DNA from: Escherichia coli
Lineage (GTDB): Bacteria; Pseudomonadota; Gammaproteobacteria; Enterobacterales; Enterobacteriaceae
DNA: 64,000 bases
Strand: one strand, 5' to 3'
Assembly (NCBI RefSeq): GCF_003334785.1
Contig: NZ_QOWV01000005.1
Part shown: piece by piece, positions 1 through 64,000 of the stretch
How positions within the stretch are numbered: position 1 is the first letter of the stretch
Layout of the letters: each line of letters begins with the position of its first letter
Translations under genes and position numbers: made by a program
Notes under the pieces: model-generated
The model's database searches: none
What the model was told of the DNA's origin: nothing
What the model saw: only the letters and a program-made list of their open reading frames with translations

Positions 1-23601: not shown

Positions 23602-24312
23602 ATGAAGAAAGGTTTTATGTTGTTTACTTTGTTAGCGGCGTTTTCAGGCTTTGCTCAGGCTGATGACGCGGCAATTCAACAAACGTTAGCCAAAATGGGC
23701 ATCAAAAGCAGCGATATTCAGCCCGCGCCTGTAGCTGGCATGAAGACAGTTCTGACTAACAGCGGCGTGTTGTACATCACCGATGATGGTAAACATATCA
23801 TTCAGGGGCCAATGTATGACGTTAGTGGCACGGCTCCGGTCAATGTCACCAATAAGATGCTGTTAAAGCAGTTGAATGCGCTTGAAAAAGAGATGATCGT
23901 TTATAAAGCGCCGCAGGAAAAACACGTCATCACCGTGTTTACTGATATTACCTGTGGTTACTGCCACAAACTGCATGAGCAAATGGCAGACTACAACGCG
24001 CTGGGGATCACCGTGCGTTATCTTGCTTTCCCGCGCCAGGGGCTGGACAGCGATGCAGAGAAAGAAATGAAAGCTATCTGGTGTGCGAAAGATAAAAACA
24101 AAGCGTTTGATGATGTGATGGCAGGTAAAAGCGTCGCACCAGCCAGTTGCGACGTGGATATTGCCGACCATTACGCACTTGGCGTCCAGCTTGGCGTTAG
24201 CGGTACTCCGGCAGTTGTGCTGAGCAATGGCACACTTATTCCGGGTTACCAGCCGCCGAAAGAGATGAAAGAATTCCTCGACGAACACCAAAAAATGACC
24301 AGCGGTAAATAA
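23602..24312 (+). CDS. dsbC: periplasmic disulfide isomerase DsbC, 236 aa
   Basis: Track ORF 23602..24312; signal peptide MKKGFMLFTLLAAFSGFAQA; CGYC active site. Confidence 0.96.
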   Translation: MKKGFMLFTLLAAFSGFAQADDAAIQQTLAKMGIKSSDIQPAPVAGMKTVLTNSGVLYITDDGKHIIQGPMYDVSGTAPVNVTNKMLLKQLNALEKEMIVYKAPQEKHVITVFTDITCGYCHKLHEQMADYNALGITVRYLAFPRQGLDSDAEKEMKAIWCAKDKNKAFDDVMAGKSVAPASCDVDIADHYALGVQLGVSGTPAVVLSNGTLIPGYQPPKEMKEFLDEHQKMTSGK

Positions 24313-24317
24313 TTCGC

Positions 24318-26051
24318 GTGAAACAACAGATACAACTTCGTCGCCGTGAAGTCGATGAAACGGCAGACTTGCCCGCTGAATTGCCTCCCTTGCTGCGCCG
24401 TTTATACGCCAGCCGGGGAGTACGCAGTGCGCAAGAACTGGAACGCAGTGTTAAAGGTATGCTGCCCTGGCAGCAACTGAGCGGCGTCGAAAAGGCCGTT
24501 GAGATCCTTTACAACGCTTTTCGCGAAGGAACGCGGATTATTGTGGTCGGTGATTTCGACGCCGACGGCGCGACCAGCACGGCTCTAAGCGTGCTGGCGA
24601 TGCGCTCGCTTGGTTGCAGCAATATCGACTACCTGGTACCAAACCGTTTCGAAGACGGTTACGGCTTAAGCCCGGAAGTGGTCGATCAGGCCCATGCCCG
24701 TGGCGCGCAGTTAATTGTCACGGTGGATAACGGTATTTCCTCCCATGCGGGGGTTGAGCACGCTCGCTCGTTGGGCATCCCGGTTATTGTTACCGATCAC
24801 CATTTGCCAGGCGACACATTACCCGCAGCGGAAGCGATCATTAACCCTAACTTGCGCGACTGTAATTTCCCGTCGAAATCACTGGCAGGCGTGGGTGTGG
24901 CGTTTTATCTGATGCTGGCGCTGCGCACCTTTTTGCGCGATCAGGGCTGGTTTGATGAGCGTAACATCGCAATTCCTAACCTGGCAGAACTGCTGGATCT
25001 GGTCGCGCTGGGGACAGTGGCGGACGTCGTGCCGCTGGACGCTAATAATCGCATTCTGACCTGGCAGGGGATGAGTCGCATCCGAGCCGGAAAGTGCCGT
25101 CCGGGGATTAAAGCGCTGCTTGAAGTGGCAAACCGTGATGCACAAAAACTCGCCGCCAGCGATTTAGGTTTTGCGCTGGGGCCACGTCTCAATGCTGCCG
25201 GACGACTGGACGATATGTCCGTCGGTGTGGCGCTGTTGTTGTGCGACAACATCGGCGAAGCGCGCGTGCTGGCAAATGAACTCGATGCGCTAAACCAGAC
25301 GCGAAAAGAGATCGAACAAGGAATGCAAATTGAAGCCCTGACCCTGTGCGAGAAACTGGAGCGCAGCCGTGACACGCTACCCGGCGGGCTGGCAATGTAT
25401 CACCCCGAATGGCATCAGGGCGTTGTCGGTATTCTGGCTTCGCGCATCAAAGAGCGTTTTCACCGTCCGGTTATCGCGTTTGCGCCAGCAGGTGACGGTA
25501 CGCTGAAAGGTTCCGGTCGCTCCATTCAGGGGCTGCATATGCGTGATGCGCTGGAGCGATTAGACACACTCTACCCTGGCATGATGCTGAAGTTTGGCGG
25601 TCATGCGATGGCGGCGGGTTTGTCGCTGGAAGAGGATAAATTCAAACTCTTTCAACAACGGTTTGGCGAACTGGTTACTGAGTGGCTGGACCCTTCGCTA
25701 TTGCAAGGCGAAGTGGTATCAGACGGTCCGTTAAGCCCGGCCGAAATGACCATGGAAGTGGCGCAGCTGCTGCGCGATGCTGGCCCGTGGGGGCAGATGT
25801 TCCCGGAGCCGCTGTTTGACGGTCATTTCCGTCTGCTGCAACAGCGGCTGGTGGGCGAACGTCATTTGAAGGTGATGGTCGAACCGGTCGGCGGCGGTCC
25901 ACTGCTGGATGGTATTGCTTTTAATGTCGATACCGCCCTCTGGCCGGATAACGGCGTGCGCGAAGTGCAACTGGCTTATAAGCTCGATATCAACGAGTTT
26001 CGCGGCAACCGCAGCCTGCAAATTATCATCGACAATATCTGGCCAATTTAG
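24318..26051 (+). CDS. recJ: ssDNA-specific 5'-3' exonuclease RecJ, 577 aa; GTG start
   Basis: Track ORF 24318..26051; DHH phosphoesterase motifs (GDFDADGATS, DHH). Confidence 0.96.
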   Translation: MKQQIQLRRREVDETADLPAELPPLLRRLYASRGVRSAQELERSVKGMLPWQQLSGVEKAVEILYNAFREGTRIIVVGDFDADGATSTALSVLAMRSLGCSNIDYLVPNRFEDGYGLSPEVVDQAHARGAQLIVTVDNGISSHAGVEHARSLGIPVIVTDHHLPGDTLPAAEAIINPNLRDCNFPSKSLAGVGVAFYLMLALRTFLRDQGWFDERNIAIPNLAELLDLVALGTVADVVPLDANNRILTWQGMSRIRAGKCRPGIKALLEVANRDAQKLAASDLGFALGPRLNAAGRLDDMSVGVALLLCDNIGEARVLANELDALNQTRKEIEQGMQIEALTLCEKLERSRDTLPGGLAMYHPEWHQGVVGILASRIKERFHRPVIAFAPAGDGTLKGSGRSIQGLHMRDALERLDTLYPGMMLKFGGHAMAAGLSLEEDKFKLFQQRFGELVTEWLDPSLLQGEVVSDGPLSPAEMTMEVAQLLRDAGPWGQMFPEPLFDGHFRLLQQRLVGERHLKVMVEPVGGGPLLDGIAFNVDTALWPDNGVREVQLAYKLDINEFRGNRSLQIIIDNIWPI

Positions 26052-26141
26052 CGTCATCTTCTCTATAAAAAAGAGCGTGGATTGGGTACAATCCCGCTCT
26101 TATCACCGCATTTTGACTAGCTCAATAAAAGAAATCAGACC

Positions 26142-27240
26142 ATGTTTGAAATTAATCCGGTAAATAATCGCATTCAGGACCTCACGGAACGCTCCGACGT
26201 TCTTAGGGGGTATCTTTGACTACGACGCCAAGAAAGAGCGTCTGGAAGAAGTAAACGCCGAGCTGGAACAGCCGGATGTCTGGAACGAACCCGAACGCGC
26301 ACAGGCGCTGGGTAAAGAGCGTTCCTCCCTCGAAGCCGTTGTCGACACCCTCGACCAAATGAAACAGGGGCTGGAAGATGTTTCTGGTCTGCTGGAACTG
26401 GCTGTAGAAGCTGACGACGAAGAAACCTTTAACGAAGCCGTTGCTGAACTCGACGCCCTGGAAGAAAAACTGGCGCAGCTTGAGTTCCGCCGTATGTTCT
26501 CTGGCGAATATGACAGCGCCGACTGCTACCTCGATATTCAGGCGGGGTCTGGCGGTACGGAAGCACAGGACTGGGCGAGCATGCTTGAGCGTATGTATCT
26601 GCGCTGGGCAGAATCGCGTGGTTTCAAAACTGAAATCATCGAAGAGTCGGAAGGTGAAGTGGCGGGTATTAAATCCGTGACGATCAAAATCTCCGGCGAT
26701 TACGCTTACGGCTGGCTGCGTACAGAAACCGGCGTTCACCGCCTGGTGCGTAAAAGCCCGTTTGACTCCGGCGGTCGTCGCCACACGTCGTTCAGCTCCG
26801 CGTTTGTTTATCCGGAAGTTGATGATGATATTGATATCGAAATCAACCCGGCGGATCTGCGCATTGACGTTTATCGCGCGTCCGGCGCGGGCGGTCAGCA
26901 CGTTAACCGTACCGAATCTGCGGTGCGTATTACCCACATCCCGACCGGGATCGTGACCCAGTGCCAGAACGACCGTTCCCAGCACAAGAACAAAGATCAG
27001 GCCATGAAGCAGATGAAAGCGAAGCTTTATGAACTGGAGATGCAGAAGAAAAATGCCGAGAAACAGGCGATGGAAGATAACAAATCCGACATCGGCTGGG
27101 GCAGCCAGATTCGTTCTTATGTCCTTGATGACTCCCGCATTAAAGATCTGCGCACCGGGGTAGAAACCCGCAACACGCAGGCCGTGCTGGACGGCAGCCT
27201 GGATCAATTTATCGAAGCAAGTTTGAAAGCAGGGTTATGA
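26142..27240 (+). CDS. prfB: peptide chain release factor 2, 365 aa, requires programmed +1 ribosomal frameshift at 26214-26220
   Basis: Frame 0 from ATG 26142 encodes [25 protein letters not shown] then in-frame TGA (26217-26219). Frame +1 continues as [18 protein letters not shown]... (track ORF 26359..27240 is the downstream part); GGQ motif (SGAGGQHVN) present. Confidence 0.93.
26201..26220 (+). promoter_or_regulatory. RF2 autoregulatory frameshift site: internal SD-like AGGGGG + UAU CUU UGA C
   Basis: cttagggggtatctttgac read directly; canonical prfB recoding signal. Confidence 0.9.
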
Positions 27241-27249
27241 GGAACCAAC

Positions 27250-28767
27250 ATGTCTGAACAACACGCACAGGGCGCTGACGCGGTAGTCGATCTTAACAAT
27301 GAACTGAAAACGCGTCGTGAGAAGCTGGCGAACCTGCGCGAGCAGGGGATTGCCTTCCCGAACGATTTCCGTCGCGATCATACCTCTGACCAATTGCACG
27401 CAGAATTCGACGGCAAAGAGAACGAAGAACTGGAAGCGCTGAACATCGAAGTCGCCGTTGCTGGCCGCATGATGACCCGTCGTATTATGGGTAAAGCGTC
27501 TTTCGTTACCCTGCAGGACGTTGGCGGTCGCATTCAGCTGTACGTTGCCCGTGACGATCTCCCGGAAGGCGTTTATAACGAGCAGTTCAAAAAATGGGAC
27601 CTCGGCGACATCCTCGGCGCGAAAGGTAAGCTGTTCAAAACCAAAACCGGCGAACTGTCTATCCACTGCACCGAGTTGCGTCTGCTGACCAAAGCACTGC
27701 GTCCGCTGCCGGATAAATTCCACGGCTTGCAGGATCAGGAAGCGCGCTATCGTCAGCGTTATCTCGATCTCATCTCCAACGATGAATCCCGCAACACCTT
27801 TAAAGTGCGCTCGCAGATCCTCTCTGGTATTCGCCAGTTCATGGTGAACCGCGGCTTTATGGAAGTTGAAACGCCGATGATGCAGGTGATCCCTGGCGGT
27901 GCCGCTGCGCGTCCGTTTATCACCCACCATAACGCGCTGGATCTCGACATGTACCTGCGTATCGCGCCGGAACTGTACCTCAAGCGTCTGGTGGTTGGTG
28001 GCTTCGAGCGTGTATTCGAAATCAACCGTAACTTCCGTAACGAAGGTATTTCCGTACGTCATAACCCAGAGTTCACCATGATGGAACTCTACATGGCTTA
28101 CGCAGATTACAAAGATCTGATCGAGCTGACCGAATCGCTGTTCCGTACTCTGGCACAGGATATTCTCGGTAAGACGGAAGTGACCTACGGCGACGTGACG
28201 CTGGACTTCGGTAAACCGTTCGAAAAACTGACCATGCGTGAAGCGATCAAGAAATATCGCCCGGAAACCGACATGGCGGATCTGGACAACTTCGACTCTG
28301 CGAAAGCAATTGCTGAATCTATCGGCATCCACGTTGAGAAGAGCTGGGGTCTGGGCCGTATCGTTACCGAGATCTTCGAAGAAGTGGCAGAAGCACATCT
28401 GATTCAGCCGACCTTCATTACTGAATATCCGGCAGAAGTTTCTCCGCTGGCGCGTCGTAACGACGTTAACCCGGAAATCACAGACCGCTTTGAGTTCTTC
28501 ATTGGTGGTCGTGAAATCGGTAACGGCTTTAGCGAGCTGAATGACGCGGAAGATCAGGCGCAACGCTTCCTGGATCAGGTTGCCGCGAAAGACGCAGGTG
28601 ACGACGAAGCGATGTTCTACGATGAAGATTACGTCACCGCACTGGAACATGGCTTACCGCCGACAGCAGGTCTGGGAATTGGTATCGACCGTATGGTAAT
28701 GCTGTTCACCAACAGCCATACCATCCGCGACGTTATTCTGTTCCCGGCGATGCGTCCGGTAAAATAA
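27250..28767 (+). CDS. lysS: lysyl-tRNA synthetase (constitutive), 505 aa
   Basis: Track ORF 27250..28767, [44 protein letters not shown]...; class II aaRS motifs. Confidence 0.97.
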
Positions 28768-28787
28768 GCATTACGTTATGCTCACAA

Positions 28788-28812
28788 CCTCGGCAAATGT
28801 CGGGGTTTTTTT
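28788..28812 (+). terminator. terminator after lysS (hairpin with G-U pairs + T7 run)
   Basis: cctcggcaaatgtcgggg followed by ttttttt; overlaps the 3' end of convergent idi. Confidence 0.6.
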
Positions 28813-29359
28813 ATTTAAGCTGGGTAAATGCAGATAATCGTTTTCTGGCTTCGCGATTTGTCGCCTGCATCACCATCCACGGACTGAACGCCCACGGCGT
28901 GGCATCAATACCGTGTAATACATCTGCTAAATCACACCATTGATAATCCATCACTTCATCATCATTGATCTGTAACGCACTAGTGGTGCGTGCGGCAAAT
29001 ACCGGACACACTTCATTTTCCACAATGCCACTCGGATCGGTGGCGCGGTAGCGAAAGTCAGGATAGATAGATTCAGGAGGCGTAATTTCCACGCCAAGCT
29101 CATAACGGCAACGGCGGATCACTGCGTCTTCGTTGCTTTCTCCCAGTTGTGGGTGCCCACAAACCGAGTTAGTCCACACGCCAGGCCATGCTTTTTTGCT
29201 CAGTGCGCGGCGGGTAACTAATAATTGTCCTTTGGCATTAAACAGCCAACTGGAGAACGCGAGATGTAAGCGGGTGTCTGCCGTGTGTGCGGCATACTTT
29301 TCCAGCGTACCCGTGGGAACTCCCTGTGCATTCAATAAAATGACGTGTTCCGTTTGCAT
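28811..29359 (-). CDS. idi: isopentenyl-diphosphate delta-isomerase (Nudix type 1), 182 aa
   Basis: Track ORF 28811..29359, [41 protein letters not shown]... Confidence 0.95.
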
Positions 29360-29608
29360 AATTTCTCACATGTAATTCTGATCACTCATCATTATAGATA
29401 ATTGAAGAGTGAAATGATTAACCAAGTGAGCGTTTATCGACAACCGCCCGTTTTGAGCGGATGCCGACAGGTAAAAACCATTTAAAAAAGTAGCATCATA
29501 TATTTGAAGCGACTTTCAATGGCCATTGCAACACAGTCAGAAATGACAGGAATAGAGAGAGTAAAAAGCAACAACAGACTGAATATAGCGCGCATTAAAA
29601 AATTCATA

Positions 29609-31057
29609 TTATTCTCCATGCTCATTTTTCTTCAGCTTGCGCATCAGAAGCCACATACGTACTGTCCTGACTTTTAAATCTTTATCAGAGACGGATTCCT
29701 TCACCAGGTCAGCATGATGCTGATAGCCATTAAAGAAGACGTTCAGCACAACGGCGCTAAGGGTTGCGAGCATAATGCCGCTATGTAGCAGCGGTTGCAG
29801 TACGGCCGGTAACTTAGAAAAGAAATCGTGAGAGAGCGTCGGAGTCATGCCAACGCCGAGACTGATCGCCACAATATAGAGGTTGTAACGGTTGGTGGTG
29901 TAGTTACAGCGCGACAGAATTCGAATCCCTGTCGCCAGTACCATGCCGAACATCACTAGACCAGCGCCGCCCAGCACAAATTGCGGAATGGAGGCTACCA
30001 GCACCGCCATTTTTGGCACCATGCCAAACAGGATTAATATAATTCCCGAAGAAATACACACCCAGCGGCTATGAACGCGCGTCACGCTAACCAGGCCAAC
30101 GTTTTGAGAAAATGACGTGTGGGGGAAGCTGTTAAACGTGCCGCCTATCATTGTCCCTACGCCATCGACACGCAGCCCGCGAATAATATCGTGCGAAGAG
30201 AGTTTACGACCGACTATTTCACCCAGTGCCAGGAACATCCCCATCGACTCGATAAACACGATGATTAACACGGCAGTCATGGTCAGAATGGAAACGGGAT
30301 CGAAAATCGGCATACCAAACGACATCGGCGTAACAATCGCAAACCATGAAGCATCATGTAGCCCGGATAAATTGACTTCATTCATCATCCACGAAAGTAA
30401 AAAGCCAAATACAATCCCCAGTAATACGGCGACGTTGGACATAAATCCTTTCGCATAGCGAGTAATGAGCAAGATAAAAATTAAGACGGCAAAGGAGATA
30501 CCTAAATAAACGGGATTACCATATTGCGGATTCCCTTTACCTCCGGCGGCCCAGTCAATACCCACCTGAATGATGCTAAGCCCGATAGAAGTAATAACCA
30601 CACCGGTAACCAGTGGCGGGAATAAAGGCATCAAGCGACCGATAAGTGGCGCTAATAATGTGGTGATAAAACCCGCGGCGATAGTGGCACCAAATATCCC
30701 CAGCAGGCCGATATCCGGGTTCATCCCAATGGCTATCATTGGTGTTACAGCAGCAAAGGTCACCGACATAATCACCGGCAGGCGGATCCCCATAAAGCGG
30801 CCGATACCGATACATTGCAATAATGTGACGATCCCGCAGCAAAAGAGATCCGAGCTAATGAGCATCGCAATAGCTTCTTTTGAGAGGCCCAGTCGGTCAC
30901 CAATCATAAGAGGAACAGCGACTGCACCTGCGTACATGACAAGGACGTGTTGCAGACCGAGTATGATCAGCTTTCCTGGTGATAATATGCGGTCAACCTC
31001 ATCAGTTGGGCGGTCTTGCCCAGAAGATGAGGGAAGTTGGGAATCTATGGCGCTCAT
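29609..31057 (-). CDS. uacT: NCS2-family nucleobase permease (uric acid transporter UacT/YgfU), 482 aa
   Basis: Track ORF 29609..31186; start refined to Met 44 (MSAIDSQLPSSSGQDRPTDE...); polytopic membrane protein of the xanthine/uracil permease family. Confidence 0.9.
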   Translation of the reverse strand: MSAIDSQLPSSSGQDRPTDEVDRILSPGKLIILGLQHVLVMYAGAVAVPLMIGDRLGLSKEAIAMLISSDLFCCGIVTLLQCIGIGRFMGIRLPVIMSVTFAAVTPMIAIGMNPDIGLLGIFGATIAAGFITTLLAPLIGRLMPLFPPLVTGVVITSIGLSIIQVGIDWAAGGKGNPQYGNPVYLGISFAVLIFILLITRYAKGFMSNVAVLLGIVFGFLLSWMMNEVNLSGLHDASWFAIVTPMSFGMPIFDPVSILTMTAVLIIVFIESMGMFLALGEIVGRKLSSHDIIRGLRVDGVGTMIGGTFNSFPHTSFSQNVGLVSVTRVHSRWVCISSGIILILFGMVPKMAVLVASIPQFVLGGAGLVMFGMVLATGIRILSRCNYTTNRYNLYIVAISLGVGMTPTLSHDFFSKLPAVLQPLLHSGIMLATLSAVVLNVFFNGYQHHADLVKESVSDKDLKVRTVRMWLLMRKLKKNEHGE

Positions 31058-31492
31058 CAGTGTTTCTCCTTTCGCCCGCCAGAGTAAAAAGCAACCGTTT
31101 ACGTTAATGAAACTGTCTAAACACATGCTCGTGGAGTGCCAGTTTTTGCGAGGAAGGGGAGTTAGAGACAGGAATTGCGGAGGCAATCACATAATCGTGG
31201 TTAAACCACGAAAATGAGAAGAGAACCTGACAATGGAATTATCTGTAATTTTCTCATATTGATATTTCATTAATCATTCTGGCATGTCGCACTCTCGCAT
31301 TTAATCGTTTTTATCTGGATAGCGCTCTTTTGATCGGCAATGTTGAAATAATGAAAGCGGCATAGATTGAGGGGCAATAATTTGAACTCAGTCGCAAAAT
31401 TATAATTAAAACGGTCATGCTACCTAATATATGCCCGTTTATTGCATCGCGAAATTTGAGAAGACATAACTCATTAAATGAAAGGGATGCAA

Positions 31493-33412
31493 ATGAATAA
31501 GTTTATTGCTGCTGAAGCTGCGGAATGTATAGGCTGTCATGCTTGTGAAATTGCCTGTGCGGTGGCACACAATCAAGAAAACTGGCCGCTGAGTCACAGT
31601 GACTTTCGACCGCGTATCCACGTTGTAGGGAAAGGCCAGGCTGCGAATCCGGTGGCCTGCCATCACTGCAACAATGCCCCTTGCGTTACGGCTTGTCCGG
31701 TTAATGCTCTGACTTTCCAGTCCGATAGCGTACAACTGGACGAGCAAAAATGTATTGGTTGTAAAAGATGCGCAATCGCTTGCCCCTTTGGCGTCGTTGA
31801 GATGGTCGATACGATTGCGCAGAAATGCGACCTTTGTAACCAGCGCAGTTCCGGCACGCAAGCCTGTATTGAAGTTTGCCCAACACAGGCGTTACGACTG
31901 ATGGACGATAAAGGGTTGCAGCAGATAAAGGTGGCCCGCCAGCGCAAAACGGCAGCAGGAAAAGCGTCATCAGACGCTCAGCCATCTCGCAGTGCAGCGT
32001 TGCTCCCCGTTAACTCGCGTAAAGGCGCAGATAAAATTTCAGCGAGTGAACGGAAAACCCACTTTGGCGAAATATATTGCGGGCTGGATCCACAACAAGC
32101 GACTTATGAGAGTGACCGCTGTGTTTATTGTGCCGAAAAAGCTAACTGCAACTGGCATTGCCCGCTGCATAACGCTATTCCGGATTACATCCGTCTGGTA
32201 CAGGAAGGAAAGATTATTGAAGCGGCAGAACTTTGCCACCAGACCAGTTCCTTACCAGAAATTTGCGGCAGGGTATGTCCACAGGACCGTCTTTGTGAAG
32301 GCGCATGTACTTTGAAAGATCACTCGGGCGCAGTCTCTATCGGTAATCTGGAACGCTACATCACCGATACCGCGCTGGCGATGGGCTGGCGTCCCGATGT
32401 CAGCAAAGTTGTTCCCCGTAGCGAAAAAGTGGCGGTGATTGGCGCTGGGCCTGCAGGGTTAGGGTGTGCTGATATTCTGGCGCGCGCAGGAGTTCAGGTC
32501 GATGTCTTTGATCGCCATCCAGAAATTGGCGGTATGCTGACTTTTGGCATTCCTCCTTTCAAACTCGATAAAACGGTATTAAGCCAGCGGCGAGAGATAT
32601 TCACCGCAATGGGAATCGACTTTCATCTTAACTGTGAAATTGGCCGCGATATTACCTTTAGCGATTTAACTTCTGAATATGATGCAGTTTTCATCGGCGT
32701 GGGGACTTACGGGATGATGCGAGCAGATCTGCCGCATGAAGATGCGCCCGGTGTCATTCAGGCTCTACCGTTCCTGACTGCCCATACCCGCCAGCTCATG
32801 GGATTGCCGGAGTCTGAAGAGTATCCGCTGACGGACGTGGAAGGTAAGCGAGTCGTGGTATTGGGCGGTGGCGATACGACAATGGATTGTTTGCGGACTT
32901 CCATCCGCCTCAATGCCGCCAGCGTGACCTGCGCGTATCGTCGTGATGAAGTCAGTATGCCGGGCTCGCGCAAAGAGGTGGTTAATGCGCGCGAGGAAGG
33001 TGTCGAGTTTCAGTTCAATGTTCAACCGCAATATATCGCTTGTGACGAAGATGGGCGTTTAACTGCGGTGGGCCTGATTCGTACCGCCATGGGTGAGCCG
33101 GGGCCGGATGGTCGCCGTCGTCCTCGTCCGGTAGCGGGTTCAGAGTTTGAATTGCCCGCCGATGTTCTGATTATGGCCTTTGGTTTCCAGGCGCATGCCA
33201 TGCCGTGGTTGCAGGGCAGCGGAATTAAACTCGATAAATGGGGCCTGATTCAAACCGGTGACGTCGGGTATTTACCTACCCAGACGCATCTGAAAAAAGT
33301 CTTTGCTGGTGGTGATGCAGTTCATGGCGCGGATCTGGTTGTCACTGCAATGGCCGCAGGAAGGCAGGCGGCGCGCGATATGTTAACTCTGTTTGATACG
33401 AAGGCATCGTGA
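31493..33412 (+). CDS. ygfT: Fe-S (2x4Fe-4S ferredoxin domain) + FAD/NAD(P) pyridine-nucleotide oxidoreductase, GltD/AegA-like, 639 aa
   Basis: Track ORF 31478..33412; start at Met 6 ([26 protein letters not shown]...); CxxCxxCxxxCP clusters followed by GAGPAG Rossmann motif. Confidence 0.9.
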
Positions 33413-33900
33413 TGAAATCGTTAATTATCGTTAATCCGGCTGACTGTATTGGCTGCCGTACTTGTGAAGTAGCCTGTGTGGTCGCTCACCCTTCAGAACA
33501 GGAGTTGAATGCCGATGTCTTTTTACCCCGGCTGAAGGTACAGCGACTGGACAGCATCAGTGCGCCGGTGATGTGCCATCAGTGTGAAAACGCCCCTTGT
33601 GTTGGCGCTTGCCCCGTGGGGGCGCTGACGATGGGCGAGCAGGTGGTGCAGACCAATTCTGCCCGTTGTATTGGCTGTCAGAGTTGCGTCAGTGCGTGCC
33701 CGTTTGGAATGATCACCATTCAGTCGTTGCCGGGGGATACCCGACAACAAATTGTGAAATGCGATCTCTGTGAACAGCGGGAAGAGGGGCCAGCCTGCGT
33801 TGAATCTTGCCCAACACAGGCGCTGCAGTTGCTTACTGAAAGAGAACTCAGGCGAGTCCGCCAGCAGCGTATTGTTGCCAGCGGTGAGAATCCTCTCTGA
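33412..33900 (+). CDS. ygfS: 4Fe-4S ferredoxin-type electron-transfer subunit, 162 aa
   Basis: Track ORF 33409..33900; ATG overlaps ygfT stop (TGATG); four CxxCxxCxxxCP-type motifs. Confidence 0.88.
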
Positions 33901-33906
33901 AAGAAA

Positions 33907-33930
33907 TCTCCGCGCTGAAAGGCGCGGAGA
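33907..33930. terminator. perfect hairpin TCTCCGCGC-tgaaag-GCGCGGAGA between convergent ygfS and ghxQ
   Basis: 9-bp perfect stem, 6-nt loop, A/T flanks on both sides; likely bidirectional terminator. Confidence 0.6.
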
Positions 33931-33935
33931 ATCTA

Positions 33936-35303
33936 TTAGATTGCCCAACCACCCGCGTAAAATGCGACCAGTGCGGCAGTAATGATCACCGTACCAATAT
34001 TCAGCTTTTGCCATTCGCGTGCAAAGACGCGGCCTACGACCAGTGTCACAAAGCCCAGCATAATACCGGTAACGATATTACAAGTCAGAACGATGAACAC
34101 GGCACACACCAGGCCAGCCATAGCGTCAATAAAATCATTGAAATCCAGCTTCGAGACGTTACTTAACATCAGCAAACCTACGTACATCAGAGCGGGTGCA
34201 GTGGCGTAACCAGGGATCAAAAATGACAGCGGTGATAAAAACAGAATTAACAGGAATAACGCCCCCACTACGGTTGCGGTTAAACCTGTTTTACCCCCGG
34301 CGGCGGTTCCTGCCGCTGATTCGATATAAACCGCTGCGGGCGCTGCGCCCACCAGGCCGGAGAATATTGAACTTACTGAGTCACTGGTCAGGGCTTTGCC
34401 GCCGTTGATGATCTGGTTGTCTTTATCCAACAAATTCGCCTGACCGGCGACGGCACGGATGGTGCCAGTAGCGTCGAACACTGCGGTCATCACCAATGCC
34501 AGTACACTCGGAAGTACAGTTGGCTGGAGTGCACCCATAATATCGAGGCTGAAAATCAGAGACTTACCATCTTCGCCAGTCAGGCTTGGCATCGCCACCA
34601 GACCGTGGTATTTCACCGCTGGGTCAAAGATTAAGCCGATGATCGAAATTGCAATAATCACCAACAAGATCCCGCCGGGTACGCGACACTTCTCCAGGCC
34701 GAAGATGACCGCCAGCCCCAGCAAGCTCATCATCACCGGGAAGGAGGTAAACGCACCGAGCGCCACTGGCAAGCCTTCAATCGGGTTTTTGATAACCATA
34801 CCCACACCGTTAGCAGCAATCAGCAGCAGAAACAGCCCGATACCGATACCTGTACCGTGAGCGATACCCATCGGCAAATTACGTAAGATCCAGGTACGCA
34901 CACCGGTTACGGAAATGGCGGTGAAGATGACGCCCATCAGAAATACCGCGCCCAGTGCGACAGGAACGCTAATTTGTTGCCCGAGTACCAGACTGAATGC
35001 GGTAAACGCCGTCAAGGAAATCGCGCAACCAATCGCCATTGGCAAATTAGCCCATAATCCCATCAGCAACGAGCCGAAGCCCGCGACCAGACAGGTGGCA
35101 ACAAACACAGCTGCGGGAGGAAAACCTGCTTTGCCCAGCATTCCCGGAACGACGATAACGGAATAAACCATGGCCAGAAAGGTCGTTAAGCCAGCCAGTA
35201 CTTCCTGACGAACGGTACTGCCACGAGCGGTAATTTTAAAATAATTATCCAGCGCGCCCTGTGGCTTTGGTGCGTCCGGTGTTTGTAGGATGTCTCCAGA
35301 CAT
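33936..35303 (-). CDS. ghxQ: guanine/hypoxanthine permease (NCS2/AzgA-like), 455 aa
   Basis: Track ORF 33936..35303, [45 protein letters not shown]... Confidence 0.9.
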
Positions 35304-35338
35304 AATGATGTCCTCACGAGGATGTTAAAGTTTTATTA

Positions 35339-46200: not shown

Positions 46201-46364
46201 ACGGGAGTGGCACAGGTTTCACCGAAGACGCTAACAGTTTTACCTTTTACAGGTGAGTAAAACTGTTGCTCGGGAATACCAAAGATTGAGCGTTGTTGTT
46301 GGTATTCATCAAATATGCGCGTCAAAAGTTCCTCAAACGGAATGGGACGCATAATATCCCCCAT
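43266..46364 (-). CDS. ygfK: large Fe-S/flavin oxidoreductase (GltD-like NAD(P)H domain + ferredoxin-like Cys clusters), 1032 aa
   Basis: Track ORF 43266..46364, MGDIMRPIPFEELLTRIFDEYQQQRSIFGIPEQQFYSP...; GAGPAG Rossmann motif and C-terminal CxxCxxC clusters. Confidence 0.92.
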   Translation of the reverse strand: MGDIMRPIPFEELLTRIFDEYQQQRSIFGIPEQQFYSPVKGKTVSVFGETCATPVGPAAGPHTQLAQNIVTSWLTGGRFIELKTVQILDRLELEKPCIDAEDECFNTEWSTEFTLLKAWDEYLKAWFALHLLEAMFQPSDSGKSFIFNMSVGYNLEGIKQPPMQQFIDNMMDASDHPKFAQYRDTLNKLLQDDAFLARHGLQEKRESLQALPARIPTSMVHGVTLSTMHGCPPHEIEAICRYMLEEKGLNTFVKLNPTLLGYARVREILDVCGFGYIGLKEESFDHDLKLTQALEMLERLMALAKEKSLGFGVKLTNTLGTINNKGALPGEEMYMSGRALFPLSINVAAVLSRAFDGKLPISYSGGASQLTIRDIFDTGIRPITMATDLLKPGGYLRLSACMRELEGSDAWGLDHVDVERLNRLAADALTMEYTQKHWKPEERIEVAEDLPLTDCYVAPCVTACAIKQDIPEYIRLLGEHRYADALELIYQRNALPAITGHICDHQCQYNCTRLDYDSALNIRELKKVALEKGWDEYKQRWHKPAGSGSRHPVAVIGAGPAGLAAGYFLARAGHPVTLFEREANAGGVVKNIIPQFRIPAELIQHDIDFVAAHGVKFEYGCSPDLTIEQLKNQGFHYVLIATGTDKNSGVKLAGDNQNVWKSLPFLREYNKGTALKLGKHVVVVGAGNTAMDCARAALRVPGVEKATIVYRRSLQEMPAWREEYEEALHDGVEFRFLNNPERFDADGTLTLRVMSLGEPDEKGRRRPVETNETVTLLVDSLITAIGEQQDTEALNAMGVPLDKNGWPDVDHNGETRLTDVFMIGDVQRGPSSIVAAVGTARRATDAILSRENIRSHQNDKYWNNVNPAEIYQRKGDISITLVNSDDRDAFVAQEAARCLECNYVCSKCVDVCPNRANVSIAVPGFQNRFQTLHLDAYCNECGNCAQFCPWNGKPYKDKITVFSLAQDFDNSSNPGFLVEDCRVRVRLNNQSWVLNIDSKGQFNNVPPELNDMCRIISHVHQHHHYLLGRVEV

Positions 46365-46446
46365 AACCCTCTCCTTAGCTTATACAGATATCATTGAGTG
46401 ACCGGTGTTGAGAAATCCGGTGGTTTAGGGGGATAGAGCAACAATC

Positions 46447-46462
46447 GCACCACTCTTGCCAG
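46447..46462 (-). promoter_or_regulatory. candidate sigma-54 -24/-12 element (CTGGCAA-N5-GTGC) ~72 nt upstream of ygfK start
   Basis: Minus-strand reading CTGGCAAGAGTGGTGC has GG and GC at the canonical 10-nt spacing; inference only. Confidence 0.3.
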
Positions 46463-46515
46463 GTTTGGCGGGAAATATAAAAAAATGTGAGGCGGCTCGA
46501 AACTTAAGGGCTTTT

Positions 46516-46531
46516 TGTGAATGAACTCACA
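46516..46531. promoter_or_regulatory. perfect CRP-type palindrome TGTGA-atgaac-TCACA upstream of the ygfK candidate promoter
   Basis: tgtgaatgaactcaca read directly; matches the TGTGA-N6-TCACA core of the cAMP-CRP consensus. Confidence 0.45.
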
Positions 46532-46685
46532 GGTGCTAAATGAGAATTAAAATCACTCCTGAAAATTATTATTGCCAGCCCATTTATCAATTTTTCTCTT
46601 TTCTCAAAATCAGTGATTCCTTATCATTATGATAATGAGTGCCGGAAGGATTAAATATTTGAACGCAATCGTTTAACTACGTTTT

Positions 46686-47264
46686 CTAAATTTCAGTATA
46701 CCTTTCCTTCGCTGTAATAAAGTCGTCCGGAGTATCAATATCTAAAATTATTTCTGCATTTTCTATTTCGACGGAATAATGATCTCCCATAAGGAGTGCC
46801 TGACGCATATTGGTGACATTGGGTCGTTGGATTGCCTGCATCAGGCATGGTTTTGACACTAAAATCGGATGGCCGGGGATGCCATTATGGAGTGGCAGTA
46901 TTGCGCCATCATTTCGTAACGACCAGATTTTTCTAAAAATATCGATGGTGAGGGTTGGCATGTCACCGTGGGTGAGAAAACAATGTTCTGTTTGCACTGC
47001 GGGTACTGCGGCCTTGACGGATGTTAGTAAACCCTGCGCATAATCTGGGTTGTGAATAATAGTGATATTGCTCTGGTTCGCATAACGTTCGTGCAGTTCA
47101 TTACCACGATAGCCGGTGACTAAAATAATTCGGCTACAAAACTGCAACGCATTTTTGATACTTGTATCAAGAATTGTTCCCTGTTCCCAGGGTAACATCA
47201 TTTTCCATTGCCCCATTCTTGATGATAATCCGGCAGCGGTAATTATACAGTCGATGGCTGACAT
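46686..47264 (-). CDS. mocA: molybdenum cofactor cytidylyltransferase (MobA-like NTP transferase), 192 aa
   Basis: Track ORF 46686..47264, MSAIDCIITAAGLSSRMGQWKMMLPWEQGTIL...; MobA-like fold signature. Confidence 0.9.
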   Translation of the reverse strand: MSAIDCIITAAGLSSRMGQWKMMLPWEQGTILDTSIKNALQFCSRIILVTGYRGNELHERYANQSNITIIHNPDYAQGLLTSVKAAVPAVQTEHCFLTHGDMPTLTIDIFRKIWSLRNDGAILPLHNGIPGHPILVSKPCLMQAIQRPNVTNMRQALLMGDHYSVEIENAEIILDIDTPDDFITAKERYTEI

Positions 47265-47366
47265 AGTGGTTCCATTATTTATAGGGGCTAATAACGCCTG
47301 ATAATTGCGTTACTTCCTGATGGATTAAGTTGGGGATAATTTATCCCAGAGAGGTCATAAAGACTC

Positions 47367-48137
47367 GTGAAAAGTATAGTTGACCCATCGGCATTAGTCA
47401 TTGATTTAGGTGCGCAGAAACGTCCCACTGTGATTTCTGTTGTTGGTGCTGGGGGGAAAACCAGCTTGCTTTTTTGGCTGGCAGAACTGCTCCAGGCTAG
47501 CGGCAGGCGTGTGTTAATCACGACGACGACACATATGTTTATGCCAACGTCTCACTGGCCCGTGGTTTTCTGTCGTGATCCCGCCATGCTTCCTCATGCG
47601 TCTCTTACATCCCCCATTTCATTTTGTTTTCACAGCTGGAAAGCGAACCAGGGAAAAGTGCAGGGATTTACGCCAGAAGCGATTGATGCACTGGTGCAAC
47701 GACCAGAGTGTGACGTAATTCTCATTGAAGCAGATGGCTCGCGTGGAATGCCGTTAAAAGCGCCTGATGAGCACGAACCTTGCATACCCAAAAGCAGTTG
47801 CTGCGTGATTGCTGTGATGGGAGGACATACTTTGGGCGCGAAAGTGAGCACAGAAAATGTCCATCGCTGGTCGCAGTTTGCTGATATTACCGGGTTAACA
47901 CCTGATGCAACCTTGCAACTGAGCGATCTCGTTGCGCTGGTTCGCCACCCTCAGGGGGCGTTTAAAAACGTACCGCAAGGTTGTCGGCGAGTCTGGTTCA
48001 TTAACCGTTTTTCTCAATGTGAGAATGCGATTGCACAAAGCGAGCTCCTTCAACCGCTGCAACAACACGACGTAGAGGCAATCTGGCTGGGCGATATACA
48101 AGAACATCCTGCAATCGCGCGCAGATTTGTGAATTAG
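47367..48137 (+). CDS. yqeC: selenium-dependent hydroxylase accessory protein YqeC, 256 aa
   Basis: Track ORF 47367..48137; P-loop-like GAGGKTS motif. Confidence 0.88.
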   Translation: MKSIVDPSALVIDLGAQKRPTVISVVGAGGKTSLLFWLAELLQASGRRVLITTTTHMFMPTSHWPVVFCRDPAMLPHASLTSPISFCFHSWKANQGKVQGFTPEAIDALVQRPECDVILIEADGSRGMPLKAPDEHEPCIPKSSCCVIAVMGGHTLGAKVSTENVHRWSQFADITGLTPDATLQLSDLVALVRHPQGAFKNVPQGCRRVWFINRFSQCENAIAQSELLQPLQQHDVEAIWLGDIQEHPAIARRFVN

Positions 48138-48184
48138 CGGCCCGGGTATTCCGGGTTACTGAAAGGATATCCATTGAGGTTGGT

Positions 48185-49810
48185 ATGAATATTTTCACAG
48201 AGGCTGCAAAACTCGAAGAGCAAAATTGTCCGTTTGCTATGGCGCAAATTGTTGATAGCCGAGGCTCGACTCCCCGCCATTCTGCACAAATGTTAGTGCG
48301 CGCCGATGGTTCTATCGTCGGTACAATTGGTGGCGGAATGGTTGAGCGGAAGGTGATTGAAGAGTCGCTTCAGGCATTGCAGGAACGTAAGCCGCGATTA
48401 TTCCATGGACGTATGGCTCGTAACGGTGCGGATGCTGTCGGGTCAGATTGTGGAGGTGCAATGTCAGTATTTATCAGCGTCCATGGTATGCGTCCACGTC
48501 TGGTGTTGATTGGCGCGGGGCATGTCAACCGGGCGATAGCCCAGAGTGCGGCGCTATTAGGATTTGATATTGCCGTTGCTGATATTTATCGCGAAAGCCT
48601 CAATCCTGAACTATTCCCACCATCAACCACGCTTCTCCATGCTGAGTCGTTTGGTGCGGCAGTGGAAGCACTGGATATTCGCCCTGATAATTTTGTCCTG
48701 ATTGCCACGAATAATCAGGATCGTGAAGCCCTCGACAAACTCATTGAACAGCCCATTGCATGGTTGGGGTTGCTGGCAAGTCGTCGCAAGGTTCAGCTTT
48801 TCCTGCGTCAATTGCGTGAGAAAGGCGTGGCTGAAGAACATATTGCCCGTTTACATGCGCCCGTTGGTTACAACATAGGTGCGGAAACGCCGCAGGAGAT
48901 CGCCATCAGCGTGCTGGCAGAAATATTACAGGTGAAAAATAACGCGCCGGGTGGGCTGATGATGAAACCTTCTCATCCTTCCGGACACCAGCTGGTGGTG
49001 ATTCGCGGTGCGGGAGATATCGCCAGTGGTGTGGCGCTACGTCTGTATCATGCGGGTTTTAAAGTGATCATGCTGGAAGTGGAAAAACCGACAGTGATTC
49101 GTTGTACCGTGGCGTTTGCCCAGGCCGTGTTCGATGGCGAAATGACGGTCGAAGGCGTCACTGCTCGCCTGGCAACCAGCTCTGCGGAAGCGATGAAACT
49201 TACCGAACGCGGATTCATTCCTGTGATGGTAGATCCCGCCTGTTCATTGCTTGATGAACTGAAACCGCTTTGCGTGGTGGACGCTATTCTGGCGAAACAG
49301 AATTTGGGAACGCGGGCAGATATGGCACCAGTAACAATCGCGCTTGGGCCGGGCTTTACTGCTGGGAAGGATTGTCATGCGGTAATTGAAACAAATCGCG
49401 GGCACTGGCTCGGTCAGGTGATTTACTCTGGTTGTGCGCAGGAGAATACCGGTGTTCCTGGCAATATTATGGGGCATACCACCCGACGGGTGATCCGTGC
49501 TCCTGCTGCAGGCATTATGCGATCCAACGTGAAATTAGGCGATCTGGTGAAAGAGGGCGATGTGATTGCCTGGATTGGTGAGCATGAAATTAAAGCACCG
49601 TTGACGGGGATGGTGCGTGGCTTGTTGAACGACGGCCTGGCAGTGGTTGGTGGTTTTAAAATTGGTGATATCGATCCTCGTGGTGAAACCGCTGATTTCA
49701 CCAGCGTTTCTGATAAAGCCCGGGCGATTGGCGGCGGCGTACTTGAGGCGTTAATGATGTTGATGCATCAGGGCGTGAAAGCGACAAAAGAAGTGCTGGA
49801 AGTGGCTTAA
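48185..49810 (+). CDS. yqeB: XdhC/CoxI-family maturation factor YqeB, 541 aa
   Basis: Track ORF 48185..49810, MNIFTEAAKLEEQNCPFAMAQIVDSRGSTPRH... Confidence 0.9.
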   Translation: MNIFTEAAKLEEQNCPFAMAQIVDSRGSTPRHSAQMLVRADGSIVGTIGGGMVERKVIEESLQALQERKPRLFHGRMARNGADAVGSDCGGAMSVFISVHGMRPRLVLIGAGHVNRAIAQSAALLGFDIAVADIYRESLNPELFPPSTTLLHAESFGAAVEALDIRPDNFVLIATNNQDREALDKLIEQPIAWLGLLASRRKVQLFLRQLREKGVAEEHIARLHAPVGYNIGAETPQEIAISVLAEILQVKNNAPGGLMMKPSHPSGHQLVVIRGAGDIASGVALRLYHAGFKVIMLEVEKPTVIRCTVAFAQAVFDGEMTVEGVTARLATSSAEAMKLTERGFIPVMVDPACSLLDELKPLCVVDAILAKQNLGTRADMAPVTIALGPGFTAGKDCHAVIETNRGHWLGQVIYSGCAQENTGVPGNIMGHTTRRVIRAPAAGIMRSNVKLGDLVKEGDVIAWIGEHEIKAPLTGMVRGLLNDGLAVVGGFKIGDIDPRGETADFTSVSDKARAIGGGVLEALMMLMHQGVKATKEVLEVA

Positions 49811-49818
49811 ATGAAAAT

Positions 49819-49844
49819 GGCCGGATGGTATTACCCACCCGGCC
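49819..49844. terminator. hairpin GGCCGGATGG-N-CCACCCGGCC between convergent yqeB and yqeA
   Basis: 9/10 bp stem with T/A runs on both flanks; probable bidirectional terminator. Confidence 0.55.
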
Positions 49845-49850
49845 TTTAAA

Positions 49851-50783
49851 TTACTGACAAATCACCGTTCCTGTTTTGCCTTCAATCCCTTCTTTCGCTT
49901 TGCTCAATACGGTAATCAGTGCTTCACGACCTGCGCGAGAGCGAGCAAACGAGGCGGCAGCTTCCACTTTAGGCAGCATAGAACCTTTCGCAAAATGACC
50001 TTCTTCGATAAAGCGTTCAGCATCACTTAATGACAGGCGATCGAGCCACTGTTCATTCTCTTTACCGAAGTTAATGGCCACTTTTTCTACCGCAGTCAGA
50101 ATGATCAGCATATCGGCATCAATCATTTCTGCTAAACGGGCGCTGGCCCAGTCTTTATCGATAACCGCGCTGGCACCACGCAGATGGTTACCTTCACGAA
50201 TAACAGGGATACCACCACCGCCAACGGTGATCACCACCTGACCTGCATCTACCAGAGCTTTAACCGTTTCTTTTTCAATGATATCAACCGGTTTTGGCGA
50301 GGCAACAACACGGCGATAGCCGCGACCAGCATCTTCTTTCAGAGTGTAACCCTGTTTTGTCAGTTGCTCTGCTTCTTGCTCGGTAAAGAACGAACCGATC
50401 GGCTTGGTCGGGTTGAGGAATGCCGGATCGTTAGCGTCGACTTCGACCTGAGTAACCAGCGTTGCTACAGGTTTATTAATGCCCCGAGAAAGCAGTTCTT
50501 CTCTTAAAGCGTTTTGTAGATCGTAACCAATATAACCCTGGCTTAATGCAACACAGACAGACATCGGCAGCATTGGCGAGTGCGCTTCAGTTTTTGCGGC
50601 AGCTTCAAAGGCCTGGTTAATCATGCCCACCTGCGGCCCGTTACCATGAGTGACGATAACTTCATGTCCCTGGGCAATTAAATCAACAATTACCTGAGAA
50701 GTAATTTTTACCGCTTTCATTTGCCCGGCCAGGTCATCGCCCAGCGCATTCCCGCCCAGGGCGAGAACAATTTTCTTACTCAT
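49851..50783 (-). CDS. yqeA: carbamate kinase-like protein, 310 aa
   Basis: Track ORF 49851..50783, MSKKIVLALGGNALGDDLAGQMKAV...; amino-acid kinase family N-terminus as in ArcC. Confidence 0.92.
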   Translation of the reverse strand: MSKKIVLALGGNALGDDLAGQMKAVKITSQVIVDLIAQGHEVIVTHGNGPQVGMINQAFEAAAKTEAHSPMLPMSVCVALSQGYIGYDLQNALREELLSRGINKPVATLVTQVEVDANDPAFLNPTKPIGSFFTEQEAEQLTKQGYTLKEDAGRGYRRVVASPKPVDIIEKETVKALVDAGQVVITVGGGGIPVIREGNHLRGASAVIDKDWASARLAEMIDADMLIILTAVEKVAINFGKENEQWLDRLSLSDAERFIEEGHFAKGSMLPKVEAAASFARSRAGREALITVLSKAKEGIEGKTGTVICQ

Positions 50784-50830
50784 TTTTCCTCACTCATCAT
50801 TCTTGATTGTGTATAGATCCCTGGCAGTGG

Positions 50831-52216
50831 TTAGAGCACGGGAGGGACAAACGGTTTGCGTCGCAGGAAACGACCTCGCCCGGCTTTGCCTGTAAAGGTG
50901 CCGTCACAGAAAATCGTTTCACCACGGGATAAGGTTCTGACAATCGCGCCCTGACAGGTAAAACCCTCCCATGGCGAGTAGTCGGCGTTGTCGTGGAGAT
51001 GGCGATGCTGAATTTGTTGGCTCTGACGTGGGTCGATAATCACCACGTCGCCGTCGGAACCGGGCGCTAATAATCCTTTTTGCGGCCACAGGCCAAACAA
51101 CCTGGCGGGCATTGCGCTGGTTAATTCAACAAAGCGTTCCGGTGTTATACGTCCCGTCATCACGCCACTGGAAAACAGTAACTGCATGCGGTTTTCCACA
51201 CCGGGTAAGCCATTTGGGCAGCGACTGAAATCGCCTTTAGAAATTTGCAGGCGTTGAGCCATCGAGAAGGTGCAGTGATCGGTTGCCACCACGTCAATCG
51301 CACCATCGCTGATGCCACACCACAGTTTGTCCTGCTCGCGTACGTTACGCAGCGGTGGGCTAAGAATGAACTTCATGCCATCTTCTGTATCGTAACTGCG
51401 TTCGTCCAACAGGAGATATTGTGGGCAGGTTTCAACCCAGACTGGCTGGTGATTCGCACGGGCAAGACGCAGATAATCCAGACCTAAGCCGTTAGACAGG
51501 TGCACGATATAGAGCGGGGCGTTACCGGCAATTTGTGCCAGGTTAATCATGCGGGCGATGGCTTCCGCTTCGCATTCCAGAGGGCGACTCAAGGCATGAT
51601 AGCGCGGCGCGGTTAACCCTGCGGCGATAAATTCCGCCCGCTTGCTGGCGATAGCCGCATCATTTTCCGGGTGCACGGTGGTCAGCGCGCCGGATTCATG
51701 CAAGCGGCGTAATGCCTGCAAAACCTCGTCATCGTTGAGTTTGTATTGATAGGTTAAATAGAGTTTAAAACTGCTCAGTCCTTCCTCGACCATCATCGGG
51801 ATTTCGTCGAGGATTGCGTGATTAATGTGCTGGATCACACCGTGAAAGCTGTAATCGATGACCGCTTTATGGGCGGCATAACCACGATAAACCTCCAGTT
51901 GATGGCGTAACCGACAGCCGTTTGGGCCAAATCCCATATGGTCAATAATGGTTGTTGTACCGCCACACGCAGCTGCGCGGGTACCGGTAAAAAAATCATC
52001 ACAACTGCGCGCGATGCCGACATCAATATTGAAATGCGTATGGACATCCACGCCGCCAGGGAAAACGTAACAGCCAGTGGCATCAATTTCTTCATACGGG
52101 AGCTGCGGCGAAATATTGTTGCCCAACTGGCGAACAATCCCGCTTTCAATCAGCAAATCCTGTTTGGCTTGTCCATCTGCGTTAACGACAGTGCCGTTTT
52201 TGATCAATACGCGCAT
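50831..52216 (-). CDS. hyuA: cyclic amidohydrolase (D-hydantoinase/dihydropyrimidinase family), 461 aa
   Basis: Track ORF 50831..52228; start at Met 5 (MRVLIKNGTVVNADGQAKQDLLIESG...); HxH motif (GGVDVHTHF). Confidence 0.92.
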   Translation of the reverse strand: MRVLIKNGTVVNADGQAKQDLLIESGIVRQLGNNISPQLPYEEIDATGCYVFPGGVDVHTHFNIDVGIARSCDDFFTGTRAAACGGTTTIIDHMGFGPNGCRLRHQLEVYRGYAAHKAVIDYSFHGVIQHINHAILDEIPMMVEEGLSSFKLYLTYQYKLNDDEVLQALRRLHESGALTTVHPENDAAIASKRAEFIAAGLTAPRYHALSRPLECEAEAIARMINLAQIAGNAPLYIVHLSNGLGLDYLRLARANHQPVWVETCPQYLLLDERSYDTEDGMKFILSPPLRNVREQDKLWCGISDGAIDVVATDHCTFSMAQRLQISKGDFSRCPNGLPGVENRMQLLFSSGVMTGRITPERFVELTSAMPARLFGLWPQKGLLAPGSDGDVVIIDPRQSQQIQHRHLHDNADYSPWEGFTCQGAIVRTLSRGETIFCDGTFTGKAGRGRFLRRKPFVPPVL

Positions 52217-52268
52217 AGCAAACTCCAAAAACCCTCCGGCGAACCGGAGGGGAATAAGTGAAGAGTAA

Positions 52269-53480
52269 TTACTCTGTTGCCAGCCAGCTTAACGGGATTG
52301 CAGCGTACATCGCGGCACAGGTCACCAGGTGAGATTTCCAGGTTTTTTCGTTAGGTGCATGCGCTTCAGGTTCTTTACCCGGGCCAAAGCCGATCACCGG
52401 AATGCCGTGACGGCCCATGATAGATACGCCGTTAGTTGAGAAGGTCCACTTATCAACAACCGGCGCTTTGCCAAACAGCCCTTCGTAGGCATTCACCAGT
52501 GCTTTAACGGTGAAGTGATCTTCTTCCACTTTCCAGGTCGGGAAGTAGCATTCGGTTGGGTAAACCAGGCCAGTCCAGGACGGACGGTCGTAGTTGTACA
52601 TAGAAACAACCGCGTTAGCTTTCTGTACTGCAGGCAGGGCGCGGATTTCGTCCAGCGCGCCTTCCCAGGTTTCGCCCCAGGTCAGACGACGGTCGATTGA
52701 AACTGCGCAGCTGTCTGCTACAGCGCAACGGCTTGGGGATGTGAAGAAGATTTCAGAAACGGTGAGGGTGCCTTTGCCGAGGAATTCGTCATAACCCAGA
52801 CGTTGGGAGAGTTCTTGTAATTCGCCAAGAATCGGACCCATTTTGAAAATGGCGTTATCACCGCGTTCTGGTGCAGAACCGTGGCAGCTAACACCCTGAA
52901 CATCAATACGAATTTCCATACGACCGCGCTGACCACGGTATACCTGGCAGTCGGTTGGTTCGGTACTGACCACAAATTCCGGGCGAATGCCGGATTGTTC
53001 AATAATGTACTGCCAGCACAGACCGTCGCAGTCTTCTTCCTGCACCGTACCGGTAACCAGCAGGGTATATTCATCTTCCAGACCGAGGTCTTTAATGATT
53101 TTACCGGCATAAACCATAGAGGCCATGCCACCTTCCTGGTCGGAAGTACCGCGACCACCAATCAGTTCATCAGTTTCCATGCCTTCGTACGGATCGAAGT
53201 CCCAGTTTTTGATGTTGCCAATGCCGACGGTATCGATATGAGCGTCCATTGCCACCAGACGCGGGCCGTGGCCGATATAACCGAGAACGTTGCCCATCGG
53301 GTCGATTTCAACTTTATCGAAGCCGACTTTTTCCATCTCTTCTTTAATACGATGTACTACGCGTTTCTCGTCGCAGCTTTCACTGGGAATAGCAACCATG
53401 TCGCGCAGGAAGCGAGTCATATCCGCCTGGTAATCTTTTGCTTTTTCAAGAATCAGTTTGAATGGAATATTCTTAGCCAT
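52269..53480 (-). CDS. ygeY: M20/ArgE/DapE-family peptidase/deacylase, 403 aa
   Basis: Track ORF 52269..53480, [35 protein letters not shown]... Confidence 0.9.
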
Positions 53481-53537
53481 TATTTTTCTCCAGATTTTTT
53501 ACTCCCCGTTTTGCAGGGAGCAGTTCCAATAGGGTGA

Positions 53538-54734
53538 TTAAGGTGCTACAGCGTGTTTGCCTTCCCAGACAACTTCGCGGTAGTGCTTCACGTCGGTGTC
53601 GCCTTCAGTGCTGATAACCAGCACCACGGCATCTTTGTTCAGCGCCAGTTTTTCCATCAGGCTTTGACGTTGCGGGTGATAATGAACCGCTGCGAGAACG
53701 CCCAAACCGACAGCGCCGGATTCACCGGAGATGATGCGCGGGTCGTTGCCGTACGGATTACCCAGCACGCGCATACCTAATGCGGCAACGCTGTCCTGGC
53801 AGGAGATGAATTGGGTGGCGCAGTTACGTAGGATTTCCCAGCCCAGCGGGTTAGGTTCGCCACAGGCCAGGCCTGCCATGATGGTGGCCATATCACCGCC
53901 AACGTTGACGATGTCGCCTTTGACGCCGGAGCGATAAATACAGTCAGCTTTGTCAGGTTCAACAATAATGCTGTGCAGATTTTGCGGGCTATAGACGTCG
54001 ACCAGATAACCCAGCACACCACCGGCCATTGCTCCGACACCGGCTTGCAGCAGAACGTGCGTCGGGGTTACGCCCATTTCACGCATTTGCTCGACGGCTT
54101 CATCTGCCAGGGTTGCGTAGCCTTGCATGATCCAGGTTGGGATTTTGGTGTAACCTTCCCATGCCGTGTCCTGTACCACTTCCCAGCCGTGCTGCTGCGC
54201 GTGTTGCATGGTCAGGCGAACGGTATCGTCATAGTTCATATCCGTGACGATGCACTCGGCACCGAGGTTCAGAATGGCGTCAACGCGTTCCTGAGCAGAA
54301 CCTTTCGGCATGTAAATCACCGCATTCTGTCCGAGTTGCTGTGCTGCCCACGCCACACCGCGCCCGTGGTTGCCGTCGGTGGTGGTCGCGAAAGTCATTT
54401 TTTCGCCGATGGCATTTTTCAGGTGCTCAAATGACAGCGTTTCGATATCAAGATGATATTTTTCACACAATAATTGAGCGATGGCGTACGCACCGCCAAG
54501 CATTTTGAAGGCGTTCAGACCGAATCGTTTTGATTCGTCTTTGACGAGAATTTTCTTCACACCAAAAAGGTTTGCGAGATCGTCCAGCGCACAAAGCGGT
54601 GTTGGGCGATAACCAGCTATTTTCTGGTGGAACTGGCGCGCCAGTTTGGCCTGGCTTTGCGAAAAGAGCGGTGATGTTTCGCCGTTGAAAAATTTGTTAT
54701 CGGCGATATCAATCTTCAATGAGAAAACGGACAT
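53538..54734 (-). CDS. ygeX: PLP-dependent diaminopropionate ammonia-lyase, 398 aa
   Basis: Track ORF 53538..54734; PLP fold-type II lysine motif region (KDESKRFGLNAFKMLG). Confidence 0.92.
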   Translation of the reverse strand: MSVFSLKIDIADNKFFNGETSPLFSQSQAKLARQFHQKIAGYRPTPLCALDDLANLFGVKKILVKDESKRFGLNAFKMLGGAYAIAQLLCEKYHLDIETLSFEHLKNAIGEKMTFATTTDGNHGRGVAWAAQQLGQNAVIYMPKGSAQERVDAILNLGAECIVTDMNYDDTVRLTMQHAQQHGWEVVQDTAWEGYTKIPTWIMQGYATLADEAVEQMREMGVTPTHVLLQAGVGAMAGGVLGYLVDVYSPQNLHSIIVEPDKADCIYRSGVKGDIVNVGGDMATIMAGLACGEPNPLGWEILRNCATQFISCQDSVAALGMRVLGNPYGNDPRIISGESGAVGLGVLAAVHYHPQRQSLMEKLALNKDAVVLVISTEGDTDVKHYREVVWEGKHAVAP

Positions 54735-54791
54735 ATCCTATCCTTTTGGCCTCTGGAAATAGAGGGCCGACCAGCTGATCGGCCCGAGGGG

Positions 54792-64000: not shown

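Follow-up and report, generated by a model that had tools for sequence, protein, structure and literature searches.

The window analysed here, a stretch of 64,000 nucleotides, covers the E. coli chromosome at recJ-prfB-lysS. RecJ is encoded upstream (1192 bits, NF008290) and LysS downstream (1110 bits, NF009101), and this gene order is the E. coli arrangement. Judged from its sequence, the interval 26142..27240 between these two genes is prfB, encoding RF2. RefSeq annotates it as a two-piece joined CDS, named prfB and carrying the note "programmed frameshift", and the same two-piece annotation was found in four further strains. The original prediction had held that the gene model must join two frames; the RefSeq CDS is indeed joined over the identical interval. 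The features of the gene and of its frameshift site are listed in Table 1.

Table 1. Features of prfB and its frameshift site, in coordinates of the window.
Feature	Coordinates	Strand	Remarks
prfB segment 1, frame 0, codons 1-25	26142..26216	+	Equals residues 1-25 of crystallised E. coli RF2; RefSeq CDS begins at the same base
Recoding cassette proper	26205-26220	+	AGGGGG TAT CTT TGA C
Internal Shine-Dalgarno (SD)-like element AGGGGG	26205..26210	+	Predicted to pair with the 16S rRNA anti-SD tail
3-nt spacer, UAU (Tyr) codon	26211..26213	+	Would be in the E site while CUU is in the P site
Slippery run CUU U	26214..26217	+	CTT 26214-26216, T 26217; P-site tRNA-Leu would re-pair from CUU to UUU; slippery sequence in the literature CTTT (PMC12421855)
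In-frame RF2-specific stop UGA followed by C	26217..26220	+	TGA 26217-26219, C 26220; weak UGAC termination context (PMC12421855)
prfB segment 2, +1 frame, codons 26-365 (GAC onwards) and terminal TGA	26218..27240	+	Terminal TGA at 27238-27240
Codon 246, GCG (Ala), canonical 'B-type' allele	26878..26880	+	K-12 has ACG (Thr)

On the plus strand, positions 26201-26220 read TCTTAGGGGGTATCTTTGAC, of which the first four bases (TCTT) immediately precede the SD-like element. This direct reading bore out the original prediction of an intact prfB +1 frameshift site at 26201-26220: its coordinates were all right, and the in-frame TGA that it placed at 26217-26219 is present. All sequence elements of the prfB +1 frameshift class are present with canonical spacing: a short 5' ORF ending in UGA near codon 26, the run CUUU, a 3' C, and AGGGGG 3 nt upstream of CUU. 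Every element named for prfB frameshift sites in the literature has its counterpart here at the right spacing (PMC12421855).

The short 5' ORF (ORF0) starts with the ATG at 26142, which is in frame with the TGA at 26217-26219, and comprises 25 sense codons. From 26218 the +1 frame meets no stop before the one that ends at 27240, and upstream it extends without interruption as far as a TAA at 26161-26163. Between this TAA and position 26359, the +1 frame was found to hold no ATG, GTG or TTG. Because it has no start codon before 26359, the mechanical ORF list shows only 26359..27240 (293 aa). The expectation that ORF callers would split prfB therefore held for naive ORF finders, which show only that fragment, but not for NCBI PGAP, which handled the gene correctly.

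Several further features were noticed around the gene. A consensus scan of 25900-28900 for sigma-70 promoters and terminators found no consensus promoter for prfB in the recJ-prfB spacer; the same scan returned a weak minus-strand match in that spacer and a terminator-like hairpin after lysS, which lies at 28786-28807 and carries a T-run. The spacer also contains an inverted repeat, AGAGCGTGGATTGGGTACAATCCCGCTCT, at 26072-26101, of which the scan flags the central part only, on the minus strand. The terminal stop of prfB itself (27238-27240) is an RF2-specific UGA as well, in the context UGAG. The ATG of lysS follows at 27250, 9 nt past the prfB stop, and because of this 9-nt gap prfB and lysS look co-transcribed. 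An antisense ORF of 334 aa at 26203-27207 (-) lies wholly within prfB, where RefSeq annotates nothing; it looks like the typical 'shadow' ORF of a codon-biased gene.

Joining 26142-26216 to 26218-27240 yields a protein of 365 aa. As had been proposed, translation in frame 0 to 26216 and then in the +1 frame from 26218 gave a product that corresponds end to end to E. coli RF2. Residues 1-365 align with residues 1-365 of solved E. coli RF2 chains (1gqe, 1ml5 and many ribosome complexes; E about 1e-240), and the alignment runs uninterrupted over the junction ...RGYL|DYDAKK.... The joined product scored 525.9 bits on the NCBIfam model TIGR00020 prfB (cutoff 370), with an alignment beginning at residue 12, and it stayed below the cutoffs of the RF1 models. 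Furthermore, it contains SPF, the motif for stop-codon recognition, at residues 205-207 and the motif GGQ at residues 250-252.

The 16-mer cassette has a single match in the 64-kb window when both strands are searched and up to 2 mismatches are allowed. Dinucleotide-preserving shuffles gave a chance expectation of 0.01 per window, and chance occurrence of the cassette in the window is excluded. The hexamer CTTTGA occurs 35 times on both strands together, and an SD-like run lies just upstream of only one of these 35 hexamers, the one in prfB. For the anti-SD sequence of the 16S rRNA 3' tail we used CACCUCCUUA, which is established knowledge and was not read from the window. Its predicted duplex with TTAGGGGGTA amounts to -10.7 kcal/mol. 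The duplex at the SD-like element is the strongest of the whole prfB mRNA and ranks within the top 0.08% of the window's 10-mers. The literature consensus for the SD-like element is AGGGGG (PMC12421855). A second strong anti-SD-pairing site of about -10.0 kcal/mol, GGAAGGTGAAG, was observed inside the prfB coding region at 26647-26658 (+), and neither a stop codon nor a slippery run is adjacent to it.

A scan of the whole window at the Rfam gathering thresholds found no RNA family at the frameshift site, which fits a site that requires no structured RNA element. The only Rfam hits in the window were 6S RNA, SIB, naRNA4 and a tRNA. The SIB antitoxin RNA (133.8 bits) lies at 5475-5625 (-), opposite an ibsC type I toxin ORF that is annotated in a related strain, and the 6S RNA ssrS (139.8 bits) lies at 6274-6457 (-). 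The match to naRNA4 (CssrE, nucleoid-associated ncRNA; 75 bits) is in the trhA-ygfZ intergenic region at 19968-20045 (-) and is probably a REP-type repeat. The tRNA is tRNA-Gly(CCC) (glyU) at 63187-63260, which appears to be an integration hotspot. In strain M217, a site-specific integrase directly follows glyU. A 901-bp stretch at the end of the window (63187-64000 region) was covered for at least 80% in only 3874 of the 5426 complete E. coli genomes, and the genomes that best match this end carry a match-splitting IS1, which the window lacks.

The prfB locus (1301 bp) was found in one copy in each of the 5426 complete E. coli genomes (5426/5426), many of them 100% identical, and a 301-bp probe spanning the site matched with at least 99% identity in 5401 of these 5426. 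We aligned five E. coli sequences, namely the window, the most divergent strains listed, and one strain with a 1-bp length difference. The 16-nt cassette was invariant across all five, and the substitution closest to it was synonymous and affected codon 27 (TAC/TAT). In strain Z0117EC0116, the length difference of 1 base was considered as a change that might remove the need for a frameshift and was rejected, as the indel sits in an A-run of the 5' leader, off the site. The record that carries one of the 5426 prfB loci bears the label of a plasmid rather than a chromosome; probably the replicon is mislabelled, or the assembly has produced a chromid-like artefact.

The cassette was also sought in other species, by scanning the genomes of species representatives for RGGGGGTAYCTTTGAC at the DNA level. 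The scan returned at least 120 loci, which were chosen by the cassette itself and hence show the persistence of the exact cassette rather than its frequency. Among the matches listed, 115 of 120 loci had the cassette in a prfB homologue with a short ORF0 followed by a +1 ORF of about 340 codons, and their joined products align across the junction to the RF2 of the window. RF2 identity to the window ranged from 28 to 99.7% in these 115 listed loci, and from 41 to 99.7% for full-length genes. The hosts among the matches listed include Gamma- and Betaproteobacteria, Bacteroidota, Nitrospirota and Deinococcota. For the 113 listed loci whose flanks were long enough, the two 45-nt stretches bordering the cassette were only 51% and 63% identical to the window (ungapped). 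Among the matches listed, the degenerate R position of RGGGGGTAYCTTTGAC was A in all 113 scored loci. The wobble base of the Tyr spacer was T in 93 and C in 20 of the 113 listed loci, and the spacing was fixed. The other five of the 120 matches listed, at L065 365-380 (+) (a Methanoregulaceae archaeon MAG contig) and in L031, L046, L057 and L067, were rejected as chance matches without RF2 homology or the two-frame layout. An unbiased survey of more than 12,000 genomes described the frameshift elements as 'almost completely conserved' and as probably going back to the ancestor of Bacteria (PMC12421855).

These patterns bear on what the frame break could otherwise be. A sequencing or assembly error, or an inactivating mutation that had turned prfB into a pseudogene, would also explain why the naive ORF list splits the gene in two. 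However, all E. coli genomes sampled show the identical break, which is annotated as programmed, and 115 species representatives among the matches listed have it at the same codon. Moreover, prfB is single-copy in the 5426 complete E. coli genomes and it is an essential gene; it therefore cannot be a pseudogene, and a break that is not programmed is extremely improbable. The gene could instead yield two separate products without any frameshift, a 25-aa peptide and a truncated RF2 of 293 aa initiated at the internal ATG 26359, which is the first start codon of the +1 frame. Residues 26-72 are, however, coded in the +1 frame upstream of 26359, where there is no start codon, and they are identical to the corresponding residues of the solved full-length RF2 of E. 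coli. The alignment to TIGR00020 prfB from residue 12 onwards and the junction peptide implicit in the 365-residue RF2 chains of the PDB likewise argue against an internal start, and we consider two separate products very unlikely.

The frame might also be restored in the RNA, by transcriptional slippage or editing that drops one base, and the site does have short homopolymer runs, GGGGG and TTT, that could be taken to favour this. Known transcriptional slippage sites have far longer homopolymer runs, and the conserved, fixed SD spacing, the weak RF2-specific stop and the CUU codon are sensible only for a ribosomal event. Published work places the event on the ribosome (PMC12421855; PMC5373646), and an RNA-level correction seems every bit as improbable as an error or inactivating mutation. 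Even less probable is readthrough of the frame-0 UGA, by a suppressor tRNA or with insertion of tryptophan or selenocysteine, in place of a +1 shift. UGAC is a leaky stop context (PMC12421855), but frame 0 continues past the TGA for 31 Arg-rich residues unrelated to RF2 before it meets another stop, and RF2 is encoded by the +1 frame only.

Hence, the site is almost certainly the canonical autoregulatory programmed +1 ribosomal frameshift of E. coli prfB, and nothing in the sequence speaks against this reading. Our own observations cover the anatomy of the sequence, the identity of the joined product, its conservation and its public annotation. Slippage at the site, and its dependence on the RF2 level, we infer from published experiments in E. 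coli in which the cassette was identical (PMC12421855, PMC5373646). The frameshift mechanism at prfB has been described (PMC12421855), and ribosome profiling in E. coli backs both the shift at codon 26 and its response to release-factor activity (PMC5373646). On this model, translation would start at the ATG at 26142 and proceed through 25 codons until CUU (26214-26216) has reached the P site and the A site contains UGA (26217-26219). The UGA would be read only by RF2 and, with C as the next base, would be a poor terminator, at which RF2 would compete with slippage. When RF2 is plentiful, translation would terminate at the internal UGA and the 25-residue peptide would be released. When RF2 is scarce, the ribosome would pause, AGGGGG 3 nt upstream would pair with the anti-SD tail of the 16S rRNA and destabilise the E-site tRNA, and the peptidyl-tRNA-Leu would slip from CUU to UUU. 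GAC (26218-26220) would then be read as codon 26, and translation in the +1 frame would yield the 365-aa RF2. RF2 would therefore limit its own synthesis.

The prfB site can be compared with several known systems. In the general features of frameshifting it shares with dnaX an internal SD-like element that stimulates the change of frame. In dnaX, however, the shift is a -1 shift on a heptanucleotide, the SD spacing is longer and a stem-loop lies downstream, whereas the prfB site has its +1 shift at a stop codon, an SD spacing of 3 nt and no need for downstream structure. The programmed +1 frameshift of prfB in E. coli K-12 was reportedly described by Craigen et al. 1985, Craigen & Caskey 1986 and Weiss et al. 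1987, which PMC12421855 cites. Its cassette, ORF0 length (25 codons), spacing and flanking genes are identical to those of the window, and the only difference is at codon 246, which is ACG (Thr) in K-12 and GCG (Ala) in the window. The frameshift sites of prfB across Bacteria are said to have been treated by Baranov et al. 2002. The consensus for the whole domain, AGGGGG followed by a 3-nt spacer and CTTTGAC, is found in the window without any difference (Prince et al. 2025, PMC12421855).

Compared with the K-12 derivative XL1-Blue, prfB of the window differs by one nucleotide in the whole gene, with G instead of A at 26878. Accordingly, the joined protein differs from the K-12 sequence at residue 246 only, which is also visible in the PDB alignment. 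Because it carries the Ala246 allele, its sole difference from XL1-Blue across prfB, the window does not come from a K-12 strain. Thr246 occurs in K-12 alone and is associated with a lowered peptide-release activity (PMC5373646). 'B-type' RF2 has been reported to be more active than K-12 RF2 and to have a lower expression, and K-12 cells with Ala246 RF2 express less RF2 (PMC5373646). The lower RF2 expression with Ala246 is consistent with a lower frameshift set-point. Most quantitative work is based on K-12 values. It is improbable that the 25-residue peptide of ORF0 has a function of its own, that the set-point in an Ala246 background is measurably unlike the K-12 values, or both; the set-point difference is partly supported by the published comparison of RF2-B with RF2-K-12.

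The site had been put forward as well established and listed for the sake of annotation, which is a fair description of a consensus textbook example that is already in RefSeq. As the prfB site is already known, its value here is for the gene model only. The correct prfB CDS is join(26142..26216,26218..27240); without the join, prfB would appear as a 25-codon ORF and a 293-codon fragment missing the first 72 residues of RF2. At the strain level, the analysis adds that the RF2 encoded here is the canonical Ala246 form and not the Thr246 form of K-12, and this too is already known. More generally, prfB is the textbook case in which a gene uses a stop codon to sense its own product.

Follow-up and report, generated by a model that had tools for sequence, protein, structure and literature searches.

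The overlapping genes ygfT (uacF) and ygfS of the anaerobic purine/urate island of Escherichia coli probably encode a module through which electrons from formate would pass by way of FDH-H to YgfS/YgfT and on to NAD(P)+, organised as a two-gene operon with predicted translational coupling. The pair would thus act in electron transfer and not as a purine-transforming enzyme. We base this reading on the domain content, cofactor-binding motifs, gene overlap and synteny of the pair, all observed here, and on the literature for the genetic role of ygfT and aegA, the need for formate and FDH-H, the binding of sigma54, and joint expression with uacT and the cluster.

Gene overlap and putative divergent promoters

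The window analysed, a stretch of 64,000 nucleotides, is E. coli K-12-type DNA, and its ygfT-ygfS region is 100% identical to that of MG1655. The gene ygfT occupies positions 31493..33412 of the plus strand (ATG at 31493, TGA at 33410-33412, 639 aa on translation) and ygfS positions 33412..33900 of the same strand (ATG at 33412, TGA at 33898-33900, 162 aa on translation). RefSeq annotates the same two CDSs, which, together with the MG1655 identity, confirms the gene names given in the original prediction. Direct reading of the junction (33400..33414, plus strand) also upheld its statement that ygfS begins within the ygfT stop, with one base of the TGATG common to the stop and to the ygfS start (33412-33414). 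A Shine-Dalgarno-like GAAGG (33400-33404) lies inside ygfT, 7 nt 5' of the ygfS start. Stop/start overlaps of 1 or 4 nt are frequent in operons and unremarkable alone. The overlap (TGATG or ATGA) together with AAGG(AG) was kept at nine of ten enterobacterial loci from different genera, which shows that the junction is a maintained feature. The sequence hallmarks of translational coupling (a stop/start overlap and a Shine-Dalgarno sequence within the upstream gene) are therefore present and conserved, and coupling is predicted.

As previously claimed, the pair is divergent from uacT (ygfU; 29609..31057, minus strand), which encodes a urate/H+ symporter and is separated from ygfT by a 435 bp spacer. 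The convergent neighbour 3' of ygfS is ghxQ. Between these two genes lies a GC-rich hairpin (33907..33930; 9-bp stem with 7 GC pairs) that has a T-run on the minus strand only and was scored as the ghxQ intrinsic terminator; it probably also ends the ygfTS transcript. An Rfam search returned no match within 31-34 kb. Horizontal acquisition of the pair was rejected, the GC content being 0.46-0.55 across ygfT-ygfS with nothing anomalous, as was disruption by IS1: the copies seen in the top BLAST matches lie between ygfS and ghxQ (strain W409), and neither gene is broken.

We assessed the uacT-ygfT spacer for regulatory elements. The sigma54 binding site 5' of ygfT, TATGCCCGTTTATTGCA (31430..31446, plus strand), has a perfect -12 element (TTGCA) and a non-canonical -24 element, with TGC in place of GGC; it is invariant in the alignment (A1) and found in the same register in 8 genera. 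It is ChIP-seq site OS32 of Bonocora et al. 2015 (PMC4591121; PSSM 4.5), at which sigma54 occupancy was weak (FAT 3). The TTGCAT block was also considered as a sigma70 -35 element and rejected, given that no -10 element occurs at a fixed distance across genera, that GC(C/A)YG is kept 11 nt upstream, and that the block is the published sigma54 ChIP site. On the opposite strand, TGGCACTCCACGAGCA (31126..31141, minus strand) is a candidate sigma54 -24/-12 promoter for uacT, 69 nt 5' of its ATG. This predicted promoter is outside the Bonocora 2015 set (PMC4591121); its position and orientation were kept at all 11 loci, with at best 11 of 12 consensus matches, and it forms an invariant block in the same alignment. 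A putative CRP-like site, TTTGAACTCAGTCGCA (31381..31396; two mismatches to TGTGA-N6-TCACA), lies about 50 nt 5' of the ygfT sigma54 element; TTTGA-N6-TC(G/A)CAAA was kept in E. coli, Citrobacter, Pseudocitrobacter, Klebsiella, Enterobacter and Serratia, and the match in Mixta was looser. A sigma70 consensus scan of the spacer gave nothing convincing, with counts not above those of shuffled sequence, while FNR-box and NarL heptamer scans gave 3-mismatch matches or none, so that direct FNR control of the ygfT/uacT spacer has no sequence support.

Published expression data agree with the co-regulation of ygfT and uacT that had been suggested, since the YgeV iModulon contains both genes (its published list does not include ygfS). 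Moreover, ygfT expression is lower in a ygeV mutant, and urate strongly induces ygfT. The ygfT-ygfS operon appears to depend on sigma54 and YgeV.

Predicted cofactor modules of YgfT and YgfS

YgfT scored 1505.9 bits against the NCBIfam equivalog NF009451 (cutoff 1154), with residues 1-639 aligned to profile positions 1-639, and its RefSeq product name is that of the family, 'formate-dependent uric acid utilization protein YgfT'. It also scored 850.7 bits against TIGR01318 (cutoff 483). A HycB-type 4x[4Fe-4S] ferredoxin domain (aa 1-~140) is followed by a GltD-like module made up of Fer4_20 (aa 188-298) and Pyr_redox_2 (aa 312-623), with Pfam matches to PF14691 (7e-37) and PF07992 (1.5e-20). 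The GltD-like FAD/NAD(P) module predicted for YgfT is thus borne out by both Pfam and NCBIfam, and the protein has the sequence features of a GltD-like Fe-S flavoprotein, with a predicted 2x[4Fe-4S] Fer4_20 domain, FAD fold and NAD(P)H fold. Cysteines C210/213/219/223 and C262/268 were kept in 12 of 12 sequences, and C258 and C272 in 11 of 12; IGAGPAG and LGGGDTxMDC...CAYRRDE were invariant. Among the best 150 representatives at 50% identity, a single one was a full-length relative of YgfT, with no distant full-length relatives, and the HycB-like N-terminal fusion was restricted to the AegA/YgfT cluster. The closest PDB relatives were GltS beta (6S6S_G, 1.6e-108) and HycB (7Z0S_B, 1.4e-30), and no solved chain covered both halves of the protein.

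The motif LGGGDTxMDC...YRR aligned with both NADPH-GltS beta and NfnI. Purely by analogy with NfnAB, flavin-based bifurcation or confurcation could couple, at the YgfT FAD, NADPH, a ferredoxin-like partner (YgfS or the N-terminal domain of YgfT itself) and a third partner. Such coupling would bring the redox potentials of formate, NAD(P)H and urate/isoxanthine into line. After GltS beta, the closest solved relatives of YgfT are indeed NfnB/NfnI large subunits (4YLF_B, 4e-86; 5JCA_L, 1e-85), and bifurcation was raised for AegA in a review (PMC8097209). However, the non-bifurcating GltS beta is the more similar protein and no NfnA-like (FAD/[2Fe-2S]) partner is encoded nearby at the loci examined, and we consider such coupling improbable.

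YgfS is a stand-alone ferredoxin of HycB/HydN type, with 16 cysteines in four groups, Pfam matches to Fer4_11 and Fer4_9, and HycB as its closest PDB relative (7Z0S_B, 8.2e-32). It reached no NCBIfam cutoff, the top scores being to the AegA N-terminus (168 bits) and HydN (137.1 bits). HydN identity (NF007658, cutoff 260) was therefore rejected, with the YgfT N-terminal domain at 121 bits, and YgfS is a paralogue. In each ferredoxin unit of YgfS and YgfT the 16 cysteines are spaced as CxxCxxCxxxC, CxxCx4CxxxCP, CxxCxxCxxxCP and CxxCx8-9CxxxCP, the four-[4Fe-4S] pattern of HycB, and all 16 columns were invariant among 22 sequences (YgfS, YgfT N-terminus and AegA N-terminus). The original prediction had described multiple CxxCxxCxxxCP clusters in both proteins; four cysteine groups per unit are present as that implies, but the strict motif occurs only once per protein (YgfT C87-P98, YgfS C86-P97). 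With these cysteines and their homology to HycB, YgfS and the YgfT N-terminal domain are both predicted to be HycB/HydN-type four-[4Fe-4S] ferredoxins.

Two further origins or fates of ygfS were rejected. YgfS and the YgfT N-terminus form separate clades that are congruent across genera, which indicates old co-inheritance and not a recent copy of the ygfT 5' end. Decay of the gene was discounted on a dN/dS of 0.09-0.13, indicating purifying selection, and on the retention of all 16 cysteines; ygfT is likewise under purifying selection. YgfS is nevertheless not obligatory, given that ygfS is missing in Citrobacter sp. R56 and that aegA has no ygfS-like neighbour.

Synteny, physiology and the route of electrons

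At the enterobacterial loci examined, the overlapping ygfT-ygfS pair was always within the purine island. A selenocysteine fdhF adjoins the permease gene, itself divergent from ygfT-ygfS, in Klebsiella, Enterobacter and Serratia; the in-island fdhF has TGA at codon 140, a SECIS_2 match of 84 bits and a score of 1527 bits to FDH-H (1AA6). In Klebsiella and Enterobacter, ygfT-ygfS directly abuts ssnA-ygfK. The gene for FdhF, the formate-oxidising partner and itself a molybdoenzyme, is not adjacent to ygfT-ygfS in E. coli.

According to the papers that cite Iwadate & Kato 2019, aegA, ygfT and ygeV take part in a urate consumption that requires formate, with FDH-H dependence stated for AegA, and YgfT is defined functionally as required, redundantly with aegA, for formate-/FDH-H-dependent urate degradation. 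It has been proposed that AegA and YgfT carry electrons of formate dehydrogenase to NADP+ or to urate. The original prediction, in which the pair was an electron module for purine/urate enzymes, matches this work as the citing papers relate it. Since a ygfT deletion-phenotype test is already published, the prediction is a rediscovery: its description of ygfT-ygfS was correct, its interpretation largely published, and essentially nothing in it was new. The additions made here are modest, namely the conservation of the overlap, the synteny with selenocysteine fdhF and with XDH-type genes, and the loss of ygfS in one Citrobacter.

In the mechanism we favour, FDH-H (FdhF) would oxidise formate, and electrons would enter at a four-cluster ferredoxin unit of HycB type (YgfS or the N-terminal domain of YgfT), much as FdhF docks on HycB in formate hydrogenlyase (FHL). 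From there the GltD-like module would relay them over its two [4Fe-4S] clusters to FAD, which would reduce NAD(P)+. The 2,8-dioxopurine pathway needs four electrons, and the resulting NAD(P)H would power its two reductive steps, from urate to isoxanthine by XdhD-YgfM, which uses NADH, and from isoxanthine to the dihydro product by YgfK, which uses NAD(P)H. The carrier order, the choice of NAD(P)+ as acceptor and any part played by YgfS are inferred. XdhD-YgfM and YgfK have been reconstituted in vitro with NAD(P)H alone, and YgfT was not needed in the 2025 pathway papers, implying that a YgfT/YgfS module would be auxiliary or condition-specific. AegA and FdhF did not interact in a two-hybrid assay, and deletion of aegA left FDH-H dye-linked activity unchanged. 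For YgfT or YgfS, we found no biochemical assays in the accessible literature.

The leading candidates for the reaction are reduction of NAD(P)+ with formate and direct electron delivery to XdhD. Under the latter, YgfS/YgfT would pass low-potential electrons of formate/FDH-H straight to an XDH-family molybdoenzyme (XdhD-YgfM or relatives), Fe-S to Fe-S, bypassing free NAD(P)H and leaving the GltD-like FAD as a side entry or exit only. Gene order in Mixta and Buttiauxella favours this: there the pair is directly divergent from a molybdoenzyme (XdhAB-fused plus XdhC-type), ygeV and mocA adjoin, no permease intervenes, and both divergent promoters carry sigma54-type elements. The clostridial enzyme XdhAC reduces urate without NAD(P)H, which makes ferredoxin-type donors to this class of enzyme plausible, and one published proposal sends electrons 'directly to uric acid'. 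However, the FAD subunit YgfM is isolated together with XdhD of E. coli, which is active with NADH, and a pure wire would have no need of the FAD and NAD(P)H motifs that YgfT conserves in full. We therefore regard direct delivery as unlikely, albeit deserving of consideration.

The original prediction had also left the direction of flow (input or output) open. YgfT/YgfS could in principle take electrons from the molybdoenzyme during anaerobic oxidation of hypoxanthine/xanthine to urate (XDH) and hand them to NAD(P)+, to FdhF or to the FHL complex in reverse. The pair adjoins XdhABC-type enzymes in several genera, and FHL chemistry is reported to be reversible. This direction is very improbable, given that the published phenotype, as relayed by citing papers, is the loss of formate-dependent urate consumption and thus reductive, that urate induces ygfT, and that XdhABC has its own FAD subunit.

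Returning to formate-driven reduction of NAD(P)+, only synteny and genetics point to a complex of FdhF, YgfS and YgfT. Tentatively, and as a possibility more than an expectation, the three may make up a soluble enzyme dedicated to formate:NAD(P)+ (or formate:XdhD) oxidoreduction, amounting to an FHL without hydrogenase, with YgfS as the FdhF dock, which would be the physiological supply of 2,8-dioxopurine reductant in Enterobacterales. If true, such a complex would explain the formate requirement of urate degradation in E. coli, the presence of a selenocysteine fdhF within the urate island of some genera, and why the pair keeps its predicted translational coupling. Work on urate degradation by gut bacteria, some of it with engineered E. 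coli Nissle strains, is directed at hyperuricaemia and gout. Genetics implicates YgfT and AegA as the link between formate and urate degradation, and the fdhF synteny, XDH-type synteny and conserved, predicted coupling sharpen the hypothesis for the missing redox step. This suggests that engineered strains might gain from co-expressing fdhF, ygfS and ygfT.

Relation to known ferredoxins and GltD-like proteins

The closest comparison is with AegA (NF009408), which is 55.6% identical to YgfT and shares its domain order and 16+ cysteines; YgfT is nonetheless below the AegA cutoff (954 vs 1003). Unlike ygfT, aegA stands alone beside narQ with no ygfS-like gene downstream, and the blocks conserved 5' of ygfT are missing from its own upstream region.

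Among solved structures, HycB (PDB 7Z0S/7Z0T) is the best relative of YgfS (8e-32) and of the YgfT N-terminal domain alike; it has the same four cysteine groups, and Pinske 2018 placed YgfS, YgfT and AegA in one paralogue group with HycB, HydN and YsaA. HycB holds four [4Fe-4S] clusters and is the docking subunit for FdhF, which is loosely bound and for which other partners have been suggested. At 162 aa, YgfS is shorter than HycB (203 aa) and has no counterpart of the insert of about 30 residues that HycB carries between cysteine groups 3 and 4. The FHL structure paper describes a HycB loop, linking the B3 and B2 cluster motifs, that touches HycF and HycE.

GltS beta aligns end to end with YgfT 176-631, and GltD-like modules in general (GltS beta, NfnB and the N-terminal half of DPD) share with YgfT Fer4_20, the FAD motif GxGxxG and the NADPH-type motif GGGDTxMDC...YRR. 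In contrast to those systems, YgfT has no glutamate-synthase alpha subunit, NfnA or DHODH-like FMN domain as partner. In PDB chains 8OH5_C (8e-61) and 9BOV_A (2e-70), a GltD-like NAD(P)H/FAD module and an FDH-like molybdopterin domain are joined in one polypeptide, whereas enterobacterial FdhF, YgfS and YgfT are encoded by separate genes.

The ygfT-ygfS pair and its conservation

The overlap of ygfT (uacF) with ygfS in TGATG and their divergence from the urate/H+ symporter gene uacT (ygfU), both noted in the original prediction, were confirmed by direct reading, translation, and RefSeq. On the plus strand, ygfT runs from ATG 31493 to the TGA at 33410-33412 (639 aa) and ygfS from ATG 33412 to the TGA at 33898-33900 (162 aa), with one base common to stop and start, a Shine-Dalgarno-like GAAGG 7 nt upstream, and RefSeq CDSs with exactly the same boundaries. 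A 435-bp spacer separates ygfT from uacT (29609-31057), and ghxQ lies convergent downstream of ygfS. An alternative ygfT start offered by an ORF finder (ATG 31478) shows no conservation in related species, whereas ATG 31493 is invariant in the alignment. The window derives from a K-12-type E. coli chromosome: a 2.9-kb query over the pair was 100% identical to MG1655 (BLAST) and was found at a coverage of at least 80% in 5180 of 5426 complete E. coli genomes. No gathering-level Rfam match fell in the 31-34 kb region; elsewhere in the window, matches at this level were to SIB RNA, 6S RNA (ssrS), naRNA4, and one tRNA (5475-5625, 6274-6457, 19968-20045, 63187-63257).

Some strains depart from this layout (4390-5087 of locus L022, E. 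coli W409; BLAST matches H1-H3; comparison loci L006/L013 and L007). IS1 is present between ygfS and ghxQ in some E. coli. ygfT is divided over two contig ends in strain SCPM-O-B-8794 and annotated as two separate CDSs in the H1 strain, while in Escherichia sp. MOD1-EC7003 the match is limited to YgfT residues 1-292. Comparison locus L017 (GCA_013422985.1) has its uacT-ygfT-ygfS-ghxQ-guaD-xanQ-xdhD region fragmented into many short ORFs, which points to a genome in decay or to an assembly rich in frameshifts.

Pairs of a YgfT-like gene (639-654 aa) and, after it, a YgfS-like one (154-167 aa) occur in Escherichia spp., Citrobacter MGH106, Pseudocitrobacter, Klebsiella, Enterobacter, Mixta, Serratia, and Buttiauxella; in all of these pair-bearing loci an AAGG(AG) element precedes a stop/start overlap that reads TGATG or ATGA. 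Citrobacter sp. R56 (L004, 9911-9975) lacks ygfS: its ygfT shares 80% identity with that of E. coli, the end of ghxQ comes approximately 55 bp after it, and the remaining island is intact. No ygfS-like neighbour was found at the locus of aegA, which encodes the YgfT paralogue. YgfS orthologues and YgfT N-domains formed separate clades with similar branching orders, and the YgfS-YgfT partnership is therefore old; the same pattern rules out ygfS as a recent duplication. Purifying selection acts on both genes (dN/dS approximately 0.07 for ygfT and 0.09-0.13 for ygfS; window versus comparison loci L002, L003, and L005), and they evolve three- to eight-fold faster than their neighbours uacT, ghxQ, guaD, and xdhD (0.015-0.03). 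Protein identity to Citrobacter MGH106 was 90% for YgfT and 83% for YgfS, versus 96-97% for neighbouring genes.

Regulatory elements in the uacT-ygfT spacer

Published work shows that ygfT is strongly induced by urate, and that its expression goes together with that of the urate permease and urate cluster. The predicted co-regulation with uacT gained support from the YgeV iModulon common to both genes and from conserved sigma54-type elements in the spacer, which together favour a shared YgeV/sigma54 control region. This 13-gene iModulon (PMC10602906, PMC12133099) includes ygfT and uacT and excludes ygfS despite the overlapping reading frames, an absence that could stem from weak signal, from a threshold effect, or from processing of the transcript.

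Scanning the spacer for sigma70 promoters and FNR boxes returned no good candidate. On the plus strand, 46-62 nt 5' of the ygfT ATG, the block TATGCCCGTTTATTGCA (31430-31446) is invariant in the alignment of close relatives and recurs in the same register as YGC(C/A)YG-N4-TTGCA in eight genera. The block coincides exactly with OS32, a sigma54 ChIP-seq site in Bonocora et al. 2015 (PMC4591121), where occupancy was low (FAT 3) and the motif score (4.5) was the weakest among the table rows listed. That this site deviates from GG at -24 in a conserved way is a small new observation. A better sigma54-type match is the predicted -24/-12 element TGGCACTCCACGAGCA (31126-31141, minus strand), 69 nt 5' of the uacT ATG, which is kept in position and orientation in 11/11 loci, including those with an XDH-type enzyme instead of the permease. 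Its promoter role is a prediction, because Bonocora et al. 2015 do not list it among their ChIP-seq sites.

Other conserved features include a CRP-like TTTGA-N6-TCGCA (31381-31396) shared across loci. Between the putative promoter of uacT and its start codon is a PurR-box-like palindrome, AAGCAACCGTTTACGT (31089-31104; 3 mismatches to ACGCAAACGTTTGCGT), which is kept in Escherichia and Citrobacter and deleted in Pseudocitrobacter. Two mid-spacer features, at 31187-31219 and 31249-31285, could be assigned to no known motif: a 16-nt inverted repeat, imperfect in its match (TCACATAATCGTGGTT / AACCACGAAAATGAGA), and a block of strong conservation (TTTTCTCATATTGATATTTCATTAATCATTCTGGCAT). They are candidate sites for the activator YgeV or for architectural proteins.

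Protein architecture

YgfT scored 1505.9 bits on NCBIfam NF009451, 'formate-dependent uric acid utilization protein YgfT' (cutoff 1154). The GltD-like FAD/NAD(P) module attributed to it holds, given 850.7 bits on the gltD-family model TIGR01318 (cutoff 483), its Pfam domains (4Fe-4S dicluster domains at residues 1-140, Fer4_20 at 188-298, Pyr_redox_2 at 312-623), and invariant cofactor motifs. By Pfam, YgfS consists of 4Fe-4S dicluster domains alone. It reached no NCBIfam cutoff; it matched best to the AegA and YgfT models, in their N-terminal parts, and then to HydN (137 bits, under the cutoff of 260).

The multiple CxxCxxCxxxCP clusters claimed for both proteins need a minor correction. Each ferredoxin unit has 16 Cys, in four groups, invariant across 22/22 units compared. 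The strict motif occurs only once per protein, because the groups differ in spacing (CxxCxxCxxxC, CxxCx4CxxxCP, CxxCxxCxxxCP, CxxCx8-9CxxxCP), a pattern that reads as a four-[4Fe-4S] arrangement. The best solved relative of YgfS (8e-32) and of the YgfT N-domain (1.4e-30) is HycB (7Z0S_B), the FdhF-docking subunit of formate hydrogenlyase (FHL), followed by HycB3 and HycB4 of hydrogen-dependent CO2 reductase.

Over residues 176-631, YgfT aligns to NADPH-glutamate synthase beta (1.6e-108) and also to NfnB/NfnI; among solved structures searched with YgfT, no chain covered both halves. Across 12 YgfT/AegA-type sequences, neither the FAD motif IGAGPAG nor the NAD(P)H motif LGGGDTxMDC...CAYRRDE varies, and the latter aligns to the same residues of NADP(H)-dependent GltS beta and NfnI, suggesting that YgfT may prefer NADP(H).

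A probable relay for formate-dependent urate reduction

Genetic evidence ties YgfT, an Fe-S flavoprotein, to urate degradation dependent on formate and FDH-H, the product of fdhF. The original reading of the pair as an electron input or output module for adjacent molybdoenzymes agrees with published proposals: according to papers citing Iwadate & Kato 2019 (J Bacteriol 201:e00573-18), AegA and YgfT would carry electrons from formate dehydrogenase to NADP+ or directly to urate, and AegA is said to act in reductive urate degradation dependent on formate and FDH-H. Those citations indicate that the deletion test suggested for the pair is already published for ygfT. The interpretation is thus correct yet a rediscovery, present in the literature and in RefSeq/NCBIfam naming; pair conservation, clade history, selection, genomic context, and an in-island selenocysteine fdhF are added here.

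We consider it very probable that ygfT-ygfS relays electrons for urate reduction that depends on formate. FdhF would hand electrons to YgfS and/or the YgfT N-domain as the HycB-like unit, and from there they would pass through the GltD-type clusters and FAD to NAD(P)+; the resulting NAD(P)H would serve XdhD-YgfM and YgfK. Rival readings are that electrons go straight to the XDH-family enzyme, that YgfT performs Nfn-like bifurcation, or that the pair has an electron-output role. NAD(P)+ as acceptor is a proposition we hold at just short of evenly balanced; that YgfS is a functional partner, possibly the FdhF-docking subunit, we put forward tentatively. Pinske 2018 groups YgfS, YgfT, and AegA with HydN, YsaA, HycB, and HyfA, and the FHL structure paper, citing both studies, describes FdhF as loosely attached to HycB, with other partners possible. 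According to 2025 preprints, one of which names YgfT UacF, XdhD-YgfM turns urate into 2,8-dioxopurine with NADH and YgfK reduces the product with NAD(P)H, a net four-electron reduction. Neither preprint on the pathway gives YgfT or YgfS a role. What speaks most against the pair being essential is in vitro reconstitution of the pathway with NAD(P)H alone, the absent AegA-FdhF two-hybrid signal (Pinske 2018), and the loss of ygfS in one Citrobacter.

Gene neighbourhoods vary among genera. The pair abuts ssnA-ygfK-mocA-yqeC-yqeB in Klebsiella and Enterobacter. In Mixta and Buttiauxella (L019, L012) its divergent neighbour is an XdhAB-fused plus XdhC-type molybdoenzyme with no permease between, and mocA and a YgeV-like sigma54 activator adjoin the region. 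The fused XdhA-XdhB-like protein (approximately 1070 aa) is 29% identical to XdhA and 27% to XdhD. In Klebsiella, Enterobacter, and Serratia, a selenocysteine fdhF lies beyond a urate-type permease that is itself divergent from ygfT-ygfS (L015 772-2919, minus strand; L016 772-2919; L018 1811-3964; L020 1997-4144). Listed without a Pfam match in the source gene table, its product (715-717 aa) has an in-frame TGA at codon 140 (CCARV-U-HGPS), aligns full-length with E. coli FDH-H (1AA6) at 1527 bits, and scores 1045 bits on TIGR01591 (cutoff 666); Rfam SECIS_2 at the TGA (L015 2453-2507) scored 84 bits (gathering score 70). No paper describing this arrangement came up in a search, limited in coverage, of the literature on fdhF and uric acid. 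Synteny with fdhF and XDH genes makes a specific FdhF-YgfS-YgfT hypothesis testable. Unlike the island fdhF of Klebsiella, Enterobacter, and Serratia, that of E. coli lies elsewhere in the genome, and the in-island gene gives independent genomic-context support for the formate/FDH-H link known genetically in E. coli.

What the first reader, a model, noticed from the sequence alone, without database searches (positions are those of the whole stretch)
46447..46531. Same architecture upstream of ygfK: sigma-54-like -24/-12 (CTGGCAA-N5-GTGC) with a perfect TGTGA-N6-TCACA palindrome ~55 bp upstream
The leader of the ygfK-ssnA-ygfM-xdhD operon carries a GG-N10-GC element with TGGCA context about 72 nt before the start codon, and a perfect CRP-core palindrome upstream. 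Recurrence of the same two-part arrangement at two operons of the cluster suggests they form one sigma-54 regulon, possibly under YgeV and catabolite control. This is sequence pattern only.
Basis: inference. Interest (0 to 1): 0.5.

Follow-up and report, generated by a model that had tools for sequence, protein, structure and literature searches.

The report
Known sigma-54/CRP promoter of ygfK

Summary
The CRP palindrome is real. It is unique in the window (0.06 expected) and kept at a fixed distance from the promoter in about 30 Enterobacterales. It is also the exact box published as a cAMP-CRP genomic-SELEX target (Shimada 2011).

The true sigma-54 site is GTGGTGCGATTGTTGCT (46453-46437), 9 bp downstream. 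It scores 12.1 bits (rank 6) and is homologous in 78 of 80 ygfK loci from Escherichia to Vibrio and Shewanella. It is the motif called under a strong sigma-54 ChIP-seq peak (Bonocora 2015, OS31).

Further upstream I found:
- A second, more widely conserved CRP-like box at -67.5.
- A palindrome, T(A/C)TCA-N3-TGA(T/G)A, at -202. It is shared with the ygeW, ygfT and xdhA promoters and is a candidate YgeV enhancer site.

Sigma-54 and CRP binding here, and a proposed YgeV regulon, are already in the literature. The regulon idea is supported but the register is wrong. Interest is low; the residual interest is whether CRP co-activates here, unlike at other sigma-54 promoters.

The parts
46437..46453 (-). 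Sigma-54 promoter, true register: GTGGTGCGATTGTTGCT. The -24 GG is at 46451/46450 and the -12 GC at 46439/46438.
   Evidence: Weight matrix score 12.1 bits, rank 6 of about 128,000 positions. A homologous best hit is present in 78 of 80 ygfK loci, and the -24 becomes canonical CTGGCG/CTGGCC in distant taxa. It is identical to the MEME motif of ChIP-seq peak OS31, FAT 26, distance 62 (PMC4591121).
46446..46462 (-). It overlaps the true site but is not the conserved promoter.
   Evidence: Score 9.1 bits, rank 37 in the window. The pattern TGGCA-N7-TGC is at chance frequency. It is present only in E. coli, L001 and L003, is broken in E. whittamii L002 (CTGGTAAG), and is absent in all other genera.
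46426..46426 (-). Predicted transcription start (an A), giving a 62-nt leader to the ygfK ATG at 46364.
   Evidence: Inferred as 12 nt after the C of the -12 GC, which equals the 'motif centre + 19' rule of PMC4591121. It reproduces their published distance of 62. The ChIP peak centre, 3014019, maps to window 46427.
46516..46531 (.). CRP site 1, TGTGAGTTCATTCACA, centred at -97.5.
   Evidence: Unique perfect palindrome, 0.06 expected. The half-sites are kept with 0-1 mismatch while the 6-bp spacer varies freely, at a fixed 70.5-71.5 bp from the sigma-54 motif, in 29 of 46 distinct Enterobacterales sequences. The exact box is listed as a cAMP-CRP SELEX target, and the spacer was the third most cloned fragment with 9 clones (PMC3105977 Tables S2/S3).
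46486..46501 (.). Proximal CRP-like box, TTCGAgccgccTCACA (TGTGAGGCGGCTCGAA on the + strand), centred at -67.5.
   Evidence: Listed as a second CRP box by Shimada 2011. The G-A ... TCAC core is conserved in 39 of 46 distinct Enterobacterales sequences at the same position +/-1, and in recognisable form at nearby positions in Aeromonas, Photobacterium and Shewanella. It reads TGCGA-N6-TCACG/A in Erwinia, Pantoea and Buttiauxella. Its binding has not been shown separately from site 1.
46622..46634 (.). Candidate enhancer (UAS) palindrome, TATCATAATGATA, centred at -202. It is the presumed binding site of the enhancer-binding protein (YgeV).
   Evidence: T(A/C)TCA-N3-TGA(T/G)A occurs 5 times in the window against 0.11 expected; three of the five lie upstream of the ygfK, ygeW and ygfT sigma-54 promoters. 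It is present in 70 of 80 ygfK loci, mostly at about -181/-182, -202/-203 or -214, at 3.0 per kb against 0.11 per kb elsewhere. Binding by YgeV is an inference.
46600..46613 (-). Conserved block CTGATTTTGAGAAA, with a UAS-like half-site, about 22 bp downstream of the palindrome.
   Evidence: It keeps its position relative to the palindrome across Enterobacterales, even where both are shifted 21 bp closer to the promoter. Its function is unknown; it may be a second, degenerate activator site.
46538..46556 (-). Conserved block GTGATTTTAATTCTCATTT (TGATw-N5-TCTCA), at -131 to -113, just upstream of CRP site 1.
   Evidence: After the promoter itself, it is among the most conserved stretches in the anchored stack, and is recognisable in Aeromonas and Photobacterium. 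Its function is unknown.
46362..46364 (-). ygfK start codon. An AAGGAG Shine-Dalgarno lies upstream. It is the first gene of ygfK-ssnA-ygfM-xdhD.
   Evidence: ORF 46364..43266, 1032 aa, followed by tightly packed ORFs on the same strand. RefSeq annotates it as ygfK.

Best explanation
This is the regulatory region of the E. coli ygfK-ssnA-ygfM-xdhD operon, which acts in anaerobic uric-acid and purine degradation. Transcription starts from an enhancer-dependent sigma-54 promoter whose -24/-12 elements are GTGGTGCGATTGTTGCT (46453-46437). The predicted +1 is 46426 and the leader is 62 nt. Sigma-54 holoenzyme sits there as a closed complex; its occupancy is shown by published ChIP-seq. It needs an AAA+ activator bound far upstream. 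The most likely activator is YgeV, the PAS/sigma-54-interaction/HTH_8 protein encoded in the same cluster. I infer that it binds the palindrome TATCATAATGATA at -202 and perhaps the degenerate half-site blocks downstream of it. Between enhancer and promoter lie two CRP boxes on roughly the same helical face. One is a perfect box at -97.5, whose spacer fragment bound cAMP-CRP in vitro in published SELEX. The other is a weaker but more widely conserved box at -67.5. The most likely role of cAMP-CRP (inferred) is to bend the intervening DNA so that the activator reaches the polymerase. This is the job IHF does at other sigma-54 promoters, and it would make expression depend on the absence of glucose as well as on the purine or urate signal. 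The same layout recurs at ygeW, ygfT and xdhA, so the cluster behaves as one sigma-54/YgeV/CRP regulon.
For: Promoter register:
- The weight matrix scores 12.1 against 9.1 bits.
- The published sigma-54 ChIP-seq peak has FAT 26 and carries exactly this motif, and the published distance of 62 is reproduced.
- ygfK was among the genes raised by sigma-54 overexpression, as cited in PMC4591121.
- No sigma-70-like promoter is found on the ygfK strand.

CRP:
- The palindrome is unique and perfect.
- Its half-sites are conserved, its spacer is free and its distance to the promoter is fixed.
- SELEX-clos recovered the spacer in 9 clones, and the exact boxes are listed.
- CRP-like boxes lie at -67.5, -68.5 or -77.5 in all four promoters of the cluster.
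- Glucose represses uric-acid degradation in wild-type E. coli. A strain whose native Crp site upstream of ygeW was replaced by constitutive promoters escapes this repression (10.1101/2025.05.19.654654).

Activator:
- YgeV has PAS, Sigma54_activat and HTH_8 domains.
- The palindrome occurs 5 times against 0.11 expected.
- It lies at phased distances in 70 of 80 loci.
- A YgeV iModulon is proposed, and its listed members include this operon.
- Uric acid induces ygfK.
Against: - No transcription start has been mapped for ygfK, so the register rests on conservation, matrix score and a ChIP peak that cannot by itself resolve 9 bp.
- YgeV binding to the palindrome is untested. No ygeV homologue lay within 3 kb in the other loci, so co-occurrence could not be checked.
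- Every mechanistically studied case of CRP at a sigma-54 promoter is inhibitory: dctA, glnAp2, Pu and nif (PMC3900584). Positive action here would therefore be unusual.
- The glucose effect could act through ygeV or ygeW expression or through inducer uptake rather than at this promoter.
- CRP site 1 is degenerate or lost in the Klebsiella oxytoca group, Raoultella, some Kluyvera, Aeromonas and the Vibrionaceae, so it is not essential to the design.
- The proximal box has a consistently non-consensus left half (TTMGA), so it might bind something other than CRP.
Confidence: 0.72

Rival explanations
1. One reading: CTGGCAAGAGTGGTGCG, with GG at 46460/59 and GC at 46448/47. Alternatively, it works as a second overlapping sigma-54 site that adds to occupancy in E. 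coli.
For: It has a better -24 'TGGCA' than the published site's 'TGGTG' and the correct GG-N10-GC spacing. ChIP-seq resolution cannot separate sites 9 bp apart. The peak is strong, at FAT 26.
Against: It scores 9.1 bits, a level reached by 37 positions in the window. Its -12 is GTGCG rather than TTGCW. It is absent in every genus beyond Escherichia and one Citrobacter and is broken in E. whittamii, while the downstream site is near-invariant. MEME chose the downstream motif.
Confidence: 0.05
2. CRP binds here but acts negatively. As at glnAp2, dctA and Pu, cAMP-CRP would hold the sigma-54 closed complex or mis-orient the loop, damping expression when carbon is poor.
For: All characterised CRP effects on sigma-54 promoters are inhibitory and can act from upstream sites (PMC3900584). 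A protein-induced bend between enhancer and promoter can also block activation (IHF sites at -44 and -64 repressed glnAp2 constructs, PMC2709558).
Against: Uric-acid degradation is repressed by glucose, not stimulated by it. This is the opposite of what a CRP anti-activator predicts. A strongly conserved, phase-locked pair of sites in a catabolic operon fits positive catabolite control better. No promoter-level data exist either way.
Confidence: 0.17
3. The TGTGA-N6-TCACA palindrome and/or the proximal box is in vivo the target of another protein. This could be the enhancer-binding protein itself or another CRP/FNR-family factor, and CRP binding would then be only an in vitro property.
For: The palindrome lies at -97.5, within the usual range for sigma-54 enhancers. 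The left half of the proximal box is consistently TTMGA, not TGTGA. I found no in vivo CRP binding data for this site in the one ChIP-exo supplement I searched.
Against: The pattern of conserved bases matches CRP contacts: TGTGA/TCACA with a free 6-bp spacer. Binding of the spacer fragment was cAMP-dependent and among the strongest in SELEX. A separate, better enhancer candidate exists at -202 and is shared by all four promoters. In Erwinia, Pantoea and Buttiauxella the proximal box reads TGCGA-N6-TCAC, a classic CRP variant.
Confidence: 0.08
4. The CRP site serves a sigma-70 promoter (class I or II) that drives ygfK or an antisense transcript, independent of sigma-54.
For: An AT-rich stretch with TATATT (46479-46474) lies downstream of CRP site 1. 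A weak sigma-70-like match exists on the + strand at 46526-46553.
Against: The scan finds no sigma-70-like promoter on the ygfK strand, and the single + strand hit is below the number expected by chance, 1 against 1.7. TATATT is not conserved across genera. It would put CRP site 1 near -56.5 and the proximal box near -26.5, neither of which is an activating position. What is conserved is the distance from the CRP box to the sigma-54 motif.
Confidence: 0.04

Closest known systems
Sigma-54 binding site OS31 upstream of ygfK (Bonocora et al. 2015, PLoS Genet, PMC4591121); flagged there as a predicted promoter in EcoCyc
   Same: It is the same locus and the same motif as the conserved register found here (GTGGTGCGATTGTTGCT), with the same predicted start and 62-nt leader. 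The companion sites at ygeW, xdhA and ygfT are also in the window.
   Different: The paper shows binding, not transcription, and does not discuss CRP or the enhancer.
cAMP-CRP genomic SELEX targets ygfJ>ygfK-ssnA, ygeV<>ygeW and ygfT<>ygfU (Shimada et al. 2011, PLoS One, PMC3105977)
   Same: The exact boxes TGTGAGTTCATTCACA and TGTGAGGCGGCTCGAA (ygfK) and TGTGATCAACCCCACA (ygeW) are listed. Binding in vitro was cAMP-dependent.
   Different: No promoter context, sign of regulation or link to sigma-54 was given there. The fixed -97.5/-67.5 geometry and its conservation are shown only here.
CRP action at sigma-54 promoters glnAp2, dctA and Pu (Wang laboratory; summarised in PMC3900584)
   Same: CRP lies upstream of a sigma-54 closed complex and can influence the path of the enhancer-bound activator. 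Effects depend on bend geometry.
   Different: Those effects are inhibitory, and at glnAp2 and Pu they come from weak, recruited or absent sites. Here there are two dedicated, conserved, high-quality sites in a catabolic operon whose pathway is repressed by glucose, which suggests activation.
IHF-assisted sigma-54 promoters (Pu of the TOL plasmid; the Klebsiella nif promoters)
   Same: The layout is the same: distal enhancer, a DNA-bending protein site around -60 to -100, then -24/-12. It probably works in the same way.
   Different: The bending protein would be CRP, a signal-responsive factor, rather than IHF. I did not scan systematically for an IHF site.
DioR sigma-54 regulon of Clostridiales (PMC6615313)
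   Same: The gene set is orthologous (ygeW-ygfK-ssnA-ygeY, yqeB, yqeC-ygfJ) and is under sigma-54 with a dedicated enhancer-binding protein.
   Different: It is in a different phylum, its enhancer motif is reported as distinct, and no CRP is involved.
CRP-dependent sigma-54 operons hyf and prpBCDE of E. coli (from my own knowledge, not checked here)
   Same: These are catabolic or anaerobic sigma-54 operons reported to need cAMP-CRP for expression.
   Different: The mechanisms there are not established as architectural. The site positions were not compared.

Membership tests
Sigma-54 (RpoN) dependent promoter | GG and GC doublets exactly 10 bp apart in a TGGCAC-N5-TTGCW context | tested here: met
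GTGGTGCGATTGTTGCT at 46453-46437 scores 12.1 bits on a matrix built from 49 independent sites. Its -12 TTGCT is perfect and its -24 is TGGTG.
Sigma-54 (RpoN) dependent promoter | Conservation of the -24/-12 element at orthologous promoters | tested here: met
   A homologous best hit lies 66-171 nt before the ygfK ATG in 78 of 80 loci across the Gammaproteobacteria and two Betaproteobacteria.
Sigma-54 (RpoN) dependent promoter | Occupancy by sigma-54 holoenzyme in vivo | not testable with these tools
   Published ChIP-seq peak OS31, FAT 26 (PMC4591121). Taken from the literature.
Sigma-54 (RpoN) dependent promoter | rpoN- and activator-dependent transcription from a mapped start | not testable with these tools
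   The only evidence is indirect. ygfK rose on sigma-54 overexpression, as cited. It is listed as a member of the YgeV iModulon. No mapped start was found.
Sigma-54 (RpoN) dependent promoter | Upstream enhancer (UAS) for an AAA+ activator | tested here: inconclusive
   A strongly enriched, phase-conserved palindrome lies at -202 and is shared with ygeW, ygfT and xdhA. YgeV has the required domains. Binding has not been shown.
CRP (CAP) binding site | Match to TGTGA-N6-TCACA | tested here: met
   Site 1 is a perfect match and unique in the window. The proximal box has 2 mismatches, both in one half.
CRP (CAP) binding site | Evolutionary constraint on the half-sites but not on the spacer | tested here: met
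   29 of 46 distinct Enterobacterales sequences keep 0-1 mismatch with many different 6-bp spacers.
CRP (CAP) binding site | cAMP-dependent binding of purified CRP | not testable with these tools
   Published genomic SELEX recovered 9 clones of the spacer and lists the boxes (PMC3105977).
CRP (CAP) binding site | crp/cya-dependent change in expression of the downstream operon | not testable with these tools
   Only pathway-level glucose repression is reported.
YgeV regulon (purine/uric-acid cluster) | Shared cis-element upstream of each sigma-54 promoter of the cluster | tested here: met
   T(A/C)TCA-N3-TGA(T/G)A or a one-mismatch variant lies at -131 to -234 in ygfK, ygeW, ygfT and xdhA.
YgeV regulon (purine/uric-acid cluster) | Loss of expression in a ygeV mutant | not testable with these tools
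   Reported only for ygfT, as cited in PMC10602906. Not reported for ygfK.

The most novel reading that the evidence does not exclude
Across the Gammaproteobacteria, the uric-acid/purine cluster uses cAMP-CRP as a built-in architectural co-activator of sigma-54 transcription. A CRP box would be phase-locked at about -67.5 (plus -97.5 at ygfK in Enterobacterales and -77.5 at ygeW). It would replace IHF and make the YgeV-bound enhancer, T(A/C)TCA-N3-TGA(T/G)A at -130 to -235, productive only when cAMP is high. This would be the first natural, conserved case of positive CRP action on sigma-54 promoters. All mechanistically studied cases so far are inhibitory. It would also define the YgeV operator.
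Probability: 0.35. Interest if true: 0.45.

Novelty: already known. Interest (0 to 1): 0.22.

Why it matters
The ygfK-ssnA-ygfM-xdhD operon belongs to the gut-bacterial uric-acid degradation cluster now being engineered against hyperuricaemia. Knowing its true promoter, its catabolite-control sites and its likely activator site tells engineers what to keep or replace. It also offers a natural test of whether CRP can help, rather than hinder, a sigma-54 promoter. As a discovery, however, both the sigma-54 site and the CRP site were already published. The useful outcomes here are the corrected register and the conserved geometry.

Tried and rejected
Rejected on matrix score, pattern frequency and lack of conservation.
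- **Sigma-70 promoter using the CRP site.** The scan found none on the ygfK strand and one chance-level hit on the other strand. TATATT at 46479-46474 is not conserved.
- **Fur box as an explanation of the TTATCATAATGATAA palindrome.** It matches only 13 of 19 positions at ygfK, a level reached by 18 positions in the window. There is no comparable match at the ygeW, ygfT or xdhA palindromes.
- **Leader RNA element.** No Rfam match at E <= 1 in 46250-46800. The leader is only 62 nt.
- **Small ORFs in the spacer.** Only 20-34 aa mechanical ORFs with no support.
- **Other repeats in the spacer.** Only the UAS palindrome and weak pairs.
- **ygeV homologue next to ygfK in other genera.** None within the 3-kb flanks, so regulator and site co-occurrence could not be tested.
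- **In vivo CRP ChIP-exo supplement (PMC5957442).** No ygfK or ygeW entry in the text held, so it is uninformative.
- **Papers not held.** Reitzer and Schneider 2001 and Huo et al. 2006 are not in the library. The original prediction and the phase rules for CRP bends could not be read.
- **Sigma-54 promoter between the 48012 palindrome and yqeB.** None is apparent.

Full report
**Where we are**

The window is E. coli chromosome, 100% identical to many complete genomes over this stretch, read on the opposite strand to MG1655. The finding lies in the 321-bp spacer between mocA (ygfJ; 47264-46686, minus strand) and ygfK (46364-43266, minus strand). ygfK is followed by the tightly packed ssnA, ygfM and xdhD. 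All elements below are read on the minus strand.

**Checking the observation**

- The strings exist exactly as described. TGTGAGTTCATTCACA runs from 46531 to 46516, 55 bp upstream.
- The palindrome is statistically notable. It is the only perfect TGTGA-N6-TCACA in 64 kb, with 0.06 expected. Only four one-mismatch sites occur elsewhere in the window.
- The -24/-12 pattern is not notable. TGGCA-N7-TGC occurs 6 times against 4.3 expected.

**Which -24/-12?**

Bonocora et al. (PMC4591121) report a sigma-54 ChIP-seq peak upstream of ygfK: OS31, FAT 26, flagged as a promoter predicted in EcoCyc. Their motif is GTGGTGCGATTGTTGCT, 62 nt from ygfK.

I built a weight matrix from the 49 other intergenic motifs in that paper.
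- The published register scores 12.1 bits, rank 6 of about 128,000 positions in the window.
- The known ygeW and xdhA sites came top, which validates the matrix.

I then fetched 80 loci encoding YgfK orthologues, from Escherichia to Aeromonas, Vibrio, Photobacterium, Shewanella and two Betaproteobacteria.
- In 78 of the 80 loci, the best sigma-54 hit upstream of ygfK is the homologue of the published register, 66-171 nt before the ATG. In distant taxa the -24 becomes canonical: CTGGCGTGATTGTTGCT in Edwardsiella and CTGGCCTGATTGTTGCT in Aeromonas.
It is broken in E. whittamii and absent elsewhere.
- The ChIP peak centre maps to window 46427, next to the start predicted from the conserved register (46426).

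No sigma-70-like promoter is predicted on this strand, and no Rfam family matches the spacer or leader.

**The CRP site**

Shimada et al. (PMC3105977) isolated the ygfJ-ygfK spacer as the third most frequent clone in cAMP-CRP genomic SELEX, with 9 clones. They list exactly TGTGAGTTCATTCACA, plus a second box TGTGAGGCGGCTCGAA, as the sites for ygfK-ssnA. They also list TGTGATCAACCCCACA for ygeV<>ygeW and a box for ygfT<>ygfU.

My comparison adds the following.
- The perfect box keeps 0-1 mismatch in 29 of 46 distinct Enterobacterales sequences while its 6-bp spacer changes freely.
- Its centre stays 70.5-71.5 bp upstream of the first base of the sigma-54 motif, which puts it at about -97.5.
- It is degenerate or lost in the Klebsiella oxytoca group, Raoultella, some Kluyvera, Aeromonas and the Vibrionaceae.
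- The second box (TTCGAgccgccTCACA, 46501-46486, centre -67.5) is a poorer match but is conserved more widely: as YTMGA-N6-YTCACR in 39 of 46 Enterobacterales sequences and in Aeromonas, as TGCGA-N6-TCACG/A in Erwinia, Pantoea and Buttiauxella, and in recognisable form in Photobacterium and Shewanella.

**The rest of the architecture**

The anchored stack of orthologous upstream regions shows further conserved blocks.
- The clearest is a palindrome, TATCATAATGATA (46634-46622, centre -202).
- The pattern T(A/C)TCA-N3-TGA(T/G)A occurs 5 times in the window against 0.11 expected. Three of the five lie upstream of the ygfK, ygeW and ygfT sigma-54 promoters. xdhA carries one-mismatch copies.
- In the 80 orthologous loci it is present in 70. 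Most copies centre at about -181/-182, -202/-203 or -214, steps of one or two helical turns. Its density is 3.0 per kb in the 300 bp upstream against 0.11 per kb elsewhere.

This is what an enhancer for a sigma-54 activator looks like. YgeV, encoded in the cluster, has PAS, sigma-54-interaction and HTH_8 domains. Fur was considered for the ygfK copy and rejected.

All four sigma-54 promoters of the cluster also carry a CRP-like box: at -67.5 or -68.5 in ygfK, xdhA and ygfT, and at -77.5 in ygeW. These positions are in the same helical register.

**How it most likely works**

*Shown, here or in the literature*
- Sigma-54 holoenzyme occupies the -24/-12 at 46453-46437.
- cAMP-CRP binds the spacer in vitro.
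- Uric acid induces ygfK.
- The operon is listed as a member of a proposed YgeV iModulon.
- Glucose represses uric-acid degradation in wild-type E. coli, and a strain whose Crp site upstream of ygeW was replaced escapes this.

*Inferred*
- YgeV binds the -202 palindrome.
- The two CRP-induced bends bring YgeV to the closed complex, as IHF does elsewhere, so the operon needs both the purine signal and high cAMP.

*Main caveat*
- Every dissected case of CRP at a sigma-54 promoter is inhibitory: dctA, glnAp2, Pu and nif (PMC3900584).
- Bends between enhancer and promoter can help or hinder depending on position (PMC2709558).
- I give co-activation roughly three to one over anti-activation, on the physiological evidence only.

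**Comparison and novelty**

The sigma-54 site, the CRP boxes and the idea of one YgeV-controlled regulon are all in print. In Clostridiales the orthologous genes form a sigma-54 regulon under the activator DioR. The finding is therefore already known, and its one original detail, the register, is wrong.

What this analysis adds is modest:
- phylogenetic proof of the register;
- the fixed CRP geometry;
- a second, more ancient CRP-like box;
- a candidate YgeV operator shared by four promoters.

The open and mildly interesting question is whether CRP acts positively on sigma-54 transcription here.

Noticed in passing
window 48012-48024 (+), inside the 3' end of yqeC, about 160 bp upstream of the yqeB start at 48185: There is another perfect copy of the candidate enhancer palindrome (TCTCAATGTGAGA). 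Copies recur at the equivalent place, about 1.4-1.6 kb upstream of the ygfK promoter, in most Enterobacterales loci. I saw no sigma-54 motif between it and yqeB. yqeB is in the clostridial DioR sigma-54 regulon.
   Followed up: partly
window 11573-11589 (+), 184 nt upstream of the gcvT start at 11773: CTGTCGCGATTTTTGCA is the third-best sigma-54 matrix hit in the window, at 14.7 bits. It has GT instead of the -24 GG and is not among the published intergenic ChIP-seq sites I read. A one-mismatch CRP box, published as a gcvT target, lies at 11347-11362.
   Followed up: no
window 46402-46424 (-), ygfK leader +3 to +25: The leader holds ACCACCGGATTTCTCAACACCGG. The CCGYCGG followed by a TTATC/TCTCA half-site is conserved in many Enterobacterales. 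It forms a 75% inverted repeat with the upstream block at 46600-46619. It may be a downstream regulator half-site or an mRNA feature.
   Followed up: no
window 54446-54458 (+), inside ygeX: An intragenic perfect match to the palindrome pattern (TATCAAGATGATA). It could be chance or an internal site.
   Followed up: no
window 46538-46556 (-) and 46600-46613 (-): Two conserved blocks, GTGATTTTAATTCTCATTT and CTGATTTTGAGAAA, carry enhancer-like half-sites in other arrangements (TGATw-N5-TCTCA). In lineages where the palindrome lies 21 bp closer to the promoter, the second block moves with it. No factor is assigned.
   Followed up: partly
window 62010-61994 (xdhA), 56089-56073 (ygeW) and 31430-31446 (ygfT) sigma-54 motifs and their upstream regions: All three published sigma-54 sites of the cluster are in the window. 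Each has a CRP-like box at -67.5 (xdhA, TTTTAACGTCATCACA, weak), -77.5 (ygeW) or -68.5 (ygfT). Each also has palindrome copies at -131/-152, -234 or -199.
   Followed up: partly
loci L055, L061-L066, L075 and L080 (Photobacterium and Vibrio), about -95 to -100 relative to the predicted ygfK start: In most of these loci, where Enterobacterales have CRP site 1, there is a compressed palindrome, TGTGTTCACA (TGTG-TT-CACA). It cannot be a standard CRP site.
   Followed up: no
YgeV, window 56458-58236 (+): YgeV has PAS, AAA+ sigma-54-interaction and HTH_8 domains but no receiver domain. The description 'orphan response regulator' in PMC9426417 therefore does not fit its architecture.
   Followed up: partly

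What the first reader, a model, noticed from the sequence alone, without database searches (positions are those of the whole stretch)
46686..49810. mocA, yqeC and yqeB cluster: maturation signature of selenium-dependent molybdenum hydroxylases, with no selenocysteine codon seen
A YqeB (XdhC-like) and YqeC pair next to a molybdenum cofactor cytidylyltransferase is the genomic marker reported for molybdoenzymes carrying a labile, non-selenocysteine selenium cofactor. The neighbouring xdhD and ygfK ORFs are uninterrupted (no in-frame TGA), consistent with a post-translationally delivered selenium ligand. The target enzyme (XdhD, XdhA, or both) is not resolved.
Basis: partly seen in the sequence, partly recalled or inferred. 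Interest (0 to 1): 0.6.

Follow-up and report, generated by a model that had tools for sequence, protein, structure and literature searches.

The report
Known selenium molybdoenzyme maturation gene cluster
This is the Escherichia coli mocA-yqeC-yqeB gene trio, already published and annotated as the marker for molybdenum enzymes that need a loosely bound selenium atom.

Summary
mocA (46686-47264, -), yqeC (47367-48137, +) and yqeB (48185-49810, +) are intact ORFs. Each scores above the curated NCBIfam cut-off for its family (TIGR03310, TIGR03172, TIGR03309). The stretch is 100% identical to E. coli K-12 and occurs in 5176 of 5426 complete E. coli genomes. RefSeq already names the products "selenium cofactor biosynthesis protein YqeC" and [quoted passage not shown]. 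The interpretation restates Haft & Self 2008 and Zhang et al. 2008, which describe this very locus.

Later work goes further. C. difficile ΔyqeB behaves like ΔselD, and ΔyqeC shows no phenotype. In C. sporogenes both XDH and the XdhD-type urate reductase need SelD. E. coli XdhD-YgfM reduces urate to 2,8-dioxopurine. Selenium dependence in E. coli itself was not tested in any paper I could search.

My additions are modest:
- YqeB is a fusion of an XdhC-like half and the marker half, which models as a Rossmann-like domain plus a biotinyl-like barrel.
- YqeC models as a SIMIBI P-loop NTPase. About 10% of its family representatives are fused to MocA, in both domain orders.
- Neither protein has a family-wide conserved cysteine.
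- A published σ54 promoter inside yqeC drives yqeB.

Novelty: already known. Interest is low.

The parts
46686..47264 (-). mocA (formerly ygfJ), CTP:molybdopterin cytidylyltransferase, 192 aa
   Evidence: ORF. TIGR03310 scores 214.2 bits against a cut-off of 186.45. RefSeq annotation. Role in MCD synthesis is cited in PMC2997495.
47265..47366 (.). 102-nt divergent intergenic region between mocA and yqeC
   Evidence: Sequence. Only weak sigma-70-like matches, no more than in shuffled sequence.
47367..48137 (+). yqeC, 256 aa, GTG start. P-loop NTPase with Walker A G27-AGGKT-S33 (47445-47465) and an E121-A-D-G124 motif.
47768..47784 (+). Sigma-54 promoter inside yqeC (TGAGCACGAACCTTGCA), about 400 nt upstream of yqeB, which drives yqeB expression
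   Evidence: The sequence is present in the window. Bonocora et al. 2015 (PMC4591121) reported sigma-54 ChIP signal, loss of binding on mutation, a fall in yqeB mRNA, and undetectable YqeB protein in the promoter mutant.
48185..49810 (+). yqeB, 541 aa, a two-module fusion. The XdhC-like module is aa 12-247 (48218-48925). The TIGR03309 selenium-marker module is aa 271-526 (48995-49762).
49819..49844 (.). GC-rich hairpin between the convergent stop codons of yqeB and arcC (yqeA), a likely bidirectional terminator
   Evidence: Terminator scan gives 10 pairs, 8 of them G-C. Sequence.
38238..41884 (-). ygfM-xdhD: the most likely client enzyme, an MCD-type urate reductase that makes 2,8-dioxopurine
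   Evidence: XdhD matches TIGR03313 at 2122.8 bits and YgfM matches TIGR03312 at 489.7 bits. Biochemistry is in PMC12507026. The C. sporogenes enzyme that catalyses the same reaction is inactive when purified from a selD mutant.
58276..61938 (-). xdhABC: the second candidate client, xanthine dehydrogenase
   Evidence: XdhA matches NF007426 at 1486 bits. Annotation. C. sporogenes XDH also needs SelD.
46437..46453 (-). Sigma-54 promoter of the ygfK-ssnA-ygfM-xdhD operon (GTGGTGCGATTGTTGCT), in the 321-nt gap next to mocA
   Evidence: Sequence match. ChIP-seq site OS31 in PMC4591121.

Best explanation
The three genes encode the cofactor-maturation branch that serves the MCD-type xanthine-oxidase-family enzymes of E. 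coli's anaerobic purine and urate degradation regulon.

Step 1, shown elsewhere: MocA adds CMP to Mo-molybdopterin to make the molybdopterin cytosine dinucleotide cofactor (MCD).

Step 2, inferred from homology: the XdhC-like N-terminal module of YqeB holds the finished cofactor and hands it to apo-XdhD and probably apo-XdhA. E. coli has no other XdhC-type chaperone next to these enzymes.

Step 3, inferred from phylogenetic profile and from genetics in clostridia: the C-terminal TIGR03309 module of YqeB installs or gates a labile terminal selenium ligand on molybdenum. The selenium comes from SelD's selenophosphate. Neither YqeB nor YqeC has a family-wide conserved cysteine, so a protein-bound perselenide relay on these two proteins is unlikely and direct use of selenophosphate is more plausible.

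Step 4, inferred from fold and gene fusions: YqeC is a SIMIBI-class P-loop NTPase that works physically with MocA. It is most likely a nucleotide-driven adaptor or hand-over factor, in the way MobB serves MobA or MeaB serves a B12 enzyme. It would be helpful but not strictly required.

Expression is sigma-54-dependent. yqeB has its own promoter inside yqeC.
For: Family membership of all three proteins is above curated cut-offs.

Haft & Self 2008 found TIGR03309 only in selD-positive genomes and ranked yqeB, yqeC and ygfJ 1st, 2nd and 5th in E. coli by phylogenetic profiling. Zhang 2008 made the same link and also found a labile 75Se-labelled protein of about 30 kDa in E. faecalis, the size of HP1 and HP2.

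In C. difficile, ΔyqeB has the same purine-growth phenotype as selD mutants. C. sporogenes DOPDH purified from a selD mutant is inactive, and XDH is also SelD-dependent. E. coli XdhD-YgfM catalyses the same urate to 2,8-dioxopurine reaction.

YqeB is discussed as the possible shared XdhC-like chaperone for XdhABC and XdhD (PMC2997495).

The YqeC model is a SIMIBI NTPase, with invariant Walker A, EADG, K131, E137 and P138 in 145 diverse sequences. Of 144 full-length family representatives, 15 are 424-469 aa long. All 10 that I tested are MocA fusions, 5 in each domain order. Moorella thermoacetica has a YqeC-MocA fusion directly upstream of a stand-alone YqeB, beside XdhC genes, with an XdhD-like gene about 2 kb downstream. 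In C. difficile, yqeC lies upstream of mocA in the same cluster.

The YqeB C-terminal module is 53-63% identical across phyla and has no invariant cysteine.

The intragenic sigma-54 promoter is needed for YqeB protein.
Against: None of the papers I could search shows selenium in, or SelD dependence of, E. coli XdhD or XdhA. Haft & Self themselves noted that a labile-selenium enzyme had not been observed in E. coli.

Neither XdhD (300 bits) nor XdhA (376 bits) reaches the 830-bit cut-off of the NCBIfam 'selenium-dependent xanthine dehydrogenase' equivalog TIGR03311.

Active XdhD was purified from E. coli with no mention of selenium. That is uninformative either way.

ΔyqeC had no phenotype in C. 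difficile.

The adaptor role proposed for YqeC rests on fusions and fold only. MobB itself does not appear among sequence or fold matches.

The chemistry assigned to the YqeB C-terminal module is entirely inferred.
Confidence: 0.7

Rival explanations
1. In E. coli the cluster is only a generic MCD-cofactor chaperone system. YqeB acts as an XdhC-type chaperone and sulfuration platform, and XdhD and XdhA carry the ordinary Mo=S ligand. The selenium link seen in anaerobes does not operate in E. coli.
For: There is no E. coli selenium data in the searchable literature. XdhD and XdhA fall below the TIGR03311 cut-off. YqeB has a complete XdhC module. Zhang 2008 and Peng 2016 note that HP1 and HP2 homologues also occur outside the trait and may have selenium-independent roles.
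Against: E. coli YqeB carries a full, high-scoring TIGR03309 module (417 bits). That module is 53-63% identical to those of clostridia and Moorella, and the family was reported only in selD-positive genomes. The C. sporogenes enzyme with the XdhD activity is SelD-dependent. Retaining a 280-aa module at this level of conservation without using it is unlikely.
Confidence: 0.15
2. YqeC, rather than being a dispensable adaptor of MocA, takes a direct part in the selenium chemistry. For example, it could drive the exchange of the terminal ligand on YqeB-bound cofactor by NTP hydrolysis, using selenophosphate.
For: YqeC co-occurs with YqeB as the trait signature. SIMIBI NTPases include metal- and cofactor-insertion factors such as UreG, HypB, CooC and MeaB. 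In L004, yqeC and yqeB overlap in one operon. In C. difficile the double mutant was only partly complemented by yqeB alone. The labile 75Se-labelled 30-kDa protein in E. faecalis matches the size of either protein.
Against: ΔyqeC had no phenotype in C. difficile. The recurrent fusion partner is MocA, not YqeB. Some YqeB loci have no yqeC within 10 kb. Cys139 in the HEPCIP motif is invariant in proteobacteria but present in only 26 of 145 family members.
Confidence: 0.2
3. The cluster serves a selenate-reduction or detoxification system. This is the older reading, in which YgfK, YgfM and XdhD (then YgfN) are a 'selenate reductase' and YqeB and YqeC mature it.
For: RefSeq and NCBIfam still name YgfK 'putative selenate reductase subunit'. 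Haft & Self discuss this as the main alternative.
Against: XdhD-YgfM and YgfK now have demonstrated substrates, urate and 2,8-dioxopurine. Haft & Self had already argued against this reading from the phylogenetic distribution.
Confidence: 0.03

Closest known systems
Selenium-cofactor ('third selenium utilisation') trait: YqeB/HP1 (EF2563), YqeC/HP2 (EF2564) and the MocA-like protein EF2569 of Enterococcus faecalis, with counterparts in C. difficile and C. sporogenes
   Same: The same three protein families, each above its equivalog cut-off. They lie next to xanthine-oxidase-family enzymes and the urate-degradation genes (ygeW, ygeX, ygeY, hyuA, ssnA, ygfK). The E. coli locus is itself one of the founding examples.
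   Different: In E. coli, YqeB is fused to an XdhC module, selD is unlinked, and selenium dependence of the client enzymes has not been shown. In C. difficile, yqeB and yqeC are unlinked.
XdhC-family Moco chaperones (Rhodobacter capsulatus XdhC, E. coli PaoD)
   Same: The N-terminal half of YqeB has both XdhC Pfam domains and matches solved XdhC-family structures 2we7 and 3on5. The expected role is to bind the cofactor, have its terminal ligand installed, and insert it into the apo-enzyme.
   Different: YqeB carries an extra module of about 280 aa that XdhC and PaoD lack. It is not in an operon with a client enzyme. The ligand delivered is proposed to be selenium rather than sulfur.
MobA-MobB pair (Moco guanylyltransferase plus its P-loop GTPase adaptor)
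   Same: A cofactor nucleotidyltransferase is paired with, and sometimes fused to, a small SIMIBI P-loop NTPase (the NCBIfam MobA/MobB fusion model NF011056 appears). From my own knowledge, not tested here, E. coli mobB mutants make active molybdoenzymes. That parallels the silent ΔyqeC mutant of C. difficile.
G3E and SRP-type cofactor or metal chaperone NTPases (MeaB, UreG, HypB, CooC)
   Same: Same fold class. These are among the best structural matches. They use nucleotide-gated delivery of a cofactor or metal.

Membership tests
YqeB family (NCBIfam TIGR03309, selenium-dependent molybdenum cofactor biosynthesis protein) | Full-length match to the equivalog HMM above the curated cut-off | tested here: met
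   417 bits against a cut-off of 220. Residues 271-526 cover profile positions 1-256 of 256.
YqeB family (TIGR03309) | Occurs only in genomes that encode selenophosphate synthetase SelD | not tested
   selD is not in the window. Haft & Self list E. coli selD as b1764, and the window is 100% identical to K-12. I did not check the genome myself.
YqeC family (NCBIfam TIGR03172 / Pfam PF19842) | Match above the curated cut-off, with the P-loop and EADG motifs intact | tested here: met
   240.9 bits against a cut-off of 73.05. PF19842 E-value 5.5e-42. G27, G29, G30, K31, E121, D123 and G124 are invariant in 145 family members and present in the E. coli protein.
MocA/YgfJ family (NCBIfam TIGR03310, molybdenum cofactor cytidylyltransferase) | Match above the curated cut-off | tested here: met
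   214.2 bits against a cut-off of 186.45.
XdhC family of Moco chaperones | XdhC_CoxI (PF02625) plus XdhC_C Rossmann (PF13478) domains | tested here: met
   Both domains are found in YqeB residues 12-247. PDB 2we7 matches at E 3.6e-27 and 3on5 at E 7.8e-21. The score is below the TIGR02964 XdhC equivalog cut-off (110.8 vs 161.6), so YqeB belongs to the superfamily but is not an XdhC equivalog.
Selenium-dependent molybdenum hydroxylases (enzyme class), for the clients XdhD and XdhA | Labile, non-selenocysteine selenium ligand at molybdenum that is required for activity | not testable with these tools
   This needs 75Se labelling, ICP-MS or EPR, or activity assays in ΔselD. The searchable papers hold no E. 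coli data.
Selenium-dependent xanthine dehydrogenase equivalog (NCBIfam TIGR03311) | Match above the curated cut-off of 830.45 bits | tested here: not met
   XdhD scores 300.1 bits and XdhA 376.2 bits. XdhD instead meets TIGR03313 (2122.8 vs 1101.9), and XdhA meets NF007426.
Selenocysteine-containing selenoproteins | In-frame UGA decoded as selenocysteine | tested here: not met
   Zero in-frame TGA in xdhD, ygfM, ssnA, ygfK, mocA, yqeC, yqeB, xdhA, xdhB and xdhC. No long in-frame extension follows any TGA stop.
MobB family (considered for YqeC) | Detectable sequence or closest-fold relationship to MobB | tested here: not met

The most novel reading that the evidence does not exclude
The two 'selenium marker' proteins divide the work differently from what is usually assumed. 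YqeC would be the NTPase partner of the cytidylyltransferase MocA, a MobB-like hand-over factor for MCD, and not a selenium enzyme at all. All selenium chemistry would sit in the cysteine-free Rossmann-plus-barrel module of YqeB, which would use selenophosphate directly on cofactor held by an XdhC module. E. coli XdhD-YgfM would then be a selenium-dependent molybdenum hydroxylase in the best genetic model organism, with yqeB expression set by its own sigma-54 promoter.
Probability: 0.3. Interest if true: 0.45.

Novelty: already known. Interest (0 to 1): 0.12.

Why it matters
How the labile selenium ligand reaches molybdenum hydroxylases is the least understood route of biological selenium use. 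The enzymes concerned drive anaerobic urate and purine breakdown by gut bacteria, which bears on host urate levels and gout. The E. coli locus is a convenient place to solve that mechanism. However, the locus, its interpretation and the proposed experiments are all already in the literature and in the RefSeq product names, so flagging it adds nothing new. The useful remaining gap is a direct test of selenium dependence of XdhD and XdhA in E. coli, together with assignment of separate roles to YqeC and to the two halves of YqeB.

Tried and rejected
1. Cys139 of YqeC (the HEPCIP motif) is invariant in 38 proteobacterial sequences, so I considered it as a perselenide carrier. I rejected this. It is Val in Moorella and in L004 and is Cys in only 26 of 145 family representatives.

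2. I looked for a conserved cysteine in the YqeB C-terminal module. There is none among the invariant columns of 41 sequences.

3. I tested whether the YqeB C-terminal module is a duplicated XdhC Rossmann domain. hhalign aligns the first beta-alpha-beta units but with a probability of only 4.6%, so this is not supported.

4. I tested whether YqeC is a MobB family member. It is not found by PDB profile search or by either fold search. I keep the comparison only as an analogy.

5. A sigma-54 consensus scan of the window gave 48 matches against 43.8 expected, so the scan has no power on its own. The promoter assignments therefore rest on the published ChIP and mutagenesis.

6. The sigma-70 promoter scan of the locus gave no more hits than shuffled sequence.

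7. No solved structure exists by sequence search for YqeC or for the YqeB C-terminal module.

8. Literature searches for E. coli-specific selenium dependence of XdhD or XdhA found nothing.

9. P0127 was dropped from the YqeB alignment because its sequence shows systematic substitutions.
Full report
**What is there.** The window is E. coli chromosome. The 3125-nt stretch 46686-49810 is 100% identical to K-12 MG1655 and to many other strains, and it is present in 5176 of 5426 complete E. coli genomes. It holds three intact ORFs:
- mocA, 46686-47264, - strand, 192 aa
- yqeC, 47367-48137, + strand, 256 aa, GTG start
- yqeB, 48185-49810, + strand, 541 aa

Each scores above the curated NCBIfam equivalog cut-off. 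MocA scores 214 bits against 186 for TIGR03310. YqeC scores 241 against 73 for TIGR03172. YqeB scores 417 against 220 for TIGR03309. RefSeq already names the products 'molybdenum cofactor cytidylyltransferase', 'selenium cofactor biosynthesis protein YqeC' and 'selenium-dependent molybdenum cofactor biosynthesis protein YqeB'.

The neighbouring genes are those of the purine and urate degradation region. On one side lie xdhD, ygfM, ssnA and ygfK. On the other lie arcC, hyuA, ygeY, dpaL (ygeX), ygeW, ygeV and xdhABC. None of xdhD, ygfM, ssnA, ygfK, mocA, yqeC, yqeB, xdhA, xdhB or xdhC has an in-frame stop codon of any kind, and none has a long in-frame extension beyond its stop.

**How the interpretation compares with the literature.** It is the published interpretation. 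Haft & Self 2008 started from orphan selD genes. [quoted passage not shown] Their table lists the E. coli genes b2875 yqeB, b2876 yqeC and b2877 ygfJ (now mocA) as putative accessory proteins of selenium-dependent molybdenum hydroxylases, within the same 23-gene region. They also noted that such an enzyme had not yet been observed in E. coli (PMC2276186). Zhang et al. 2008 reached the same conclusion independently, with HP1 = YqeB and HP2 = YqeC. They noted fusions of HP1 and HP2 with a MobA-related protein and with XdhC. They also detected a labile, non-selenocysteine 75Se-labelled protein of about 30 kDa in E. faecalis, which is the size of HP1 and HP2 (PMC2432076). Since then, co-occurrence of SelD, YqeB and YqeC has been the standard signature of the 'Se-cofactor trait' (PMC5029168).

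**What later experiments add:**
- In C. difficile, ΔyqeB phenocopies selD mutants for growth on xanthine and urate. ΔyqeC has no phenotype, although the double mutant is only partly rescued by yqeB alone (PMC11448449).
- In C. sporogenes, both xanthine dehydrogenase and the urate-reducing 2,8-dioxopurine dehydrogenase require SelD. The latter is inactive when purified from a selD mutant (bioRxiv 10.1101/2025.04.24.650524).
- E. coli XdhD-YgfM catalyses the same reduction of urate to 2,8-dioxopurine. YgfK is the flavin/Fe-S reductase of the next step, not a molybdoenzyme. XdhABC oxidises xanthine (PMC12507026).

I found no paper that tests selenium or SelD dependence of the E. coli enzymes.

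For YgfK it is irrelevant.

MocA is the general MCD synthase needed by all MCD enzymes. YqeB has been discussed as the possible shared XdhC-type chaperone of XdhABC and XdhD (PMC2997495).

**Anatomy of YqeB.** 'XdhC-like' describes only residues 12-247. These carry the Pfam domains XdhC_CoxI and XdhC_C and match the solved XdhC-family structures 2we7 and 3on5. The selenium marker is residues 271-526. A database search with that half returned mostly stand-alone proteins of 262-304 aa, with a minority of XdhC fusions of about 485 aa. Identity is unusually high at 53-63% across phyla, for example 58% to Moorella thermoacetica. An AlphaFold model built on 41 sequences (pLDDT 92.7) shows three elements:
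- a Rossmann-like domain that begins with a glycine-rich GAGD(I/L)A(T/S)G loop
- a long C-terminal helix

No solved protein matches the whole module. The invariant residues are glycines and charged or polar residues, including D19, R47, E64, D91, D107, K112, N114, the GPGF motif, E143, R146, H148, R176, R219, D236, D238 and K252. There is no invariant cysteine. An attempt to show that the module is a second XdhC Rossmann domain gave only a 4.6% hhalign probability.

In 38 proteobacterial sequences a KAPxxHEPCIP motif with Cys139 is invariant, which suggested a selenium-carrying cysteine. That idea fails. A full-library profile search found 5738 family members. In an alignment of 145 diverse ones (median 32% identity), Cys139 is present in 26 and Val in 99. 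The true invariants are G27, G29, G30, K31, T55, E121, D123, G124, K131, E137, P138 and G197, and T53, K97, R167 and N213 are nearly invariant.

**Gene fusions and contexts.** Of 144 full-length YqeC representatives, 15 are 424-469 aa long. All ten that I scanned are fusions with a TIGR03310 MocA domain. Five are YqeC-MocA and five are MocA-YqeC, so the fusion arose more than once. In Moorella thermoacetica a 455-aa YqeC-MocA fusion sits directly upstream of a stand-alone YqeB. Two XdhC-fragment genes lie a short way upstream, and XdhD-like, YgeX-like, amidohydrolase and YgeW-like genes follow downstream. In a metagenomic contig, xdhC, yqeC and yqeB form a compact module with yqeC and yqeB overlapping. 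Other YqeB genes have no yqeC within 10 kb. In C. difficile, yqeC lies upstream of mocA in the same cluster. In E. coli the two genes are divergent neighbours 102 nt apart. Zhang et al. had already mentioned such fusions in outline.

Together with the fold and the silent ΔyqeC phenotype, these contexts suggest that YqeC serves MocA. It would act as a nucleotide-driven adaptor or hand-over factor, as MobB does for MobA or MeaB for a B12 enzyme, rather than performing the selenium chemistry. This is an analogy only, because YqeC is not detectably a MobB family member.

**Regulation.** A sigma-54 promoter within yqeC (TGAGCACGAACCTTGCA, 47768-47784) binds sigma-54 and is required for yqeB mRNA. 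When it is mutated with silent changes, YqeB protein becomes undetectable (PMC4591121; sequence confirmed). So yqeB is expressed largely independently of yqeC. C. difficile is similar, with a SigL promoter before yqeB but not before yqeC. Sigma-54 promoters also precede ygfK (46437-46453, -), ygeW (56073-56089, -) and xdhA. The local sigma-54 activator gene ygeV is at 56458-58236.

**Most likely mechanism, with shown and inferred steps marked:**
1. MocA makes MCD. This is shown elsewhere.
2. YqeC assists that step or the hand-over of MCD. This is inferred from fusions and fold.
3. The XdhC half of YqeB holds the cofactor. This is inferred from homology.
4. The TIGR03309 half installs or gates a labile selenium ligand derived from SelD's selenophosphate. 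This is inferred from the phylogenetic profile and from clostridial genetics. The lack of conserved cysteines argues against a perselenide relay on these two proteins.
5. The cofactor is inserted into XdhD-YgfM and probably XdhABC. This is inferred, and is supported by the SelD dependence of the clostridial counterparts.

The main rival is that E. coli uses the system without selenium. It is kept alive by the absence of any E. coli selenium data and by the failure of XdhD and XdhA to reach the TIGR03311 'selenium-dependent XDH' cut-off (300 and 376 bits against 830). The strong conservation of the marker module argues against it.

**Verdict.** The feature is real and was correctly interpreted, but it is already described in the literature and written into the genome annotation. 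My additions refine the picture without changing the category:
- the two-module dissection of YqeB
- the SIMIBI fold of YqeC
- the roughly 10% frequency of MocA fusions, in both domain orders
- the absence of family-wide cysteines in either protein

Noticed in passing
window 49811-49850; compare L001 23126-23345: The gap between the convergent yqeB and arcC stop codons is 40 nt in the window, with one copy of the hairpin GGCCGGATGGTATTACCCACCCGGCC. In K-12 MG1655 and in the other top full-identity hits the gap is 220 nt: two direct copies of that 26-mer flank a 180-nt REP/BIME-like insert. So the window is K-12-like but lacks the insert. The insert-less form is common in E. coli, and strain EC23HZZ201 (CP168035.1) matches this 96-nt junction at 100% identity without the insert. 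The duplicated terminator hairpin at both ends of the insert looks like a target duplication.
   Followed up: partly
window 46540-46549 (-), 47716-47725 (+), 56286-56295 (+): The exact 10-mer TAATTCTCAT occurs three times in the 64-kb window. The copies lie 87, 43 and about 197 nt upstream of the sigma-54 promoters of ygfK, yqeB and ygeW respectively. The xdhA upstream region shares the adjacent CTCATATTGATA with the ygeW copy. This could be a binding site for the sigma-54 activator YgeV. However, counting matches with up to one mismatch gives no excess over shuffled sequence (4 vs 3.2), and the yqeC copy encodes the conserved V-I-L-I just before the EADG motif (Walker B region), so that copy may be coincidental.
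   Followed up: partly
window 47665-47678 (+) versus about 61994-62010 (-): A 14-mer inside yqeC, GATTTACGCCAGAA, is the reverse complement of the -24 region of the published xdhA sigma-54 promoter (CTGGCGTAAATCTTGCC). Read on the antisense strand, the yqeC copy has a GG-to-GC spacing one base too long for a sigma-54 promoter, and it is not among the published ChIP sites shown. It is probably chance.
   Followed up: no
window 41105-41108 and 43264-43265: The genes of the ygfK-ssnA-ygfM-xdhD operon are tightly packed. The xdhD start codon overlaps the ygfM stop codon by 4 nt, and ssnA starts 2 nt after the ygfK stop. This suggests translational coupling of the FAD and Mo/Fe-S subunits.
   Followed up: no
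protein P0127 (Logan assembly, 282 aa; homologue of YqeB aa 260-541): This database protein is 77% identical to the E. coli YqeB C-terminal module. It differs by systematic P to F or S, T to I, A to V and H to Y replacements, the pattern expected from pervasive C-to-T changes in the underlying reads or assembly. I excluded it from the alignment used for modelling.
   Followed up: no
protein P0121 (ENA, 422 aa): This predicted protein is 100% identical to the YqeB C-terminal module over the whole query, but it is 422 aa long and is annotated with a TetR_N domain (PF00440) instead of XdhC domains. It may be a chimeric assembly, an engineered construct or a rearranged yqeB.
   Followed up: no
E. 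coli genome collection, matches to window 46686-49810: About 250 of 5426 complete E. coli genomes lack the mocA-yqeC-yqeB stretch. One record carries it on a replicon labelled as a plasmid. I did not determine which lineages lost it, or whether they also lost xdhD and ygfK.
   Followed up: no
L005 10001-11892 (metagenomic contig ERZ27247220 k141_620697): A stand-alone YqeB homologue overlaps a downstream radical-SAM gene. No molybdoenzyme, yqeC, mocA or xdhC gene lies within the stretch held (10 kb upstream, about 8 kb downstream to the contig end). This hints that some members of the YqeB family work in a different context.
   Followed up: no
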